Source: Candidatus Krumholzibacteriia bacterium
GTDB taxonomy: Bacteria > Krumholzibacteriota > Krumholzibacteriia > Krumholzibacteriales > Krumholzibacteriaceae
NCBI GenBank assembly: GCA_963836185.1
Contig: CAWIIQ010000001.1
Span: 1,920,001-1,984,000, forward strand
Reading direction: 5' to 3'
Length of the DNA stretch: 64,000 bases
Shown here: in pieces, positions 1 through 64,000 of the stretch
Numbering within the stretch: the first letter of the stretch is position 1
Layout of the letters: every line of letters starts with the position of its first letter
Notes under the pieces: generated by a model
The model's input: the letters and a program-made list of their open reading frames with translations, nothing else
What the model was told of the DNA's origin: nothing
Databases searched by the model: none
Position numbers and translations under genes: made by a program

Positions 1-1183
1 TACCGATACCGAGGGCAAGCCCGCCGAAGGTAATGATATTTAGCGTGAAGCCCCCGAAATACATCAATCCGAATGCCGCCAGGATCGAAATCGGTATGGC
101 GGTGGCAATAATAAGCGTACTCGATATATTGCGCAGAAAGAGAAAGAGGATCATGACGGCGAGGATGCCGCCAAGCAGAATGGCTAACCCCATGTTGCTG
201 ATCGACTGCTTGATATATCTCGAGGTATCTATCAGGGCGATCAGCTTGAGCTGCGGCATATCACGGTTGATCCGGTCCATCTCGGCCCAGACTTCCCGTG
301 CGACGTTCACCGTGTTCGCGCCTGACTGCTTGCTGACCGAAATGCGCAGCCCAGGTTTCCCGTCGATGCGCACGATCTGACGGATCTCTTCCCACGAGTC
401 GACAACGTCCGCTACGTCCCTGATCTGGATCGGGGAACCGTCACGGTCAGCAATGACCGTGTTGCGGATCTCATCGATGGTTCGATACTCTCCCTGGGTG
501 CGGACGAGCACCTCGAGATTCCCTTTATCGTACAGTCCTGCCGGCACGTTCCGGTTCTCACTGCCCAGCGCACTGATGATGGCATCGGTCGATATCCCGA
601 GCGCCTTGATCTCGGCAGCGTGCAGATCTACATGTATCTCCCTGTTCAGGCCGCCGCGTATATCGACAGCCGCCACGCCCGGCACGCGTTCCAGCCGGTA
701 TTTCACCTGGTCCTCGACGATCTGCCGGAGGTCGAGCGGATTGAGGCTGCTCGAGACTCCAAGGTACATCACGGGGAAGGCCGAGAGATCGAACTTCCGG
801 ATCATCGGGCGCTCTATATCCTCGGGCAGCCTTCCCATAACGCGGTCGATGCGGTCGCGGATGTCATTGGCCGCCACGTCGAGCTCGGTGCCCCACGCGA
901 AAGCGACGCGTACCCGGCTTCGCCCCTCGGTGGACGTCGATGTGATTTCCTCGACTCCCTGAACGGCAGCCAGGGCCTCCTCGATAGGCCGGGATACAGA
1001 CTCCTCGATCTCTTGCGGGCCGACATTGGGGTAATCTGTGACAACGGAAATAGTGGGAAAGGTGATCTCAGGCATGAGATCGATCGACAGTCGGCTGAAC
1101 GAGACGATGCCGAGAGCGATGACCACGAGGAATATTATTGTCGTCAGAACAGGACGGTTTACCGGGCCCCTTGAGATATTCAT
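1..1183 (-). CDS. RND efflux permease (AcrB family), 3' part outside the window
   Basis: Not in the ORF track because there is no stop in the window. Reverse strand from ATG at 1183 reads MNISRGPVNRPVLTTIIFLVVIALGIVSFSRLSIDLMPEITFPTISVVTDYPNVGPQEIEE, a typical AcrB-family N-terminus; ATGA overlap with the upstream adaptor gene. Confidence 0.93.
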   Translation of the reverse strand, partial: MNISRGPVNRPVLTTIIFLVVIALGIVSFSRLSIDLMPEITFPTISVVTDYPNVGPQEIEESVSRPIEEALAAVQGVEEITSTSTEGRSRVRVAFAWGTELDVAANDIRDRIDRVMGRLPEDIERPMIRKFDLSAFPVMYLGVSSSLNPLDLRQIVEDQVKYRLERVPGVAAVDIRGGLNREIHVDLHAAEIKALGISTDAIISALGSENRNVPAGLYDKGNLEVLVRTQGEYRTIDEIRNTVIADRDGSPIQIRDVADVVDSWEEIRQIVRIDGKPGLRISVSKQSGANTVNVAREVWAEMDRINRDMPQLKLIALIDTSRYIKQSISNMGLAILLGGILAVMILFLFLRNISSTLIIATAIPISILAAFGLMYFGGFTLNIITFGGLALGIG

Positions 1184-2346
1184 CGGTCGCTTTCCCCTCC
1201 AGGACCTGACTCTTCATCCAGCATGACCGGGCTTCCGTCGTCGAGGAGGTGCTGGCCCATGGTCACAACGCGCCCCGAAATAAGCGGTTCGATTATCTCT
1301 GTAACATCGGCTGTGACTATCCCTGTTGTTACCTTCACAAAGCGGGCGACCACCCCACCATCAGGGATGACGAACAGCACTGTCTCCCCGCCCCGCTCCA
1401 CGACAGCCGAACTCGGTACGAGCTGCGCATCGTCTTTCTCCGCCGTTGTCACCTCTATTCGAGCGAACATTCCCGGCTTGAGCATGTACGATCCGTTGTA
1501 GACCTCTACTTCCATCTCCGCCATGCGGGAGGCTTCCTGCATCATCGGCGCTACCCGTGCCACGGTCCCGGAAAAACGCGAACCCTGGAATGCATCGACC
1601 AGCACGTCTGCGGGTTGTCCCTGTTCGATGCGACCGTAATCACGCTCGGTGATCGTGGTCCGCACTATGACCGAATCGATTCCGACTACGAGGACCACGG
1701 CAGTGTTGGGCGCCAGCAGCGCGCCCTCGTCCACAAAACGCTCGCCGATAAAGCCGGCGCTCGAAGCTGTCAGACGCGTGTAGCTGAGCCTGATCCTCGA
1801 TGATTCGAGGGCTGCCTGCCGCTGCTCCACCTGGGCCAGCGCCAGCTGGTACCTGGCCTGCCGCCCCTCGAAATTAGTAACGGCAGTCTCTAGTTCAGCG
1901 GTCGTGGCCAGTTCCCTTGATTCCAGTGACTTCAACCGTTCCTTCTCCTGGCCGGCAAGCTCCAGCTGGCTGCGCGACTCGGCCATCGATGCCTCGGCGA
2001 TCCTGAGGTTTGCCTCCGATTCACGGATCGCCTGCTGATATTCAGCGTCGTCTATCTTCGCTATCAGCTCACCTGCCTGAACAGGGTCCCCTATGCGCTT
2101 GTTGATCTTTATGACCCTGCCCGATATCTTCGGGGCGAGAACGTACTGGTTGTAGGGGAATATGGTTCCTGTGAAACTGCGGACCTCCGCTATCGGCCCG
2201 AAGGTCACGGAAGCGACCTCGACCGCGACAGCGGGACGTGGACCATCTATCTGGCCTCCGCCGGTCTTTTCCATGATCAACAGCGTCAATCTGAATCCAA
2301 GAAAGACGATAACGAGACTGGCGACTATGATGAGCCATTTCTTCAT
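1180..2346 (-). CDS. RND efflux periplasmic adaptor (membrane fusion protein)
   Basis: N-terminal TM, lipoyl-like motif APKISGRVIKINKRIGDPVQAGELIAKID, coiled hairpin, LKPGMFARIEV. Start MKKWLII chosen because a GAGG RBS precedes it. Confidence 0.93.
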   Translation of the reverse strand: MKKWLIIVASLVIVFLGFRLTLLIMEKTGGGQIDGPRPAVAVEVASVTFGPIAEVRSFTGTIFPYNQYVLAPKISGRVIKINKRIGDPVQAGELIAKIDDAEYQQAIRESEANLRIAEASMAESRSQLELAGQEKERLKSLESRELATTAELETAVTNFEGRQARYQLALAQVEQRQAALESSRIRLSYTRLTASSAGFIGERFVDEGALLAPNTAVVLVVGIDSVIVRTTITERDYGRIEQGQPADVLVDAFQGSRFSGTVARVAPMMQEASRMAEMEVEVYNGSYMLKPGMFARIEVTTAEKDDAQLVPSSAVVERGGETVLFVIPDGGVVARFVKVTTGIVTADVTEIIEPLISGRVVTMGQHLLDDGSPVMLDEESGPGGESDR

Positions 2347-2466
2347 ACGTTTTTTGACCTCAGGTAAATATTTATCCAGATTCCATCTATCGGAAAGAAT
2401 ACACAATTACTGTAGCTACAAACGCATTAGAAGGATAAAACTTGCCGGATTTTTTGATCGGCAGGT

Positions 2467-3288
2467 TCAGTGTTCAGGGTAGACTGCTTTCACTATATAG
2501 CCGCCGGAGCGCTTGTCGTGCTCGAGTTCGATCAATCCCTGGCGTTCCGCTGCCTCGAGCATCTGCTTGAATCCCCGGAAACCGAAGTAGGACTCGTTGA
2601 ATCCCGGCCTGCGCCTCTTAAGGGTCTGCTTGACCATCGATCCCCATATCTTTTCCTCATCCCCACGTTCCTCGATCAGCGCATCGACGGTTTCCACGAT
2701 AAGATCCAGCCCCTGCTGAAGCTGCTCCTCCTCTTTCTTCGCCTTGGACTTCTTCTTGTCCTTGGTCTTTGTCACCGGCGCTCGTTTGCGTGAGCGCCCC
2801 TGCCGTTCCTCTTTTCGGACGAGATCGTCGTAGAAGATGAACTCATCGCAGTTCGCGGCAAGAAGGTTGGAGGTCGAGTTTTTGACACCCACCCCGATCA
2901 CGGTCTTGTTGTTCTCCCGAAGCTTGCTGACCAGAGGCGAAAAATCGGAATCGCCTGAAAGTATGACGAAGGTATCGACATGAGGTTTGGTGTAGCAGAG
3001 ATCGAGAGCATCGACGACCATGCGGATGTCGGCGGAATTCTTGCCGGTCATCCTGACATGCGGGATCTCGATCAGTTCGAACGCCGCCTCATGCATCGGC
3101 TGCTTGAATTCCTTGTACTTCTCCCAGTCGCAGTATGCCTTCTTGACTATGATCGTGCCTTTGAGCAGCAGGCGCTCGACTACCTTGGCAATCTCGAAGT
3201 CATCGTAATTGGATTCACGGGTGCCGATCGCGATATTCTCGAAATCACAGAAAACAGCGAGGTTTGCGGTCGAAGTATTTTCCACCAT
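2467..3288 (-). CDS. NYN (PIN-like, LabA/DUF88) domain protein with C-terminal OST-HTH/LOTUS domain
   Basis: AVFCDFEN, GKNSADIRMVVDA, SGDSDFSPLV, ANCDEFIFYD; C-terminal PGFNESYFGFRGFKQMLE. Confidence 0.92.
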   Translation of the reverse strand: MVENTSTANLAVFCDFENIAIGTRESNYDDFEIAKVVERLLLKGTIIVKKAYCDWEKYKEFKQPMHEAAFELIEIPHVRMTGKNSADIRMVVDALDLCYTKPHVDTFVILSGDSDFSPLVSKLRENNKTVIGVGVKNSTSNLLAANCDEFIFYDDLVRKEERQGRSRKRAPVTKTKDKKKSKAKKEEEQLQQGLDLIVETVDALIEERGDEEKIWGSMVKQTLKRRRPGFNESYFGFRGFKQMLEAAERQGLIELEHDKRSGGYIVKAVYPEH

Positions 3289-3468
3289 GATATTGACTCC
3301 AGTACGTCTATCGCCGGTCCGTTCAGAATGTCACCGCGGGGGATGTCCCCGCTCTCAAGTGTCCTCATACCCTCGCCGACAGTATAGCAGTGATATCCCC
3401 CGGCGCAACCAGCACTTCTTGAAAATTCCATCATTGGATGATATTTCGGTGCTTTCTATTTAAAGCGA

Positions 3469-3500
3469 CAGGAAGCTCCCGCCCAGCCGGGAGCTTCCTG
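3469..3500 (-). terminator. Stem-loop after the sulfatase gene, probable intrinsic terminator
   Basis: CAGGAAGCTCCCG / CGGGAGCTTCCTG perfect 13-bp inverted repeat about 40 nt past the stop; weak U-tract. Confidence 0.65.
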
Positions 3501-3537
3501 ATAAGACTATTGCCGTCACCCGGTCACTCGATCTGCA

Positions 3538-5142
3538 TCAATGCCCCGGTGGAGTCAGCTTCTCCATGACCTTATCGATCGTGAAGCTGGCCGCCTCCTG
3601 TCGCGGCGGGAACTCCTCGAACGTCGCGAGGAATTTGCCGACGTACGCCTGAGCCGGTATCAGCAGGAAGGCGTGGTCAAGGTACCAGTCCCAGTAGGTA
3701 TTCGAGGTGATGCTCGCCTTCTCGTACGGATCGGTGCGAAGGTTGAACAGCCAGGGGATCCTGGTCATTACGTATGGCTCGCCCCAGACCAGCATCGTGC
3801 CGTCAGCCCGCTGCTGAGCGAATACGACCTTCCAGTTGTCATAGCGCATAGCGGTCAGATCACCGTCATCGCTGAAATAGATGAACGACTCCCTTGGACT
3901 CTTATCCTCCTTGCCGGTAAGGTAGGGCAGCAGGTCATAGCCGTCGATATGGACCTTGAACTTCTTTTTTCCGGCCTTGAAGCCCTTCTTCAGCTTCTCA
4001 CCTATGTCCGGTTCGCCGGCTATCGCCATGAATGTGGGCAGCCAGTCCATGTGAGATACGATCTCGTTGGACACGGTACCTGCTTCGATCTTGCCCGGCC
4101 AGCGAACTATCGCCGGCACGCGGTAGGCGCCTTCCCAGTTGGAGTTCTTCTCGTTGCGGAATGGCGTCATGCCTCCATCGGGCCACGTATTCATATGCGG
4201 ACCGTTGTCGGTGCTGTAGAAGACAATCGTATTCTCACTCAAACCGAGTTCATCGAGTTTATCGAGCACCGTTCCGACGTTCTGGTCATGATCGATCATT
4301 GCATCGTGATAGGGGCTCTGCCAGCGTCCGGACTGTCCCTGGCTCTCCGGCTTGACATGCGTGCGGAAGTGCATGTGCGTGAAATTCACCCATACAAAGA
4401 AAGGTTTGCCCGATTTGTGCTGTTCCTCGATGAACTTCACAGCCCTGTCCGCCACGTCGTCGTCAATCGTTTCCATCCGTTTTTTAGTCAGGGGGCCGGT
4501 GTCCTCGATCTTCTGACTGCCATCCTCAAGTCCATAACTGTGGATGACACCCCGGGGGCCAAACCTCTTCCGGAATTCGGGATCCTTCGGATAATCAGGC
4601 AGTTCCGGCTCTTCCTCGGCGTTGAGGTGATAGAGGTTGCCATAGAATTCGTCGAATCCGTGGTTAGTGGGCAGGTGCTCGTCCTTGTCCCCAAGATGGT
4701 TTTTGCCGAACTGGCCCGTTGCGTAGCCCATCGGCTTGAGAAGTTCGGCGATCGTCGGATCCTTCTCATGCATACCGAGATCGGCACCTGGCAGCCCGAC
4801 TTTGCTCAGGCCGGTACGGAAAACGCTCTGCCCGGTGATGAATGCCGATCGGCCGGCGGTAGAGCTCTGCTCAGCGTAGTAATCGGTAAACATCATCCCT
4901 TCTCTGGCGAGACGGTCGATGTTGGGTGTCTGATACCCCATCAGCCCCCTGGTGTAGCAGCTCAGGTTGCTCTGTCCGATATCATCACCCCAGATCACGA
5001 CGATGTTCGGACTTTTCGCAGCAGGCGGGGTCTCTGCCCTCGTCTTCTGCGGCGATACGGCAATGACTGAGGCCGTGGCGAGGACCGTCCCCACTAGTGC
5101 CCAGCTGCCGGCTCTCCTTATTTTCAAAGGAGTTACTGACAT
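3538..5142 (-). CDS. Exported arylsulfatase, Ser-type (SxAxR)
   Basis: Signal peptide; PNIVVIWGDDIG; EQS-STAGR-SAFITG formylglycine motif with Ser; GKNHLG; STDNG. Confidence 0.95.
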   Translation of the reverse strand: MSVTPLKIRRAGSWALVGTVLATASVIAVSPQKTRAETPPAAKSPNIVVIWGDDIGQSNLSCYTRGLMGYQTPNIDRLAREGMMFTDYYAEQSSTAGRSAFITGQSVFRTGLSKVGLPGADLGMHEKDPTIAELLKPMGYATGQFGKNHLGDKDEHLPTNHGFDEFYGNLYHLNAEEEPELPDYPKDPEFRKRFGPRGVIHSYGLEDGSQKIEDTGPLTKKRMETIDDDVADRAVKFIEEQHKSGKPFFVWVNFTHMHFRTHVKPESQGQSGRWQSPYHDAMIDHDQNVGTVLDKLDELGLSENTIVFYSTDNGPHMNTWPDGGMTPFRNEKNSNWEGAYRVPAIVRWPGKIEAGTVSNEIVSHMDWLPTFMAIAGEPDIGEKLKKGFKAGKKKFKVHIDGYDLLPYLTGKEDKSPRESFIYFSDDGDLTAMRYDNWKVVFAQQRADGTMLVWGEPYVMTRIPWLFNLRTDPYEKASITSNTYWDWYLDHAFLLIPAQAYVGKFLATFEEFPPRQEAASFTIDKVMEKLTPPGH

Positions 5143-5248
5143 GCATTTCCTCCTCTTCCATGAATTGTATAGAGTCTCATTATGAGTTATTGCTAATGAT
5201 TCTTCTCTGAAGCGATATTAGAGCATTTCCCAGAATTTTCAATTTCTA

Positions 5249-5998
5249 TTATTTATTTTCTATCAGGTAATCCAGGATCTTCTCCGCCAGAATGAAACTG
5301 GAGATCCGGGACAGGCCGCCGCTTCGCATCAACTGCTTCTTCAGTGAGTCGGAATCTGTCCCGTGCGCACTGGCGATCTGCGCGATACGCTCCTCGACAT
5401 CCCTGTCGTCGACATCGATTCCGTCGCGGCGGGCGACGGCGCCCAGTATAAGGAGGAGTTTAACGCGGGCAAGGGCGGCGTTCCATTCATCACTCTCCGG
5501 CTCCGCTCCCTCCAGCCCGTCAAAGAGAAGCTCCTGCCTTACAAGTTCATCGGGGACATCGAACTCTGTATGTTCGAGCAGGAATTCGGATATCTCGTCG
5601 CGCATCCCTTCATCTGAATCGGCCCCGAGGACCAGAGCGCATGTGTCGGGCAGCGTAAAATCGGGCAGTTCAGTGAACTCGGCCATAAAGCTGATCGGCC
5701 CGCCGTATTCGACCGATATCTCCATGATCCCTACCGGGCCGGTCGTTGTAATACCTTCCGCCTCCAGGGCAGCCCTCGCTATACGTCCGGCGCACCGGAT
5801 ACCGAGGTCCTCGAGGATCGGCTCCATGAATTCCTTCTCTACCATCGCTTTCGGAGCTTTGCCCGGCCTGAAACCGGGAACGGGAAGCTTTGCGTACTCG
5901 GAGAGAAGGTCCCTGTAATCGGGCTCTATCTTCTCCCACTCCGCCTCGATAAGGGCCTCTCTTCTGCCGCTTCCGATATCCTTAACCGATACCTTCAT
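5249..5998 (-). CDS. Short trigger-factor-like chaperone (N- and C-domains, no FKBP/PPIase domain)
   Basis: Real start MKVSVKDIGSG at 5998 overlaps the anSME stop (ATGA). Ribosome-binding signature VPGFRPGKAP; C-domain-like FDVPDELVRQE...RVKLLLILGAVARRDGIDVDDRDVEERI; only 249 aa. Confidence 0.85.
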   Translation of the reverse strand: MKVSVKDIGSGRREALIEAEWEKIEPDYRDLLSEYAKLPVPGFRPGKAPKAMVEKEFMEPILEDLGIRCAGRIARAALEAEGITTTGPVGIMEISVEYGGPISFMAEFTELPDFTLPDTCALVLGADSDEGMRDEISEFLLEHTEFDVPDELVRQELLFDGLEGAEPESDEWNAALARVKLLLILGAVARRDGIDVDDRDVEERIAQIASAHGTDSDSLKKQLMRSGGLSRISSFILAEKILDYLIENK

Positions 5999-7260
5999 CT
6001 GACGACTCCCTCTTTCGGCTCCCGTCCCATGTCGCGGATTATCCTCTGGACGTGCGGGTCGATATGACGGAAATACCGTTTCAATCCTGAGCAGAGGTAG
6101 TTCAACCCCCGTTCCCCCTCGGGAGTTCGGATGAACCTGTTCTTCGGGCACTCGCCGGCGCAGGCGAAGAGGTAATCGCAGCGGCGACACTGGCCGGGCA
6201 GGGATAAGTCCTTCGCAAACCCGAATCCCTCCTGCCTCTCGGACAGTACCATCCGGTCGATCGGTTCCTCGTTGATGCTGCCGAGCCTGTACTCGGGATA
6301 GACGTAATGATCGCACGAGTAGACGCTCCCGTCATGCTCGATTGCGACACCCTTCCCGCATATCGGCCCGAATATGCAGAGCGGCGATATCTGTCCCATC
6401 CACTGGGCGACGGCGGACTCGAAGAATGTCACAAAATGCCTGCCGATATCCTTTTCCCGCCAATCATCGAATATCGCGATGAGAAAATCGCCGTAATCGT
6501 CGGGGTCGACGCACCAGTCCTCGACTACCGATTCGGGAGTGCCCGGCCTCGCACGGGGGTCGTCTATGTCGGGCACGAGAAAATCGGGCCATCTCTGCGG
6601 AGCCGTGTCCCGGAATATCTTCGGCTCGACTATCGGGATAAACTGCATCCTCTCCGGGCCGACCTCGTCGCGCAGGAAACGATATACCTCGAGCGGGCGC
6701 TTTCCGGTGATCCGGTTGACGCAGCTCAGTGTGGCGTACCTCGTCTTGTGCTTCCTAAGGAGTTTCGAAGCGCGGAAGACGTCGTCGAACGACCCTCTCC
6801 CGTCCTTGTATGTGCGGTATTGGTCGTGCAGTTCCTTCGGGCCGTCGATACTCAGTCCGACGAGAAAATCGTTCTCGGCAAGAAACGAGCACCAGTCATC
6901 GTCAAGAAGGGTCCCGTTCGTCTGAAGATCGTTCTCCACCCTCATCCACGAAGGGGCGTACTTCTTCTGCAGTTCCACGACCTTCACGAGGAAGTCGAGC
7001 CCCAGCAGTGTCGGCTCCCCTCCCTGCCAGGAGAAAACGACCTCTTTGAAGTTCTGGCCCTCTATATACTGGCGTATGAACTTCTCGAGGATCTCGTCGC
7101 TCATCCTCCATTTACTATCCGTTGAGAGCAACTGTTCCTTGTGGAGGTAGAAGCAGTAGTCACAATCGAGGTTGCAGACTGGCCCGAGGGGCTTGGCCAT
7201 CGCATGCATCCTCACGACAGGCTTCCCCCTGAAAACACGTTTCTTTCTCTCTTCACCCAT
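5995..7260 (-). CDS. Anaerobic sulfatase-maturating radical SAM/SPASM enzyme (anSME, AtsB/ChuR family)
   Basis: AKPLGPVCNLDCDYCFYL, WQGGEPTL, LQTNGTLL, SIDGP; SPASM cysteines CDHY...CRRC...CAGECPKNR...LNYLC. Start uncertain (7260 or 7290). Confidence 0.95.
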   Translation of the reverse strand: MGEERKKRVFRGKPVVRMHAMAKPLGPVCNLDCDYCFYLHKEQLLSTDSKWRMSDEILEKFIRQYIEGQNFKEVVFSWQGGEPTLLGLDFLVKVVELQKKYAPSWMRVENDLQTNGTLLDDDWCSFLAENDFLVGLSIDGPKELHDQYRTYKDGRGSFDDVFRASKLLRKHKTRYATLSCVNRITGKRPLEVYRFLRDEVGPERMQFIPIVEPKIFRDTAPQRWPDFLVPDIDDPRARPGTPESVVEDWCVDPDDYGDFLIAIFDDWREKDIGRHFVTFFESAVAQWMGQISPLCIFGPICGKGVAIEHDGSVYSCDHYVYPEYRLGSINEEPIDRMVLSERQEGFGFAKDLSLPGQCRRCDYLFACAGECPKNRFIRTPEGERGLNYLCSGLKRYFRHIDPHVQRIIRDMGREPKEGVVR

Positions 7261-7554
7261 AAGATTTGCAGCGTACTCTTTCGGTGCCAAGTTGTCTAGA
7301 GCACTGTGTGGGGACAGGTCCGTACAATTCCATCAATTACGATTTCTTACAATTAATAAGAAATATCTCATTTTGTTCTTGTGTTTTCATACTGATAGGG
7401 TATACTGCTCCTGAAACGGATCGATTCGGGATACTGACCGAAATTGACGATAAACGAGACCTATCAAGTTGATCTTCTCTTTAGGGGCCTTTAAATCTTC
7501 CGAAAAAATATCTGTTTGATGCAATATTCGTTTGAGCCCTTTGAGGAGGCTGAC

Positions 7555-7845
7555 ATGAAGATCTATGTAGGAAACATGAACTTCGATACGACGGAAAGCG
7601 ATCTCAGGACCGCTTTTGAGGCGCACGGCACAGTAGATACCGTGAACATAATCACCGACAGGGACACCGGCAGAGCCAAAGGATTTGGTTTCGTCGAGAT
7701 GTCCAATGATACCGAGGCACAGGCTGCCATCGACGCCCTGAACGACAAAGAGCTGCAGGACCGTACGCTCAAGGTAAACAAGGCAAAGCCCCGTACGGAC
7801 AACCGTGGCGGCGGCGGTGGCGGATACGGCAGGGACCGCTACTAG
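7555..7845 (+). CDS. RRM RNA-binding protein with Gly-rich tail
   Basis: RNP2 KIYVGNM, RNP1 KGFGFVEM, GGGGGGYG tail; GAGGAGG RBS. Confidence 0.96.
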   Translation: MKIYVGNMNFDTTESDLRTAFEAHGTVDTVNIITDRDTGRAKGFGFVEMSNDTEAQAAIDALNDKELQDRTLKVNKAKPRTDNRGGGGGGYGRDRY

Positions 7846-7901
7846 AGCTGACCCGAAAGTAACCGTGCGCTGCAGATAGGGCGGCACACCGGTAAATATA
7901 G

Positions 7902-7940
7902 AGAGGGAAGCAGGTCAAGCCGGCTTCCCTCTTTCTGTTT
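7902..7940 (+). terminator. Intrinsic terminator between the convergent RRM and MFS genes
   Basis: AGAGGGAAGC / GCTTCCCTCT stem followed by TTCTGTTT. Confidence 0.75.
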
Positions 7941-9112
7941 ATTGCAGTCTGGGTTTTGCCACGAATGAGACCAGAAGCAGGCCGACGAGGCTCATAGCCG
8001 CGCCGAAAGCGAATGTAGCCGAAGGTGATATCTGCTGCCAGAGGATCCCAGATATAAGGCCCCCCGGGAGAGCGGCAAGGCCGATCGTCGAGTGGAATGC
8101 TCCGAGCGATGTCGCCTTCAGATCTGGCGGGGCGAGGTCGGCGACAAAAGCCCTCTGCACCCCGTCGATCATCCCGTAGAAGATGCCGTATAGGACGAAG
8201 CATGTCAGGACCATCCACGGGGTGGCTGAAAGCAGGAGCAGGACCGATATCACCCCGAAGAAGGGATAGCAGAACATCAATATTGGTTTACGGCCTATCC
8301 GATCCGAGAGTGCACCGGCGGGGATCGAGACGATCGTATAGACTATGTAGAATATCGCATAGAAGAGTATCGCCCTCACGTCGGCCAGCCCGACGTCCTT
8401 CGCCCGCAGTAGCAGGAAGGCATATCCGAAATGTCCCAGGGTAAATACAGCCGTGGCGAAGATGTAGAGCTTGAGGTTCGCTGGCAGGGCGCGGAAACTT
8501 ATCTTCCGCTTTTTTCTCCTCTGAATGCTCTGCTTCTTTCCTGCCGTTCTTTCGCTTCTCGATGATAAGCAGGGTAAAGAAGATCGCGATGATCCCGGGA
8601 ATCACCGCTACGAGGAATAGATTCCTGAATCCAAGCAAAGGCAGGAGCAGGAAGGCGGCGACTGCGCCTAGCACCGAACCGATCCCGTCCATCGCCCTGT
8701 GAAAGCCGAAGGCCTTTCCCCTGTTCTCCTGCTCGACCGACTCCGCGACCAGGGCATCGCGCGGTGCGTTGCGAAGCCCCTTCCCTATCCTCTCGGTGAG
8801 CCTTATCCCGAGAACGCCGCCTACCGAACCGGCCACAGCGAAGAGAGGTTTTGCAAGGGCGCTGAGTGCGTACCCGGCCACGACGAACGGCTTGCGCCTG
8901 CGAAGGCGGTCCGACCATATCCCCGAGAAGGCCTTGAGGATCGATGCGATCGCCTCCGCCCCACCCTCGACGAGGCCGACCATCATCGCTCCCGCTCCGA
9001 GGACCGATGTCATATAGAGCGGCAGCAACGGAAATACCATCTGGCTGGAAAGATCGGTAAAGAGGCTGACGAGCCCGAGGAGATATACGTTCCTGAAGCG
9101 CTTGTCAGCCAT
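7939..9112 (-). CDS. MFS transporter (one frameshift near 8490-8500)
   Basis: N-half (GIWSDRLRRRK, GKGLRNAPRDALVA) and C-half (GALSDRIGRK) lie in different frames and join into one 12-TM MFS. Confidence 0.88.
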
Positions 9113-9960
9113 CAGCCTTTAACGCCTCCAAGCGTAAGCCCCGAGATGAGGAACTTGCTCAGGAGCAGGAAGAGTACTACGACCGGGATGCAGACGATCA
9201 CCGAGCCGGCTGCGTAGTTCGCCCACTCTGTCTGGAATGTCGAGCTGAGGCTCTCGAGGCCGAGCGGCAGCGTGTAGAGCCCCTGCTGGTTTATGATCAC
9301 CCTCGCTACGATGAACTCTGACCAGCCCGCCATGAAGCTGAACAGGGCCGTTATCACCAGCGCCGGAGCGGACAGCGGCATCGTCACCTTGATGAAGGCG
9401 CCGAACCTCGTCGTGCCGTCGATCATCGCTGCCTCCTCGAGGTCGACGGGGATCGTGTCGTAATACCCCTTCATCGTCCAGATGCAGAAAGGAAGTGCCG
9501 TCGCCGTGTAGGCGATGATGATCCCGAGAAGGGTATCGACGAGATGGAACTTCGACATGATGATATATAGCGGCAGCAGGAGCATCGTCGCGGGGAACAT
9601 CTGCGTTACGAGGATAGCGATCATCCCCTGCTTGCGCCCCTTGAAGTGGAACCTCGAGAATGCGTACCCCGCCGTCGAGGCGAGCGAGACTCCAAATATC
9701 GAGACTGCCACGGCGACGATCACCGAGTTTCTCAGCCAGGTGAAGAAGTCCTTCTCGAAGAGCACTACCCGGTACGCCTCGAAGCTTGCGTTCTCGGGGA
9801 TTATTCTCAGAGAGGTCGAGTAGAGCTCATTGGCCGGGCGGAGCGATATCCCGAATATCTGCACGATCGGATAGACGGTGATCAACGTTATCACGACGAG
9901 CAGGATATAGACGAGTGTCGTCTCTATCGTCTTCTTCGCCTTGCTGTGTTTCTTTACCAT
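9112..9960 (-). CDS. malG: Maltose/maltodextrin-type ABC permease, MalG-like
   Basis: GYAFSRFHFKGRK, QMFP, MKGYYDTIPVDLEEAAMIDG EAA loop, SGLTLGGVKG end. Confidence 0.88.
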   Translation of the reverse strand: MVKKHSKAKKTIETTLVYILLVVITLITVYPIVQIFGISLRPANELYSTSLRIIPENASFEAYRVVLFEKDFFTWLRNSVIVAVAVSIFGVSLASTAGYAFSRFHFKGRKQGMIAILVTQMFPATMLLLPLYIIMSKFHLVDTLLGIIIAYTATALPFCIWTMKGYYDTIPVDLEEAAMIDGTTRFGAFIKVTMPLSAPALVITALFSFMAGWSEFIVARVIINQQGLYTLPLGLESLSSTFQTEWANYAAGSVIVCIPVVVLFLLLSKFLISGLTLGGVKG

Positions 9961-9961
9961 C

Positions 9962-10840
9962 CTACCTCACATCCCCGAGCGCCTTTGTCCTCTTGATGTA
10001 GAAGAGAGAGAAGGCAAATAGGAGCGCGAATATGAATACTGAGAATGCCGCCGCGTACCCGTACCTGTAATAGGTGAATGCCGCCTTGTAAACGTATGTG
10101 ACGAGAATGTGGGTCTTGTCGGCGGGCAGGCCGCGGTCTGTTACGAGCCAGATCACGTTGATATTGTTGAATGTCCAGATAGTCCCGAGGATGATCGCCG
10201 GGGTCAGCACGGGCTTGAGCATAGGCAGGGTGATGTTGAAGAACTTTTTAAACGAAGAGGCGCCGTCGATGTCGGCTGCCTCGTAGAGGTCCTTCGGAAT
10301 CGACTGCAGCCCGCCCAGGGTCACGACCATGATAAACGGAAATCCGAGCCAGATGTTAGTCAGTATAGGCGCGATGAATGCCGCCGTCTCATTCGAGAAC
10401 CACTCGATCGCGGGCATGTGAAAGAGCTTTGTAAGGATCAGGTTCACAGAGCCGTACTGATAGTTGAACATCCCCTTCCAGGTCAGCGCGCTGATGTACT
10501 GCGGCATCGCCCATGGCAGAATCAGCAGGGCCCGGAATATCCCCCTCCCCCTTATGTTCCTGTTCAGCAACATCGCTATCGAGATGCCTAGGACCATGTG
10601 GAAGAAGAGGTTCACGAATGTCCAGATCAGCGTCTTCCCGAAATAGTACCAGAGATCCTTCTCGAAAAAGATATCGCGGTAGTTGCCCAGCCCCTTGACG
10701 CTGTAGTCGCGGATAGTGTAGAGCCCCATGTTCGTCGTCGATATGTAGAGGTTGTATACAAACGGATAGAAGACGACGAGCAGCAGCACGACGGCCGAGG
10801 GGAGCAGGAAGAACCATATGAGTGTTCTGGGTATACGCAT
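9962..10840 (-). CDS. malF: Maltose/maltodextrin-type ABC permease, MalF-like
   Basis: RALLILPWAMP, NIWLGFPF, LQSIPKDLYEAADIDGA, THILVTYVYK. Confidence 0.85.
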   Translation of the reverse strand: MRIPRTLIWFFLLPSAVVLLLVVFYPFVYNLYISTTNMGLYTIRDYSVKGLGNYRDIFFEKDLWYYFGKTLIWTFVNLFFHMVLGISIAMLLNRNIRGRGIFRALLILPWAMPQYISALTWKGMFNYQYGSVNLILTKLFHMPAIEWFSNETAAFIAPILTNIWLGFPFIMVVTLGGLQSIPKDLYEAADIDGASSFKKFFNITLPMLKPVLTPAIILGTIWTFNNINVIWLVTDRGLPADKTHILVTYVYKAAFTYYRYGYAAAFSVFIFALLFAFSLFYIKRTKALGDVR

Positions 10841-10909
10841 CTTCTCAGGCCCGGATTATATGCTTTCCCGGGCACCATGAGAATAAAAATCTTTCTTTTT
10901 ACCACGGGA

Positions 10910-10939
10910 TGTAACCTCCCCACCCTGCCAGGCGACTAA
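10910..10939 (+). promoter_or_regulatory. Putative ECF-sigma promoter
   Basis: TGTAAC-N17-CGACTAA about 55 nt upstream of the operon that encodes an ECF sigma; matches the general AAC...CG(A/T)C ECF pattern. Confidence 0.6.
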
Positions 10940-10993
10940 TCCTGTGAAAGCCATGGCATCGCACTACTGCGGCAACGATAAAGGAGTTTCGAG

Positions 10994-11626
10994 ATGAATA
11001 CGAAAGAAAGCAGGAAGAAGATGAAAGGGATCGTCCGGTTCACTGGCGGCGGAGCCCTCCTACTGGCGATAATCGGCCTGATCATGTTTTCGCCTCTCAC
11101 CGCCAGTGAGCGGGGCGCCCGTCATGGACATGGGGATTTCGAGGCGGTCGAGGCCGGCGGAAATAATTTCGGGGCTATGAACGCCGGTCCGCGCCGCTTC
11201 GGAAACGGCCCTGAAGGGGGCATCGAGTTCTTCAAGATCGTCCTCGACCTCTCTGACAGCCAGGCAGAGGAGCTCGAACCGATCCTGGCGGAGCATCACG
11301 AGAAGATCGGCGAACTTCGCGGCAAGGGCAGGATGCAGGCCCGACAGGCGATGAGAATGAAACGGATGCACAGAAACGACGGCTGTGATAATGTCGATCA
11401 GGTCGAGATGCGGGCGAAGATGCGCAGGCAGAGACGCGAGTTCGAGAAGAACCGCAATACGATGCGCAAGCGTGTGGATAGAAACCGCGAAGAACTCGAC
11501 GAGAAGCTCGCGAAGGTCCTCGACGACGATCAGATGGAGAAGTATCTCAAGCTGCGCGAGTTGAGAGAAGAGGGCCGCGAGGAGCGCCGTGAGCATCGGC
11601 AGGAACGGCGCGGCAGGAAGATTTGA
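10994..11626 (+). CDS. Exported helical protein, Spy/CpxP/periplasmic-sensor-like
   Basis: Signal/TM segment, LDLSDSQ and VLDDDQ (LTxxQ-like) motifs, Arg/Met-rich helices. Confidence 0.7.
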   Translation: MNTKESRKKMKGIVRFTGGGALLLAIIGLIMFSPLTASERGARHGHGDFEAVEAGGNNFGAMNAGPRRFGNGPEGGIEFFKIVLDLSDSQAEELEPILAEHHEKIGELRGKGRMQARQAMRMKRMHRNDGCDNVDQVEMRAKMRRQRREFEKNRNTMRKRVDRNREELDEKLAKVLDDDQMEKYLKLRELREEGREERREHRQERRGRKI

Positions 11627-12261
11627 ACGGCAGTACCGCATACGCGCTCAGTGTTCCAGCCCCGAGGGACGTCATGGAGACCGTAGAAAGAGATGACCTC
11701 GAGATCATAAGTGAAGTGCTCGACGGAGACACGAACAGGTTCGAGGTTCTGATAGACAGGCACAGGGAACACGTCTTCCGGATAGTCGGAAGGCGTGTTC
11801 CTCGCGAAGACATCGAGGAGGTCGCTCACGATGTCTTTGTCAGGGCCTGGTCCTCCCTCACCTCCTTCAGGGGTGAGAGCCCTTTTGCGTACTGGCTCTC
11901 GAAGATAGCGGTACGAACATGCCACGATTACTGGCGCGTGCGTTACCGATCGAAAGAGGCTCCGATGAGCTCTCTCGGAGAGGACCACGCCGACTGGCTC
12001 GAAAGCACGATGACCGGCGAGTCGGGGGCATCGTTCGAGAGCGGCGAGTCGCGGATGATCGCGAGGGACCTGATGATGAGAGCGCTCGCGCAGCTCTCCC
12101 CCGCCGACAGGGCGGTGATCGAGCTGGTCCACCTCGAGGAGAGGCCGGTCAGGGAAGCAGCCGACATGCTCGGCTGGAGCACGGCGAATGTCAAGGTCAG
12201 GGCTCACAGGTCGAGAAAGAAACTGAAAAAGATACTGGAGAAGATGGAGGAGACGAGATGA
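11623..12261 (+). CDS. ECF RNA polymerase sigma factor
   Basis: Region 2 (EEVAHDVFVRAW...FRGESPFAYWLSKIA) and region 4 (EAADMLGWSTANVKVRAHRSR). Start may be ATG 11674. Confidence 0.94.
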   Translation: MNGSTAYALSVPAPRDVMETVERDDLEIISEVLDGDTNRFEVLIDRHREHVFRIVGRRVPREDIEEVAHDVFVRAWSSLTSFRGESPFAYWLSKIAVRTCHDYWRVRYRSKEAPMSSLGEDHADWLESTMTGESGASFESGESRMIARDLMMRALAQLSPADRAVIELVHLEERPVREAADMLGWSTANVKVRAHRSRKKLKKILEKMEETR

Positions 12262-12560
12262 TAAAGAAGGATATAGACAGGATGGACCGGCTCCTCGCCG
12301 ATGGCTGGAGGAATCCGGGCGGCCTGGTGCCGGGGGATGACTGGAAGACAGGTGTGATGTCGGAGATACGCTCGACCGAGATGGAATCTCCGGTGACGAA
12401 CGGCTTCAGCCGCGTCGTACTGCGGGTGTCGGTCGCAGCGGCGCTGACTGCATTCGCACTGGTGGCCTGGACATTCGCTACGGGCCTGGTACCGTATCAG
12501 GAAATGGCGATGGAACTGCTCCAGGACCCGGTGAGCATATTCAGTTCACCGTTCGTATAG
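12258..12560 (+). CDS. Small membrane protein, probable anti-sigma factor
   Basis: ATGA-coupled to the ECF gene; MIKKDIDRMDRLL...PGDDWKTGVMSEI followed by one TM helix. Confidence 0.75.
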   Translation: MIKKDIDRMDRLLADGWRNPGGLVPGDDWKTGVMSEIRSTEMESPVTNGFSRVVLRVSVAAALTAFALVAWTFATGLVPYQEMAMELLQDPVSIFSSPFV

Positions 12561-12572
12561 GACAGGAAGGAA

Positions 12573-13025
12573 ATGATCATGAAAGGCAAGACAAGGATAT
12601 GGATCGGGATGGTACTGCTCTTTATAAGCGGTATCGCCATCGGGTTCTTCGGCTCGGGGCTGGTCATCAGGAAGCATGTCCGGGACTTCGTCCAGAGAGG
12701 CCCGGCGCATATGAACTCGCGTTTAGTCGGGCATGCTATCCGGGGGATGGACCTGACCGACGAGCAGCAGGCGAAGATCGACGCTATCGTCGAAGAGACC
12801 ATGCCGGAGATGAAGCGCATGTCGAGCGAATTCGGCGATTCTCTCGAGACGCTCGCTACAATCCAGTTCGAGGCCATAAAGGCCGTCCTCGACGAGGAGC
12901 AGGTCAAGGTCCTCGAGAAGCGCATGGAGGAGATCCGCAAGAGGATGAAAGGGAGACGGGGCGGGATGCGCGGTGACAGGCGCGGGAGGAAAGAACACCA
13001 GGATGAGGACCCTCAGGGCGGTTGA
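12573..13025 (+). CDS. Membrane-anchored periplasmic helical protein (Spy/CpxP/CnrX-like)
   Basis: N-terminal TM, MDLTDEQQAKI and VLDEEQ motifs. Confidence 0.72.
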   Translation: MIMKGKTRIWIGMVLLFISGIAIGFFGSGLVIRKHVRDFVQRGPAHMNSRLVGHAIRGMDLTDEQQAKIDAIVEETMPEMKRMSSEFGDSLETLATIQFEAIKAVLDEEQVKVLEKRMEEIRKRMKGRRGGMRGDRRGRKEHQDEDPQGG

Positions 13026-13105
13026 TAACGATTCTGGAAATGAAAAGACATATATAGTATATTCTTCACTCGAATTATAAGTATCCACATATCCAGGGAG
13101 AGAGA

Positions 13106-14560
13106 TTGAGACTCCGACTCTATCTGATACTGCTTATATCCGCCACTGCGCTCCTCGCTTCATGCGGGCTCGGGTTCAGGACGGGCCCTGATTACGAGCG
13201 CCCCGAGGAAGTAGTGGAGTTCGAGGCTCCCGACTCATTCATCCAGGCAGATGGCGATACCATGCCTGTCCTCCCCCAGGTACGCTGGTGGGAGGTCTTC
13301 GGAGATACGACCCTCAACAGCCTCATCGACGAGGCGATGGTCAGCAACCTCGATATCCGCAGGGCCACCGCCTCAGTCGCCGAGATGTCAGCATACAGCC
13401 GCAAGGCCTTCGCGGACCGACTTCCCGCAATCGGAGTGAACGGAGACTGGGCGAGGCAGAAGCTGCCCGACGCCCAGACCGCACAGGGCGGGACGGTCGG
13501 AGGCTCGACCGACAGCTGGAACCTCTCTCTCGGCGCGTCGTACGAGTGGGACCTCTGGGGCAAATGGTCGAGGGCTCACGAGGCGGCCCGGGCCGATCTC
13601 GCCGGTTCGATAGAGAACAGGAACACGATCATCCAGTCGGTTATCTCCGAGACCGCTACACTTTACTTCCAGATAGAAGCGACCGAGCGCCGTATACAGA
13701 TATCAGAGGACCTGATCGGCAACTACGCCAAAAGCGTAAAGACGATCGAGGCACGCTATAAGAGGGGCCTGACCAGTGTCCTTGACCTTACCCAGGCTCA
13801 GCGCTCGCTCGCCAACGCCGAGTCGATCCTGCCGCAGTACAGGCAGGAGCTCGGCAAGCTCCAGTACAGGCTCGCCGTGATACTCGGCAGGTATCCCGAA
13901 TCTTCTCCCCCGAGGAAGCAGCCCGAGGAATATTTCAGGCGCCTCTCCCCCGTTCCCGCCGGACTGCCCTCCGACCTGCTCGAATCGAGGCCCGATGTGA
14001 GGGCCGCCGAGGAGAGGCTGCGGGCGCTCAACGCGAGGTATGGCGTCGCGGTCGGTAACCTCTTCCCGAGGATCACGCTGACCGGAAGCTACGGATATAC
14101 GAGCAGGGAACTCGACGGGCTCTTCCGGCCCGACCAGATCCTGTGGAACCTCTTTGCCGGGATCACTCAGCCGATATTCAACTCGCAGACACTCCTTACC
14201 GAGAAGGACGCCGCCAGGGCAAGGTACGAGCAGGGGCTGACCGATTACGCCAAGACGGTGCTTGGCGCGTTCGCCGAGGTCGAAGGCGCCCTGCTGACGA
14301 GAAAAGAACAGCTCGAGAAACGCGAATATATCATCGAATTCCTCGAAAAGGCCCGAATCACACAGGTGATCGCCCAGAGCAGGTACGACCGGGGCCTTGT
14401 CGACTATATAACGGTACTCGACGCGTGGGCCGCGAGGTTCCAGGCCGAGGACAGCCTCGTCCTCGTCGACCTTGCCATACTTACCAATCGCGTCACACTT
14501 CACCGCGCACTCGGCGGCAACTGGATAGAACCCGATAATACGGAGGAAGAGAACAGATGA
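13106..14560 (+). CDS. RND outer-membrane factor lipoprotein (NodT/OprM family)
   Basis: Lipobox LLASC, GPDYERP, WWEVFGD, YEWDLWG, GLPSDLLESRPDV, LHRALGGNW. Confidence 0.95.
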   Translation: MRLRLYLILLISATALLASCGLGFRTGPDYERPEEVVEFEAPDSFIQADGDTMPVLPQVRWWEVFGDTTLNSLIDEAMVSNLDIRRATASVAEMSAYSRKAFADRLPAIGVNGDWARQKLPDAQTAQGGTVGGSTDSWNLSLGASYEWDLWGKWSRAHEAARADLAGSIENRNTIIQSVISETATLYFQIEATERRIQISEDLIGNYAKSVKTIEARYKRGLTSVLDLTQAQRSLANAESILPQYRQELGKLQYRLAVILGRYPESSPPRKQPEEYFRRLSPVPAGLPSDLLESRPDVRAAEERLRALNARYGVAVGNLFPRITLTGSYGYTSRELDGLFRPDQILWNLFAGITQPIFNSQTLLTEKDAARARYEQGLTDYAKTVLGAFAEVEGALLTRKEQLEKREYIIEFLEKARITQVIAQSRYDRGLVDYITVLDAWAARFQAEDSLVLVDLAILTNRVTLHRALGGNWIEPDNTEEENR

Positions 14561-15761
14561 GTCTCAAGGAGAAGATACTCGAATTCAGGGAGAAGAGGCC
14601 AGCGGCTTTCCAGGTATCGGTCATAGCCGCGCTTATCATAGTCGCCATCCTCATCTTCGCCGTGATGATGTCCACACGCGAAGAGGTGATCAGGCAGAAG
14701 ATGACCCTTCCCGCCCCCAAGGTGAAGACGGCAGTCGCCGAAGTCGGCCCCACGCGGGTCAGGATCACGGGTGAAGGGACGGTATCACCGCTTCGTGAGA
14801 TCGATCTCGTACCGCAGGTAGGCGGCAGGGTCGTATTCATGTCGCCATGCACTGGTAGATGGCGGAGAATTCGAAAAGGGTGATGTCCTTTTCCGCATAG
14901 ACCCGGTCGATTACAAGCTCGCCGTCCAGTCGGCCCTGGCCAGGGTCAAGGATCTCGAGAGCAAGATGATGCTCACCGAGGAAGAGGCTGAGGCGGCCCA
15001 GGAGGAATGGAATATACAGACCGATAACGACGGCACATCTCCGCCGCCGCTCGTCGCCAAGGAGCCTCAGCTCGCAGCGGCGAAGGCAGCGCTCGACGGA
15101 GCGAAGGCCGACCTCGACAAGGCGCGGCTCAATCTCGAGAGGACATCTATAAAGGCCCCGTTCGATGGAAGGATCAGCTCGAAATCTGTCGACCTCGGAC
15201 AGTTCGTCGCGGTCGGACAGAAGCTCGCCAGGATGTTCTCAGTCGAAGCGGCCGAGATCATGGTACCCCTCGAGGATGTCGACCTTAGATGGATCGAGGT
15301 CCCCGGATTTACCGCCGGAGAGACGAGTGAATCTACAGCTTCCGTCATAGCGACGATCGCCGGGCACAAATCGAACGTGCCGGCCAGGCTGATGCGCACG
15401 GAGGGAAGGCTCGATGAGCGGACCAGGATGGTAAACGTCATCGTCCGTGTCGAAAGGCCGTACGACGAGAGGCCACCGCTCGTGATGGGCCTCTTCGTCC
15501 GTGTCGAGATAGAGGGAGTGACACTGCCTGCAGCGACATGGCTGCCTCGGAGCGCAGTCCATGACGGCGATACTGTCTACATCGTCGATGGGGAGAGCAG
15601 GATCAGGTTCAGGAAGGTCGAGATCGCCCGTTACGACCGTGACGACGTCCTCATCGAGTTCGGGGCTCGAGAGCGGCGACCTGATCGTCGTCTCGGCGAT
15701 GAAGATCGTGACCGAGGGAATGAAGGTCACCCAGTCCACGCCGGAGGTCGAAGGCGAATGA
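14557..15761 (+). CDS. RND periplasmic adaptor (frameshifts near 14850 and 15660)
   Basis: LVPQVGGRV, KARLNLERTSIKAPFDGRI, GLESGDLIVVS...EGMKV pieces spread over three frames; ends ATGA-coupled to the permease. Confidence 0.88.
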
Positions 15762-18700
15762 ACGGCATCATCGGCTGGTTTACAAAGAATCATGTGGCGG
15801 CCAACCTCCTGATGATATTCCTCATTCTGGCGGGATTCATGACCGTGCAGAATATCAAGATAGAGACCTTCCCCGAGTTCGCCCCCGATATGATATCGAT
15901 CTCGATGGAGTATCCCGGAGCTTCGCCCGAAGAGGTCGAGGAGGCCGTGATACGCAGGATCGAGGAGCGTGTCGCCGGCCTTGCAGGGATAAAGAAGATC
16001 ACGGCCTCGGCCCGCGAGAGCTTCGGCAGCGTCACGATAGAGGTGTTGAGCAACTGGGACCTCGATCTGCTGACCAACGAGGTCAAGAGCGAGGTCGACC
16101 GGATCAGGACATTCCCCAACGAGGCGGAAAAGCCGATCGTCCGTCAGATCGTTCGCAAGAACCAGGTGATAAACCTCGCCCTGTACGGGGACGCACCCGA
16201 GCCGACGATCAAGCACCTCGCCGAGAAGATAAAAGCCGACCTGGTGAACCTCCCCGGTATCACGCTCGTCGAGATATTCGGTGTCCGCAGGGCCGAGATA
16301 CATCTCGACATCTCGGAGAGCAACCTCAGGCGGTACGGCCTCACGCTTGACCGCGTCGCCTCTATCGTCCAGCAGTCGAGCCTCGATATGCCCGCCGGTT
16401 CGGTCAAATCGAAGGAAGGCACGGTCCTGATCAGGACCAAGGGGCGCAGGTACACTGCCGAGGATTACGCCGACATAGCGATCATAACGAATCCCGACGG
16501 CTCGAAGGTGACCCTCGGACAGATCGCGACACTGACGGACGGATACGAGGACACCGACCTTAAGGTCTCGACACGCGGCAAGCCGGCAGCCTTCGTCGAG
16601 GTATACCGCGTCGCCGACCAGAGCGCGCTGAAGGTCGCCTCGAGGGTCAAGGAATACGTGGCAGATATCAAGGGCGACCTTCCCGAGGGGATGGATATCG
16701 TCTTCTTCAGGGACCGCTCCCTTATACTCAAGAGCAGGATCAACCTCCTCGTCAAGAACATGGCCCTCGGCCTCGTCCTCGTGATCATTCTCCTCTCTCT
16801 GTTCCTCGACGTGAGGCTCGCATTCTGGGTGACGATGGGCATCCCGATCTCGTTTGCGACGGGATTGATACTGCTGCCCTTTTTCAACATCTCGATCAAC
16901 ATGATCTCCCTCTTCGCGTTCATACTGATCCTTGGAATTGTGGTCGATGACGCCATCGTCATAGGCGAGAACATCTACCGCAAGCGCGAGAAGGGTGTCC
17001 CGAACTTCGAGGCTGCAGTGACAGGCGCCTCGCAGGTCAGCAAGCCGGTCATCTTCGCCGTACTCACCACGATGGCGGCGTTCTGGCCCCTTCTGATGAT
17101 TCCCGGTACGCGCGGCAACATAATGCGCAACATCCCTATCGTAGTTATCGCCGTTCTGGCCGGATCGCTGATCGAGGCACTCCTCATACTCCCCGCCCAC
17201 CTCGCCAGGTGCAGCTTCAAGCAGTTCTGCGTCGATCCTTCGGAGAGAAAACAGAAGCGCATGGATAAATGGCTAAAGGATTTTGTCAAAGGCCATTACC
17301 GCAATTTCCTCGCGTTCTGTCTGAAGTGGAGATATGCGACAGTGGCGGTCGGAGCGGCCGTCCTCATACTGACGCTCGGCCTTATCACGAGCGGCCGTAT
17401 CAAGCTCACGATATTCCCCCGCCTCGATGCGGACAACCTCATATGCTCGATCGTCATGCCTCCGAGCACACCCCTGAGCCGGACCGAGGAGGTCCTTGCT
17501 CACATAGAGAAGGCGGCCCTCGAGACGATGGCCGAGGCCGACGCGAATCGGCCCGATGACGCGCCGTCGGTGATGGAGGATTACTTCACCCTGATCGGTG
17601 TTCACATGGGAGGCGGAGGCCCCTTCGGTTCGGTCTCGAGCGGAGCGAACCTCGCCCAGGTCCATATCCAGCTGCTCGAGGGTGAGAAAAGGGACCTCAA
17701 GTCGAGGTACCTCGTCAACGAGTGGCGCAAGAAGGTCGGCATCATCCCCGAAGCGGAATCGATCGCCTTCCGCGGCCAGATCGGGAGCTCCGACGCACCC
17801 ATCGAGGTCCAGCTTTCAGCCGACGACAACGACAAGCTCTTCGAAGCGGTCGAATCGCTGAAGGACGAGCTGCGCGAGTACCCGGGACTGATGGAAGTCG
17901 CCGACGACTACATGCCGGGCAAGGAGGAGATGCAGCTCAAACTCAAGCCCGAGGCACGTTCCCTCGGGACTGACCCTGCGCGACCTCGCAAGCCAGGTCA
18001 GGGCGGCCTTCTACGGCGCCGAGGCGCTGCGCCTCCAGATCGGCGAGGACGAGGTCAAGGTCCTCGTCCGGTATCCCGACGGCGAGCGCAGGTCGCTGGG
18101 CAACGTCAGCAGCATGAGGATCCGGATGCCCGACGGCACGGAGGTCCCCTTCAGACAGGTCGCCGAGGTCAACACGGTCCAGGGTTACGCGACTATCCAG
18201 AGGGCCTACCGCAAGAGGGTCATCGCCGTCTCGGCCGATATCGTGGAGGGACAGGCGAACACCACAGAGGTCAACCGCGCCCTCGAGTCGAGAATACTCC
18301 CCTCGATGCGCGAGAGGCATCCCGAGGTCCGCTTCGCGATCGAAGGCGAGAGCCGCGAGGACAATGAGTTCATGGGCTCGATCCTCAAGTCGTTCATGAT
18401 CGCCCTCTTTCTGATATACGCCCTGCTCGCGGTACCGTTCAGATCGTTCGCTCAGCCGCTTATCGTCATGGCGGCTATCCCCTTCGGGATGGTCGGCGCA
18501 GTGCTGGGCCACAAGCTGATGGGGTACGACCTGAGCATGATGAGCCTCTTCGGGATAGTCGGCCTGTCCGGTGTAGTGGTTAACGATTCGCTCGTGCTTA
18601 TCGAGGCGACTAACAGGATCCGCGAGGGCGGCAGGACCGCCATCGAATCGATCAGCTGCTGCGGGCGAGCTGAGGTTCAGGGCCATCATCCTGACATCGA

Positions 18701-18897
18701 TAACGACCTTCGGCGGCCTGCTCCCGATGCTTCTGGAGAGGTCGCTCCAGGCGAAGTTCCTCATCCCGATGGCCGCGGGGCTCGGATGGGGAGTGCTCTT
18801 CGCAACGGGGATAACCCTGGTGATAATCCCGTGCCTCTACCTCATCCTCGAGGATGTGCACGGGCTTATAGAGAAGGTATTTCCAGCCTCCACATAA
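15758..18897 (+). CDS. RND efflux permease (frameshifts near 17965 and 18660)
   Basis: [19 protein letters not shown] start, [13 protein letters not shown] (TM4), [28 protein letters not shown]; stop TAA at 18895-18897. Confidence 0.92.
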
Positions 18898-19527
18898 TCA
18901 CGCCTTCATCGCCTTCGCTCGTTTCCGTACGATTCGGGCGATCACGGGATACGCAAACCAGGACAACTCCCAGACGATCGGGCCGACGAATGCAAATGGA
19001 ACGGTCAGGGCCGCTGTGAGCGGTTCACCGGTTATGGATACTGCAGTCTGTCTGGCCTGGAGGTCCGTAACGTCATCGCGGAGGAGGCGCCGGTCCTTAC
19101 ACGCATAGCGCCAGGCGAGGGCACCCCACAAACCGACGTTGGCTGCAGCAAGGCTCTCGAAGACACGGGCGCCGAGTGCATCGCCGATTTCGATCCCCAT
19201 CCTGAGCGAATAGAGAAAGAGGAGCACAGAGAAGATCTGAATGATCGACAGTATGGTGTGCTTCGTATCGGTTCCGGCCAGCATACTCGAGAGTTTGTTG
19301 TTCTGGAGCCAGTATACGATGGTGAAGGTAAATCCGACGAGAATCACCAGCAATGCGAGCCATTCAGATCGAAAGTACTCTCCGAGTGATGCCCAGTTTG
19401 TGTCGCTGACCCCCGGCCGGGGAATCAGCAGGAAGATGCGCCAGATTGTGACTCCATAGACTACATCAGCCAGCGTGCCGAGCCGTTGCAGTTGCCGGAC
19501 GCCTGGATCGGGGGCGCTATTACTCAT
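18898..19527 (-). CDS. TMEM175/DUF1211-family membrane protein (putative K+ channel)
   Basis: About 6 TM in 209 aa; N-terminal RLGTLADVVYGVTI resembles the family RLEAFSDGVFAIAI; YWxxN in TM2. Confidence 0.65.
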   Translation of the reverse strand: MSNSAPDPGVRQLQRLGTLADVVYGVTIWRIFLLIPRPGVSDTNWASLGEYFRSEWLALLVILVGFTFTIVYWLQNNKLSSMLAGTDTKHTILSIIQIFSVLLFLYSLRMGIEIGDALGARVFESLAAANVGLWGALAWRYACKDRRLLRDDVTDLQARQTAVSITGEPLTAALTVPFAFVGPIVWELSWFAYPVIARIVRKRAKAMKA

Positions 19528-19548
19528 GACAGGTCCTCCTTTTGAACC

Positions 19549-20577
19549 CTATTGAACTCCTCCCCAGGAGTACTGGTAGGTAGCGGCCAGGGCATTGAAT
19601 TCCGGACCCCTTTCATGCCTCTTTCCAGTAAGGGCGGTGATCTTGACAGTGTGATTCCCGACTATGGGAACGGCCAGTGTCAAGCCTAACCGGAACGTCG
19701 AGATCCTCGTATCTCTCAGCTGACCGTTTACCTCGGTCCTGCCCCCCAGGGCGTAACCTACGTCGAGCGCGAGCCAGCTTCGAACGCGGGGCATGGTGTA
19801 GATCGCGTGCAGCTTTATTGCTCCCAGCGGAAGCTGCTTCAGCTCATTGCCCCCGTAGAAATCAGGATTCTTCGTGAAGAACCGTGCGCTGAGATAAGTC
19901 TCCAGGATCCAGTTACCCAACGTGACAGCCGCGCCCAGCTGCGGCCTGAAGGTCCACCGGTTCGAGCCGAGGTTTATCAGTTTGTCAGGATAATACTGCC
20001 CCAGCGGCACAGTCATCTGAAGGGAACCCCCTATCACGACGCCCTTCCCGTCACCACTCTGTCCTCCGGCACCATCGGAAGAATTGCCGAGAAAATTTAC
20101 TGCAAACCGTAAACGGGGATCGCCGAAGCCGTTTCGACTCGTCGAAGTATCCTGCTCCGCGAGAAGACCTTCCCATGAGCCTGCGACATACGGAACGAGA
20201 ATGTCGATCTTGCTCGAAATGTCGAAGAAAGTCAGGGAACGGAGGTAGCCCCCGACAAAGGTGTTGATATCAGCGTCGAGGTCCTCTATCGGTAAAGCCG
20301 GATCAAGAAGTATATCGCCTTTAGAGTATCCGTAATTGAGCAGAGCGAAATTCATCCCCACCGGCAGTTTGGTCAGCAGCCGGGGTTCGAGTTCCTGTGC
20401 CTGGACCGAGCGTGGAATAGCGCAGACTGTCAGCAGCGTGCATAAAACAACGAAAGCCGTTCTCCATGAACGGTATCGGTCAGATTGCGCCCTGTTTTTC
20501 ATTCTCTGTAATCCAATCAGCACCTCTATCTGTTCTTTCGCAAACAGAGCCGGGGCCTGGTACTGAGGTTGTCCCAT
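19549..20577 (-). CDS. Outer-membrane beta-barrel 'transporter' (Phenol_MetA_deg/SphA-like)
   Basis: Signal peptide ending VQA-QELEPR, GFGDPRLRF, PLGQYYPDKLINLGSNRW, terminal YQYSW. Start could be 20502. Confidence 0.8.
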   Translation of the reverse strand: MGQPQYQAPALFAKEQIEVLIGLQRMKNRAQSDRYRSWRTAFVVLCTLLTVCAIPRSVQAQELEPRLLTKLPVGMNFALLNYGYSKGDILLDPALPIEDLDADINTFVGGYLRSLTFFDISSKIDILVPYVAGSWEGLLAEQDTSTSRNGFGDPRLRFAVNFLGNSSDGAGGQSGDGKGVVIGGSLQMTVPLGQYYPDKLINLGSNRWTFRPQLGAAVTLGNWILETYLSARFFTKNPDFYGGNELKQLPLGAIKLHAIYTMPRVRSWLALDVGYALGGRTEVNGQLRDTRISTFRLGLTLAVPIVGNHTVKITALTGKRHERGPEFNALAATYQYSWGGVQ

Positions 20578-20592
20578 ATATAATCCATGAGT

Positions 20593-21465
20593 CTAGAAGC
20601 CAACGGGCAGCTGATACTGGATATTCACCCTGAACGCGTGCCCCGGTACCGGCCCCGGCCAGTCGTCGTAATAGACGGCCGTCGAGTACTCGACGTAGGC
20701 GTTCCAGGTATCTGATTCCCCGACAAACGCCTTGCCGAGACGTACCCCGAACGGTATGAACCATGCATTCTGGTCCCAGCTGTAGTTGACCACATAGTCG
20801 CCGTTACCGATGTACCATCCGTTTCCGAGCTGATAGACGAGGATCAGGTTGATCCCTATCGGCGCGGCCGTCGTCGCCTCACTGTCCCCCTTCTTGCTCC
20901 AGACCTGCTGGAGAAGGACGGCGAGGTAAAGCTTGTCACTGAGTTCGCGTTGGGTGACCGCTCCAGCGAGACCCATCCCCCAGTTCGTGTTCCCGAATCC
21001 GTCCTGGGCCGGGAAATTTATCTGCGGGCCTATACCCCAGCGTCCCTGGGCCCATTCCTGCGCGATGCCGAGGACGAAGATATCGGAGTTCCCCCAGCCC
21101 CATTCCTCCTGGGCGTTCTGCTGATACCTGACGGTAAGGCGCGGAAGCATCGTGAACGGTATGCTCTCCGACTTGGAGATCGGGGCGACGAGGCGGAACT
21201 GCAGGAATCCCTTTCTTCCCTCGGGATGGTTCTCCTTGTAGTCCCAGAATCCCTCTCCGGCGAGCTGGAACGACCACTGTGACGCCGTCGCGTCGACAGC
21301 CATCGACTCGCGGCTCTGCTCCTGGGCCGAAGCAGCGCTCGCTGAGATGAGTATGAACATGACAACTGCCGCCATCCTCAGCCTCAAGGCTCCTCCTGCC
21401 ACTCCGGATCTACGTCCAAATACGGCCATTACGGCCTCCTTCCTGTTCACAAGTAACGATTTCAC
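20593..21465 (-). CDS. Exported putative outer-membrane beta-barrel protein
   Basis: Signal peptide (ASA-QEQ), aromatic/Gly beta-strands WGIGPQ, WFIPFGVRLGK, C-terminal Phe. True start probably 21429 or later. Confidence 0.65.
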   Translation of the reverse strand: MKSLLVNRKEAVMAVFGRRSGVAGGALRLRMAAVVMFILISASAASAQEQSRESMAVDATASQWSFQLAGEGFWDYKENHPEGRKGFLQFRLVAPISKSESIPFTMLPRLTVRYQQNAQEEWGWGNSDIFVLGIAQEWAQGRWGIGPQINFPAQDGFGNTNWGMGLAGAVTQRELSDKLYLAVLLQQVWSKKGDSEATTAAPIGINLILVYQLGNGWYIGNGDYVVNYSWDQNAWFIPFGVRLGKAFVGESDTWNAYVEYSTAVYYDDWPGPVPGHAFRVNIQYQLPVGF

Positions 21466-21716
21466 TTCTGATTCTTCATGTCATTGTTCCCGAGAACCTG
21501 GATTATCTCCTTGTAAAGACCTTCGACCAGGCGTATGTACTCTTCGACTCTTGCCTCTGATTCCGGCTCATCCGAATCGGCCCAGTGATGCAGGGCATCG
21601 ATGCAGGCATCAAAATCATCGCTGAGAGCACGGAATTCTTCGTCTTCCATCGCAAGTTTATCTATGTTATCTTTCTTCCCGGGAAGCAGATCCCGGATAT
21701 GTTGTGTGATGTCCAT
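21462..21716 (-). CDS. Small helical hypothetical protein
   Basis: 84-aa ORF with natural composition (DEEFRALSDDFDACIDALHHW), first gene of the reverse operon divergent from the TPR regulator. Confidence 0.7.
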   Translation of the reverse strand: MDITQHIRDLLPGKKDNIDKLAMEDEEFRALSDDFDACIDALHHWADSDEPESEARVEEYIRLVEGLYKEIIQVLGNNDMKNQK

Positions 21717-21804
21717 TATGACAGCCCGGTATTGTTAAAGTTATGGTCGAACCGCTGACAGACCACATCGTACGTCAAAAAGGACATTTGTAAAAGTACC
21801 AAAG

Positions 21805-21826
21805 TGTTACGTACGTGTACGTAACA
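21805..21826. promoter_or_regulatory. Perfect inverted repeat, putative operator
   Basis: TGTTACGTAC-GT-GTACGTAACA in the AT-rich divergent intergenic region. Confidence 0.6.
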
Positions 21827-21842
21827 TTCAAGGAAATTCAAG

Positions 21843-23400
21843 ATGAAGATATCTGGTGAAAAAGAGCAGAAATATATCAGGGCCCAGCTCGACAGGCTTT
21901 TTCGAAGCGAGGATTTCAAGGCATCAGAGAAGCAGAAGAGCTTCCTCCGCTTTATCGCCGAGGAAGCGCTCGAGGGGAGAGGTTCTCAGCTCAAGGGATT
22001 CACCATCGCGGTCGAGGTCTACGGCAGGAATGAGAGATTTGATCCCAGGACTGATCCGATCGTGCGCGTGGAGGCGGGAAGGCTTCGACGCGCCCTGGAG
22101 CTTTACTATCTGAAAGAAGGCAGAAATGATCCCCTGCGGATCAGGATTCCCAAGGGAGGATACGCGCCTGTTTTCGAGCCGATCGAAGTGAAGACGGCCA
22201 CCGGAGCATCGATCGCAGTTCTGCCATTCGTCGACCTGACAGGAGAAAAGGGACAGGAATACTTTACTAACGGCCTTACAGAAGAGCTGACAACTGAACT
22301 GGCTCGATACCAGAACCTCAAGGTCATCGCATCTCAGTCGACGATGCGCTTCAAGGACCGGGAAATGAATCCCGGTGAATTAGGCGTTGAACTCAACGTC
22401 AGATTCCTCCTTACGGGGAACGTCCGAAGAGACTCAAAAACGGTCAAGGTGTCAGTGCAGCTCCTCGATGCATCGGCAGGCGAACAGATCTGGGCGGAAA
22501 GCTACAGATGCGAATATACGGCCGCCGAACTGATAGGGATCCAGGAGGAGATCGCCCAGCAGGCCATCGGGGCAATCGCTGATCAGTGGGGATTGATCGA
22601 ACGCAGGCTGTCCAGGGAGGCCGCCAGGAAAGCTCCCTCAGAGCTCAATGCATATGAAGCCGTTCTACGATTCTACCACTACGAGACGGAATTGACCGTC
22701 GAGGCATTCGAGCAGGCCCTCGAAGCACTGACTTATGCAACGGAGATAGAGCCCGGCTACGGGCTTGCCTGGTCGATGCTCGGCCATCTGCATGCGGACA
22801 ACTACGCACTTGGATTCCGGGATATAGAAGACACCCTGGATAAGGCACTCAGTTACGCGAAGAAAGGTGTGGCGATTGCACCGGAAAATCAATTCGCGTG
22901 GGACGCGCTCTCCGTGGTCTATTTTCAACTCGGAGAAAAAAGGCGTTTTCTGGAAACGATTGAAAAATCCCTGAGCCTTAATCCCAACTCACCATATATA
23001 GTGGGTGTAACAGGCTGGCATTTGATGCTCTTTGGCGAGTGGGACCGCGGGCTTGAACTGCTGAGAAAAGGCATGAGGCTTAATCCCCTCTACCCCACCT
23101 GGTTTCACCTGGCTACCTCAATGGAATGCTATCGCCGAGGGGGATTTCGAGGGCGCTCTCGAAGAGGCTATGAGTTTTAATTTCCCGACCCTGTTCTGGG
23201 ATCCACTGCTGAGGGCAGCCGCCCTCGGGAAACTGGGAAAATACCATGAAGCCGGAACAGCAGCCGGGGAGCTGCTGCAGCTGGTTCCAGATTTGCGTGA
23301 AGCGCGCAGGGCGATGATAAATATCTACGTGAAGGCTGACGGGCTTGCCGATGAGGTATTGGCCGGCCTGCGGAAAGCCGGCCTGAAAGAACTTGCATAG
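21843..23400 (+). CDS. Putative regulator: N-terminal HTH-like domain, TolB-N-like domain and TPRs (frameshift near 23140)
   Basis: FDPRTDPIVRVEAGRLRRALELYY, RIPKGGYAP, SIAVLPFVDL...YFTNGLTEEL, TPR-like repeats; continues in the 23170..23400 frame. Confidence 0.85.
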
Positions 23401-23420
23401 TCCTCCCTCCTCTTCCGGGC

Positions 23421-24656
23421 CTACCCCCTCATCTCGGCGATCTTCCTTACGGCCTGCTCCTGCATATCCCTGGCCGCCTCGGCCGGGTCGAGCTTCCCTC
23501 CCATCACGGACTGGTAGTAGGGGCGCATCGCGTCCCAGATAGCCCGCATCTCTGGCACCACCGGCATCGGCTGCCCGTGCAGCGCCTGATCCATCGAACC
23601 CTTCAGGACAGGATCAGCGAGAAGGACCTCATCAACGGCGAGGCTGGAGAGCGCCGGAAGGATCTTCAGTTCGGAGGTGATCTCCCTCTGGACCGCTTCT
23701 CCTGTGAGATAGACGAGCAGTTCCTTTACAGCGGGGAGTTTCTCGTCCTTGACGTTGACGCTAATAGAGTAGCCCTTGCTCGATACCATAGGCGCGGGGT
23801 ACTTTCCCGTCTCCGAAATAATCGGTATCGCCATGACGCCTATGTCCATCCCCGCCTCGATGTATGCCTTGAGCGACCAGGGGCCGTTGATGATGAATGC
23901 CGCCTGGCCCTTCTTGAACATCGTGTCGCTGAGCTCATAGTTGCATTCCTTCGGGAGTATCTTGTGCCTGTTGCGAAGGTCGGCCATAAAGGCGAGCGCC
24001 CTCGCCATCGCCGGCGTGTCGAGCGTCGGAGCGTAATTCTTGTCCATCACCTTTCCATTGAATCCGCCCAGGAAAGGAACGAGCCAGAAGGGCTCGACCG
24101 AGTTGAAAACAACGCCGTATATCTCCGGCATCCCGTCTCCGTTCTCGTCTACAGTGAGGCCCTTACACATCTTTATCCACTCATCGCTGTCTCTCGGCTC
24201 CGACTTGACCATCGCTTTGTTGTATATCAGCATGAGGTGGTTGCCGATCTGGTCGGGCACCGCGTAGTTGTGTCCCTCCAGGACACCGAGCGATGACTTC
24301 TCATACGCGCCAAAGAAAGCCGAGTCGAATATCTTTTCGAGTGGCATGATGAGCTGCATCACCGAGTACGGCCCGATCTTGTCGCTCGGCCCGTACACGA
24401 GGTCGGGGCCGCCGCCCGCGAGGGTGGCCGTCTGGAACTGGCTGTGAAGAAGGTCGGTCTCGAAATGTACCGTCGAGACTGTAACACCGGGATGGCTCGC
24501 CATGTAGGCATCGAGCTGCCTGTTGAGGACGACCTGCTCGACAGGGTCCTTCTGTTCCCATATGACGATCTCGTTGGTTCCGTCTCCCCCTCCCCCACAT
24601 CCGGAGAGGACGAGAAACAGGGATGCAAGCGCGAGCGCTGAGATTTTCCTGAACAT
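23421..24656 (-). CDS. malE: Maltose/maltodextrin-binding lipoprotein, MalE-like
   Basis: Lipobox LSGC, GGGPDL, LIYNK, INGPW, PMPVVPEMRAIW; GGAGG RBS. Confidence 0.85.
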   Translation of the reverse strand: MFRKISALALASLFLVLSGCGGGGDGTNEIVIWEQKDPVEQVVLNRQLDAYMASHPGVTVSTVHFETDLLHSQFQTATLAGGGPDLVYGPSDKIGPYSVMQLIMPLEKIFDSAFFGAYEKSSLGVLEGHNYAVPDQIGNHLMLIYNKAMVKSEPRDSDEWIKMCKGLTVDENGDGMPEIYGVVFNSVEPFWLVPFLGGFNGKVMDKNYAPTLDTPAMARALAFMADLRNRHKILPKECNYELSDTMFKKGQAAFIINGPWSLKAYIEAGMDIGVMAIPIISETGKYPAPMVSSKGYSISVNVKDEKLPAVKELLVYLTGEAVQREITSELKILPALSSLAVDEVLLADPVLKGSMDQALHGQPMPVVPEMRAIWDAMRPYYQSVMGGKLDPAEAARDMQEQAVRKIAEMRG

Positions 24657-24667
24657 GAACGACCTCC

Positions 24668-25841
24668 TCAGTCCTTGAGTACTACATATTGCGAGAGATC
24701 GAGCTGCAGGTTCCTCTCGATCTCGCCAGCGGTTTCAGGTCCGGTCTCCGTGAAAGACAAAGGAGAAGACGCGGTAAGTTGCGCCAGTCAGTTTTGCGGA
24801 GCTCGATCACCTTATCGAAGTTGGCCGCGAAGCCTTCGTAATCTATTTCCTCTACATCTTCGACGGGAACATCCTCGGGGATGAAGGCAACATACATCGA
24901 GTAGACCCTGTCTTCCTTCCCGGCGAATATCGTATTCCAGTCAGGTATCTTTCTCTCGAGAAAATACTCATGAGTGTTGATGCCCCATGCGTACCAGCCG
25001 AAATCGGTCCCGCCGAATCCGGCGAACCTCATCGGGTTGGCCTCTATCGGAACGATATCGCAGCCGTCCACCCTCAACTCGATATGAAGGGGAAAATTCT
25101 TCAGGTCGGCCTGCTTCCCGATTCGGGCAAGCGGGCCGGTGAACATCCGTATCCCGTACTCGACGATAGCTTTCGAGGTGACATATGTCGTATCGCTCAC
25201 ATCTGTCCCCGATGAGAAGAGATGGTGAAGGACATTGAGTATAACCGGGCGGCCTGTCTCATCGTAATATACGTCTACCGCGAACTCCTCGCCCTTTATC
25301 CCTTCCTCGATGATGAAGGTGCCCGGATCGAATACCTGTCCGGGATACATCCCCCCGAAACTCTCGAGATCCTCCTCGATCGACTTGCAGGGCGGCGGGC
25401 CAGTCTTCGTCAGATTCTATCTTTCGGACGGCCATGCTGAAGAATCCAACCGCCGGCTTTACGACAAACGGCTTGGGGAGCTCTGACGGGTCGAGATGCC
25501 TGAGCGCCTCGACGTCGATACCGGCGTAGAAGAACTCCGGATGGTCCTCCTCGATCATAGCGCGGAAATCGATCTTGTTCTTCAGCCGGTCGATCCTGTA
25601 GGGAAGTCCGGAAGGCCCGAGGTTTTCGGCGATCCATCCGATCGCGTCCTCCGAGCTGGTATAGATCAGAGGATACTTCTCGCGCGTTCGCCCTGGCGGC
25701 GAACTCCTCCCCGTCGAGGAGTGCGAGGTCGTATTCCTCGGCGACCTTTTCGGAGACGGCGTTTCGCAGCACCGGCGTCCTGAGGCGCTGGAGTGTTTCG
25801 GCGAGAAGATCGGATACGTACGGCCTGTCGAGTATTATCAT
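24668..25841 (-). CDS. ATP-grasp domain protein (at least three frameshifts)
   Basis: KPFVVKPAVGFFS, FIIEEGIKGEEFAVD, HIELRVD...PIEANPMRFAG; reconstructed C-terminus ...LDLSQYVVLKD* ends just before the malE RBS. Confidence 0.8.
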
Positions 25842-26575
25842 TACTTCTTATGCTCCCTGGGGAGCCTTCCGACAGGCATCACGTAGAGAGGCACTTCCTC
25901 TTCGGTCATCCCGATCAGTTTCTTGAGGGCATCGTCGGAGAAGGCGCCGATCGCGCAGGTGCCGAGCCCGAGGGAGCCGCACTGCAGATAGACGTTCTGC
26001 GCCGAGTGGCCGAGGTCCATACAGACATATCTGTCATGCCCGCGCTCCCCGTACTTCTCCGTGCATCTCTCGTAGACGGCGGACCAGACGATCGATACTG
26101 GAGCTTCGCCGGCGAACGGCTGGCTAAGGCAGGCCGCCATCAGGTCGCTTCGGATATCGCCATCGGCGAGCCTGTGGATCAGATGACCCTCAGGTACGTA
26201 CCAGTATATCCCCGGCAGGAGCCCTTTTACGTTTCCCGCTACCAGATATATCTCGAGCGGGTAACGCGCGCCGGCTGAGGGTGCGGTCTTGAACCCGCCG
26301 CGTATGAAATCGGGAAGCCCTTCCTTCGTGTAGGTGATCCCGTAGGCGGACCAGAGAAGTTGTGAGACTTCCTCCAGCGTAACGGGCTCATCGGTATATT
26401 TCCTTACCGACCTGCGCTCATGGAGGACCTTTTCTATCGAGAAATCACTGCTCAAGAGAGGCTTGGGCAGTTCGACTGTCGCAATAGCCTGGTGCTCGAG
26501 AGTGTACTTGCCGCTCCATGCCGTCGTGGGCATCAGGATACAGGCGGCGAGAACGAGGATAGTCAGATATCTCAT
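25841..26575 (-). CDS. SagB/ThcOx-family nitroreductase-fold dehydrogenase with N-terminal signal peptide
   Basis: RRSVRKY, KTAPSAGARYPLEIY, KYGERG, DLGHSAQNVYLQ, GTCAIGAF. Confidence 0.92.
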   Translation of the reverse strand: MRYLTILVLAACILMPTTAWSGKYTLEHQAIATVELPKPLLSSDFSIEKVLHERRSVRKYTDEPVTLEEVSQLLWSAYGITYTKEGLPDFIRGGFKTAPSAGARYPLEIYLVAGNVKGLLPGIYWYVPEGHLIHRLADGDIRSDLMAACLSQPFAGEAPVSIVWSAVYERCTEKYGERGHDRYVCMDLGHSAQNVYLQCGSLGLGTCAIGAFSDDALKKLIGMTEEEVPLYVMPVGRLPREHKK

Positions 26576-26615
26576 CGGGGTCTCCTTTCACATGCAGAAA
26601 AACATGGAAAGGAGA

Positions 26616-26828
26616 CTAACCGTTATCGGGGATATATTCAAGTATATCCCCCGGCTGACAGTCCAGGGCCCTGCAGACAGCTTCGAGTGTCGAGAACCGG
26701 ACGGCCCTGGCCCGTCCTGTCTTGAGGACGGAGAGATTCGCGATCGTCACTCCCACCTCGGATGACAGTTCCGTAAGGGACATCTTCCGTCTGACGAGCA
26801 TCATGTCGAGATTAACGTTGATTGCCAT
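26616..26828 (-). CDS. Cro/C1-type HTH regulator (YozG-like)
   Basis: NLSVLKTGRARAVRFSTLEAVCRALDCQPGDILEY. Confidence 0.95.
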   Translation of the reverse strand: MAINVNLDMMLVRRKMSLTELSSEVGVTIANLSVLKTGRARAVRFSTLEAVCRALDCQPGDILEYIPDNG

Positions 26829-26839
26829 GACACCCTCCC

Positions 26840-27487
26840 TCAGACGGTAAGTTCGCTGTCTTCACACAGGCTCACGCCGTACTGGAATACGTGCCCGATT
26901 ACTACGATAACAAGACCGGCGAATATATAGAATACCCGGAAGTCGGGCTCGATATAGATCTTCGCCCCTTCGATCCCTATCTTCGGCAGCCACATCCACG
27001 CGTAGATGTACTCGAGAATGCCCCAGAAAGGACCGGCCGCCATCACGAGCCAGCCCATCGCCCTTATCCTCGCGGCGTTCACCCGTGTAAAGGGTGTACC
27101 GCTCTTTATAGACTTGATGATCTTCCTGAGGATCATCACTATCCCGAGAAAAAGCATCGAGAGGAGCAGCGGCATTATGACGAAGATCCTCTGCAACCCC
27201 TTCTCGCCGTTCTCCATGACGAGCCGGCTGTACCCGGTGATCTTCGAGCTGGTGATCGAAAGGTCCTGTCCCTGCAGCCAGCCTCCTCCACCGGCGATGT
27301 AGCATACTTCAACCGGGGCACGCGTATACTTCACATGGAATGGAGTGAAGTTCACAGCGATCACGAGAACGACCGAGAGAAGCATCGCGAGAACGGCGAG
27401 CCAGAAGAGGATCTCGACTACTACCACCGATACCTTCGTCGCCGCGGAGGGCTTGAATCCCTGTACCGTCATGACGGCTCCTTTCAT
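26840..27487 (-). CDS. DUF2975 membrane protein
   Basis: 4 TM, PFTRVNAARIR, C-terminal FQYGVSLCEDSELTV; canonical partner of YozG-type HTH genes. Confidence 0.9.
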   Translation of the reverse strand: MKGAVMTVQGFKPSAATKVSVVVVEILFWLAVLAMLLSVVLVIAVNFTPFHVKYTRAPVEVCYIAGGGGWLQGQDLSITSSKITGYSRLVMENGEKGLQRIFVIMPLLLSMLFLGIVMILRKIIKSIKSGTPFTRVNAARIRAMGWLVMAAGPFWGILEYIYAWMWLPKIGIEGAKIYIEPDFRVFYIFAGLVIVVIGHVFQYGVSLCEDSELTV

Positions 27488-27527
27488 TTAGAATCCTGTT
27501 CCGTATACGGGTAGAATGAACATAATG

Positions 27528-27588
27528 TTGCCGTTTTTCAAGCAATTTTTATTGTTTTACGATAATTTATTACCGTATTACGAGGTAA
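27528..27588. promoter_or_regulatory. Three imperfect palindromes at 21-bp spacing, putative operator array
   Basis: TTGCCGTTTTTCAAGCAA (27528), TTATTGTTTTACGATAA (27549), TTACCGTATTACGAGGTAA (27570), upstream of the DUF2975-HTH pair. Confidence 0.55.
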
Positions 27589-27638
27589 GAGCGAAGTCCG
27601 CTTGCATCAGATCACGAATGCAGTTAACATCTTCAGCC

Positions 27639-28043
27639 ATGCGGAGAACGTTCAGAAGAGATATAGGATCGCTCGATGCGCTATTCGCGTTCGCGGAAGA
27701 GTTCGAGACCTGCAACGGCCTCGAGGATCCCGAATCTTACTTCCTCGACCTGACGCTCGAAGAGCTCTTCACAAACCTCGTGCGTCACGCCAACGGAAGC
27801 GAGAATATCGATGTCGAGATAGAACTCGATGACGGCCTTATAACGATCCGCCTTACCGACCGCGAGACCGGACCGTTCGATGGAAACTCGCTCGGCGAAG
27901 TCGACACTGAAGCTCCGCTGATGGAACGCGAGCCGGGCGGGCTCGGCATCCATCTCGTAAAAAAGATGGCGGACAGCCTGGAATACGACTACGATGACGG
28001 CACCCTGGTCATCACGGTAAAGAAGCGCCTGGAGGAAAGATGA
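27639..28043 (+). CDS. Anti-sigma/Ser kinase, RsbW-like (HATPase_c_2)
   Basis: LTLEELFTNLVRHA, LTDRETGPFD, REPGGLGIHLVKKMAD. Confidence 0.92.
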   Translation: MRRTFRRDIGSLDALFAFAEEFETCNGLEDPESYFLDLTLEELFTNLVRHANGSENIDVEIELDDGLITIRLTDRETGPFDGNSLGEVDTEAPLMEREPGGLGIHLVKKMADSLEYDYDDGTLVITVKKRLEER

Positions 28044-28327
28044 CGTTCGACATATCGGTAGCGGGAGATGGAACGATAAGACTCGCCGGAAGGCTCGACT
28101 CGAACCAGGTCGATACGACCAGGACCGTCCTCGAAAAGGTCGAAACGACGGTAAAGGTAGATTTCGCGGAGCTGCGATATATCTCCAGCGCCGGCCTCGG
28201 CCTCCTTCTCGGCACCCAGAAACGCCTCATCGACAAAGGTCACAAGCTTGAGATCATCAACATGACTTCTCACATCCGCGATATCTTCACCATCGCCGGA
28301 TTCGACTTTATATTTGACATAAAGTAA
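28040..28327 (+). CDS. STAS anti-anti-sigma factor (RsbV-like)
   Basis: LAGRLDS, DFAELRYISSAGLG with the phosphorylatable Ser, IFTIAGF; ATGA overlap. Confidence 0.95.
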   Translation: MTFDISVAGDGTIRLAGRLDSNQVDTTRTVLEKVETTVKVDFAELRYISSAGLGLLLGTQKRLIDKGHKLEIINMTSHIRDIFTIAGFDFIFDIK

Positions 28328-28422
28328 AAGTTATTTTACTCTGATTCACAAGCTCTCTAACACAAGGGATTTACAACAACACCTGCAGCACGAGCGTGAC
28401 GGCTGTGGCACGGTCCGGTATT

Positions 28423-28485
28423 CCGGTATCGTCCTCCGTCACCGGCCATCGAAGTGCGCCGGACGGAGGACGTTTTCCATACCGG
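28423..28485 (+). terminator. Long stem-loop between the STAS and ECF genes, possible terminator
   Basis: CGTCCTCCGTC (28430-28440) pairs with GACGGAGGACG (28462-28472), followed by TTTT; CCGGTAT/ATACCGG can extend the stem. Confidence 0.5.
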
Positions 28486-28488
28486 CCG

Positions 28489-28517
28489 CCAACTTTTTCA
28501 TGGTTGGTCTGTATTTA
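28489..28517 (+). promoter_or_regulatory. Putative autoregulatory ECF promoter, copy 1
   Basis: CCAACTTT-N12-CTGTATTTA; the last A is the first base of the ECF start codon. Identical arms and spacing at 29805. Confidence 0.75.
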
Positions 28518-29047
28518 TGTCGACAACGGATTCATCGCTGGTCAACGAGACGCTGAATGGAGACAGGGAAGCGTTCGGAAGGCTGGTGGAGAAGTACGAG
28601 CGGCGGATCTTCAACCTCGCGTTAAGGATCTGCGGCGACTACGAGGAAGCCATGGACGTAACACAGACAGTATTTGTAAAGGCCTTCGACAGGCTGGAGA
28701 CCTTCGATCCTTCGAGGAAGTTCTTCAGCTGGCTCTACAGGATGGGCGTCAACGAATCCCTCAATCAGGTCAAAAGACAGAGCAGGATAGTGCACGTCGA
28801 ATTCGACCCTCCCTCCCGCACTCCGGGACCGGAGCAGCAGCTGATCCGTGAGGAGTCGAACGGGCTCGTGCAGACGGCGCTCAAGAGACTCAGCGAGGAC
28901 CAGAGGGTGGTCATCATCCTCAGGCACTTCGTCGATCTCTCGTACAGCCAGATAGCCGAAGTGCTGGGGATCCATGAGAAGACTGTGAAGTCCAGGCTTT
29001 ACTCAGCCAGGCAGCGGATGAAGGAATTACTTACAGGGGCGGTGTAG
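28517..29047 (+). CDS. ECF RNA polymerase sigma factor (SigW/RpoE-like)
   Basis: DSSLV...GDREAFGRLVEKY, DVTQTVFVKAF, FFSWLYRM, LSYSQIAEVLGIHEKTVKSRLYSAR. Confidence 0.95.
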   Translation: MSTTDSSLVNETLNGDREAFGRLVEKYERRIFNLALRICGDYEEAMDVTQTVFVKAFDRLETFDPSRKFFSWLYRMGVNESLNQVKRQSRIVHVEFDPPSRTPGPEQQLIREESNGLVQTALKRLSEDQRVVIILRHFVDLSYSQIAEVLGIHEKTVKSRLYSARQRMKELLTGAV

Positions 29048-29050
29048 GTC

Positions 29051-29788
29051 ATGACCATAGATGAAAGATACATAAGGATGATGAACGAGGAGATCGACGG
29101 TGTCATCTCCGATGAGGACGCTGAGAGACTCGCTTCATATGTCAGCTCCGATCCGGAGGCCGGGAGATACTACAAGGAGCTTCGGGCGACGGTCGAGGCT
29201 ATCGACGGCACGAGAGATGTCGAGCCACCCTCCGAACTCAGGGAACGGATCTTCAGTTCGGTATACGAACGCTCCCTGGAAGAGGCAGTGGCCCGCCCCC
29301 CCGAAAGAAACGTTTTCTGGCGGTCGTTCGTGCCGGTCTTCGCTGCCGGCGTAGCGGCAGGATTCATACTCTTCGCCGCGATACGGCAGCTGCCGGACCG
29401 GGCACCGGATGAACCTGGATACGGAGCGACTATCGGAGCGGCTTCCGGAGAAGATGAGACCACAGGAAGATTCGACGCTTTCGGGGTGAAGGGCAGCATA
29501 ACCCCCGTATTCGAGAGCGGTTCTGCGACTATCACATTAGACCTGGCTTCAGAGGCGGATGCCAGCATCCTCCTCGAGTTCGAGGATGGAACATCCTTCG
29601 AGTCGATCAGGTCGAGCGAGGGAACTGCCTACCAGATGGAGGTCGATGAAAAGAGCCTCCTGCTCGTACATAACGGCATCGCGGAATATATCGTCAGACT
29701 CAGATCGGCGGGATCCACGTCTTTCGTGCTGCGGATCTTCACCGATGGCAAGACTGTGGCGGCGACGAAATATTCCGCCGGAGAATAA
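29051..29788 (+). CDS. Transmembrane anti-sigma factor
   Basis: Cytoplasmic ASD-like N-terminus (EIDGVISDED...EPPSELRERI), one TM (FVPVFAAGVAAGFILFAAI), periplasmic beta-rich domain. Confidence 0.85.
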   Translation: MTIDERYIRMMNEEIDGVISDEDAERLASYVSSDPEAGRYYKELRATVEAIDGTRDVEPPSELRERIFSSVYERSLEEAVARPPERNVFWRSFVPVFAAGVAAGFILFAAIRQLPDRAPDEPGYGATIGAASGEDETTGRFDAFGVKGSITPVFESGSATITLDLASEADASILLEFEDGTSFESIRSSEGTAYQMEVDEKSLLLVHNGIAEYIVRLRSAGSTSFVLRIFTDGKTVAATKYSAGE

Positions 29789-29804
29789 AAACAGGCTGAT
29801 CTGA

Positions 29805-29833
29805 CCAACTTTCGAAAGACCCGCCTGTATTTA
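29805..29833 (+). promoter_or_regulatory. Putative ECF promoter, copy 2, upstream of the repeat-protein gene
   Basis: CCAACTTT-N12-CTGTATTTA ending 58 nt upstream of ATG 29891, which has an AAGGAGG RBS. Confidence 0.75.
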
Positions 29834-29890
29834 GGGTGAACAGTAAATCAGTCAGCGGCAGAAACCCATTTACCAGAAGGAGGGCACCAG

Positions 29891-31858
29891 ATGACCAGGA
29901 ACAAGGTTCTACTGGTGGTTGTCCTGATCGCGATCGCAGTGGTCGCCTACTTCGCCTTCTTCCATCCTCCCACAGGCCGTGAAGGCGCCGAAGGGACGAT
30001 AGGAGTGGTGGAAAAGCACCGTGACCAGCAGATGAGCGACGAGGACGTAGTACTGAATTTCGAGGGGGATTACGAGTCGGAATACACTATCGACAATATC
30101 ATCTCCCCTGAGGAAATGGCTGCTCTGTTCGAGCGCACTAATATGCAGGAAAAGGCCAATCTCATGCAGAGGGTCTCGATCCAGCAGAAGGCGGAGCTGG
30201 CCGATCTCGTCCCGACGCAGGAACGCGTCTCTATGGTCGAGCGCGCCACTCCGATGGAACGTGTCTCCATGTTCCAGCGTTTCTCGATCCAGGATCGAAC
30301 CAGCATCATGAAGAGACTGTCGATGACCATGGAAGCGTTCAACAAGCTGCCCATGCAGGAAAAATCAGCTCTCATGATGGAAAAGTTCTCTGTCCAGGAG
30401 AAATCCTCCCTGATGCAGACGGCTACCATCCAGGAGAAGGCCGCCATCATGGAGAGGCTCTCCATCCAGAAAAGGGCCGATATCATGATGCGCGCCTCGA
30501 TCCAGCAGAAGGCCGCGATATTCAACCGCACCTCGATCCAGGAGCGCCTCGACATCATGGAGCGCTGCTCGATCCAGCAGAAGGCATCGATATTCAATCG
30601 TGCCTCGAGTGCTGAGCAGGCCTCGATGTTCGAGAAAGCTACATTCATGGAGAAGGCGGCGATATTCAATCGCACCAACGTCCAGGAGCGCATGAGATCA
30701 TGAACAGGCTTTCCGTTCAGGACCGGACCTCCCTGATGAAGAGATCGTCGATCACGATGGAAGCCTTCGACAAGCTCCCGGCGCAGGAGAAGTCCGCCGT
30801 CATGATGGAGAAGTTCTCGATCCAGGAGAAGGCCCAGTTGATGGACAGGTTCTCGATCCAGGAGAAGGCCAACATAATGCAGAGAGCCTCTGTCACGGAA
30901 CGCGCGAATATCATGCAGCGCGCCTCGATCACGGAGAGAGCCTCTATCATGCAGAGGACCAGCATCATGGGCAGGACCTCTTTCACCTTCGAGCGGGCCT
31001 CGGTCCATGGAACGCGCCGATATAATGCAGCGCGCATCGGTCACGGAAAAAGCGGCGATCTTCGATCATGCCACGGTCCAGGAACGTATGGAGCTCATGA
31101 GCAGGCTTTCCGTTCAGGATCGGACCTCGCTGATGAAGAAATCATCGATAACGATGGAAGCCTTCGACAAGCTCCCGATGCAGGAAAAATTCTCGGTCAT
31201 GAACAAGTTCTCGGTACAGGAGAAGGCCGCCATGATGGAGAAGTTCTCGGTACAGGAAAAATCCAGCATCATGGAGCGCACCTCGATCCAGATGAGAACC
31301 TCGCTGATGGAACGCGCGTCGATCCAGCAGAAAGCCTCGATCATGGAGAGGGTCAATATCCAGGAGCGGGCGTTTGTCTTCCAGAGGGCCTCGGTCATGG
31401 AGAAGGCGAACGTGTTCGCCAGGGCCACTGCCCAGGAGCAGGTCGACATGTTCGCTCGCTGCTGCATGCAGGAAAAGGCCGCGATATTCAACCGCACCTC
31501 GGTACAGGAGCGCACCGAACTTATGCAGCGCCTCTCTGTCCAGGACCGCACTTCGGTACTCAACCGGGCCGCGATCACGATGGAAGCCTTTGAAAAGCTC
31601 CCGATGCAGGAGAAGGCCGCCGTCATGATGGAGAAGTTCTCGGTACAGGAGAAGGCCCAGCTGATGGACAGGTTCTCGGTACAGGAGAGAGTCAGCATAA
31701 TGGGGCGTGCATCAGTCATGGAGAAGGCCTCGATATTCAACAGGGCCTCGATCACCGAGAAAGCCAGCATCATGGGACGCTTCTCGGTGCAGGAAAGAGC
31801 CTCTGTATTCAACAGGGCCTCGGTCATGGAGAGGTCGTCGATAAGCAGGGAAATCTAG
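29891..31858 (+). CDS. Membrane-anchored or exported Met-rich tandem-repeat protein (~655 aa; compensating frameshifts near 30694 and 31005)
   Basis: N-terminal TM, short unique segment (GAEGTIGVVEKHRDQQMSDEDVVL), then ~45 units of consensus R(A/F)S(I/V)QEKAxI(M/F)x. The three track ORFs join into one if a G is added at ATG[G]AGATC and a C removed at GTC[C]ATG. Confidence 0.85.
30115..31850 (+). repeat. Coding tandem repeat, 36-bp unit, nested in four ~400-430-bp higher-order blocks
   Basis: Recurring TC(G/T)(A/G)TCCAGGAGAAGGCC-type words; block marker ATGGAAGC (MEAF) at 30329, 30757, 31154 and 31580. Confidence 0.9.
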
Positions 31859-31904
31859 GGGTCCCTCGCACTTTTGATATGAAGCGGAAGAGGGGATGAG
31901 TGGT

Positions 31905-31945
31905 AGGAAGGAGCAGCCCGGCACCGACCGGGCTGCCTCCTTCCT
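31905..31945 (+). terminator. Strong stem-loop between the repeat gene and the surface peptidase gene
   Basis: AGGAAGGA-GCAGCCCGG / CCGGGCTGC-C-TCCTTCCT; no adjacent U-tract. Confidence 0.6.
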
Positions 31946-31970
31946 GCCGCGTTTCAGTCAAAGGAAGGAT

Positions 31971-34900
31971 ATGAGAGGTTTCAAATCGACCGCCGGCCTG
32001 CTTTCCCGCTCGATTCCCGTCCTCATCGCCGCCGCGGCGGTCTTTCTCGTTCCGCAGCGGGTATCGGGCCAGGACGAATATGTACAGTCAAAGCCTTACC
32101 AGCTCAAATACAGGGCCTACGAGACAGAGGACCTCAGGATCTTCTACTTTTATCGCGAGCAGGAGTATGTCATAGAGCACGTGGCTCGCTGCTTCGAGAA
32201 CGCGTTCCGGTATCACCAGAAGTTCTTCGATTACACGCCGAGTGGCGAGGTCACGGTCTATTTCAATGACGACGATGACTACGGATACGCCGGCACCACT
32301 GTCATCCCGAACAACTGGATCACCCTCGGCATCGAGCCGTTCGAGTATGTATACGACACATGCCCGACTAACGAGCGGATGAACTGGGTGATGAACCACG
32401 AGCTCGTCCACGTCACCGCCTCCGACCAGGCTACCGGGTGGGACTCGAGGTTCAGGAAGCTCTTCTTCGGAAAGGTCCACCCTGTCGCGGAGGATCCCGT
32501 CTCTATATTCTACGCATACCTCACTACGCCCCGACTCTACTCTCCGCGCTGGTACCATGAGGGTATCGCAGTATTCATGGAGACATGGATGGCAGGCGGT
32601 ATCGGACGATCGCTGACTGGTTACGACGAGATGACCTTCAGGGCGATGGTCCGCGACAGCATGCAGTTCCATACCGTCGTCGGACTCGAATCGGAAGGGA
32701 CGGCGAAGGATTTCCAGATCGGCCAGGTGTCGTATCTCTACGGCACGAGGTTCTTCAGTTATCTCTCACTTATGCACGGTCCGGAATCCGTCATCGAATG
32801 GGTGCGCCGCAACGAGGGAAGCGGCGCCTATTTTTCGACACAGTTCCGGAATGTCTACGGCGCCTCGATCTACGAGAAATGGGACGAATGGATAGAATTC
32901 GAGAAGGAGTGGCAGACGACCAACCTCGACGATTCTATCCGGCAGTATCCCGTCACTCCTTCCAGGCAACTCTGTGAGCGGCCTCTCGGCTCGGTATCGA
33001 GGGAGTTCTTCGATCCCGGAGAAACGAAAACTGTACACAGCGGTAAACTATCCCGGCGAGTTCTCCCACATCGCCGAGATAGATATCGATTCGGGAAAGA
33101 TGCGCAAGATCTGCGAGATAGAGACCCCGGCCCTCTACTACGTCACCGGACTCGCCCACGACCCGGAGAGCGGCACTCTCTTCTTCACCACCGATAACAG
33201 CAGGGGCTTCCGCGACGTTAACTCGGTCGATATAGAGACAGGGAAGACGAAGTCGCTCTGCAAGGATATCCGAACCGGCGACCTCGTCTACTGCCGGGCC
33301 GATTCGACGCTCTGGGGCATCATGCACAATGAGGGATTCTCCAGCATCGTGATGTTCGTTCCTCCCATACAATGACGGATACGAGCTCATCAAGCTCAGG
33401 TACGGGATCGACCTGTTCGATATCGATATCTCGCCGGACGGCAAGTATCTGACCGGCACGATGACAGACATAAGCGGCCGGCAGAGGCTCATCAGGATGG
33501 AGACGGAAAGACTGATGTTCGGGGACGGTACCTGGGAGCTGATCCACGAGTTCGCGGACAATAACGCGGCCAATTTCGTTCACTCGCCCGACGGGCGGTA
33601 CCTTTACGGGACATCGTACGTGACCGGCGTATCGAATATATTCAGGTTCGATCTCGAGCAGTGGAAGCTCGAGGCGATGAGCAACTTCGAGATCGGGGGC
33701 TTCCGCCCCCTTCCCGTATCGGACGATTCGCTGATAACATTCACTTACACCGGGAGAAGGCTTCGAGCCTGTGATGATACCGGTAAAACCGATCGAGGAC
33801 GTTGCAGTCGATAAGGTATCTCGGCCAGGCGGTCATACTGGAGCACCCCGTCCTCGACGGACTGGAAGCTCTCGTCGCCGAAGCAGATCGAGATCGACTC
33901 AATGATGACATACGAGGGCGAGTACAGCCCGACAAAGAACCTGCGGGTGACCTCCCTCTACCCGATCGTCGAGGGGTACAAGGAATACGGTACGATCGGG
34001 CTGCGGTTCAACATGATGGACCCGGTCGGGATAAACGCTCTCGACATGGCCGCCTCATACACACCGAACACGAACCTGCCGGAGAACGAACGGGCCCACT
34101 TCAGGTTCAAGTTCTCGAGGGGCACGATGGGGGGCGACAGGGTATTACAACCGCGCCGACTTCTACGACCTCTTCGGCCCGACGAAGGTGAGCAGGAAGG
34201 GACATTCGCTCGCCCTCGATTACGACTACGGATTCGTCGTCGACAGGCCGAAGAGGCTCGGCCTGAACGTCCGCGCCGCCGCCTACGGCAACCTCGAGTA
34301 TCTCCCCCACTACCAGAACGTGCAGGCGACGATAAAGGATTTCTACACTCTCGAGGGGTCCCTCCACTTCAGGCACACAAGGGGAACGATCGGCGGGATA
34401 CAGGCGGAGAAGGGGATGCTCTTCTCCCTGAACAGTTATAACTCCCTGGTCAACGGCGACCTCTACCCCCTCTTCTACGGGCACCCTGGATTACGGTGTC
34501 CTGCTTCCATGGGACCATTCGTCGATATGGCTCAGGACATCGGGCGGCTTCTCCTTTGGAGACAGGGATGAATCGAACTCGTACTTCTTCTTCGGGGGAT
34601 TCGGGAACAACTGGGTCGACCACAAGAGGGTCAACAGGTACAGGGAGTTTTACGCCTTCCCCGGCGTCGAGCTCAACGAGATCGGCGGCACGAACTTCCT
34701 CAAGGGGATGGTCGAATGGACGCTGCCGCCCCTGAGGTTCTCCTCCTTCGGAAAGCCGTCGCTCTATGCCAACTGGGCGAGCCTCGCCTTCTTCGGATCG
34801 GTCATCGCGACCAATGTCGATGCCGGACTACGAAGGGGTCGAGGTGGCAAATGCGGGCACACAGCTGAACCTGAAGATCGTATTCTTCTCGTCGCTGCAG

Positions 34901-34991
34901 ACGACCTTCTCGGCCGGTTACGCTTTCGCTTTCGAGGAGGGCCGTAGCGCCGAGAGAAGAGTTGATGCTGTCCTTGAAGATATTGAGATAA
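31971..34991 (+). CDS. Large exported protein (~1000 aa): zincin-like HExxH domain, TolB-like beta-propeller and putative C-terminal beta-barrel (many frameshifts)
   Basis: Signal peptide; NHELVHV...PRWYHEGIAV gluzincin-like motif; DISPDGKYL and HSPDGRYLY propeller blades; C-terminal strands FFFGGFGNNWVD, VEWTLPPLRF, ending ...ELMLSLKILR*. Confidence 0.75.
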
Positions 34992-35010
34992 ACAGAAGGG
35001 GTATTGTGAG

Positions 35011-36111
35011 TTGAACTACCTACTGGCCATCCTCCCCGTCCTCGTCTTCCTCCTCGTCCTCAAGGCGATGGATTCGTTCAAGCTCGTCAGTTTCCGGCAT
35101 GTCGCGGCAAGCCTCGCGGCCGGATTCGCCGCGGCTGTCGCCGCCTTCTTCATCACGAAGCAGCTCATGCCGGCACTCGGTCTCTCCATATACTCCCCGA
35201 TATACTCGAGATATATCGCTCCCGATGCTCGAGGAGGCGCTTAAAGGGGCCTGGATCATCTGGCTGCTCTGACGAGGCGCAGGACAGGATTCATGGTCGA
35301 CACGGCGATACACGGCTTCGCGATAGGTGCCGGGTTCGCAATCGTCGAGAACGTATACTATCTCAATAATATGACAGGGTACGGTATAGCCTTCGGCATA
35401 GTCCGCGGATTCGGACCGGCCCTGATGCACGGCACCTCGACAGCGATCTTCGGGGTCCTCGCGAAGACAGCCTCCGAGCTGCGCGGCTCGGTATCCACCG
35501 CGACGGTGCTTCCCCGCCTTCCTGATAGCCGTTCTGATACATTCGCTGTTCAATCACTTCTTCATCTCCCCCCTGGTCTCGGCCCTGGCCCTGCTCATCG
35601 GCGTCCCGCTGGTGATGACGCTTGTCTTCCAGCCAGAGCGAACGCTCACTGCGCAAGTGGCTCGGGATAGGCTTCGATTCCGACCAGCAGATGCTGGAGA
35701 TGATAACCTCCGGGCGATATCGCGAGCACACCGGTCGGCGAATACCTCATCTCGCTCAAGCGCACCTTCACCGGGGAGACGGTCGCCGACATGCTCTGCT
35801 GCCTCAGGCTGCATCTCGAGCTCTCTATCAGGGCCAAGGGTATCCTGCTGATGAGGGAGAACGGATTCGAGCCTCCTCCCGATCCGGATGTCGAGGAGAT
35901 GTTCAGGGAACTGAAATACCTCGAGGGCCGCATAGGGGTGACGGGCAAACTCGCGCTGCACCCGCTGCTGCGCTGGAGCAGCCGCGATCTCTGGCAGCTT
36001 CACATGCTGTCGGGATTCATGCCGGGGAAGCGACCTCTGATCCCCGAAAAGAGAAGGGCGACCGACTGGCGGCCGCCCTTTGATTCCAAATACTGGCTTA
36101 GCAGGCTCTAG
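35011..36111 (+). CDS. PrsW-family intramembrane glutamic protease with soluble C-terminal extension (several frameshifts)
   Basis: Reconstructed motifs APMLEEALKG, GFAIGAGFAIVENVYY, ALMHGT, LIHSLFNHF. True stop may be near 36040, before the hairpin. Confidence 0.85.
36047..36081. terminator. Hairpin between the convergent PrsW-family and histone genes
   Basis: AAGGGCG(A)CCG / CGG(C)CGCCCTT stem with TTT on the + side and TCTCTTTTC on the - side. Confidence 0.6.
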
Positions 36112-36285
36112 AAATCGAACGGGTAGATGGTCTTGCGCTTGTTGCCCTTCGCCCTCTCGGCGGCGGCCTTTGACCATCTCGGCGATCTGAGCGTTAAGAG
36201 CCTCAGCCGCGTCTCCACTCATCCTGAGACCATGCTTCTTGGCCAGATCCTTGATCCTCGAGGCGTAAACGAAAGTCTCTGCCAT
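36108..36285 (-). CDS. Bacterial histone-fold protein, 58 aa (one extra base near 36170)
   Basis: Removing one base at GTC-AAA-G gives MAETFVYASRIKDLAKKHGLRMSGDAAEALNAQIAEMVKAAAERAKGNKRKTIYPFDF*; RKTxxxxD histone clamp, R(M)S loop, AAGGAGG RBS, downstream hairpin. Confidence 0.85.
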
Positions 36286-36386
36286 CTTATCCCTCCTTCT
36301 TTCTGTCGTTTGACAGGCTTAGAGACGAGTTGCTTACCTTTTTACCTGAACGGTAGCCTAAACTGCTTCCATTTGCCTTGTCAACG

Positions 36387-37085
36387 TCAATTGTCACTTT
36401 TTTTAAGGATTATTCTAGCATCGGCGATGACGCATCTTTCCTCCGTACAAAGCACCGGATTGAGATCTATCGATTCAATCTCGTCTGTCATCTCGACGAG
36501 CAGGCTCGAAAAACCGACGACCAGTTCTTTCAGCCTGGCGATATTGACACCGGCCGCTCCGCGGAAGCCGCGCAAGTACGCTCCCCGCCTTTAACTCGTC
36601 TATCATCGACTCGACGATTATCTTCAGTGACAGGCGCCATCCTTATCGCTGTATCCTTGTAGATCTCTACGCCGACACCGCCCATACCGGCCAGCACCAC
36701 AGCTCCGAACTGCTCATCGATCTTTCCGCCGACGATGACCTCTATCCCGGAGAGCATCTCCTCGACGAGGATCCCCTCGAATCCTTCGATCCCGCTGAAC
36801 CGGCCGGCGACCTCCCGCATCGCTTCGGGACCGTCTATACCGACGGCTACGCCCCCGGCAGTCGGACTTGTGGATGACATCGGGCGAAACGATCTTCGCC
36901 ACGACGGGCCAGCCGATCCGTCCGCCCGCCTCGACCGCCTCCTCTTCAGTCCTTACCCATTCGAACCGGGGTACGTCGAAGCCGGCTTCGGCGAAGAGGC
37001 GCTTCGCCTCCGGCTCGAGGACCCAGCCATGTTTCTTCGATTCGTTGAGTATGGCGGCAGCAGTTTCGCTCAGCATGGCTTGCAC
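36387..37085 (-). CDS. ADP-forming acyl-CoA synthetase beta (ATP-grasp) subunit (frameshifts near 36860 and 36590)
   Basis: VLEPEAKRLF, PVVAKIVSPDVIHKSD, GILVEEM, GMGGVGVEIYKD, SIDLNPV...IADARI. Confidence 0.88.
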
Positions 37086-38437
37086 CTCTTCATCGCCTCG
37101 ACCATCAGGACCGCTCCTTCGATCGAGTGGGAAACTGGAACATTGTTGAGCTGGAAGCCCTCTATGATCATCCTGTATTTCTCTACGTGCGGCACGTAAG
37201 CCACGATCGGTTTACCCTCCTCCTGGTATACCTGGCTGAGCCTCGCCCCCACATCGGAGGTGACCTCGGGGATATATGGCAGGAGAAGCATGATAACGCA
37301 GTCGATGTCGTCAAGCCTGCTCAGCTCACCGGCCGCTATCACAAAATCGTCATCCCGGGCGCTGCCGGTGAGATCTATCGGATTGCCAAGCGAGGCGATA
37401 GGCTGGACGCTCTCTGAGAGACGTCCGCGTATCCTGCTCTGCACCTCTTCGGAGAACTCCGGAACGATGAGGCCCGAAGCCTCGCAGGTATCGACGGCGA
37501 CGGCGCCGTGTCCCCCGCTCGCCGTCACTATCCCGACTCTGCCCTCGATCCCCCTCGGGTAGCAGCTCAGCGATTCACAGAAGGAGACCATCTCGTACTC
37601 GTCCTTCGCCTCGACGATCCCGAACTGGCTCATCACGGAGGAAAATACGTGTAGTCACCCGCGATCGAGGCGGTATGGCTCGATACCGCCCGGCTGCCGG
37701 CCTGGCTCTTGCCGGCCTTCATGATTATGACCGGTTTCGGGCTTCTGCTCGCAGCCAGGACGAACTCCCGTCCCTCACCGGGGCCGAATCCTTCGACATA
37801 GAAAGCGATGACATCCGTCTTCTCGTCCCTCGCGAAGTACTTGAGCAGTTCGAGTTCTCCAACAGCCGCCTTGTTCCCGATACTGACCGCCCTGGAGAGC
37901 CCTATCCCCTGTCCCGCGAATTTCACCATCTGGTCGACGAGTATCCCGCCGCTCTGGCTGACGATGGCTACGTTACCCGCCTCGGGCCTTACCATCCTCT
38001 CGCTCGGCAGGAAAGAGAGAATCGACCAGCCCGGAAGAATATATCCCGAGACAGTTGGGGCCTATTATGGGGAAATCGGCCTCCGCGGCGATCTCTTCGA
38101 ACTGCTGCCGCAGGTCGAGCCTGCCCGTCTCGGCGAATCCTCCCGATATCACGGCTGCCCCGCCGACCCATGCGTCGATGCATTCCCTCAGAACGCCCGG
38201 TACATGCTCGGCCCTCACAGCGATGATAGCCAGGTCGATCTTCTCCGGGATCTCGGAGATCGAGGTGTATATCTTTTCCTTGTGGTACATCCCGCCCTTC
38301 GGATTCACTCCGAAGACCTTCACCGGGTAGCGGAAGAAGTTTTTATTATAGATGATATTGGCGGGGTGTCGCTCATTGCTCAGCGACAGTCCGACAACAG
38401 CCATCGTCTTCGGCTCGAACAGGGTCCTGAAATCCAA
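37070..38437 (-). CDS. ADP-forming acyl-CoA synthetase alpha (CoA-binding) subunit (frameshifts near 38010 and 37640)
   Basis: ISGGFAETG, IIGPNCLG, VSQSGG, SIGNKA, phospho-His motif SSHTASIAG, NPIDLTG. Confidence 0.9.
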
Positions 38438-38499
38438 GAGTCCTCCTTGTGCGTGCGCTTTACTTCAGGTGTCCAATGTGCAACAGCGAAGCCTCAGTG

Positions 38500-39825
38500 T
38501 CAAGTGCCGAGCGTCTCTTCGCCGCCCTCTGCTTCAAGGATCTCCCGCCTCGCCTTCTCCTCATCGACGAACCAGAGCAGGACCGCGCCCCCGATGAAGA
38601 GGATCGAGACCGATGTGATGCCCAGCCTTGTCGCCGTCTCAGCCCGGGCGCCGAGCGATCTCAGCGCAAGGCCGGTCGCTCCGATCAGTACCGGCCCCAT
38701 GACAGCAGCGAACTTCCCGATCATATTGTAGAATCCGAAATATCTCGCCGACTTCTCCTCGGGTACGATCCCGGCGAAGAGCGATCTGCTCAGGGCCTGT
38801 ATACCTCCCTGCACGAGGCCGACCGATACGGCGAGGACATAGAACTCCTCGCGGCTGTCCATCAGCGCCGCCCATACAGTGACGAAAAGATAGACGCCTA
38901 TCGCTATGAAGATCGCGCGACGGGCTCCGATCCTGGCCCCGATCCGTCCGAAGGCGATCGCCGATGGAAACCCCACAAACTGCGTCACGAGCAGGGCCAG
39001 TATCAGGTCGTCACGCTCGAGGCCGATCGACATACCGTAATCGACGGCCATCCTGACGATCGTGTCGACGCCGTCTATGTAGAGCCAGTAGGCGATCAGA
39101 AACAGTAACAGTGTTTTCATCCTCTTGAGCATCTTGAACGTCCCGAACAGATCAGATAATCCTTCCTCTATCGATCTTCTGATTCCGGCTGTCACTACGG
39201 ACCGCTTTTCCCTGACAAAGAGTATCAGGGGAATCGTAAAAACGGCCCACCAGGCTCCCACCGTGAGGAATGAATACCGCACCGCTTCCTCAGCCCCGGC
39301 GAGCCCGAAGGATGCGGGCCTGAGCGTCATCGCCACATTAAGGGCAAACAGAAGCCCGCCGCCGAGATATCCGAGGCCGTAACCCAGCGCCGATACTCTC
39401 TCCCTCTGCTTCGGCCCGGCGACCGATACAAGAAGCGCATCGCTGAAGACGATGCTTCCGCTGAATCCGATAGAGGCGAGGACGAATACGAGGATCGCCG
39501 CCTTCCAGTCACCGCGCGAGACCATCCAGAGTGACGCCGTCATCAGCGCGCCGAGAAAAGCGAAGAAGACGAGGAACCTTTTCCTTGCCGATCCGCGGTC
39601 GGCTATGGCGCCGAGCACGGGAGCGAGCAGGGCCACGGTGATACCGGCGAGCGAGTTGGCGAGGCCGAGGCGCGCGGTCGAGACTGTCGTATCAGCGCCC
39701 GCGCTCCAGTACTCGTTGAAGAAGACGGGAAAGAATCCGGCCATCACCGTCGTGGCGAAGGCGGAGTTCGCCCAGTCGTACATCGCCCAGGAGAATATCG
39801 CTTTTTTTCCGGAATCGCCTGTCAT
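38500..39825 (-). CDS. MFS transporter, UMF1/Atg22-like
   Basis: SWAMYDWANSAF, GYGLGYLGG, GGIQALSRS, FGFYNMIGKFAAVMGP. Confidence 0.92.
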   Translation of the reverse strand: MTGDSGKKAIFSWAMYDWANSAFATTVMAGFFPVFFNEYWSAGADTTVSTARLGLANSLAGITVALLAPVLGAIADRGSARKRFLVFFAFLGALMTASLWMVSRGDWKAAILVFVLASIGFSGSIVFSDALLVSVAGPKQRERVSALGYGLGYLGGGLLFALNVAMTLRPASFGLAGAEEAVRYSFLTVGAWWAVFTIPLILFVREKRSVVTAGIRRSIEEGLSDLFGTFKMLKRMKTLLLFLIAYWLYIDGVDTIVRMAVDYGMSIGLERDDLILALLVTQFVGFPSAIAFGRIGARIGARRAIFIAIGVYLFVTVWAALMDSREEFYVLAVSVGLVQGGIQALSRSLFAGIVPEEKSARYFGFYNMIGKFAAVMGPVLIGATGLALRSLGARAETATRLGITSVSILFIGGAVLLWFVDEEKARREILEAEGGEETLGT

Positions 39826-39872
39826 TTCATCGATTATATACCACCCGGTCAGTATGGAAACAGAAATCTTCC

Positions 39873-39936
39873 TTGACAACCAATTTACTTCGGAACATAT
39901 TATGTACGATATACGTACAATACTATGTATATCGTA
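39873..39936 (+). promoter_or_regulatory. sigma70-type promoter with downstream TetR operator
   Basis: TTGACA-N17-CATATT, then inverted repeat TACGATATAC-N12-GTATATCGTA (39905-39936) before the tetR start. Confidence 0.7.
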
Positions 39937-39953
39937 AACTCAAGGGCAGTGCA

Positions 39954-40563
39954 ATGAAGAAGAGCCTGAATGAAAAAAACTCCGTAAAGAGGGATCAGAT
40001 CAGTCTGGACGGGCGACCGCCTCTTCGCTATGTACGGCATCAGGAAGGTCTCCGTCGAGGAGATATGCCGCGAAGCCGGCGTCAGCAAGGTGACCTTCTA
40101 CAAATACTTCCCGAATAAGCTCGAGTTGTTCAAGCATATATGGACCGGATGGAGCGATTCGATATATGAGCGCCTGGTCGAGATGAAAAAAGAAGGTGCC
40201 TCGTTTATGGAGCGGATGCAGGCGATCGTCGAGTTCAAGATGGAACTGCTCTCCAGGATGAATCCGCAGATCGTCGAGGACATCCTGCATTCCGGGCCGG
40301 AACTCGAAGAGTTCATCCATGAGCTGAGAACCCGAAGCATGAAGCGTTTTCTCGATTTTGTCGCCGATGCCAGGAAAAATGGCGAGATGCGCGATGTCAG
40401 GCCGGAGTTCCTTCTGGCGGTTCTCGACAGCCTCGGAAAACTGGTCGAGAACGATGCTCTGCGTAGACTGTACCCTACCGACATGGAGTTCTTCAGAGAA
40501 GTGAACGATTTCTTCTTCTTCGGTATTATGCCTGCAGGCGGGAAGGGGCACGAAATAAAGTGA
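39954..40563 (+). CDS. TetR/AcrR-family regulator (frameshift near 40005)
   Basis: LFAMYGIRKVSVEEICREAGVSKVTFYKYFPNK HTH. Confidence 0.92.
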
Positions 40564-41687
40564 GACTCTCGATCGCATCGGTAATGGTAGCGGCTACCAT
40601 TACGCTACACACTCCCTCCCCCGCCGCCGCAGAGGTCCTTGATTACAGGTTCTCCGGCGAAGCATCGGGATGGGCGCTCGGTGCGCTGGCCGAGAGTGAG
40701 GACACGTGGAGCGCCGGCGTGAGATACATCCCCGCATTCTCGGTCAATACAGAGAGCAGCGGCGGAAACATACTCGACCTCTATATCTATCTCAATGCTT
40801 TCGCCGCCTCCTCCAGCATCGACGACTACGACGATTACAAGCTCGATCTCTACAGGCTTGTCCTGAGGTATGCGACAAACAGGACCGAGACGAGGATCGG
40901 GCTTCAGAAGATAGTATTCGGGCCCGCGATCATACTCAGGTCGCTGATGTGGTTCGACAGCATCGATCCGCGCGATCCCCAGCAGCTGACCGAAGGTGTC
41001 TACGCCCTCAGGTTCAGTTACGACGCGCTCGACAACTCGAGCCTCTGGCTCTGGGGCATCTATCCCGACGGAGAGAGAAAGGGGCTCGAGATAGTGCCGA
41101 GCGAGAAAGGCTACCCCGAGTTTGGAGGCCGTTATCTGCACCCCGTTCCGCGCGGGGAAATGGCGCTGACCTTCAACTCGAGGCAGGCGGAGATCCCCGG
41201 CACCGGCCTCGAATTCAGTGAGAACCGCTTAGCCATCGACGGCAAGTGGGATGTAGAGATCGGGATCTGGTTCGAGGCGGTAATGCAGCACCAGGACGAG
41301 GAGTTCATCCCGCTGCAGTGGCGCAAGATGCTCACGATTGGAACAGACTACACCTTCGGATTAGGCAACGGCCTCTACGTCGTTCTCGAGCATATGGGAA
41401 TATTCATGTCGGCTGACGCATGGGGCAGCGATGAGGATTACCAGACTTCGGCCTGGATGGTGAACTACCCGATCGGTTTTATCGACAATCTCTCAGCGAT
41501 AGGATATTACTCCTGGGAAGCGGAAAAATATTACCAGTACATCGCGTGGCAGCGGACATGGGACAACTGGATGCTGCACATTAGCGCATTCCACTATCCG
41601 GAGACAGATGTCTCGTTCAGCCCGTACGGCGAGGGGCCTCCCCTTGCGGGAACCGGCGGACAGCTATTAATAGTGTTCAATCATTAG
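40560..41687 (+). CDS. Exported putative outer-membrane beta-barrel protein
   Basis: Signal peptide, RIGLQKIVFG, FDSIDPRDP, aromatic strands, end QLLIVFNH; usual partner of LolA-like/ABC operons. Confidence 0.7.
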   Translation: MRLSIASVMVAATITLHTPSPAAAEVLDYRFSGEASGWALGALAESEDTWSAGVRYIPAFSVNTESSGGNILDLYIYLNAFAASSSIDDYDDYKLDLYRLVLRYATNRTETRIGLQKIVFGPAIILRSLMWFDSIDPRDPQQLTEGVYALRFSYDALDNSSLWLWGIYPDGERKGLEIVPSEKGYPEFGGRYLHPVPRGEMALTFNSRQAEIPGTGLEFSENRLAIDGKWDVEIGIWFEAVMQHQDEEFIPLQWRKMLTIGTDYTFGLGNGLYVVLEHMGIFMSADAWGSDEDYQTSAWMVNYPIGFIDNLSAIGYYSWEAEKYYQYIAWQRTWDNWMLHISAFHYPETDVSFSPYGEGPPLAGTGGQLLIVFNH

Positions 41688-41712
41688 ACGAATATCCAAA
41701 GGAAGGTGTTCG

Positions 41713-42435
41713 ATGAAGAACGGAAAACTGATAGAGACGATCGATCTCGTCAAGCAGTTCCCCGTCGGCGGCCGAAAGTTCACCGCGCTCAAGGATATCA
41801 ACCTCGAGGTAGAGCGAGGCGAATTTCTCGGTCTGGTCGGACCGAGCGGCTCGGGGAAGACGACCCTGCTTAACATCATCGGCGCACTCGACAAGCCTAC
41901 GAGCGGCAAGGCTGTCGTGATAGGGTTGGATACTTCGAGACTCAGCAGCAAGGAATCTGCGTTGCTGAGGAGCGAGCATCTCGGATTTATATTCCAGACG
42001 TACAACCTCCTCCCCGTCTACACCGTCTACGAGAACGTCGAGTTCCCACTCCTCCTTCTCAGCATGGAAGAGAAGAAACGGCGTGAGCTGGTAATGTCAG
42101 CTCTCGAGTGGGTCGGGCTCGGTGACAGGGTCAGGTCGAAACCTGCCACCCTCTCGGGAGGCGAGAGCCAGAGAGTGGCGATCGCGAGGGCGATGGTAAA
42201 ACGTCCGAAGCTGGTCCTTGCCGACGAACCGACGGCGAACCTTGACGCGGAGAACTCGTTCAACGTCCTCGATACGATGGTAAATCTCAACGAAGAACTC
42301 GAGACGACATTCGTGTTCGCGACGCACGACGATAAAGTGATCCGCTACCTGCGCCGCAGAATCACACTCAACGACGGTAAGATAGTCGAGGATATCACGA
42401 TGGAACCCTCACGCTCCGGACAGGGAGGTGCGTGA
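41713..42435 (+). CDS. ABC ATP-binding protein (LolD/MacB-like)
   Basis: GPSGSGKTT, GFIFQTYNL, LSGGESQRVAIARA, LADEPTANLD, THD. Confidence 0.96.
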   Translation: MKNGKLIETIDLVKQFPVGGRKFTALKDINLEVERGEFLGLVGPSGSGKTTLLNIIGALDKPTSGKAVVIGLDTSRLSSKESALLRSEHLGFIFQTYNLLPVYTVYENVEFPLLLLSMEEKKRRELVMSALEWVGLGDRVRSKPATLSGGESQRVAIARAMVKRPKLVLADEPTANLDAENSFNVLDTMVNLNEELETTFVFATHDDKVIRYLRRRITLNDGKIVEDITMEPSRSGQGGA

Positions 42436-43610
42436 TGCTCGTCTTCAAACTCGCGATGAGAAACATACTGGGGGCGGGATTGAGGACATGGCTCAACGTC
42501 ATCGTTCTCTCCCTCGCTTTTGTCTTCATTGTCTGGACACAGGGATTCATACAGGGGATGCAGGAGTACTCGCAGAGAGCGCTCATAGAAGCGGAAGTAG
42601 GAGGTGGCCAGTTCTGGCGGCCCGAGTACGACCAGTATGACCCCCTGACGCTCGAGGACAGTCACGCCCCTCTCTCCCCCTCCCTCGAGAAACTCGTGGA
42701 GAAGAGTGACGCGATGGCTGTGCTGATAACTATGGGCACGATATATCCCGAAGGAAGGGCGATGCCGGCACTGCTCAAGGGAATAGATCCGCGGCAGAAG
42801 ACCGTCAACGTCCCGGCGGGTGTCCTCGGCATGGAGAGCGACGGGGAGATCCCCGGGCTGATCGGTACGCGGATGGCAAAGGCGACGGGGCTTCGCAAGG
42901 GCGACTTCGTCACTGTCCGCTGGCGCGACATCGGGGGCACTTTCGACGCAGCTGATATAAGGATCGTGGAGGTGATGGCAGCGGAGATGCCTACCGTCGA
43001 CCAGGGACAGATATGGATACCTCTCGACCGGCTCAGGACTATGATGAACGCTCCCGGCGAGGCCACCATCGTCGTTGTCGACCTGGCAGCGACCATACCG
43101 GAAGCCGGCGGGGGATGGATCTTCAGGGACCAGGAGTTCATGCTCAAGGAGATCGTAGAGATGATCAAATCGAAGATGGTCGGGACCCTATTCATATACA
43201 CGCTCCTGCTGTTTATGGCTCTGATCGCGATCTTCGACACCCAGGTCCTTTCTATATGGAGAAGGCGAAAGGAAATGGGGACGATGATGGCTCTCGGGAT
43301 GGTCAGGACGAAGATCGTCGCTCTCTTTACCCTCGAAGGGGCCCTTCACGGCCTCCTCGCCGTAATCGTCGGGTCGGCGTACGGAATACCCATATTCATC
43401 CTCTCCTACAGGTACGGATTCCCGATGCCCGACGTAGTCGACGACTGGGGATTCGCGATACCGCAGAAACTCTATCCCAGCTACGGCGCGGCCCTCTTTC
43501 TCGGAACTACACTTCTCGTACTCATATCCGTGACTCTGGTGAGCTACATGCCGTCGGCGAAGATCTCTCGGCTCAAGCCGACCGACGCTCTGAGGGGGAA
43601 GATGACATGA
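42435..43610 (+). CDS. ABC permease, FtsX/LolC-E-like
   Basis: LAMRNI, large periplasmic loop, RRKEMGTMMALG, LKPTDALR. Confidence 0.92.
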   Translation: MLVFKLAMRNILGAGLRTWLNVIVLSLAFVFIVWTQGFIQGMQEYSQRALIEAEVGGGQFWRPEYDQYDPLTLEDSHAPLSPSLEKLVEKSDAMAVLITMGTIYPEGRAMPALLKGIDPRQKTVNVPAGVLGMESDGEIPGLIGTRMAKATGLRKGDFVTVRWRDIGGTFDAADIRIVEVMAAEMPTVDQGQIWIPLDRLRTMMNAPGEATIVVVDLAATIPEAGGGWIFRDQEFMLKEIVEMIKSKMVGTLFIYTLLLFMALIAIFDTQVLSIWRRRKEMGTMMALGMVRTKIVALFTLEGALHGLLAVIVGSAYGIPIFILSYRYGFPMPDVVDDWGFAIPQKLYPSYGAALFLGTTLLVLISVTLVSYMPSAKISRLKPTDALRGKMT

Positions 43611-44881
43611 TACGGCACCTGATGAAAGGCCTGGTCAGGGACAGGCACAGGAGTCTCTTCCCTGTGATGATAGTAGCTGCCGGCGTCTCGATCTCGATCC
43701 TGATGTTCTGCTTCATGGACGGGATGCTCGACGACATGATACGGAGCAGTGCACGTCTGGATACCGGGCACCTGAAGGTCGTCACTAAAGGATATAACGA
43801 GCTGATCTCTCAGCTGCCGAACGACCTTGCTGTCAGGGACTCCGACTCGCTGATCGGGCAGCTTCGCCGGGAATACCCCGGCATGGAGTGGACGGGCAGG
43901 ATAAAGTTCGGCGGGCTGCTCGACTTTCCCGACGAGAACGGAGAGACCAGGGCGCAGGGACCGGCCATGGGATTCGCTGCTGATCTGATCGGAGAGGGAT
44001 CGAAGGAGCCCGGAAGACTCCACCTCGAAAGCGCGCTCGTGCGGGGACGTCTCCCCTCCTCTCCAGGCGAGATCCTCGTAAGCGAGGAATTCGCTTCACG
44101 ACTCGGAGTGGAGACCGGGGAGACCGCGACACTCATCGGCTCTACAGCATACGGGAGCATGGCGGTGCACAACTTCGTGCTCGTCGGAACGGTCCGATTC
44201 GGGATCGCGCCTCTCGACCGCAACACGATAATAGCCGACATATCGGACGTGCAGTACGCTCTCGACATGGAGGGCGCCGTATCCGAGATACTTGGTTTCT
44301 ACCCCAATATGATATTCAACTCAGGAGACGCAACGGCGATGGCGAAGGCATTCAACGCGAAACAGGAAGATCAGGACGGCGAGATGACACCTGTCATGCT
44401 GACTCTCAGAGACCAGAACGGGCTCGGGATGATGCTCGACCTGGGGAAGATGAGATCGACGATAATAATTGCGATATTCATCTTCGTAATGTCGATAGTG
44501 CTATGGAACACGGGGCTCATGTCGGGAATAAGGCGGTACGGTGAATTCGGCGTACGCCTCGCTATCGGGGAATCGAAACGGCATGTTTACCTCACGCTCA
44601 TCGGCGAGGCGGTCCTCGTCGGCCTGACAGGCACCGCCATAGGAACGGTGACAGGACTCTCCTTCTCGTATTTCCTCCAGGAAGTCGGCTGGGATATCTC
44701 GGGGATGCTGCAGGGCTCATCTGTGATGATGTCGAACGTGATGCGAGCGAGGGTCTCCCTCGCCGGCGGTTTGATAGGCCTTATACCAGGGCTGGCCGCT
44801 ACGATCCTAGGAGCGTCCTTCTCGGGAGCGAATATATTCAGGAGACAGACCTCACAGCTTTTCAAAGAACTTGAGGTATAG
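43607..44881 (+). CDS. ABC permease, FtsX/LolC-E-like (second subunit)
   Basis: Real start MIRHLMKG at the ATGA overlap; TGHLKV, RYGEFGVRLAIG. Confidence 0.9.
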   Translation: MIRHLMKGLVRDRHRSLFPVMIVAAGVSISILMFCFMDGMLDDMIRSSARLDTGHLKVVTKGYNELISQLPNDLAVRDSDSLIGQLRREYPGMEWTGRIKFGGLLDFPDENGETRAQGPAMGFAADLIGEGSKEPGRLHLESALVRGRLPSSPGEILVSEEFASRLGVETGETATLIGSTAYGSMAVHNFVLVGTVRFGIAPLDRNTIIADISDVQYALDMEGAVSEILGFYPNMIFNSGDATAMAKAFNAKQEDQDGEMTPVMLTLRDQNGLGMMLDLGKMRSTIIIAIFIFVMSIVLWNTGLMSGIRRYGEFGVRLAIGESKRHVYLTLIGEAVLVGLTGTAIGTVTGLSFSYFLQEVGWDISGMLQGSSVMMSNVMRARVSLAGGLIGLIPGLAATILGASFSGANIFRRQTSQLFKELEV

Positions 44882-44914
44882 CCCATAACTGCCTGTAATA
44901 CAAGGAGTGCGGCG

Positions 44915-45664
44915 ATGTACAGATTAGCAGCATGGATTCTCTTGATACTTGCGATACCATGCGCCTCGCCTGCGGAGGAATACCCCGACGGCAGAGAAGT
45001 CCTGAGAAAAGTCGATGAAAACCTCGTTCTCGACCAGGCGACCGGGGTCTCTATAATGGTTATTCACGCCCGCAGTGGAACGCGCACTGTCAAGTCGCGG
45101 TTCTGGGTCAGGGGACAGGACGAATCTTATGTCGAATACCTCTCCCCCGCTCGGGAACGCGGCAAGAAGATGCTCAAGCTCAGCGACAAGCTCTGGACCT
45201 ATGCTCCCGAACCGGCCGACAGGATCATCACCATCTCGGGGCATCTTCTCCGCCAATCGGTGATGGGATCGGATCTATCGTACGAGGACATGATGGAGAA
45301 CAACAGGCTCGAAGAGCTGTACGATGCGGAAGTAACAGGAGTCGAAGAGATCGATGGAAGGGAATGCTGGGTCATCACGATGGTAGCAAAGGGCGAAGAT
45401 GTCGCCTATCACTCGCGGAAAGTCTGGGTAGACAGAAATCGGTATCTCCCTCTGAGAGAGGAACGCTTCGCGAAGAGCGGGCGCCTGCTCAAGACGACTG
45501 AGATCAAGGAAGCTCTGCAGGTCGAAGACAGATGGTACATGAAGAGAGCGGTCTTCAAGGATATGCTCTCAAGCGGTGAAGGGACCGAGTATATCATCGA
45601 AGAGATCGATTTCGACGTGGATATCCCAGATCACGTCTTCACGAGGGCCTCACTCAGGAAGTAG
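44915..45664 (+). CDS. LolA-like outer-membrane lipoprotein-sorting protein
   Basis: Signal peptide, EYLSPARERGKKML, QSVMGSDLSYED, SGRLLKT, FTRASLR. Confidence 0.9.
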   Translation: MYRLAAWILLILAIPCASPAEEYPDGREVLRKVDENLVLDQATGVSIMVIHARSGTRTVKSRFWVRGQDESYVEYLSPARERGKKMLKLSDKLWTYAPEPADRIITISGHLLRQSVMGSDLSYEDMMENNRLEELYDAEVTGVEEIDGRECWVITMVAKGEDVAYHSRKVWVDRNRYLPLREERFAKSGRLLKTTEIKEALQVEDRWYMKRAVFKDMLSSGEGTEYIIEEIDFDVDIPDHVFTRASLRK

Positions 45665-47001
45665 GTTTGTCGACTGTCCTGACCCAGAGATAGTAGACCG
45701 GTATCCCGGCCGCGACAGTCACGATAGCGGCCGACGACTCCATCGGCCTGTTGATGAAGGCGACCACCATCAGCGCGAGTGTGAAAACGAGGAAGAAGAG
45801 CGGCAGGAAAGGATAACCCGGCACTTTCACCACACCCTGCTCTCCTACCGACCTTCTCCTCGCAATAAAGAGACCCGCTACAGCGAGCCACGGGAATATA
45901 CCGAGCGCGTACCCCAGGTACAGCAGAAGCTGCTCGAAAGAACCGATTGCGACCATCAGTACAGCCAGTGCGCCCTGTATCAGGATCGACCTTCCCGGTA
46001 CTCCGTACTTCGGGTGGACCTTCGCCGCAAAGGGAAGAAAGAGCCTGTCCCTGGCCATGGCGAAATAGACGCGCGGCCCGACGATGATATAGGCGCTCAG
46101 AGATGAAAGAAGGGCCAGGCCGACCATGATGCTCAGCCCCCGCCCCATCCACTCTCCGAAAGTCCTCACTGACGCCTTCTCCACGATGGCTATCGTGCCC
46201 TGTACCTCCGAGAAAGGCAGTGCGTGGAGGATAAAGGTATTTACCAGCAGATACAGGACTATCACTATCCCGGTCCCCACAGCCAGCGAGAGAGGCAGCG
46301 TCCTTTTCGGGTCGCGGACTTCTCCGGCCACATATGAAGTGGCGTTCCACCCGCTGTATGAAAACATCACGAGCATCATCGCGGTCCCCACCCCGAGCCA
46401 GCCTCCGCTCGAGATCCCGCTGCCGAGCAGTCCACTCCCCGCCTCCACCCAGGGCGATGCCTGTCGCAGCAAGTCCGGCGACAATGACGACCTTTATCAC
46501 GGTCAGGATATTCTGGACCTTGCCGCCCTTCTTCAGGCCGAAATAGTGAAGCGCTGTAAATAGGACGATGACGGCTGCCGCCGAGCCTTTTTTCATCATG
46601 GTGAAGATCGCCGGATCGACCGCTTCGAAACGTCCATTGAGGCCGGCGAATATATACTCCGAGAATCCCATCGCCGAAGCGGCGATCGCGGCAGTGAAGC
46701 CGACGAAGAAACTCGTCCAGCCGGTAAGGAACCCGAGCGATGGATGGAAGAGCCTGCTGAGGTAGAGGTACTCCCCTCCCTCATCCGGCATCCTCGTGGC
46801 AAGTTCGGCGTAACAGAGGGCTCCGGCCATCGCGATCATGCCTCCGAGGACCCAGCACCCAAGTACCCACCCGGGGCCGGGCAGGAAGCCCGAAATGATC
46901 CCGGACGCGGTGAATATCCCGGCGCCTACCATGTTCGCAACGACTATGCTCGTCGCTGTGAACAGTCCCATCTCCCGCCGTACCTTTATTCCGTTCTGCA
47001 T
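45654..47001 (-). CDS. APC-family amino acid permease (frameshift near 46430)
   Basis: NMVGAGIF, YAELATRMPDEGGEY, FSYSGWN, GPRVYFAMARD, VPGYP. Confidence 0.92.
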
Positions 47002-47013
47002 ATGTTCCTGTTC

Positions 47014-47665
47014 TTAAAACCTGTTTCTCGGGATGAAGATGTTTATGTTGTCCTTCTCGAGGAAGGTCTCGATGCCGACAAGGTAGAATCCACCTCTGTA
47101 CGCCTCGTCTATCAGCTCGTTCTGATGCTTGCAGTGCCACTGCGCTTCTTCGCCGTACTTGTCCCAGTCGTGCTCTATTATGACGAGCCTGCCGTCCGGC
47201 TTCAGGCTTGGGATCACATTCTTCAGCAGAGCGACCGGATCCTCGAAATGATGATACGAATTGATCACGTAGACTGAGATCGAACTTGCCTTCCGGAAGG
47301 CGGGGATCGGTCACCTCGCCGAGAATCGTCTCGATATTGCCGATACCGTCCCGCTCGCACCTCTCGCGCAGGTAGGCGAGATCATCGGCGGAGATGTCGT
47401 TGGCGTAGACCCTGCCCTTTTCCCCGACGCGCTCTGCCATCTGAACGGCATACCTGCCGCGGCCCGCGCCTATCTCGGCGATCGTCATCCCGGGGACCAC
47501 ACCTATTGCGTCCATCACCTTGTCGGCAGGCTGCGCTTTGTTGTGCCGCTCCTCCCACTTGTCCTCCTCGTGATACTGGCAGTACGCCGGGGGCGCGGCT
47601 GCTGAGAGAATCACAGATACCGTGATCACGGCGAGGGCCGCGGTAAATATCGATCTTCTCATCAT
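47014..47665 (-). CDS. Class I SAM-dependent methyltransferase with signal peptide (frameshift near 47275)
   Basis: Signal peptide, IAEIGAGRG, YANDI, INSYHHF, LKPDGRLVIIE. Confidence 0.88.
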
Positions 47666-47818
47666 CTCGTCTCCTTCCCGGGGTCAGTTATGTTATTCAT
47701 TATAACGTCGCAGTGCGAATAATGTTCCTTTCTGTTTGATTATTGATTTTTTTCAGGAACAGTTTTGTCTTCTTGTGCGTAACATATTCTGGTCACTGTC
47801 TTACCGAAAGGAGACCCG

Positions 47819-48772
47819 ATGTCGAAGATCGCAGTCCTGGCCCTTACCCTCCTGATGCTTTTACCCCTCTCCGGAGCATGGGCGCAGGAGGAAGAGATCC
47901 CCGATCCATCCGCGTATCTCGAGATGAAAGAGAAATTCGACGCGGAGATGAAATCGCAGGATTATGCAGCGGCGCTCAAGACCGCCGAAGAGATAAACGA
48001 GGTCGTCTGGCCCGTCCAGTGGGAGGCGATGTACAACACGGCAAGGGCGTACAGTCTCGCCGGCGACAGGCGGAAGGCGTACGAGTACCTTTACTGGGCG
48101 ATCGATTCGGGATACTGGGACGCGAGGACGATGATGGAGGACGAGGCCTTTGCCGGCATCAGGGAGGAAAAGCTCTTCAAAAAGCTCGCCCGTTCGGCTC
48201 GAGCGAACGGCTATATCTGGATGCTCGAGCGAGAGGGCCGCGAGGAGTTCCAGAAACCTCAGCAGGTCATGGATGCATTCGAGCTAAGGCCCGGGATGAA
48301 GGTAGCGGACGTCGGATGCGGCTCGGGATATTTCACCGTCAAGATAGCCGGCGAGATCGGCCCCGAAGGCAAGGTATGGGCTATCGACGCATGGCAGGAT
48401 ATGCTCGACTACCTCGACAGAAGGGTCCAGATAGAAGGGCTCGAGAATGTCGAGCTGATCAAGGTCGAGCGGGACGACCCGCAGATACCTGAAGGCAGCG
48501 CCGACCTGATCCTTATGGTCGACGTCTATCATTATATCAAGGAAAGGGTGGCCTACGGCGAGCAGCTCCTGAAAGGGCTCGCGCCCGGCGGCCGTCTCAT
48601 AGTACTCGATTACATCCCCAAATCACTCGAAGAGCGCCCCTGGGGACCTCCTCCGAGCCAGCATATGTCCGAGGAGGAGCTGACCGCAGATCTCGAGAAA
48701 GCCGGATTCAGGAAGGTCAAGCAGCACGACTTCCTGCCCGAGCAGTATTTCGTCATTTACGAGGCAAAATAA
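47819..48772 (+). CDS. TPR plus class I SAM-dependent methyltransferase with signal peptide
   Basis: Signal peptide (AWA-QEE), YNTARAYSLAG TPR, REEFQKP, VADVGCGSGYF, VDVYHY, LAPGGRL. Confidence 0.9.
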   Translation: MSKIAVLALTLLMLLPLSGAWAQEEEIPDPSAYLEMKEKFDAEMKSQDYAAALKTAEEINEVVWPVQWEAMYNTARAYSLAGDRRKAYEYLYWAIDSGYWDARTMMEDEAFAGIREEKLFKKLARSARANGYIWMLEREGREEFQKPQQVMDAFELRPGMKVADVGCGSGYFTVKIAGEIGPEGKVWAIDAWQDMLDYLDRRVQIEGLENVELIKVERDDPQIPEGSADLILMVDVYHYIKERVAYGEQLLKGLAPGGRLIVLDYIPKSLEERPWGPPPSQHMSEEELTADLEKAGFRKVKQHDFLPEQYFVIYEAK

Positions 48773-48797
48773 GTCAATTCAGGATAAGTGATCGATG

Positions 48798-48829
48798 ATG
48801 GAGCGGCCGCCCGGTGCCGCTCCATTTTT
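48798..48829 (+). terminator. Intrinsic terminator
   Basis: ATGGAGCGGC / GCCGCTCCAT followed by TTTT. Confidence 0.85.
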
Positions 48830-48938
48830 GTCATGTTTATTCTTGCGCAGTTCCGGATATCGGGGTAAACTCCCGGCAAGTTGAATCCGCTCCGGCATCA
48901 GCCGGGGAAAAAGAACAATAATCGATGAAAGCTTCGAG

Positions 48939-51900
48939 ATGCGCCGGATAGCACTCCTTATCCTGCTCTTTTCTATTTTCGCCGCACTGGTGCTGGCCAG
49001 GCCGTTCAATACACCTGTTATCGACGGGACCATCACGGGCGACGGCATCGACTGGGAAGCCGACGAACTTCAGGTCGACGACCCCCCTGTCGGCGCGGAC
49101 TGGGGCCCCAACCAGATCGAACAACTCTGGGTCACATACGACTCCCTCGCCCTCTATATAGGGGTCAACTACGAAGTCAGCGATAACGCGATGGTCGTCT
49201 ACATCGCCGCCGGTACAGGGACCGGAGCGCAGGACGTCAGCGGGATCGACTGGTACGCGAGAAACTTCGATTTCTCCGACGGCGTCCTGGCCGACTTCCT
49301 GATTGCGGGCTGGAACGGGAGCGATCTCGGGATAAGAAGGATCCTCGACCCGGCCACTACCGATGACATAACGAGCCTCTGCGAGAACGCCAATCTCAGG
49401 CAGAGCCCAACCGGTTTCTTCTACAACGGCGAGATAAGGATCCCCTGGGACGTGATCTACGGCAGCGATCCGGGAACGGTCCCGGCAGGGTCAGAGATCA
49501 GGATCGTCGCTGTCATCGCGGGCGGTGACGGCTGGAACGGCCCGAGTTCCGCACCGTATAATGACGGGATGGACGGCTCGGGAGCCAAGACTACACTGAT
49601 CAACATGCATACCGTGTATGTCGACATGAACGGCGACGGTATCCCCGACGCCGGCGAGGGCACGATATCCGGAGATGTACAGCTCGAAGACGCGGGCGAC
49701 CTGACGACAGTCAGCCTCCGTCGAGCTCTTCAGTGAATTCAACGACATGCGGATCGACTCTACCGCCACCGCGCCTGGCGGAGGGGCGTATATCTTCGAA
49801 AAACTGGTGGACGGCGATTACCGGGTCGAGGCATCGGCTCCCGGATACGCCAGGATCAAGCAGCCGGGCGTTATCGTCGAGGACGGCGCGAACGTGGCCG
49901 GCGTTGACATTCTTCTGACAAGGGCCGGAAAGATCACTGGTACTGTCTTATACACAGACGGCCCTGGTGTCGAAGGTATAGTCGCTGCCTATGACTCTGT
50001 GACCGGCATACTCGCCGGCGATGGAGAGAAGGATATCCCTCCCGCTGGAGGCCCCTTCGAGATCCAGGTCCCGGACGGGACCTACTACGTCATAGCCGAA
50101 GGTACGGGATACATATCCGATACACTCTCGGTAGTAATCACTGACAGCGACAGCATACATGTCGGCGACATCTCTCTCAGTTCGGTCAAGGCTACCAAGC
50201 TCGTGCTGATCGATCCTCTCGGCAGCGAGCTGGAGAGCGTCAACACAACTGTCAGCTTCCCCGACTCAGGGATCTTCTTCTACGCTTCGGCCCTGATAGA
50301 GGCGCGTGACGATCTGGACAGGCGCGACTGGTACGATGTAGACGGGTATCTGCAGCAGGTAGAGCTCCGGGCCACAAAACTGAACAACACTACGCCTCCC
50401 AGAGGGAACGTCAACTTCTATGATCCGGCCGATACGACGGAGATCACAAACCTCGCTCTTGTGGATGGCCGTGGAAACTTCCTTATCAACGATGACGCTA
50501 TAGAAGTGCTGAGAATATTCACCGAAGCACCCGCAGGCGCTGCCGATACTATCAGCGGCAGGTTCAAGTTCGGCATCAGGTCGGCTGAGCCCGAGTTCTT
50601 CGCGATCGAGATCCTCGACACGATGCTCGTCGCCGATGGTGTCGAAGAGATAACGGTATACGGAAGGCTCCTCGATGTGAGCGGCAACCCCGTACTCCTT
50701 CCTCTGGTCGGGGTAAGCTTCCTGCTCAAGGATACTTCGACCGGTGATGGAGCCTTTACAATCCCTTCAGTGGTAACCAACGCCGATGGTGAAGCGACTA
50801 CCACGATGACAGCTACTGGCGCCGGAATACTGGACGTTACCGCTGCAGTGACCTGGCAGAACAAGGAACTCGTCATCCTCGGGAAAGATGAGACAGACTT
50901 CGTGCCGGTGACGGCCCTTCCGGGACCTGCGGCAGCTATACAGCTGTCGCTGCCGGCGGACGTCGTAGGGTTCGGCGAGGATCTCGAAGTCGTGGCCCAG
51001 CTCGTCGACCAGTTCGGAAACAGCGTCTCTGAATCAGGGTACAACATCGCCTTTACCGCAGCTCCCATGGATGCGGGAACGGTAGCGCCGGAGTTCGTCG
51101 ATCTCGATGAGACAGGGCGGGGAGTCACAGTGTTCACCGCCGGCGACAGCAGGGATATCGTCAGGATATCAGCCGTCTCTACTCCTTCGCTCCCGATCAA
51201 TGACGTCTCGTTCATCATCGATCAGATAACGACCATTTCAGATCCACCGTTCCCCGAGCCCGACCCGGCCCACCAGTCCCTCGAGGCTATGGACCTGACC
51301 AAGGTACTCGTCAGCAACGACGCGGAAGCCCTGCAGTTCCAGATCCGCTTCAATACCGGGTGGGATGGCGCGCACCTGGTCCTCCTTATCGAGACAGGAA
51401 ACGACGCGGCGGGATCTACAATAGATCCGTTTGAGTTCCCCGTGACCTATGCCCATGACCTGCTGCCCGAATACGCGTTCACCTTCAAGTATTCCTCTGA
51501 CGATTACTCCGACATGAGGCGCTGGTCCGGCAGTGAATGGGAGTGGTGGGACGCGGACGGAAAGGCCTGGATCCCTACATCGGGCACCTGGGTCGAAGGC
51601 ATAAATGTGCAGGGCGACTGGACCGAAAAGGGAGCGGACTGGGTGATCTTCACCATCCCGTACGATTTTCTCGAAGGAAACATCCCTTCGACGATGCGGT
51701 TCCAGGTATACCTCACTCAGGATGCGGATGTAAAAAGGTCGGCATTCGATTCGGCGCCTCACGACTCGACGCTGAATCTCGATTTTGATCCGGACAACCC
51801 GGATATCGACTGGACGATAGCGGAGCAGAACATCGACCTGCATCACTACTCCGCCGACTACGTCATCCAGGGCGACTTCCCCCCCGCTCCTCTTCTCTCG

Positions 51901-54264
51901 AATCCGACGGCCGAGCCTGATGAAGTCGACGCGGGCGGAACCGTGACATTCACGGTCGATGTAACAGACAACGGCGGGGGGATCGGCGGCGTACTGATAG
52001 ACCTCGCTCCAATAGGCGGCTCGACGTACCAGTTCATGTACGACGATGCGACAAATGGAGACCAGGCCGCCGGCGACGGCACATACAGCTACCTTCATCT
52101 CGTCGATCCGGGGATAGCGAGCGGCCGATACGACCTGGTCGTATCGGCGAGAGACTCGATGAATATCTCCGGTATCGACTCGACCTTGTCACTTACCGTT
52201 CAGGGAACGGTCGAGCCGATACGGATACTGACCGACGAGTTGAATGACGATTTCGGCCCGAACCAGTTCGGCCGGGAGGGTCTCTATTACCTCTATCCGA
52301 CAAACCAGGTCTTCGCCAAACGGGCTTTCGATCTCGAGTCTATGACGATATTCGAGACATCGAAGATCGTCAGCGGGGAGATCATCCCCAGCCTCGCCTT
52401 CGAGGTCAAGATGGGTCAGGTCCCCGACCCGAGCCTCGAGGGGAACGCCAACTGGAACCCGCCCTACGCCGACATCAATATCCAGAAGATCGATATCATG
52501 ATCGACGCCTTCAAGGGCGGTGCGACCGAGGGGCTGCCCAACAGGCAGAACGATTTCGCAAGCTGGGACGCCTGGGATTACGCGGTCGTGATGGAGGGCT
52601 GGTACAAGGCTGTGCTTACCTCGAACAACCAGAACACCCCTTCTGCGTGGTCACAGACTGTCGCGAAGAGCGACAGGGCAATAGTACTTCTTACCGATTT
52701 CGTAAATAATACGATCACGAGTGTAGTCTCCATGGAATCCCTGGGAAATCCCACGCCTGACGATATAATGAAGTGGGACATCACGGTAGTGATGACGAGC
52801 CATGACGGGAACAGTGACGACAATAACTTCGGAGATACTCGGTGGGTAAACGCCAGCGTCAGCGAGTGGCAGATCGGAGGCGGTGACAACAGCGACCGTG
52901 ATCCGAACATAATGGACCTGATCATCTCCCCCGGAACGGGCAAGACGATCGGCAGGACCCAGAGCGAGATACTCGACTGGAAGACGGCCGAGTCCTCCGA
53001 CAGGGTCAATAACGGCCTGACGCCGTGCTACATAGACATGACGACATTCGAGGACCAGGGGCCTCCTGCCATCGACGTCGGCGAAAAGGTATCCGAAACG
53101 GTCCCGTTCCAGCCGCTCGTCAACGCGCCGCTGTATTACACGGCGATCATCGTAGACGACGACCAGGTCTCGAGATCGGTCTTCCGGTGGCGCCCCGACT
53201 CGACCTCGACGGATACCTGGTTTGAAGAGCTTCCGATGGGATACGCCGGCGGGGATATCTGGAGTGTCGACCTTCCCGTAGAGGATATGCTGCAGAACGT
53301 CATCCTCGCCCCTCTCGACAGCACGTGGAACATCGAGTTCGAGATCGAGGCTGCCGACCGCTCCGGCAACGTCACGATCACGCCGCTCCAGACGATGGAG
53401 ATCAATCTTCCGATCGAGACTTTCGTCGTAGCCGATATCGACATGAGCGAGGACTTCGAGGTAAGGGCTCCCGAGGGCACACTTATAAAGATCCCCACGA
53501 CAGCCGTACAGCAGGATGCCCTCGACGTCAGGTACAACTTCAAGCTCACATCGGAGTATGCCGATGAATATGAGCCGGAACCGCCCGGCGCGACTCCCGT
53601 TAACGTCTACAGGAAGGTCGAGTTCGAAGCTGTGTTCAGGATGGTCGAAGAAGGTGGAGATACCGTCAACGTGACTCTTCCAGTTCCTGAGTTCGAGGAC
53701 AAGATCAGCATCAGCTTCCATTACCCTGAATACAGCATCCAGAATATCGACGAGGACCTGATCGGCGTCTACGAGTATACGGCTTCGACCGGAATATGGG
53801 TCTATATAGGTGGAACGGTCAATCCCTACGGAAACCTCGTCACCGTCGATGTATCAAGGCCGGGGACCTACGCTCTCTTCTATAATCCGGAGTTCAAGTA
53901 CAGCCCGGGAGAAGTATTCTCCGGTGTCGTATTCTCGCCCAATCCCTTCTCTCCCAACGGCGACGGCCTCTACGAAGAAACCGAGATCAGCTTCTTCCTG
54001 CAGTCGGAAGCGACCGTCACGATAGAGATCTACGATATGGACGGGAACAGGAAGAGGATACTCGAGCGGAATTTCTCGATAACGGCCGAGGACACACCCG
54101 ACGCGGTGCCGAGAAGGGTGACCGGATTCACCTGGGACGGCAGGGACAACTCAGGCTACATGGTGCCGTACGGTATCTATATATTCAGGTTTACCGTGAC
54201 CTACCAGCAGGCGGCCGGACAGAGGACGATCCGGTACAATGACGCCGTGGCGGTCATCAAATAG
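48939..54264 (+). CDS. Giant secreted multidomain carbohydrate-binding protein (~1770 aa; frameshift near 49712)
   Basis: Signal peptide; DOMON/CBM9-like N-domain (PVIDG...LWVTYDSLALYIG); carboxypeptidase-regulatory-like and Big-1-like Ig domains (LVADG...TNADGEA); YDDATNGDQAAGDGTYS motif; glucodextranase-C-like DDFGP...YLYPTNQVF...FDL; C-terminal SPNPFSPNGDG...WDGRDNSG..VPYGIY sorting domain. Confidence 0.8.
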
Positions 54265-54280
54265 GAAGGTGCCGACCCGG

Positions 54281-55153
54281 ATGAGACGGACAGTGGCGGC
54301 GATCATCATCCTCACAGCGCTCTCAGGAGCAGCAAGGGCCGATTTCCGTCATGTGCGTATGGGTCCGCGCCCCCGGGCGATGGGGTCGGCTTTCGTCGGT
54401 GTGGCCGACGATGCAAACTCGATCTACTGGAACGCCGCAGGAATGATCATGGTCGAAAAGTTCGAGCTCACCGGCTGCGGATCGAGTCTCTACGATGTCT
54501 CCGCTCTCTCAAATAACTATGTCGCCGGCGTCTACAATTTCAACAGCCGCATCGCCGTCGGCGCCAGCTGGACGAGGCTTGAGCTCAAGGACCTCTACCA
54601 CGAAGATACGATCAACCTCGGGATCGCGGCTGCGATCCCCCGCTTCGATGATTTCTCGTTCGGAGCTGCCCTGAAGATCTTCACTCTCGGCGCCCCCGGA
54701 TACGAGAAGTACAACGACCCGGCATATGAGGGTAGCGTCAACAAGGCGAGCCTTGATCTCGGTCTTTACTATCACTCCCCTAGCCAGGTGTGGTCGGCGG
54801 GATTCGTCGTATACAACGTCAACGAGCCTGGCCTTCAACTACTGACGACGACCAGCACTCCCGATCCGGTCTACCGGGACTTCGCCCTCGGCGCGAGCTA
54901 CATGTTCAGCGGACTGCTTCTCGTCTCGTACGACATCAAGACAAGATATGGAGAATTTGACAATATCATCGGGCGGCTGGGCAGCGAGATCTGGTTCTTC
55001 GACGTGGTCGCCCTGCGCGGCGGATTCGAGAGGGAAAACCTTTCCGCCGGATTCGGGCTCAAGGGCAAAAGGTGGGAGATCGACCTGGCGCTCGAGACAC
55101 ATTACGACCTTGGCAACTCTTACCTGTTCGGGCTTACTATAATGCTCCCGTGA
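54281..55153 (+). CDS. PorV/PorQ-family (T9SS shuttle-like) outer-membrane protein
   Basis: GPRPRAMGSAFVGVADDANSIYWNAAG is the FadL/PorV-type N-terminal signature; ALRGG, SAGFG. Confidence 0.85.
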   Translation: MRRTVAAIIILTALSGAARADFRHVRMGPRPRAMGSAFVGVADDANSIYWNAAGMIMVEKFELTGCGSSLYDVSALSNNYVAGVYNFNSRIAVGASWTRLELKDLYHEDTINLGIAAAIPRFDDFSFGAALKIFTLGAPGYEKYNDPAYEGSVNKASLDLGLYYHSPSQVWSAGFVVYNVNEPGLQLLTTTSTPDPVYRDFALGASYMFSGLLLVSYDIKTRYGEFDNIIGRLGSEIWFFDVVALRGGFERENLSAGFGLKGKRWEIDLALETHYDLGNSYLFGLTIMLP

Positions 55154-55172
55154 TGAGGGAGCGGGTAAAACG

Positions 55173-56780
55173 ATGGCGATGATGAAAAGGATATCGATCA
55201 TCACTCTCATATCGGCAGCCGTGCTCTCGGCCGCGGCGCCGTCATCTGCCGTCAACAAGCTCGAAGGGTTTTACGAGGTCGAAGCCTCCTTCCAGCGCCA
55301 GCAGAAGATCTGGCGATTCGGGCCTCCAGGCGGCGAAGGGATGCCCAGGCACTATCTCGAGCTTAAGTGGCTCAGCTGGCCTTCGGACAAGCTCGAGATG
55401 TACTACAAGCTCCGCGCCCAGTCTAACCGGGACGACGGCCTGACCCAGGAAGTCGAGTACAAGCGGCCCGAATACCTGTCAGCCGAAGGCCACATAAAGC
55501 TTCACGGCGATCTCTGGGAGACATACATCTTCGCCAGGGAGAACAGGTTCTGGATCAATGACGATCCCCTCCTCAAACTTGTCGACCAGAACAAGCTTAA
55601 GAACGACAACTGGGGGCCGCAGTCGAGCGGGATCAGGGCCGATTTCTGGAACAGCAATGTCGGTCCGGTACACGGCCTTAACGGAACGCTTATCTACAGT
55701 GATGACGGCGGAACATATAACTGGTCGGACGATCAAACAGAGACGGTTGCCAACGGCACGGATAACTTTATCGCGAGACTCCAGAAGAACTCGTTCAACA
55801 GCAGGCTCGAGATCGGCGCGATGTTCCTGAGGAAGGACTGGACCAACACAAGCGCGGACCGGCAGTACACGAACCTCCAATACAACCAGGTCGGGGCGAT
55901 CGACGTCTCCTTCTACCCGAGGGATTTTGTTTCCACCGGCCTCTCACTTGGCCCCGTTAACCTCGAGAATACGAGCTGGATCGTCCAGTACGCACTCAGC
56001 GACGATCCCTACGTGATAGAAACGAGCGATATCAGAACGGATGAGAACAAGTACGCATTCTCTGCCGAAATAAGAAATATCCGGATAAGAGATTTCACAT
56101 TCCACACCTGGTACAACGATTTCGGAGAGAATTTCAGGGACTATATGTCTTACAGGTTCGATGATGCCCGCGAATACAACCGTGAGCAGGTTCACGCCGA
56201 GGCGATCTTCCAGGTACCTAAAAAAGCTGTCACGGCTACTCTCTCGTACGACTATTACCAGAAGAAGATCGTAGACGAGGAAGGCGGAGGCCTGCGTCCG
56301 ACTACAAACTGGTACGGCGACATCTACATCGAGTTTATAAAAGGATTCAAGGCGAGACTCGCCTACCAGAGCTGGCACGGGTTCGACGCTTCGGGCGAGG
56401 TATATGATTTCACTACATATCCGAACTGGTACGCCGACCTCTCCGTCGAGAACAGGCTCGTCAAGGTCAGGGTCCAGGGAAGGATCAGGGACTGGAACAC
56501 CTTCAGGCAGGTGTGGGCATTCGGTTACGACATGGAATTCAACGCGACGGGAAAACTGAAGGGTTACTTCAGGATACTCAATGTAAACGAGCAGACCGAG
56601 GCACGCTCCACCCTCTTCGCGCAGATAAGATACGATATCGGGTACGGCGCCGAATTTTTCCTCGAGTACGGCAACGGCGGACAGAGCGAGCACCTCGTCA
56701 GAACGGACTATTTCGTCAACGAGGGCAGCAGTGACAGGCTCGATCATGTGCTCAAGGCATTTATGAAGCTTTATTTCTGA
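55173..56780 (+). CDS. Putative outer-membrane beta-barrel of unknown family
   Basis: Signal peptide, many amphipathic aromatic strands, BAM-type C-terminus KAFMKLYF. Confidence 0.7.
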   Translation: MAMMKRISIITLISAAVLSAAAPSSAVNKLEGFYEVEASFQRQQKIWRFGPPGGEGMPRHYLELKWLSWPSDKLEMYYKLRAQSNRDDGLTQEVEYKRPEYLSAEGHIKLHGDLWETYIFARENRFWINDDPLLKLVDQNKLKNDNWGPQSSGIRADFWNSNVGPVHGLNGTLIYSDDGGTYNWSDDQTETVANGTDNFIARLQKNSFNSRLEIGAMFLRKDWTNTSADRQYTNLQYNQVGAIDVSFYPRDFVSTGLSLGPVNLENTSWIVQYALSDDPYVIETSDIRTDENKYAFSAEIRNIRIRDFTFHTWYNDFGENFRDYMSYRFDDAREYNREQVHAEAIFQVPKKAVTATLSYDYYQKKIVDEEGGGLRPTTNWYGDIYIEFIKGFKARLAYQSWHGFDASGEVYDFTTYPNWYADLSVENRLVKVRVQGRIRDWNTFRQVWAFGYDMEFNATGKLKGYFRILNVNEQTEARSTLFAQIRYDIGYGAEFFLEYGNGGQSEHLVRTDYFVNEGSSDRLDHVLKAFMKLYF

Positions 56781-56783
56781 TAG

Positions 56784-58964
56784 ATGAGAGAGGAAACGAT
56801 GTTTCCAGTATTCGCAGCAAGGAGACTGACAGTGAAGACAATCGAAAGGCGCGGCCCCGGTATCACCGGATCCGGCAGGTGCGCGCGTGATCGAAGGACC
56901 GCATCGGGGAGGAACAAGACCTTCACGGCTATTGCGTCGGTGGCGGCATCGCTTCTGGTAATGCTGATGCTGCTGTCGGCGATATCCGGTCCGGCCCTGG
57001 CGTCCGTTGAAAAGGGTGACGGCGGAACGAAGTTCTCCTACAACGATCCCGAAGCGGGAGCCGTCTTCCTCGCCGGTACGTTCAACGGATGGAACGCCAC
57101 ATCACACCCGATGGAAAAGCTCAAGTCGGGGACGTGGGTCATCACTGTCGAGCTGGGGCCTGGAACGCACGACTACAAGTTCGTCGTCGACGGGGCCTGG
57201 ATCACAGACTTCGAGAACCCATCAAGCGCCCCTGATCCATATGGCGGGGTGAACTCGATCGTAACGCTCGATAACGAGGGCAATATCCTGGTCGATGCAG
57301 GCAGTGAGGAAAAGAAGATCGCCAACACCGCTTTCAGCCCGAGGGTAAATTTCAACGGCTTCTTCCTCTTCCGCGCGCCGATATACAAGAACTTCGACGG
57401 CGACGATCGCTGGAGGATGTTCAGGCCTGAGTACGGTTTCGACCTCAACTCGATCATAACGATCAACGAGCAGGTCGAAGGATACGCGAGACTGAGGGTA
57501 GATTCCCCCAGCAACCTCGCTAATGTAAACGCCGTATCTGCCTGGCTCAACGAGGCGCATATCAAGATCACGCCTCCCGGGATCATGGACCTTAACGGTT
57601 ACTACAACATGGAGGTCCTCTGGTCCGAAGATCCCCTGACACTTTTTGGCGATGAGGATCTCGAGGGAACGATATTCGACGATCATCTCAAGATAGGAAA
57701 AGGAACCGCCGGCATCGTCTTCAACAGCGACTGGCCGAAATTCGAGTTCAGGTCTTTCGCGGCAAACACGCATGACGATGATATCTACAACGATCCCGAC
57801 CTGTACGATAACACTGGTACGGACCAGGTGACCCTCCGCGGCTCGCGAAGGTTCGGATGGTTCAGGCCGGGGATCGACTACTTCCTCGAACAGAACATCT
57901 GGTGGCTTGACATGACCGACAGGATCGGAAGCACACCGTCGAATACGGGCATCCCGCGGCTCGATGAATATATAGACGCAAGCGGGGACCCGAGCGACTG
58001 GTATGAGTTCCAGGGGAAAACGTGGTATGTCGGCATCGACGCCTACCTTTATTTCCTCGACGACAAGTTTGTTCCCGGCATACAGTACATGCGCGGTGAA
58101 GCTGGACAGGGATTCGTGACGAGCAACAGCTCAGGGCTCGATTTCGAGAACGGCCCTATCGACGTACCCATAGCGGACAGGGATGCCACGATATATCACG
58201 TGGAAATGCCTTTCAGGGGCATTGAGAACCTTTTCCTTAACGCCGAGTACAATCGCCGCGAACTTCTCGGAGTGGATTCCGACGAATCCCTTATCACGCC
58301 CGTATTCCTCCCCAATGACGAAGCTAACAAGCAGATCTATTTCGACGTCGACCAGAACCCTCCCGCGTACACCCGTGATTACGGCGAGTTCGAGGCAAGA
58401 TGGACTAAGGACGGCCTCGACGCAAGGCTCTGGGTAGAGCGTGAGATGGAAAAGTATGACCGTGCGGACGAGGATCTCAGCGCTTACCAGTACAGGCTGT
58501 CCGTTTCTCCTGGAATCAAGCTAACCCTCTGGGATGCTTTTGATCTCGGGTTCGAAGGGAAGTTCTCCAATCTCGACGGCTCGAAAGAATTCGATATGGA
58601 CGGCAACACCTACGAAGGGATATTCAGGGGAGCCTGGTGGTTGACAAGCAAGTTTGCCTTCATGTGCGATGTAAGGATAATCAATTACTCGCTCGATGAG
58701 ACCGAGACTCGGGGAGACTTCAGCGATACCTTCTATAATCCTTTCGTGGGATTCGAGTACCGCTTCCTCAAAAAGGTAAACCTCGTCTTCGCATACGGCG
58801 TCGATCCTGTCACCTTCGACAGGGATTACGGCGGAAGGCAGACTGGAAGATGGGACTTCAGACAGGCCTACATGTGGGAGAACCCGGACGCCACGACGGT
58901 AGACGCGGAAAACGCTCTTAACGATGTTCAGGCATTCACACTCAGAGCGACATTCCGCTTCTAG
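56784..58964 (+). CDS. CBM48-like glycogen-binding domain fused to a putative outer-membrane beta-barrel
   Basis: VFLAGTFNGW...LGPGTHDYKFVVDGAWITD...DPYGGVNS after the signal peptide; beta-rich remainder ending TLRATFRF. Start uncertain. Confidence 0.8.
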   Translation: MREETMFPVFAARRLTVKTIERRGPGITGSGRCARDRRTASGRNKTFTAIASVAASLLVMLMLLSAISGPALASVEKGDGGTKFSYNDPEAGAVFLAGTFNGWNATSHPMEKLKSGTWVITVELGPGTHDYKFVVDGAWITDFENPSSAPDPYGGVNSIVTLDNEGNILVDAGSEEKKIANTAFSPRVNFNGFFLFRAPIYKNFDGDDRWRMFRPEYGFDLNSIITINEQVEGYARLRVDSPSNLANVNAVSAWLNEAHIKITPPGIMDLNGYYNMEVLWSEDPLTLFGDEDLEGTIFDDHLKIGKGTAGIVFNSDWPKFEFRSFAANTHDDDIYNDPDLYDNTGTDQVTLRGSRRFGWFRPGIDYFLEQNIWWLDMTDRIGSTPSNTGIPRLDEYIDASGDPSDWYEFQGKTWYVGIDAYLYFLDDKFVPGIQYMRGEAGQGFVTSNSSGLDFENGPIDVPIADRDATIYHVEMPFRGIENLFLNAEYNRRELLGVDSDESLITPVFLPNDEANKQIYFDVDQNPPAYTRDYGEFEARWTKDGLDARLWVEREMEKYDRADEDLSAYQYRLSVSPGIKLTLWDAFDLGFEGKFSNLDGSKEFDMDGNTYEGIFRGAWWLTSKFAFMCDVRIINYSLDETETRGDFSDTFYNPFVGFEYRFLKKVNLVFAYGVDPVTFDRDYGGRQTGRWDFRQAYMWENPDATTVDAENALNDVQAFTLRATFRF

Positions 58965-58982
58965 TCCGGAGAGAGAATCGAC

Positions 58983-59402
58983 ATGATGTTGAAGAATATA
59001 TCAAGAAGGACGATTATTGCGGCGGCATCAGCGACACTGCTCATGATGACCGTATCCGGCTGTTTCATGACCGACATGATCCGTAACCGTCTTCCGGCCC
59101 CACACTCAACCGACAAGGGGATCTTCTTCCAGTATGATGCGCCATCGGCCAAATCCGTCAACCTCGCCGGTAACTTCAATAACTGGGCCGGCACCCAGGG
59201 CTCCGGAAGGTTCGACCCTACGATCGATCCGATGACCGACGAGGATGGAGACGGGATCTGGGAGATCTACAAGGAGCTCAGACCTGGCCGATACCAGTAC
59301 AAGTACGTGATCGACAACGGCACCAGGTGGGTGCTCGATCCGAGCAATCCGGACCAGGGCGAGGAAGGCGGATTCGTCAACTCGCTGATAATCGTCAAGT
59401 AG
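58983..59402 (+). CDS. Stand-alone CBM48-like lipoprotein
   Basis: Lipobox VSGC; VNLAGNFNNW, DGDGIW, LRPGRYQYKYVID...DPSNP...NS. Confidence 0.88.
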   Translation: MMLKNISRRTIIAAASATLLMMTVSGCFMTDMIRNRLPAPHSTDKGIFFQYDAPSAKSVNLAGNFNNWAGTQGSGRFDPTIDPMTDEDGDGIWEIYKELRPGRYQYKYVIDNGTRWVLDPSNPDQGEEGGFVNSLIIVK

Positions 59403-59422
59403 ATCACTTTAAAAGTGTAGAT

Positions 59423-59462
59423 AAAGAGGCCGCACCGTCTATGACGATACGGCCTCTTTTTT
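59423..59462. terminator. Bidirectional intrinsic terminator
   Basis: AAAGAGGCCG / CGGCCTCTTT plus T-run, between convergent genes. Confidence 0.85.
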
Positions 59463-59478
59463 ATCTTATCAAGCAGTT

Positions 59479-62400
59479 CTACTGCAGGACCAGTATCGCG
59501 CCTGAGAGCTGTTCGATTCCTATATCGAGAACTCCGCCTGTGACTGTGTAGCTCCCGCCTCCTAGTTTGTCGACCAGCGTCGCTCCATCGGCGAATCCGA
59601 ACCCTCCGAGATCTAGCTTTACCGTCGCCTTCGCGCCGCTGTTGTTCAGGGCTACGACGATCCTGTTCGCTTCGTCTTCCCTGATGAAGGAGTAGAGTTT
59701 GCCGTCGGCCAGTACCGTCTGGAAAGTACCGGTTCGCAGAGCGGGATACTCTTTCCTGATCCCAATGACCTTGCGATAGAAATCATGTACCTTTACTCGC
59801 CTGGGGCTCTCTTCCCAGTTCCACGGGAAGGTGCGCCTGCAGTCGGGGTCCTTGCCGCCTCTCATACCCACCTCGTCTCCGTAGTAGATCTGCGGGAATA
59901 CCGACGTAAGTCATCTGGAAGAGTGTCGCGAGCATCAGCCTCTCCGACTTGTTACCGGCGGTCGTCAGGAAGCGCTCCGTGTCATGGCTGTCGACCAGGT
60001 TCATCATCACCTGTGTCGCCTGGAGAGGATAGAGAGAACGTCCGGGAGCGAGCTCGTTGTCGAGCTGAGCCGCCGAGCCATGTCCCTGAGCGAAGAACTT
60101 CAGAACGGGGTCGCGGAAATACTTGTAGTTCATCGTCGAATGGAAGCCGTGAGGACCCATCCACGGCATCGCGTTCCCCCATATCTCACCGATCAGGAAG
60201 GCGTCAGGCTTGACCTCGTCGACTACCGTGCGGAACTCCTTCCAGAACCAGAAGGGGACCTCGTTCGGAACATCGAGCCTGAAGCCGTCGATGTCGAGTT
60301 CGCCGAGCCAGTATCTCGCTACCTCCCTGAGGTACTCGACGAGGGGCTCGTTCACCTTCGCCTCGCTGATATCGGTTATCGCGTTCTCCTGGGCATTGGG
60401 CCTCGAGAGATCGAAGTTGAGGTTGGGGTGGATACCGAATCCCCACCAGCAGTCGTAATAGTCGAGGGGGTTGGGAATATCTCCCTCGGGAAGGGGCCAG
60501 CGCTTGAACTCGTACCAGTTCCAGTATTCCGACTCGCGTCCCTTCTCGACCGCGTCGAGGAAGGCGAAGAAATAGTTGCCCGTATGGTTGAATGCCTTAT
60601 CGACGATGATTCGGATACCGTTATCGTGGGCCTTCTTGACGAACTCCTTGAAGGTCGCCTCATCGGCGAAGTGCGGATCGAGCTTCTTGTAGTCCATCGG
60701 GTCGTACTTGTGATTCGACCTCGCTTCGTTGAGAGGGTTGAAATAGATGATCGTCACGCCGAGGTCAGCGAGGTAAGGTATCTTCTCCATGACGCCGGCT
60801 ATGTCACCGCCGTAGAACGAGTAGTAGTCCGGCTTGCCGTCTGTCCTGTAAGGGCTGCGGGTAAGGCCGCTCACATCGTACCAGTTCTGAACGAAGTGGA
60901 AATACTCGCCGTTGGTCTGGCCCGACTCGGGAAGCTCGGTCACATCCTTATAGTAGAACTCCTTGAAATCCGGGTCGTTCGACTTGTCGCCGTTGGCGAA
61001 ACGTTCTGGGAATATCTGGTAGAAGACTCCATCCTTGGCCCAGTCAGGTGTAAAGAAGGGAGGAACTTTCTCTGAATCGTAATGGAACATCTCTCCTTCA
61101 GCCTGCCTCTCCCCCACGAAACCCTTAGGGGTGGCGAAGAAGAGCTCACCGCCGTCGGCGAAGACGAACATAAAAGAGACCTTCTTGCTGGCAGGGACCT
61201 CGAGGACATGCCTGTAGTACTGGAAGACGACGTCCTCGCCATATGGAGTCATCTCTACGATATCCTCAGCCCCATCGACTACGTAGAGCATCTGAACGGT
61301 CTCTACATCGCCCAGGTGCGCACGGGTCTTGAACTCTATGGCGTTCTCCGAGAGCGGGTTGACCATCGAATAGTCCATAACGAGGGAAATATCCTTGTTC
61401 ATCATCTCGCCGTCGCCCAGTTCGGTCTTTATATCGTCGTAACGGTCATCGACGACGATGACCGAGTTCTTTCCGCCGAATCCATCGTCCTCGAAATCAT
61501 CGGCCCCTTCATCGGTCATCCAGTTCCCGTCGACGACGAACTTATACTGGTGCCTGCCTACGGGAAGCATCAGCGTGGCCTCGTAGGCGCCGTCGCCGTC
61601 ATCGTCGGTCATCCTCGTCTTTGAATCGTTCCAGTCATTGAACGTACCTGCGAGGAATATATTGGTCACGCCGCTGATCACCGGCTGGAACCTGAAGGTG
61701 ACCTCCTTCATCCCCTGCCCAGCCGCAGCCGCGCCGGCTCCGGCAGCACCCGCCGCGGCGGGCACTACACCCTCGATCCCGTCGGGGACCTTCGAGTACA
61801 TACCGACTATCATCGGTGTGCCGGCCACCACGGTTAGGACCGAGTTCTGTCCCCCGAAACCGTCATCGACGAAACTGGCAGCGTTCTCGTCTGTAAGCCA
61901 GTTGCCGTTATCGACGAACTTGTAGTGGTACTCTCCCGGCGCCATATTCTTGACGAGGACATGGATCCCGTCTCCGTCATCATCGCTCATCATCTCGGCG
62001 GTCGGGTCCCAGCCGTTGAACGAGCCTGCCACGAATACCTGTGAGGTCTTGCCCTCCCCTACCTCGAAGAGGAATGTGACCCTGACTTCGCCTCCAGACG
62101 CGGGCTCTGCCGCAGGTTTCGCGGCAGTTTTCGCGGCGACCGCCCCTCCACCCGCGGCGATTCCGACGACCAGCGCTTTCCCGTCGGCAGGAACGTCGAC
62201 TACCGAATTCTTGCCGCCATATCCGTCGTCAGTCTCTGCCGCCGCTGCGGGGTCGGCCTGCCAGCTGCCATCGACGACGAACTTATACTGGTACTGGCCC
62301 GGCGCCAGTTTCAGCGTCATCTCATAAATACCGTCCTTGTCGTCATCCTTCATCAGGTCCTTGTCGGAGCTCCAACTGTTGAACGAGCCGGCGAGGTAGA

Positions 62401-62521
62401 CCGCTCCAGGCGACCCGCCGGGCTGAAAGGTGAATGTCACCTCGGCATCGGCGGCGCTGACGGCGGAGGCGGATAACACAAAGGCCAGAAGCAGTATAAT
62501 CGTATTGAAAGAACGGAACAT
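59479..62521 (-). CDS. Exported GH13 neopullulanase/cyclomaltodextrinase-like enzyme with three N-terminal CBM48-like domains (frameshift near 59893)
   Basis: FYQIFPERFANGD, SNHKYD, catalytic DGFRLDVPNE, GEIW and DSHD; three AG(S/T)FNxW...Y(Q/H)YKF repeats; signal peptide; C-terminus GGKDPDCRR in a second frame. Confidence 0.93.
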
Positions 62522-62735
62522 GACTCTCCTCCAGTCTGAGTTTCATTGAATAGAATGCGGATTCATGTGACATGGGGATTATCGGCTATAAATTTGTCTG
62601 ATTCAAGTTAAAAGGATTATTAAGGAGAATCCTCTCGAACTGATGTGGGCTCCCGGGGTGGTAAATTTCCCACCGCCACCGGTGGCGGTAAAAATCCTGC
62701 CACTTCGGGAGAATCCAGATCATAGCATATATATC

Positions 62736-62777
62736 AAAAGACCCGGCCGAAGAGCCTTAGAGCTCAACGGCCGGGTC
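62736..62777 (-). terminator. Intrinsic terminator
   Basis: GACCCGGCCG / CGGCCGGGTC stem followed by TTTT on the - strand, about 35 nt past the stop. Confidence 0.8.
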
Positions 62778-62811
62778 ACAGTCGATCAAGACTGCTTAAT
62801 GGAACTGCGTC

Positions 62812-64000
62812 CTACCTCAGAAGGATCATCTTACGGCTCATCTCGAGATCTCCTACCATGAGACGGTAGAAGTAGACTCCGCTCGATATCTGCCTTCCGT
62901 GCATGTCCGTCGCGTCCCACGTGACACTGACTTCACCCGCGGCTACTACGTCGTCGACGAGCGTCTGAACGAGCTCACCCTTGACGTTGTAGACGTTCAG
63001 GACGGCCCTGCCCCTCTCCGGCACGCTGAATGTGATCGTCGTGACTGGGTTGAAGGGATTGGGGAAGTTCTGCTTGAGAGCGAACGGGATCGTCGGGGTC
63101 TCCTCGGTTACATCGATCCAGCACGTGTTGAAATATGCCAGGTCGAGTATCTGTGGACTCCCCAGATCGTCGTACGCCTCGTCGAGATAGAAGCTCCTGT
63201 TCGCCTGCGTGGAGCACTCGTATGTAGAGTTCATCAGGTACTTGAACTCTACGAACTTGCCTGACGAGTCGGGGAAAATAATCGATGTCGCGTAGATACC
63301 GTCGCCCGCTGTATCGTCCGGCCCGGTCCCGTCATCGGCCATAGGATTGATCGAGGGGATCGCCCAGCTGAGCACGAGCGGAAGCTGGTTGTTCTCGTTG
63401 CCGTTTACCGCGATCGTATCGCCCGCTCCCGGCTTGACCCACCTCGTGTCGACCTTGAAGACGACCTCGATCGCTTTTCCGATCGTGCTGCAGCGATCGT
63501 AGTACTGCAGGGGCATCACGATCGGGCCCATTGTTCCGCCTATCGTATCGAACTCGGCGTCGTTGAGCCATACGTTCCTGTCGCCCTCGAGCTGACACTC
63601 GTAAACGTCGTTATAGACATACTTGTACCCGACGTTCTTCGGAGAAAGGGGACCGAACCTGACAACGAGGGAATAGATGCCGTCAGCTGCCGTGGCATCG
63701 GGATAGATCCCGTCGTCGGCCATCTCGTTGAGAGAGGGTACGTCGAAGCTCAGCGGCGCGGCGTTTCCGTTAATCGCCATGATGCTGTCGAGAGTCGCGC
63801 CGTAAGTGTTGGCATCGACTGTAAAGACCACGTCGATGGCGTGGGCGGTAAAGCTGCCCGCGTCCTCATCGTGCCACCAGTACTCGAGTGTATCCCACGG
63901 GCTGTCATCAGTGATCAGGTGGGTCCTGTTCGCTGCGAAGGGCTCGTACTCCGAGCACTGGTGCGCGAACTTCCACTCGAGGGTGGTGTCTGGCTACTAC
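62812..64000 (-). CDS. Secreted repeat protein with CBM20-like / 'choice-of-anchor X'-like modules and T9SS/FlgD-type C-terminal domain; 5' part outside the window
   Basis: Repeated VVFxVD...MADDGxxPDxTAxDGIY...YKY modules; LKQNFPNPFNPVTTITF...WDATD..G..ISSGVYFYRL...KMILLR. Frame is open to 63993; another probable indel at the window edge. Confidence 0.82.

Follow-up and report, generated by a model that had tools for sequence, protein, structure and literature searches.

Seven cassette genes, all in the same orientation, are present at 27639-~36040 of the window (the whole 64-kb stretch of DNA that was analysed). Profile searches and ORF positions located every one of the seven co-oriented genes named in the preliminary description (Table 1).

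Table 1. Genes, promoters and motifs of the cassette in the window
Feature	Position	Strand	Evidence
RsbW/SpoIIAB-like serine kinase, GHKL fold, 134 aa	27639..28043	+	HATPase_c_2 PF13581, E 3e-18
STAS-only protein, short subfamily, 95 aa	28040..28327	+	PF13466, E 2e-12
ECF-type promoter 1, CCAACTTT-N13-TGTATTT	28489..28516	+	sequence, motif scan
ECF sigma factor, 176 aa, regions 2 and 4 only	28517..29047	+	PF04542, PF08281
Single-pass anti-sigma, 245 aa	29051..29788	+	NF052375, E 1e-9, below cut-off
Anti-sigma juxtamembrane A/G-T-I motif	29426-29434	+	alignment, motif counts
ECF-type promoter 2, CCAACTTT-N13-TGTATTT	29805..29832	+	sequence; precedes repeat, barrel and PrsW genes
Membrane-anchored repeat protein, ~650 aa in relatives	29891..31858	+	intact ORFs of relatives
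Repeat-protein G-T-I motif	29993-30001	+	alignment
Zincin-propeller-barrel outer-membrane protein (predicted), ~1,000 aa in relatives	31896..34991	+	profile, fold and structure-model searches
Zincin motif HELVH	32397-32411	+	sequence
Zincin motif HEGIA	32556-32570	+	sequence
PrsW-family intramembrane protease, ~338 aa in relatives	35011..36040	+	PF13367

The kinase matched the RsbW family NF003144 below cut-off (E 1e-6). Its stop is overlapped by the start of the STAS gene, whose product carries an invariant phospho-acceptor (S50, the second serine of YISSAGLG; 56/56). The sigma factor scored above the cut-off of TIGR02937 and below those of the SigW and RpoE equivalogs. The anti-sigma matched no Pfam family; alignment of 39 stand-alone homologues showed a helical domain devoid of cysteines at the N-terminus, a single membrane helix and a beta-rich outer domain. 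In the repeat protein, an N-terminal membrane helix is followed by the G-T-I motif, a conserved K/RYRxxQIxxxDV segment and variable 12-residue helical repeats. The barrel protein consists of a signal peptide, a gluzincin/peptidase-MA-like domain (ESM Atlas PF13485-type clusters at 0.95) with H168, E169, H172 and E222 invariant (13/13), a TolB-like beta-propeller (Foldseek, E 2e-9) and a barrel, which matched PF19143 below cut-off (E 0.002). The model (pLDDT 63) predicts 16 strands of Omp85-like type without POTRA domains and with a changed loop-6 motif. The preliminary description called this a surface protein; the barrel prediction places it only in the outer membrane. PrsW has seven membrane helices and a conserved helical C-terminal domain of 130 aa, which is probably cytoplasmic. 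E72, E73, K76, E110, N111, H137, H174 and N178 are invariant (56/56), and its model (pLDDT 90.5) had no PDB match at E<=0.001, with APH-1 as a weak one. An M50 site-2 protease is encoded elsewhere in the source genome.

In the source assembly ~17 frame breaks are spread over three genes: the repeat gene (29891-31858) is split over three frames by two frameshifts (~30697 and 31007), the barrel gene (31896/31971-34991) is broken into ten pieces, and the PrsW gene (35011-~36040) lies in several pieces with ~6 frameshifts. Continuous reading across these breaks is seen in relatives, in two short-read contigs and in a sister haplotype. Each of the nine breaks in the barrel gene is a +1 step when compared with the sister haplotype (contig C5), whose frame is open, and 20 related genomes likewise have an open frame at the zincin match. 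An RNA contig restores the repeat-gene frame at 30695-30699, and the repeat protein is intact, with 652-654 aa, in L033, L036, L037 and L050. Outside the cluster, 4/9 orthologues are frame-split in this assembly as well. The frameshifts in the cluster are assembly errors. The PrsW end proposed earlier, 36111, has to be moved to near 36040, since the longer tail is due to an extra base at 36036 that is absent from an independent short-read contig.

The same ECF-type promoter had been noticed before the sigma and the repeat gene, and a motif scan bears this out: at a score of >=13, both strands of the whole window contain matches only at 28489 and 29805. In relatives the consensus CCAACTTT-N13-TGTAWTT precedes 54/60 ECF sigma genes, versus 0.02 in shuffles, and the motif precedes 39/46 stand-alone repeat genes, the set from which the matrix was itself built. 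The -10 box of promoter 1 ends immediately before the sigma ATG, and the predicted start site, ~28522-28523, falls within the sigma gene. Because the box touches the start codon in 33/55 loci (distance 0), promoter 1 most likely does not make sigma and, judged from these positions, probably serves the inhibitors. In 11/55 loci the start codon is 4-28 nt downstream of the box, indicating positive autoregulation in some lineages; in three Balneolaceae/Balneolales loci the motif is shifted to just before a fused anti-sigma. A similar arrangement is described for E. coli rpoE-rseABC, where the internal sigma-dependent promoter rseA P3 gives a transcript of the anti-sigma operon only (PMC8595263). 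There, P3 is internal to the rpoE coding sequence, a positive autoregulatory promoter accompanies it and DegS is the site-1 protease, whereas the cassette has just one motif, placed across the sigma start codon, and the protease is probably PrsW.

A gene-neighbourhood search, proposed in the preliminary description, found the seven-gene cassette conserved across bacteria of ~11 phyla. In species genomes, 584 or more occurrences of the PrsW subfamily were counted. All seven genes are present in 36/42 loci having enough upstream DNA (27 also carry PP2C), the RsbW-like kinase in 39/42 of these long loci, and the barrel gene in 72/74 loci with at least 600 nt upstream of PrsW. Counted across two tables, 59/61 repeat-positive genomes of the phylum also have a cassette-type PrsW. 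The gene set is kept even where its order is rearranged (L048, L049, L082, L084, L117, L119). Co-occurrence across phyla thus supports a single conserved system. No description of the cassette was found in the literature searched, in line with the preliminary description, which knew of no characterised counterpart.

Whereas the genes and promoters were confirmed, their interpretation as a circuit held only in part. The circuit is not self-contained but modular: STAS-PrsW occurs alone, PP2C usually belongs, and some units have dispensed with the repeat and barrel genes. STAS-PrsW alone was seen in 12/20 hand-picked loci, these stand-alone pairs making up one clade. Genomes of this kind had no barrel gene (5/5; the control G048 did give a match), and in this clade no cognate sigma (2/2) or kinase (3/3) was found. 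Conversely, L094 and a second unit in G048 consist of sigma, anti-sigma and PrsW with neither repeat nor barrel gene. This surviving adjacency agrees with the suggestion that PrsW is the likely anti-sigma protease. As for PP2C, reported as absent, none adjoins the cluster in the source genome, which has 11 SpoIIE matches elsewhere and 0 in the window; yet relatives often carry one in the cluster, adjacent or fused in 32/80 loci.

The anti-sigma and the repeat protein have a G-T-I/L/M motif in common, located a median of 15 and 10 residues, respectively, past the membrane helix. G and T are found in 63/64 and 54/64 repeat proteins, and in 33/39 and 30/39 stand-alone anti-sigmas. In 19 loci, spread over four or more distinct groups of the PrsW tree, an anti-sigma domain is fused to the repeat protein; 7/19 of these genes have a promoter within the linker, which would yield a short form from the same gene. 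Orphan short membrane proteins (G183, G060) have the motif, few or no repeats and the same promoter upstream. Judged from motif and fusions, the repeat protein is not merely a target of the barrel protein. The latter may, as first proposed, export, bind or cut it and in this way pass a signal inwards. Its outer part comprises 131-799 aa, with a repeat period of 9 in 31/63 and 12 in 18/63 proteins; in betaproteobacteria the repeats dwindle to stretches of low complexity, AAGN for example.

Partial distance correlations over 45 loci, calculated post hoc from relatives that are not independent and genes that travel together as neighbours, were 0.24 for STAS with the PrsW C-terminal domain and -0.13 with the protease domain, 0.05 for RsbW with sigma, and 0.25 for the post-helix repeat segment with the propeller, the controls giving 0.66 (STAS-RsbW) and 0.24 (sigma-anti-sigma). 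Co-divergence of the repeat segment with the whole barrel protein was 0.54. Between the repeat segment and PrsW there was no co-divergence (0.05 and -0.03). Column-level covariation gave no usable signal, control pairs included.

A possible interpretation, for which we see about even chances, is that STAS gates PrsW, that PrsW cuts both the anti-sigma and the repeat protein, and that the induced repeat protein serves as a decoy, the barrel protein dealing with the part that is shed. By family knowledge, RsbW and PP2C would control STAS phosphorylation. STAS likely gates PrsW from the cytoplasm, and would do so on the C-terminal domain and not via RsbW on sigma, a step suggested by gene retention and weak co-divergence. 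STAS as an output to other targets has precedent (PMC8256260). PrsW would make the site-1 cut ~10-15 residues outside the anti-sigma membrane helix, and by the common motif it likely cuts both proteins at or near this G-T-I/L/M. Host RseP would complete anti-sigma cleavage, and the freed sigma would fire both promoters. The first transcript, beginning just inside the sigma gene, would give more anti-sigma and no extra sigma; the second would yield the repeat, barrel and PrsW proteins. As an anti-sigma minus its sigma-binding domain, the repeat protein would compete for PrsW and thereby dampen the response. In the weakest step, the propeller may catch the shed outer part via the conserved segment after the motif, and the zincin may degrade or process it at the outer membrane.

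Several observations count against this model. The repeat segment and PrsW do not co-diverge, and 130-800 residues of repeats are needless for a pure decoy. In the second unit of G048, STAS adjoins a PrsW without the C-terminal domain. The STAS-PrsW pairing is not strict, since a longer STAS of another type, encoded on the opposite strand, serves in Gemmatimonadota and a small number of further loci. The loci with a start codon 4-28 nt below the promoter box, and hence positive autoregulation, do not fit either. In G062, a single-contig genome that is 86% complete, the repeat gene is kept and the barrel gene was not found.

Alternatively, though with clearly lower probability, the cassette is an export or maturation pathway: PrsW would release the repeat protein as the product, the N-terminus so created would be bound by the propeller, and the zincin would chop the protein into peptides of 9-12 residues. 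These, or else the entire solenoid, would leave through the barrel to act as a lineage-specific signal or as material for the surface, with sigma and switch controlling production and perhaps sensing the product. This would fit the single promoter and constant order of the repeat, barrel and PrsW genes, the free variation of repeat unit and length after a constant leader-like segment, and the co-divergence of that segment with the barrel protein. L100 and L110 keep repeat, barrel, PrsW and switch genes, and with one query no cognate sigma was found in these genomes. RNA contigs of a close strain lie mainly over the 5' part of the repeat gene, a weak point as contigs cannot rank genes. Yet neither transporter nor modifying enzyme is conserved in the loci, the repeats are built of degenerate units that have no fixed spacers for cleavage and that shrink in betaproteobacteria, orphan homologues lack repeats, and in the fusions it is the outer domain of the anti-sigma itself that the repeats form. 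The barrel also departs from the usual Omp85 type. WD40-Omp85 (PMC4104836) and other non-POTRA Omp85 proteins (PlpD, Metallo-Omp85) have a predicted 16-strand barrel, behind a TolB-like propeller, in common with it; the cassette protein adds an N-terminal gluzincin (the 'Metallo' class has PF00149), the changed loop-6 motif and the linkage to a signaling cassette. Release of an exported protein by PrsW has been proposed for polymorphic toxins (PMC3482391), where a variable toxin domain is joined to PrsW in one protein; the cassette PrsW has a conserved C-terminal domain instead, and neither toxin nor immunity genes were seen.

It is rather unlikely that RsbW is a second anti-sigma on the ECF factor, freed by unphosphorylated STAS, with PrsW acting separately. 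In favour of this reading, RsbW-STAS immediately precedes the sigma gene in most loci, PP2C is often adjacent or fused, and this matches the canonical triad. Kinase, STAS and PP2C control Bacillus SigB and SigF, but classically such triads act on group 3 sigmas and not on ECFs. Moreover, STAS is still paired with PrsW where searches returned neither a cognate kinase nor a cognate sigma, kinase and STAS relocate from sigma to PrsW or the repeat gene (L044, L048, L049, L117, L119, G062), and RsbW and sigma hardly correlate. The cassette resembles RsbU/P-RsbV-RsbW-SigB and SpoIIE-SpoIIAA-SpoIIAB-SigF, and the non-canonical SypE-SypA, HsbR-HsbA (PA3346-PA3347), BtrUVW and RbaVW, in its GHKL kinase, STAS serine and frequent GAF- or FHA-PP2C, and differs in that the locus has no group 3 sigma and that the partner which STAS keeps is a protease of the membrane. 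The accessible part of a partner-switch review names FlgM and unknown targets and does not contain the word protease (PMC8256260).

The motif itself allows a further reading, which we consider less probable again: it is cut by signal peptidase I or by N-O acyl shift self-cleavage, and PrsW has another substrate or a later step. Signal peptidase I prefers a small or aliphatic residue at -3 and Gly at -1; the motif has A, V, T or L at -3 and Gly at -1 and also fits such a site, which counts against cleavage by PrsW. Signal peptidase has precedents in RsiV and RsiP, the latter reportedly being cut by this enzyme. Signal peptidase is not known to need conservation after its site, whereas here conservation extends past it. 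Thr is replaced by Ala in 10/64 repeat proteins and 4/39 anti-sigmas, by which the self-cleavage nucleophile is lost. No folded domain around the motif is common to both substrates, and PrsW is retained beside the anti-sigma in the minimal units. Self-cleavage at a G-T motif is described for FecR and FoxR (10.1101/2021.02.04.429786). FecA-FecR-FecI and FoxA-FoxR-FoxI likewise combine an outer-membrane protein, a membrane anti-sigma with a G-T motif and an ECF sigma in one locus; the cassette lacks a TonB-dependent receptor and a FecR domain, its Thr is not invariant, and its putative site-1 protease is encoded in the locus. Finally, a decaying or chance cluster with real frameshifts, for which only the frame breaks would speak, is largely refuted and most improbable, since the sister haplotype, relatives and two independent contigs (which fix two breaks) read through, unrelated genes are broken too and the cluster is conserved across phyla.

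Among the closest known systems is SigW/RsiW/PrsW/RasP of Bacillus subtilis, in which PrsW is the site-1 protease of RsiW (PMC3482391), together with CsfT-RsiT-PrsW of C. difficile (supplement of PMC7826278). Common to these and the cassette are an ECF sigma, a co-transcribed single-pass anti-sigma and a PrsW whose catalytic motifs are intact; an M50 site-2 protease is likewise encoded at another place in the genome. In contrast, the cassette hosts are diderm, their PrsW is operon-encoded, has the additional C-terminal domain and scores 29 bits against NF033739 (cut-off 225), and the anti-sigma has no zinc-binding cysteines. The sigma-induced second substrate-like protein, the outer-membrane zincin-barrel and the partner switch have no equivalent in these systems. 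The seven genes form one conserved cassette, which is likely a self-damping envelope signaling circuit.

All seven genes of the cassette, which encode an RsbW-like kinase, a STAS protein, an ECF sigma factor, an anti-sigma factor, a repeat protein, a barrel protein and a PrsW protease, were found where the preliminary description had placed them, all on the forward strand. In a PrsW alignment scan with one genome per species at least 584 of 598 candidate stretches were confirmed. Among the candidates scored there were 5,796 PrsW clusters at 90% identity; for the leader of the repeat protein, i.e. its conserved N-terminal part, there were 1,733 at 50% identity. Among the matches listed, the closest PrsW homologue with a name carries the label Candidatus Krumholzibacteriota and is 86% identical to a query from the same genus.

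The loci sampled were the best 80 of the at least 584 PrsW matches, a sample that leans towards the query. By record titles and tree labels these 80 loci come from about eleven groups at phylum level (Krumholzibacteriota, Eiseniibacteriota, Pseudomonadota, Bacteroidota, Ignavibacteriota, Balneolota, KSB1, Calditrichota, Marinimicrobia, Gemmatimonadota and Acidobacteriota). Of the 74 loci that extend 600 nt or more upstream of PrsW, 72 contain the barrel gene. In the long loci (n=42, at least 8.5 kb upstream of PrsW) all seven genes occurred together in 36; taken singly, the barrel gene was found in 41, the repeat and STAS genes in 40 each, and the kinase, sigma and anti-sigma genes in 39 each. 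A further, 41st repeat gene has a masked N-terminus. The gene set is kept while its order varies between loci. Recurrent co-occurrence across phyla, by which the preliminary description proposed to recognize a system, is thus borne out. Within the host phylum the repeat leader was found in 61 of 181 genomes, 59 of which also carry the cassette PrsW. The named hosts encountered are metagenome- or single-cell-derived genomes, which may explain why the cassette was missed.

The genes, their motifs and fusions, the promoter and the co-occurrence are observed; we infer all of the binding and cleavage that follows, and likewise the signal, and give the scheme as a whole an even chance of being right. 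STAS would gate PrsW, and PrsW would cut both the anti-sigma factor and the repeat protein. RseP would complete the cleavage of the anti-sigma factor; an M50 site-2 protease is encoded in the window's own genome (PF02163 match, E 7e-68). The freed sigma factor would induce its own brakes, i.e. more anti-sigma factor and a decoy, and the barrel protein would clear or process the shed part of the repeat protein. With GAF-PP2C proteins as partners, the signal would be cytoplasmic.

The barrel protein has a signal peptide and a length of about 1,000 amino acids. H168, E169, H172 and E222, present without exception in 13 of 13 homologues, make up HExxH plus a downstream Glu ligand, the gluzincin pattern. 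In the top ESM Atlas clusters PF13485 (peptidase MA-like) was assigned to 10% and 35% of the members, which is a lead only, and the Pfam scan gave no direct match for this domain. The pattern suggests that the N-terminal domain is a gluzincin or peptidase MA-like domain with predicted peptidase activity. In a model of modest confidence (pLDDT 63) the zincin can be recognized, along with a propeller and 16 long strands at the C-terminus. The propeller has PD40 matches in Pfam and Foldseek matches to TolB (E 2e-9 to 1e-7); the Foldseek matches listed for the model cover the propeller only, and a PDB sequence search with the barrel-protein alignment returned weak propeller matches and nothing else. 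PF19143 (Omp85_2) matched with E 0.002, below the cut-off. From the strand count of this model and the weak Omp85_2 match we predict that the C-terminal part is a 16-strand barrel. Unlike BamA, TamA and TpsB (Omp85), the protein has no POTRA domains, neither in Pfam scans nor in the model, and instead of the usual Omp85 motif (V/I)RG(F/Y) its loop 6 reads FxGGFGNN...RYR...FPG. A TolB-like propeller before a predicted barrel is common to it and to the WD40-Omp85 subclass, which is described in PMC4104836. Distant paralogues of the zincin domain occur in relatives, and a wider family of zincin barrel proteins probably exists outside the cassette.

The barrel protein could also stand at the output of the circuit. 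In that case a cytoplasmic phospho-switch would gate the intramembrane protease, the lineage-specific repeat protein would be shed, and the zincin-propeller-Omp85 protein of the outer membrane would cut it up and release numerous short peptides, with the protease also freeing the ECF sigma factor; such a trans-envelope circuit would belong to a new class. Such export of peptides is possible, though in our view rather unlikely. If true, a peptide-signaling system, similar to quorum or kin sensing, would exist in about eleven mostly uncultured phyla of diderm bacteria, and a promoter that hides the start codon of its own sigma factor would act as a brake.

The proposed gating of PrsW starts from the partner switch. 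Its GHKL serine kinase and its STAS protein with the phospho-serine are both present in the cassette, as in RsbU-V-W and SpoIIE-AA-AB. Unlike in these systems there is no group 3 sigma factor of the SigB/SigF type in the locus; the cluster encodes a single sigma factor, of the ECF type, and this has a membrane anti-sigma factor of its own. A PP2C phosphatase is absent from this locus; 11 SpoIIE matches lie elsewhere in the genome, and a PP2C occurs in 27 of the 42 long related loci. Four proteobacterial cassettes (L097, L110, L121 and L128) have ORFs matching both the kinase and the PP2C profile, which are probably kinase-phosphatase fusions.

In 12 of 20 hand-picked further loci, mostly from one family, STAS directly precedes PrsW and all other cassette genes are absent. 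Both proteins retain their key residues there. These loci form one clade and hence represent a single event. The barrel gene was not found in five of five such genomes, and with single-protein queries a cognate sigma factor was not found in two of two and a cognate kinase not in three of three. Several of the loci follow an Rrf2 regulator, and at a distance of a few kb they have an unrelated ECF whose zinc-finger anti-sigma factor could be a substrate. Post hoc partial correlations of evolutionary distances, calculated for 45 complete loci, were 0.24 for STAS and the PrsW C-terminal domain, 0.24 for the control pair of sigma and anti-sigma factor, and -0.13 for STAS and the protease domain of PrsW. 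This is weak, post hoc evidence that STAS may act on the C-terminal domain. Against this link, genome G048 has a second, minimal unit that pairs STAS with a PrsW without C-terminal domain, and several lineages carry a different STAS subfamily. The minimal unit lies about 19 kb from a kinase-STAS-repeat-barrel-PrsW unit of G048. A sigma-less system at L044, in the same genome, was ruled out, as the cognate sigma factor is found about 19 kb away in the second unit. Column covariation in paired alignments (56-75 rows) did not separate the control pairs from the others. STAS proteins as output to other targets are described in part of PMC8256260.

Instead of acting through STAS and PrsW, the RsbW-like kinase could control the sigma factor directly. 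The partial distance correlation of kinase and sigma factor was 0.05 in the 45 complete loci, which argues against such control, and we consider it unlikely.

In the proposed scheme PrsW has two substrates. The repeats of the repeat protein are not conserved (period 9 in 31 of 63 proteins, period 12 in 18 of 63), and in its outer part of 131-799 residues W, C, H and Y are almost absent. Conservation is confined to the membrane helix, a G-T-I motif about 10 residues later and the short segment that comes next. Stand-alone anti-sigma factors carry this motif as well, about 15 residues beyond their membrane helix; unlike RsiW, they lack the zinc-binding cysteine motif (ZAS). In 19 loci the N-terminal domain of the anti-sigma factor forms an in-frame fusion with the repeat protein, which replaces its own helix and outer domain. 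The fused loci form at least four groups as read from a drawn, quick PrsW tree; the group test on this tree contrasted fused with STAS-only rows and is silent on the number of fusion origins. In 7 of the 19 fused genes the promoter motif lies inside the linker, so that one gene could yield a long inhibitor as well as a short form induced by sigma. The repeat protein is likely a second, anti-sigma-like substrate of PrsW. Matches of the repeats to MgtE_N, LpxD, STI1, FliH and LED repeats (Pfam/NCBIfam) differ between proteins and were discarded as compositional artefacts, and the ESM Atlas gave no usable match for the first 110 residues. Two genomes contain orphan short membrane proteins that consist of the leader with few or no repeats.

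The G-T motif might also be cut by an agent other than PrsW, e.g. signal peptidase, which seems quite improbable to us. Self-cleavage at G-T, which part of 10.1101/2021.02.04.429786 describes for FecR/FoxR, was rejected as the main route: the Thr is replaced by Ala in 10 of 64 repeat proteins and 4 of 39 anti-sigma factors, so the nucleophile is not invariant, which argues against cleavage of the FecR type. Also unlike FecR/FoxR, the cassette has no TonB-dependent receptor and no FecR domain in Pfam.

To our knowledge, activation and substrate choice of PrsW proteases are open even for Bacillus PrsW. The catalytic motifs of the family, which we take to be EExxK, FxxxEN, H and HxxxN, show no variation among 56 of 56 intact homologues, and in the window the EE codons fall between assembly breaks. 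In the model of the cassette PrsW (pLDDT 90.5), seven membrane helices are accompanied by a helical C-terminal domain of 130 residues, which is conserved across the 56 homologues. Foldseek found no PDB match to this model at E<=0.001. APH-1, a gamma-secretase subunit that PMC3482391 names as a distant relative, appeared as a weak match.

Upstream of the repeat genes a Gibbs search identified the promoter motif CCAACTTT-N13-TGTAWTT. Its matrix recovers 39 of 46 repeat genes, which is circular as it was built from them (shuffle mean 0.12), and independently 54 of 60 ECF genes (shuffle mean 0.02); unrelated second ECFs account for three of the six misses. Strong matches in 1.4 Mb of locus DNA number 94, of which 88 precede a sigma gene or a repeat gene and four another gene of the cluster. 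At the repeat genes the commonest pyrimidine-purine step lies 4-5 nt past the box, with T in 26 and a purine at the next position in 37 of the 46 genes, and this is the likely, predicted transcription start. In 33 of 55 loci the start codon of the sigma gene abuts the box; counting positions from -2 to +3, the number rises to 41. A further 8 loci have it 4-7 nt past the box, compatible with a leaderless transcript, and 3 still farther downstream; for the other 3 no start codon was found. With the start codon at the box, the transcript would begin after it and yield only the anti-sigma factor and the downstream proteins. Hence, given the predicted start site, promoter 1 would make the inhibitor and not the sigma factor in most lineages including that of the window. 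In three Balneolaceae/Balneolales loci the motif immediately precedes the fused anti-sigma gene, which fits an anti-sigma-only transcript. A precedent in logic is E. coli rseA P3, described in part of PMC8595263.

In the window the repeat, barrel and PrsW genes are each split over several frames. The same assembly contains a second version of the locus on contig C5 (91.7% identical), in which the barrel gene keeps an open frame as far as the contig reaches. Against C5, the barrel gene of the window has nine breaks, every one a +1 step; the repeat gene of C5 has one break of its own, elsewhere than in the window. With the zincin part, 20 related genomes gave matches at E<=1e-94 that are free of internal stops (19 of these were examined). 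Contigs from two public short-read runs, containing 11% and 6% of the sampled words, restore the frame at one site and remove an extra base at another. Outside the cluster 4 of 9 orthologues are likewise split across frames in this assembly. The frameshifts in the window are assembly errors. Their being real, in a decaying locus, had been named by the preliminary description as grounds to abandon the system; the open C5 frame, the 20 genomes and the short-read contigs leave this hardly conceivable. The second version probably comes from a co-assembled sister strain. One block is identical in both, its flanks differing by several percent or more, and may be a collapsed consensus or the result of recent recombination. 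The 58-aa basic protein behind PrsW resembles bacterial or archaeal single histone folds; a scan of a 39-aa piece gave no Pfam match.

Positions of the cassette, its surroundings and related features
Feature	Position	Strand	Remarks
Seven-gene cassette	window 27639 to about 36040	+	
Promoter 1	window 28489..28516		before sigma gene
Promoter 2	window 29805..29832		before repeat gene
DUF2975 membrane protein and Cro/C1 HTH_26 regulator	window 26616-27487	-	transcribed away from the cassette; in most relatives not adjoining it
Region with second version on C5 (L031)	window 23419-34985		whole region, about 90-92% identity
Block identical to C5	window 26937-29623		DUF2975 to anti-sigma
Frame restored in short-read contigs	window 30695-30699		
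Extra base removed in short-read contigs	window 36036		
58-aa basic protein	window 36111-36285	-	convergent to PrsW; frameshifted here, intact at L035:4797-4973
Minimal unit STAS-ECF-short anti-sigma-PrsW	L157:1051-3421		genome G048
STAS-PrsW two-gene loci	L131-L135, L137-L139, L142-L144, L146		one family of host phylum
Two tandem repeat genes	L100:4365-6741		Marinimicrobia; with divergent PP2C-STAS-kinase operon; cognate sigma not found in genome with one query
PrsW, different STAS, GAF-PP2C	L136:6616-10317		three promoter-motif matches; no sigma, repeat or barrel gene nearby
Orphan short membrane protein	L151:4181-4507		behind cassette promoter motif; adjoins PP2C gene
Orphan short membrane protein	L152:3819-4382		behind cassette promoter motif
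Secreted beta-helix protein (>1,197 aa)	L155:2301 (G000:C1:344800)		promoter motif, score 23.9, about 110 nt before gene; possible member of the regulon, same genome as the window
Distant zincin-domain paralogues	L022-L029		22-27% identity; open frames up to about 1,000 aa

With SigW/RsiW/PrsW the cassette has in common an ECF sigma factor with regions 2 and 4 only, a co-transcribed single-pass anti-sigma factor, the catalytic motifs of PrsW and an available M50 site-2 protease. Unlike that system, it fails the NCBIfam equivalogs (29.4 bits versus a cut-off of 225 for NF033739, the Bacillus PrsW equivalog, and 113.6 versus 209 for NF007223, that of SigW). Gene linkage points to a putative PrsW-dependent cleavage of the anti-sigma factor. 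The cassette may work like SigW-RsiW-PrsW, yet by the equivalog tests it is not orthologous. The PrsW-fused polymorphic toxins covered in part of PMC3482391 have a variable toxin domain attached to PrsW, together with an immunity gene; in the cassette PrsW, by contrast, the C-terminal domain is conserved and has no structural match, and the downstream genes are unrelated from locus to locus. The cassette is neither a canonical partner switch nor a FecR system nor a PrsW-toxin. A description of the gene set was not found in the literature covered, subscription journals being mostly outside the search. PrsW, STAS, SpoIIE and Omp85 do not occur in the main text of the ECF reclassification (PMC7826278); the searchable part of its supplement holds four passages, all on other groups, and a matching ECF group could stand elsewhere therein. 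The cassette is real and widespread; it is apparently undescribed, and it arranges parts of known kinds in a new way.

For PrsW proteases the cassette provides a candidate regulator, namely STAS by way of a defined C-terminal domain, and a candidate recognition motif that is common to two unrelated ectodomains. It also provides a candidate target for 'orphan' partner switches, and a role for the unstudied class of zincin-propeller-Omp85 proteins. The promoter overlapping the start codon of its own sigma factor would be a compact feedback design that could be put to use in synthetic ECF switches. Fusions and deletions occur as natural variants of the cassette, all small enough for reconstruction in E. 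coli, and the PrsW family concerned is large, with at least 584 places in species genomes.

Follow-up and report, generated by a model that had tools for sequence, protein, structure and literature searches.

A conserved leader and exchangeable repeats in a protein encoded with an ECF sigma factor and two putative envelope proteases

Here we describe a gene cassette centred on a repeat protein, which we call X (29891..31858, + strand), in a 64,000-nucleotide stretch of a Candidatus Krumholzibacteriia genome (the window). Its five genes stand in the order ECF sigma factor, anti-sigma factor, X, BIG (our name for the envelope protein encoded next downstream of X) and PrsW. Sequence comparison brings out, besides the cassette itself, a conserved leader at the N-terminus of X, a motif common to X and the anti-sigma factor, promoter-like sites, intact catalytic motifs in BIG and PrsW, and fusions of the anti-sigma domain with X. 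We tentatively favour a model in which PrsW releases X, BIG captures and exports it, and the anti-sigma factor reports the same cut.

An earlier note on this DNA had read X as a single gene interrupted by two indels, and this reading holds: the coordinates are correct, and three pieces in frames 0, 2 and 0 join and stay open through 655 codons. Both frameshifts, near 30695-30699 and near 31006, are assembly errors. At the first, the frame is restored in a contig of run X1 that carries one base more (net +1) and otherwise differs by a single letter in 323; at the second, the extra base is absent from a second haplotype, contig C5, of the same assembly. Genes around X are broken likewise, BIG by about six breaks, and frameshifts are frequent throughout window positions 24600-37100 (an ATP-grasp gene, BIG, PrsW and part of an acyl-CoA synthetase), which resembles an unpolished long-read assembly. 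Contig C5 (L040) corresponds to window positions 23400-34990 and is about 90% identical overall and fully identical over about 27000-29500, a pattern attributable either to assembly collapse or to recent recombination. Block 2 of its X has a different variant of the insert; its divergence from the window is 17% in the X repeats and 14% in BIG, so that X is not specially divergent between the haplotypes. The concern that the array might be an assembly expansion, raised in the same note, was also checked: since intact X genes of 651-654 aa occur in six relatives (G002, G003, G004, G005, G017 and G024), it is not. Contigs from RNA libraries cover parts of X in runs X1 and X2 (one study) and X4 (another); because these runs were selected by the X gene itself, with shares of 0.10-0.18, and contigs cannot rank genes, we claim neither an expression level nor a habitat.

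The internal architecture of X could likewise be reproduced. A predicted signal-anchor helix (about aa 6-24) and the conserved leader (29891..30055, +; alignments A1 and A3) include G-T-I-G at 29993-30004 and end in D-V-V-L. The repeats (30134..31858, +) form a region of 574 aa with about 44-45 twelve-residue units (~44.5) in four blocks; the QDRTS inserts near 30290, 30718, 31115 and 31541 recur at the 143-, 132- and 142-codon spacing first noted, and the composition is as described, with 56 Met, 3 Gly and neither Trp nor Tyr. Identity at lag 12 reaches 0.35, against 0.077 +/- 0.011 (maximum 0.11) in 1000 shuffles, and an identity of 0.27 at lag 6 indicates that each twelve-residue unit is built of two half-units. 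The feature is thus real, and its interest lies in the system to which it belongs, not in its methionine. The earlier note had not recognised the cassette, nor the promoter motif, nor the sequence motif common to X and the anti-sigma factor.

A comparison of homologues, proposed earlier as a check, came out positive: the N-terminal segment is conserved and the repeats vary. A search of 1.84 billion representatives returned 171 matches to X at E 0.001 or better, and the leader is present in 112 of the 150 representative matches listed, as a hydrophobic helix followed by P-P-x(5-6)-G-T-I-G-x-V-x-K-Y-R-x-x-Q-I-x-x-x-D-V-x-L. Beyond it, the sequence changes completely from member to member, and the C-termini share nothing across the family. 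Complete members (92) range from 228 to 1128 aa, with 12 (32 members) and 9 (18) as the commonest repeat periods and weak periodicity in 24. When 40 of these 92, chosen for diversity, were scanned with Pfam, 12 matched MgtE_N, 7 STI1/HOP-DP, 1 a decapeptide repeat and 1 collagen, while 11 had nothing at E 1e-5; no terminal enzyme or toxin domain was found in the 40. Loci L162, L073 and L190 illustrate collagen-like, decapeptide-like or STI1-like cargo behind the same leader. On a tree of PrsW from 73 loci, a quick tree whose deep branches are weak, the well-supported branches imply that the 12-mer class changed at least 5 times and the 9-mer class at least 4 times, which indicates that the cargo of X has repeatedly been replaced by other elongated repeat types. 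Two other searches gave nothing further: a word-index search for homologs among longer proteins had 0 matches among 4114 candidates, a weak result superseded by the representative search, and an Atlas search with the N-terminus of X returned no usable match. Outside the cassette, L079 and L104 are orphan second leader genes that retain a promoter-like site. In G007, a membrane-anchored MgtE_N-like repeat protein lies near purA with neither leader nor cassette (L033:8408-10678), and a fragment in G022 (L039) resembles it.

In the lineage of the window, X is conserved. Insert spacings of 142, 130-131 and 142 codons and lengths of 651-654 aa are maintained at 52-85% identity across three genera (six genomes; the second spacing in G003 was left unresolved by the pattern), dN/dS in the repeats is 0.10-0.22, a sign of purifying selection, and the six-genome comparison showed no sign of diversifying selection there. 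The earlier suggestion of an MgtE-N/FliG-type helical rod is supported as a fold by Pfam, by a helical model and by structural matches: MgtE_N (PF03448) scores 94 bits for the G003 ortholog, against a cut-off of 25.9, and 40 and 50 bits for the window pieces. A single-sequence model of a 399-aa relative (L035; mean pLDDT 59.8, with two segments at 83-91) has one helix and turn per 12 residues, and in structural comparison it comes closest to MgtE N domains and FliG (Z 6.3-7.9; rmsd 2.4-4.8 over 60-106 residues). Such Z values are weak for helical repeats and lie in the range of common helical arrangements; Foldseek with the model of the relative found no match at E 0.001 or better. X is predicted to be a helical solenoid. 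Sub-cut-off matches to LpxD, LpxA and YdcK had raised a hexapeptide left-handed beta-helix as a candidate; this is less likely in view of the helical model of the relative and because relatives carry Pro at 26% of first-turn positions together with S/T-x-x-E caps. The likeness to the MgtE-N/FliG superhelix thus consists of the 12-residue helix-turn repeat, the Pfam score above cut-off and the best structural matches. Unlike MgtE, the full-length X ortholog matched neither a CBS pair nor the five-helix MgtE membrane domain in Pfam, X has one N-terminal hydrophobic segment only, and the repeat fills the protein; furthermore, other members of the X family use unrelated repeats.

The cassette is widely distributed. 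Of 208 genomes of the phylum, 69 have the leader and 69 the BIG peptidase domain; 66 have both, and kin are not independent in these counts. The closest named records belong to Candidatus Krumholzibacteriota, and the cassette is also found in several other diderm phyla. For scanning genome contigs by pattern we used the peptidase alignment, the leader alignment being too variable; the peptidase query has at least 582 matching stretches in species-representative genomes, mostly of uncultured phyla, and the best 80 of these include Eisenbacteria, Bacteroidota/Ignavibacteria, Acidobacteriota, Calditrichota, Gemmatimonadota, KSB1, Marinimicrobia and Aminicenantes. Among these best 80 loci, 59 of the 60 with at least 2.5 kb upstream have a leader gene upstream of BIG. 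Conversely, a leader gene lies immediately 5' of BIG in 36 of 40 loci selected by the leader, the other four being two orphans, one contig end and one genome that lacks BIG. X, BIG and PrsW stay together even where no sigma pair is adjacent (L131, L160 and L169).

The regulatory genes are of recognisable kinds. The ECF sigma factor (28517..29047, +; Pfam Sigma70_r2 and r4_2) probably starts at ATG 28517, where its orthologs start. The anti-sigma factor (29051..29788, +) has an N-terminal anti-sigma domain, recognised by NCBIfam (in the G003 ortholog at E 7.5e-11, below the cut-off), one membrane helix and a variable outer domain with a mean column identity of 25% (alignment A6). The PrsW-family intramembrane protease (35011..36033, +, frameshifted in the assembly) matches Pfam PrsW-protease (PF13367, 64 bits), with the motifs EE..K, F..E, H and H..N present and E74, E75, K78, E112, H139, H176 and N180 invariant in 71 sequences. 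Its score of 29 for the NCBIfam PrsW equivalog, where the cut-off is 225, indicates that it is not the equivalog of the Bacillus subtilis PrsW. At its C-terminus this PrsW subfamily has a further conserved domain (about 120 aa; window 35600-36033), with several invariant residues and no PDB match, which is possibly a regulatory or sigma/anti-sigma-binding part. Just 5' of the sigma gene, at 27516-28327, lie genes for an RsbW-like kinase and a STAS anti-anti-sigma factor. The pair is present in the window and in C5, the RsbW-like gene also in L036, and both are absent from L027; since some close relatives lack it next to the cassette, we leave the pair out of the cassette. None of the five cassette proteins matched a PADLOC anti-phage model.

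BIG (31971..34991, +, about 1000 aa, frameshifted in the assembly) combines a signal peptide, a zinc-peptidase domain, a TolB-like propeller and an Omp85-like C-terminal region. The HExxH..E peptidase motif reads HELVH at 32397 and WYHEG at 32550; H94, E95, H98 and E148 are invariant in 71 sequences, and the domain has 60% mean column identity. HExxH with a downstream Glu ligand agrees with the gluzincin/Peptidase MA features, and Peptidase_MA_2 matches 3 of 10 BIG members (best E 1.4e-4); a PDB sequence search gave nothing significant for either the peptidase domain or PrsW. The propeller is seen in a PD40 match of 23.3 bits (cut-off 20.9), in weak TolB matches in PDB and in Atlas clusters at 0.98-0.99. 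For the barrel region, Pfam Omp85_2 appears below cut-off in 3 of 3 BIG proteins (E 0.002-0.011), and Omp85 makes up 33% of one cluster of Atlas neighbours; a single-sequence fold of BIG, at pLDDT 32, was too low for use, and Pfam detected no POTRA domain. An Omp85-like barrel at the C-terminus is a weakly supported prediction. Barrels of the Omp85 family are known more for inserting proteins than for exporting them.

Regulation of X with the sigma gene is suggested by two ECF-type promoter-like sites, CCAAC-N17-GTA immediately 5' of the sigma gene (28488..28516, +) and another before X (29804..29832, +); the SigW consensus is of the same AAC..GTA type. When G000 was scanned with a matrix built from X sites alone, the former site scored 31.0, top of 929 AAC-N17-GTA sites, while the score of 26.8 before X is circular, the matrix having been trained on the X sites of relatives. 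AAC-N17-GTA occurs in 69 of 101 X upstream regions, whereas the best motif in a before-BIG control set reaches 18 of 95. By locus, a promoter-like site precedes X in 63 of the 83 that have a sigma pair alongside, and the sigma gene in 60 of 99 (sigma loci not de-duplicated), as against 0 of 93 for BIG and 0 of 87 for PrsW. In five relatives the exact pattern turned up 7 times in forward or reverse orientation, 6 of these at sigma or X; the reversed control also gave 7, so that the signal is one of position, not of count. The top-scoring sites in G000 belong to the sigma gene, X and one secreted protein of 1197 aa with a right-handed beta-helix and Chlam_PMP repeats (L200:409-3999; G000 C1:344908; site score 26.0), a candidate member of a regulon that seems minimal, with little beyond sigma and X. 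In 46 of 73 loci the ATG of the sigma gene lies 3 nt after the GTA of the site (window 28511-28519). Such spacing is short for an ECF -10 element; the message may be leaderless with unusual spacing, or the site may have another role. Scans for sigma-70 promoters and terminators stayed at chance level, and Rfam had 0 matches in 27000-37000. Between X and BIG, a long hairpin (31902..31948, +) may act as a terminator or stabilise the mRNA: the 102 nt that follow the X stop codon fold at -57.7 kcal/mol, and z is below -2 in 72 of 98 loci relative to mononucleotide shuffles. A strong hairpin there would be expected if X were made in excess over BIG.

What links the regulatory genes to X more closely is a motif behind the membrane helix. 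The anti-sigma factor of the window reads A-T-I-G-A at this place (29426..29440, +), a candidate protease site similar to the leader of X, where most relatives have G-T-hydrophobic. In sets de-duplicated by sequence, G[TAS][ILMV] follows within 30 aa of the membrane helix in 99 of 104 X proteins and 62 of 81 anti-sigma factors, where shuffling leads one to expect a mean of 10 and 13 (maximum 21 and 23); at chance level, 51 of 243 later 30-mers match. The strict motif is absent from 19 of the 81 anti-sigma factors, and that of the window itself has A-T-I-G, not G-T-I. Even so, the motif glycine is the only near-invariant outer column in 59 anti-sigma factors (alignment A6), and the X and anti-sigma profiles align at the motif with a probability of 58% (E 1e-4). 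Furthermore, 7 loci, which fall at about five places on the PrsW tree with its weak deep branches, encode an in-frame fusion of the anti-sigma domain with X, and every one of them has a word resembling a ribosome site ahead of the inner ATG; among leader-bearing representatives, the leader begins more than 60 aa in for 19 of 112. Fusions that keep the inner start suggest that the anchor of X is able to replace that of the anti-sigma factor. It is mainly the common motif and the fusions that suggest that both proteins may be cut by one protease. PrsW, the site-1 protease of RsiW (PMC10202637; PMC4183432), is the natural candidate. The residue two before the motif glycine is small or aliphatic (A, V, T or L), which would also fit signal peptidase, listed as a site-1 protease of other anti-sigma factors (PMC10202637, Table 1).

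Prediction of a three-chain complex of PrsW, BIG 1-585 and the leader gave a score of 0.34, as against 0.00 for the best of 3 controls, with contact agreement between runs of at least 51% and partner pLDDT of at least 51. For calibration, of 157 solved complexes 116 pass the mark for this score, as do 2 of 215 mismatched pairs; at 0.60 or under, the passes comprise only 18 of the 157 solved complexes and both mismatches. One control replaced BIG and kept PrsW and the leader; its score of 0.00 neither supports a contact between PrsW and the leader nor speaks against it. The prediction hints, weakly, that the leader binds BIG or the complex. As the leader adjoins the inner membrane, contact with an outer-membrane protein would need prior release.

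Our leading model, still tentative, would connect these observations as follows. The sigma factor would drive production of X, which is predicted to be anchored in the inner membrane as a helical rod. PrsW may cut X free at the G-T motif after the anchor, whereupon BIG in the outer membrane would catch the released protein through its conserved leader, trim it and export the rod, presumably through the barrel. The anti-sigma factor, with its similar motif, would compete for the same protease, and its own cut would switch on more X and so reset the supply. The purpose of X would then most likely be to form a polymer at the surface or in the matrix, with its shape counting for more than its sequence. 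The intact BIG peptidase could equally destroy X, and a rather unlikely but serious competitor builds on this: X would be released and degraded by BIG in the periplasm with nothing exported, the rod acting as bait or timer and the flux through PrsW and BIG reporting the state of the envelope to the sigma factor. The invariance of all four BIG zinc ligands, the minimal-looking regulon and the capacity of X to form the outer part of the anti-sigma factor itself are all in keeping with such a sensor, as is the combination of a peptidase with a propeller, which suggests processive breakdown. It would leave unexplained, however, both the barrel-like C-terminal region conserved together with the peptidase and the residue-exact length and register of X in three genera.

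The remaining readings go back to suggestions of the earlier note. Cleavage by BIG into repeat-sized peptides that exit via the barrel, as lineage-specific signals sensed by the anti-sigma factor in a quorum-like loop, we consider quite improbable. A multi-copy precursor of this kind would agree with the intact zinc-peptidase motifs of the neighbour, the conserved leader and variable repeats, the autoregulatory promoter-like sites, the variable anti-sigma outer domain and the K or R that recurs in most units. Yet the units within X are only 35% identical at lag 12, their copy number is constant in six genomes, the hydrophobic-core and helix-cap positions are kept, and across the family units of 6 to 34 aa have no common sequence despite the 60% conservation of the peptidase. 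In the lineage of the window, fixed length and register with purifying selection (dN/dS near 0.2) favour a folded rod over a precursor. A rod that stays uncut and spans the periplasm as a spacer or ruler is very unlikely: the part of this proposal that stands is the constant length and block spacing in three genera, along with the solenoid prediction, but lengths spread from 228 to 1128 aa in the family, the conserved part of X sits beside the membrane and not at a tip, the C-termini have nothing in common, and two proteases accompany the protein. Least credible of all is the oxidant or metal sink based on methionine, which the 56 Met in 574 aa of the window copy had suggested. Orthologs of the same architecture have 4.4-7.7% Met; across the family, the repeat region holds 0.4-12.5% with a median of 4%, reaching 8% or more in 4 of 92 members. 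Met interchanges with Ile, Leu and Phe at core positions, and we noticed no Msr gene in the cassette, looking without a profile search.

Several known systems share parts of this design. TpsA/TpsB and Fap/curli resemble X and BIG in their abundant repeat substrate, conserved N-terminal address and adjacent dedicated outer-membrane partner. In contrast to two-partner secretion (type Vb), Pfam finds no TPS domain in X and no POTRA in BIG; relative to both TpsA/TpsB and Fap/curli, the passenger is predicted to be helical, X has a signal anchor and PrsW in place of a plain signal peptide, and export is here a proposal. The regulatory half recalls sigma-W/RsiW/PrsW/RasP of Bacillus subtilis, with an ECF sigma factor, a membrane anti-sigma factor and a PrsW with intact motifs (PMC10202637; PMC4183432). 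The cassette differs in its diderm hosts, in the extra C-terminal domain of its PrsW, in the retention of PrsW with X and BIG at loci that lack a neighbouring sigma pair, in a second candidate substrate, X, that bears the motif of the anti-sigma factor, and in a very small apparent regulon. BIG resembles the WD40-Omp85 subfamily (Heinz and Lithgow 2014, PMC4104836), in which a TolB-like propeller likewise precedes an Omp85-like region, but adds the HExxH..E peptidase domain; the sections consulted of that survey describe no peptidase, partner gene or function for the subfamily, and its 'Metallo' subfamily is PF00149. PrsW has also been proposed as the releasing protease of an exported protein in PrsW-dependent polymorphic toxin export (Zhang et al. 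2012, PMC3482391). There PrsW is fused to the toxin, whereas that of the cassette is free-standing, and no toxin domain (40 X scanned) or immunity gene was seen with it. Full-text literature searches turned up no description of the cassette; subscription papers and the supplements of ECF classifications might mention the gene context. The regulatory half, then, resembles a known kind, and neither the X family nor its pairing with BIG had a known counterpart in the literature looked at.

With at least 582 matching stretches, mostly from uncultured phyla, the cassette is common, and its leader of about 60 aa, if it does accept any rod-like cargo, may be of use as a display tag. If the model is true, it would give the propeller-Omp85 subfamily its first function, provide PrsW proteases with a second kind of substrate and exemplify a feedback design in which the regulator mimics the cargo. 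A broader reading, which we put forward as doubtful but possible, is that the cassette represents a new class of diderm export: a short address behind a PrsW cut site would send sequence-agnostic rods (alpha-solenoid, STI1-like, collagen-like or decapeptide) through a peptidase-gated Omp85 barrel, and an anti-sigma factor that copies the cut site of the cargo would allow the cell to meter export and refill the cargo via a dedicated sigma factor.

What the first reader, a model, noticed from the sequence alone, without database searches (positions are those of the whole stretch)
36108..36285. Bacterial histone masked by a one-base insertion
Seen: the track's 243-aa ORF is an artefact. Deleting one base near 36170 gives a 58-aa basic protein, MAETFVYASRIKDLAKKHGLRMSGDAAEALNAQIAEMVKAAAERAKGNKRKTIYPFDF, with a strong SD and a downstream hairpin. 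Established: short alpha1, R-x-S loop, long alpha2 and RKTxxxxD define prokaryotic histone folds such as Bdellovibrio Bd0055 and archaeal HMf. Ending just after the Asp resembles the short 'face-to-face' class. Inference: histone-based chromatin in this little-studied lineage.
Basis: partly seen in the sequence, partly recalled or inferred. Interest (0 to 1): 0.8.

Follow-up and report, generated by a model that had tools for sequence, protein, structure and literature searches.

The report
Face-to-face histone hidden by assembly error
This is a gene for a small bacterial histone resembling the known "face-to-face" type, intact in all close relatives examined and most likely broken here only by an assembly error; it likely wraps DNA as a four-subunit ring beside the cell's ordinary DNA-packaging proteins.

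Summary
One extra base at 36167-36172 breaks a 58-codon gene. It is intact in 6 of 6 same-genus genomes and one sister genus (78-97% identity). The break is very likely an assembly artefact: over 33.2-37.9 kb the window has 21 sites with extra bases and 1 with a missing base against all four relatives aligned.

The intact orthologue folds as a short-alpha3 histone (best match HLp of Leptospira, TM 0.88, rmsd 1.1 A). It keeps the face-to-face residues R44, N48, R50, T52, D57 and terminal F58; Bd0055 lacks R44 and N48. The tetramer itself could not be modelled.

The lineage is Ca. Krumholzibacteriota. 139 of 208 genomes of the phylum carry a related histone, but only 8 of 52 in this order. The genome keeps three HU/IHF genes, so 'histone-based chromatin' is unproven.

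The scan already noted a 56-aa face-to-face histone in another Krumholzibacteriota genome (e1-6633024); this one belongs to a different subgroup. Verdict: new member of a known kind.

The parts
36109..36285 (-). Gene for a 58-aa tail-less alpha3-truncated (face-to-face-type) histone, interrupted by one extra base in this assembly
36167..36172 (.). Span within which the one extra base lies (codon 39). Relatives have one base fewer and read Lys there; the window shows the two synonymous Lys codon variants of the relatives run together
   Evidence: (K39 in 40 of 40 58-aa records); two contigs of run X8 lack the base at 36169 (related strains, not this one)
36292..36297 (-). Shine-Dalgarno AGGAGG, 6 nt before the ATG
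   Evidence: invariant in window plus 6 genus genomes; also in G008
36303..36316 (-). Small 5-bp hairpin in the putative 5' leader: stem invariant, loop variable in 6 of 7 genus sequences (one stem change in G004)
   Evidence: folding z -0.49, so conservation only; no compensatory change seen
36355..36384 (-). Candidate sigma70-type promoter, TTGACA-18 nt-TAGGCT, directly after the stop of the upstream gene
   Evidence: both hexamers invariant in 7 of 7 genus sequences; the consensus scan did not call it because the -10 box matches 3 of 6
36054..36080 (-). Terminator-like GC-rich hairpin with T-rich tail, between the histone gene and the convergent PrsW-family gene

Best explanation
The stretch is a conserved single-copy gene for a 58-residue, tail-less histone of the short-alpha3 kind in a Ca. 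Krumholzibacteriota genus, likely broken here only by an assembly error, whose product is predicted to form a face-to-face homotetramer that would wrap about 60 bp of DNA without sequence preference. Shown here: the gene, its conservation, the monomer fold (predicted model of the orthologue) and the retention of the tetramer and DNA-contact residues. Inferred from HLp and HTkC: two chains pair head to tail through alpha2; two dimers close into a ring through R44 (to the partner's C-terminal carboxyl at F58), N48 and R50; K12, K16, G24 and the L2 loop (K51, T52) form a basic band that binds the DNA backbone. It is likely transcribed from its own promoter and acts alongside HU/IHF, as an additional chromatin protein and not the only one.
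For: Artefact: intact in 6 of 6 same-genus genomes plus G008. Against four relatives at once, 33.16-37.9 kb has 21 extra-base sites (19 single) and 1 missing, spread over four genes and their spacers. Frame switches in 24 of 160 orthologue comparisons against this genome versus 3 of 219 among relatives. Contig C5 of the same assembly is a 91.7%-identical second version of window 24.7-35.0 kb, and the window has extra bases against it too, pointing to a mixed-strain consensus. No decay: against G001, 5 synonymous and 1 non-synonymous codon differences in 56 codons, none non-synonymous after the break. Fold: model pLDDT 81.7 with helices 8-17, 24-47 and a 3-residue alpha3. Foldseek top hit HLp 9QT0 (E 8e-5, TM 0.88, rmsd 1.1 A, 38% identity). 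Sequence search: HLp 36.7 bits versus Bd0055 22.0. Residues: R44, N48, R50, D57, F58 align with HLp R49, N53, R55, D62, F63; K12, K16, G24, T52 with HLp DNA contacts K17, K21, G29, T57. All nine are invariant in 40 of 40 close 58-aa records. R44 aligns with HTkC R45, whose mutation gives dimers.
Against: No reads of this strain were available, so the extra base is not directly disproved (best run shares 0.14 of words). The monomer fold does not separate the subfamilies: Z 8.4 for HLp, 8.3 for HBb, 7.8 for HTkC, tied. Four HLp interface or DNA-contact residues differ (S52->G47, T61->F56, T27->M22, T56->K51). Pfam histone families stay below their cut-offs for the orthologue (19.2 vs 26.4 and 17.2 vs 21.4 bits). 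There are no data on expression or DNA binding. The SMC-linked neighbourhood reported for Leptospira is not seen here.
Confidence: 0.82

Rival explanations
1. The gene is intact in the organism, but the protein works as a DNA-bending dimer like HBb/Bd0055 and not as a wrapped tetramer.
For: The monomer model fits HBb as well as HLp (TM 0.88 each; Z 8.3 vs 8.4). It has the RKT form of the loop seen in bacterial dimers and coexists with HU/IHF, as HBb does.
Against: Bacterial dimers lack the two interface residues; Bd0055 has S and D where this protein has R44 and N48. Both are invariant in 40 of 40 close records, and the chain ends at the position where the HLp and HTkC C-terminus contacts that Arg.
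Confidence: 0.08
2. The extra base is real and the gene is a fresh pseudogene in this strain, part of a locally decaying region.
For: No such histone was found in 44 of 51 other genomes of the order, so loss is evidently tolerated. The neighbours are broken too. No reads of this strain could be checked.
Against: The damage is almost only extra bases (21 versus 1), also in the spacers. Substitutions are mostly synonymous. Promoter-like boxes, SD and hairpin are unchanged. Real decay in bacteria is usually deletion-biased (own knowledge). A second-strain contig overlaps the adjacent region.
Confidence: 0.04
3. The protein is a face-to-face tetramer but of low abundance or condition-specific, with a local regulatory or protective role and not bulk chromatin packaging.
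For: A full HU/IHF set is kept; distribution is patchy in the order; expression of face-to-face histones varies among archaea.
Against: Perfect SD and -35 box and a stand-alone layout suggest strong expression (inference). Characterised members are abundant. This rival differs from the best explanation only in amount and timing.
Confidence: 0.25
4. The extra base is a programmed +1 frameshift or slippage site that regulates histone synthesis.
For: None beyond the presence of the shift.
Against: 0 of 7 related genomes and 0 of 40 close protein records show it; 18 more single extra bases lie nearby.
Confidence: 0.01

Closest known systems
HLp, face-to-face alpha3 histone of Leptospira perolatii (PDB 9QT0/9QT1/9QT2; PMC12701072)
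   Same: Fold (TM 0.88, rmsd 1.1 A over 56 residues, 38% identity); RD clamp; tetramer residues R49/N53/R55/F63; DNA contacts K17/K21/G29/T57; chain ends in DF.
   Different: No N-terminal extension here. S52, T61, T27 and T56 are replaced. The host keeps three HU/IHF genes, which Leptospira is reported to lack. The neighbourhood is an acyl-CoA ligase gene pair and PrsW, not SMC. Tetramer and DNA wrapping are untested for this protein.
HTkC, archaeal face-to-face histone of Thermococcus kodakarensis (PDB 9F2C; PMC11390915; bioRxiv 10.64898/2025.12.06.692711)
   Same: Tail-less, similar length (58-59 aa), TM 0.85; the Arg needed for the tetramer is kept (R45 = R44); works beside other chromatin proteins.
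   Different: 28-29% identity; HTkC has Glu at the N48 position; archaeal host.
HBb / Bd0055, bacterial dimer histone of Bdellovibrio bacteriovorus (PDB 8FVX, 8CMP; PMC10627809)
   Same: Short alpha2 and alpha3, RKT loop, S9-basic motif, equal monomer fit, coexistence with HU.
   Different: Bd0055 lacks R44 and N48 and is a dimer; lower sequence score (22.0 vs 36.7 bits).
Archaeal nucleosomal histones HMfA/HMfB
   Same: Histone fold and RxTxxxxD motif.
   Different: Those have a longer alpha2 and a full alpha3; match only at E about 3e-4 with the profile and TM about 0.6 for related archaeal histones.

Membership tests
alpha3 (alpha3-truncated) prokaryotic histones | Histone fold: alpha1-L1-alpha2-L2-alpha3 | tested here: met
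   Model of the G001 orthologue (1 residue different outside the break)
alpha3 (alpha3-truncated) prokaryotic histones | alpha3 of only 3-4 residues and alpha2 shorter than in nucleosomal histones | tested here: met
   alpha3 of 3 residues, alpha2 residues 24-47; ungapped alignment with HLp over 56 residues; definition
alpha3 (alpha3-truncated) prokaryotic histones | RxTxxxxD motif (RD clamp) | tested here: met
   R50-K-T52-x4-D57, invariant R, T, D in 40 of 40 close records
Face-to-face (FtF) histones | Toroidal homotetramer (the formal definition, predicted or solved) | not tested
Face-to-face (FtF) histones | Interface Arg and Asn (H. volcanii R41/N45; HLp R49/N53; HTkC R45) | tested here: met
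   R44 and N48
Face-to-face (FtF) histones | C-terminus directly after the motif Asp, free to pair with the interface Arg | tested here: met
   Ends D57-F58-stop, as HLp D62-F63
Face-to-face (FtF) histones | Conserved alpha1 lysine(s) for DNA binding | tested here: met
   K12 and K16 = HLp K17 and K21
Face-to-face (FtF) histones | Non-specific DNA wrapping of about 60 bp | not testable with these tools
   Needs EMSA, MNase or TPM
Bacterial dimer histones (HBb/Bd0055) | Absence of the FtF interface Arg and Asn | tested here: not met
   Both are present
Archaeal nucleosomal histones (HMf) | Full-length alpha3 of about 10 residues | tested here: not met
   definition

The most novel reading that the evidence does not exclude
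Two genera of this order re-acquired a tail-less face-to-face histone from outside after their order had lost the phylum's usual one. It was inserted as its own transcription unit behind an acyl-CoA ligase gene pair and became a major DNA-wrapping protein on top of an unchanged HU/IHF set. With 44 histone-less sister genomes and 131 of 156 histone-bearing genomes in the other families, Krumholzibacteriota would be a natural experiment in how bacteria gain, lose and swap histone chromatin.
Probability: 0.3. Interest if true: 0.55.

Novelty: new member of a known kind. Interest (0 to 1): 0.3.

Why it matters
Bacterial histones are rare (under 2% of genomes, PMC10627809 and PMC12701072) and only two are characterised. 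This adds a minimal, tail-less member, and a count showing that about two thirds of the searched genomes of one uncultured phylum carry such a gene. The phylum is not among those named in the passages I read of the survey papers. The sharp presence/absence pattern within one order allows comparative tests of what a histone adds to HU/IHF-based nucleoids. Practically, it shows that tiny histone genes are hidden by indels in mixed-strain assemblies. It does not reveal a new mechanism.

Tried and rejected
Tetramer prediction: the complex predictor was not available, so there is no verdict.

Reads of the source strain: none found. No RNA holder is listed, and all runs had small shares (at most 0.14), so nothing is concluded on habitat or expression. 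One contig of the possibly-RNA run X1 covers 36287-37078 at about 95% identity and ends in a poly-T loose end just before the ATG; it does not cover the histone gene and is not used. A second read-laying on the gene alone gave no result.

Named loci of the histone in GTDB contigs: nothing confirmed with the single protein; the alignment was too diverse for that search.

Separate horizontal origin of this subgroup: it forms its own supported branch (100/96), apart from the phylum's main 56-aa clade (100/99), on an otherwise unresolved 58-column tree. An AU test on a reduced set (51 rows; 14 held together; quick tree, simpler model; groups chosen after seeing the first tree) did not reject one clade (p 0.79). 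Transfer is therefore not shown.

'Both alleles side by side' as the mechanism of the extra bases: 18 of 19 sites lie within 2 nt of a column that varies among relatives, against a background of 0.72. This is suggestive only.

A second histone in this genome: none by tblastn or motif scan or by profile (its two matches are the two halves of this gene).

Functional link to neighbours: the ligase gene pair lies upstream in all 7 other histone-bearing genomes of the order, but the 23 other loci examined have it without the histone, and PrsW was not found in the 1.5 kb downstream in G006. The adjacency reads as inherited position.

Promoter scan: no consensus hit.

Literature: 'Krumholzibacteri' plus 'histone' gave 0 papers; none of the 20 listed for the broader search contains the phylum name.

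Full report
1. The observation. The feature is on the minus strand. An ATG at 36285 follows AGGAGG at 36297-36292. In frame it runs for 243 codons to 35554, but after codon 39 the histone-like text continues in another frame and stops at TAG 36111-36109. A GC-rich hairpin with a T-rich tail follows at 36080-36054. It is not above chance by itself but is recognisable in the six same-genus relatives. Upstream, TTGACA-18 nt-TAGGCT (36384-36355) is invariant in the window and six genus relatives, though too weak at -10 for the scan. An own transcription unit is therefore likely but inferred.

2. Is the extra base real? Probably not. All 6 same-genus genomes and one of a sister genus (G008) have the uninterrupted 58-codon frame at 78-97% identity. 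All 40 58-aa database records compared (9 cluster representatives and 31 listed members) have Lys at 39, and four differ from P0001 at one residue only. In a multiple alignment of window 33,160-37,900 with four relatives, the window has extra bases against all four at 21 sites (19 single bases) and lacks a base at 1. These hit the outer-membrane-protein-like gene, PrsW, the histone, the ATP-grasp gene and the spacers alike. The 4-kb bins at window 32 and 36 kb show 12:1 and 10:3 extra:missing against G003; most other bins are balanced, though 56 kb shows 9:3. In a wider sample, 24 of 160 orthologue comparisons against this genome show frame switches, versus 3 of 219 among relatives. Those comparisons are not independent, include spurious ORFs and undercount breaks. 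Contig C5 of the same assembly is a second version of window 24.7-35.0 kb (91.7% identical, identical over 27-29 kb), but it stops before the histone. Substitutions in the gene are mostly synonymous: 5 versus 1 codons against G001, and 184 versus 58 pairwise among six relatives. Two contigs of run X8, from related strains, lack the base at 36169. Reads of the strain itself were not available, so the artefact is inferred, at about 95%.

3. What the protein is. The best solved relative by sequence is HLp of Leptospira perolatii (E 4e-8), then Bd0055/HBb (2e-3) and HTkC (5e-3); a 77-sequence profile ranks HLp, HTkC, HBb. Pfam gives histone families below cut-off; JGI labels several close relatives 'histone H3/H4'. 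I folded the intact G001 orthologue with that alignment: pLDDT 81.7, pTM 0.56, helices 8-17 and 24-47 and a three-residue alpha3. Foldseek ranks HLp first (TM 0.88, rmsd 1.1 A), with HBb and HTkC next and nucleosomal histones far lower. VIA-align ties the three (Z 8.4, 8.3, 7.8), so the fold gives the alpha3 family but not the subfamily. The subfamily rests on residues. Schwab et al. define face-to-face histones by a tetramer with conserved R41, N45, R47, T49, D54 and say bacterial dimers lack the first two. Here the same spacing gives R44, N48, R50, T52, D57, the nearly invariant columns of the alignment. They match HLp R49, N53, R55, T57, D62, with F58 = F63; Bd0055 has Ser and Asp at the first two. 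R44 equals HTkC R45, whose loss turns tetramer into dimer. HLp DNA contacts K17, K21, G29, T57 are kept; T27 and T56 are not. The orthologue has 11 K+R against 7 D+E, pI 9.7.

4. Mechanism. By analogy with HLp and HTkC: head-to-tail dimers close into a ring of four that wraps about 60 bp without sequence preference and compacts or constrains DNA. All of this is inferred. Unlike Leptospira, the genome has three HU/IHF-family genes, as do all six genus relatives (3-4 each) and, with at least one, 61 of 61 genomes searched. The histone is thus an addition to a conventional nucleoid toolkit; how much of the chromosome it covers is unknown.

5. Lineage and distribution. The G008 protein is named Ca. 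Krumholzibacteria by NCBI, and a window transporter's best named hit (86%) is a Ca. Krumholzibacteriota genome. The profile finds a match in 139 of 208 genomes of the phylum (87 of 125 good-quality ones). In the window's order only this genus (7 of 7 with the window) and G008 have one, 8 of 52; the other six families have 131 of 156. Absence means not found in those searched; several are incomplete. Of 43 loci translated (top-scoring, so biased), 42 have RxxxNxRxTxxxxD; L017 looks like a Bd0055-type dimer. The genus group is a separate supported branch from the phylum's main 56-aa clade, but a single origin is not rejected (p-AU 0.79). The gene lies behind an acyl-CoA ligase alpha/ATP-grasp pair in all 7 other carriers of the order; 23 other loci of that pair have no histone in the 0.9-1.5 kb downstream.

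6. What is known. Papers seen: PMC12701072 (first two of nine parts, Discussion, passages); PMC11390915 (passages; three supplements listed, one a scan without text); PMC10627809 (passages; supplement searches); bioRxiv 10.64898/2025.12.06.692711 (abstract and one section); others as search listings only. The bacterial phyla named for face-to-face histones are Spirochaetota, Planctomycetota, Bdellovibrionota and Myxococcota. No paper held 'Krumholzibacteri' with 'histone'. In the Hocher workbook the name occurs once, in the genome list and not the histone table, and this subgroup's motif is absent, although relatives of the phylum's other subgroups are listed from Planctomycetes and Bdellovibrionota. 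The main supplementary PDF of Schwab et al., with the phylum-level figures, was too large to read, and two Hocher files were not searched, so prior listing of this phylum cannot be excluded. The scan itself has an unchecked note on a 56-aa face-to-face histone in another Krumholzibacteriota genome and several similar notes from other lineages; no look-alike of this sequence was indexed.

7. Verdict. It works like, and by all residue tests belongs to, the face-to-face subfamily; the defining tetramer is untested. New member of a known kind; interest 0.3. The more interesting side result is the phylum-wide, order-patchy distribution.

Noticed in passing
window 33160-37900: Dense run of extra bases (21 sites versus 1 missing, against four relatives) breaking an outer-membrane-protein-like gene, PrsW, the histone and the ATP-grasp gene; any odd ORFs in this stretch should be treated as likely artefacts.
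   Followed up: yes
G000 contig C5 (12.5 kb) versus window 23419-34985: A second version of this region, about 90% identical at the flanks and identical over 27-29 kb: likely a second strain binned with the genome.
   Followed up: partly
window 29891-31858 (+): A protein with an N-terminal membrane anchor and many Met/Gln-rich repeats of about ten residues (MgtE_N-like hits, E 4e-13), split over three frames here; G005 has a 585-aa ORF at the matching place.
   Followed up: no
G050, G055, G060 (L009, L011, L015, L020-L022); G048 (L017): Several genomes of the phylum hold two histones of different subgroups: a 56-aa tail-less one and a Lys-tailed Bacteriovoracia-like one; G048 has a Bd0055-like dimer type. 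Candidates for histone variants in bacteria.
   Followed up: partly
P0014-P0022 and similar: Many top hits are 117-150-aa proteins with two tandem alpha3 histone folds; the four printed keep RxxxNxRxT in both halves. Such doublets could form the ring from two chains.
   Followed up: no
window 36387-38437 (-): Split acyl-CoA ligase-like pair (CoA-binding/ligase subunit plus a separate ATP-grasp subunit; the ADP-forming acetate-CoA ligase reading is from recall); the ATP-grasp gene matched in 38 of 52 genomes of the order.
   Followed up: partly
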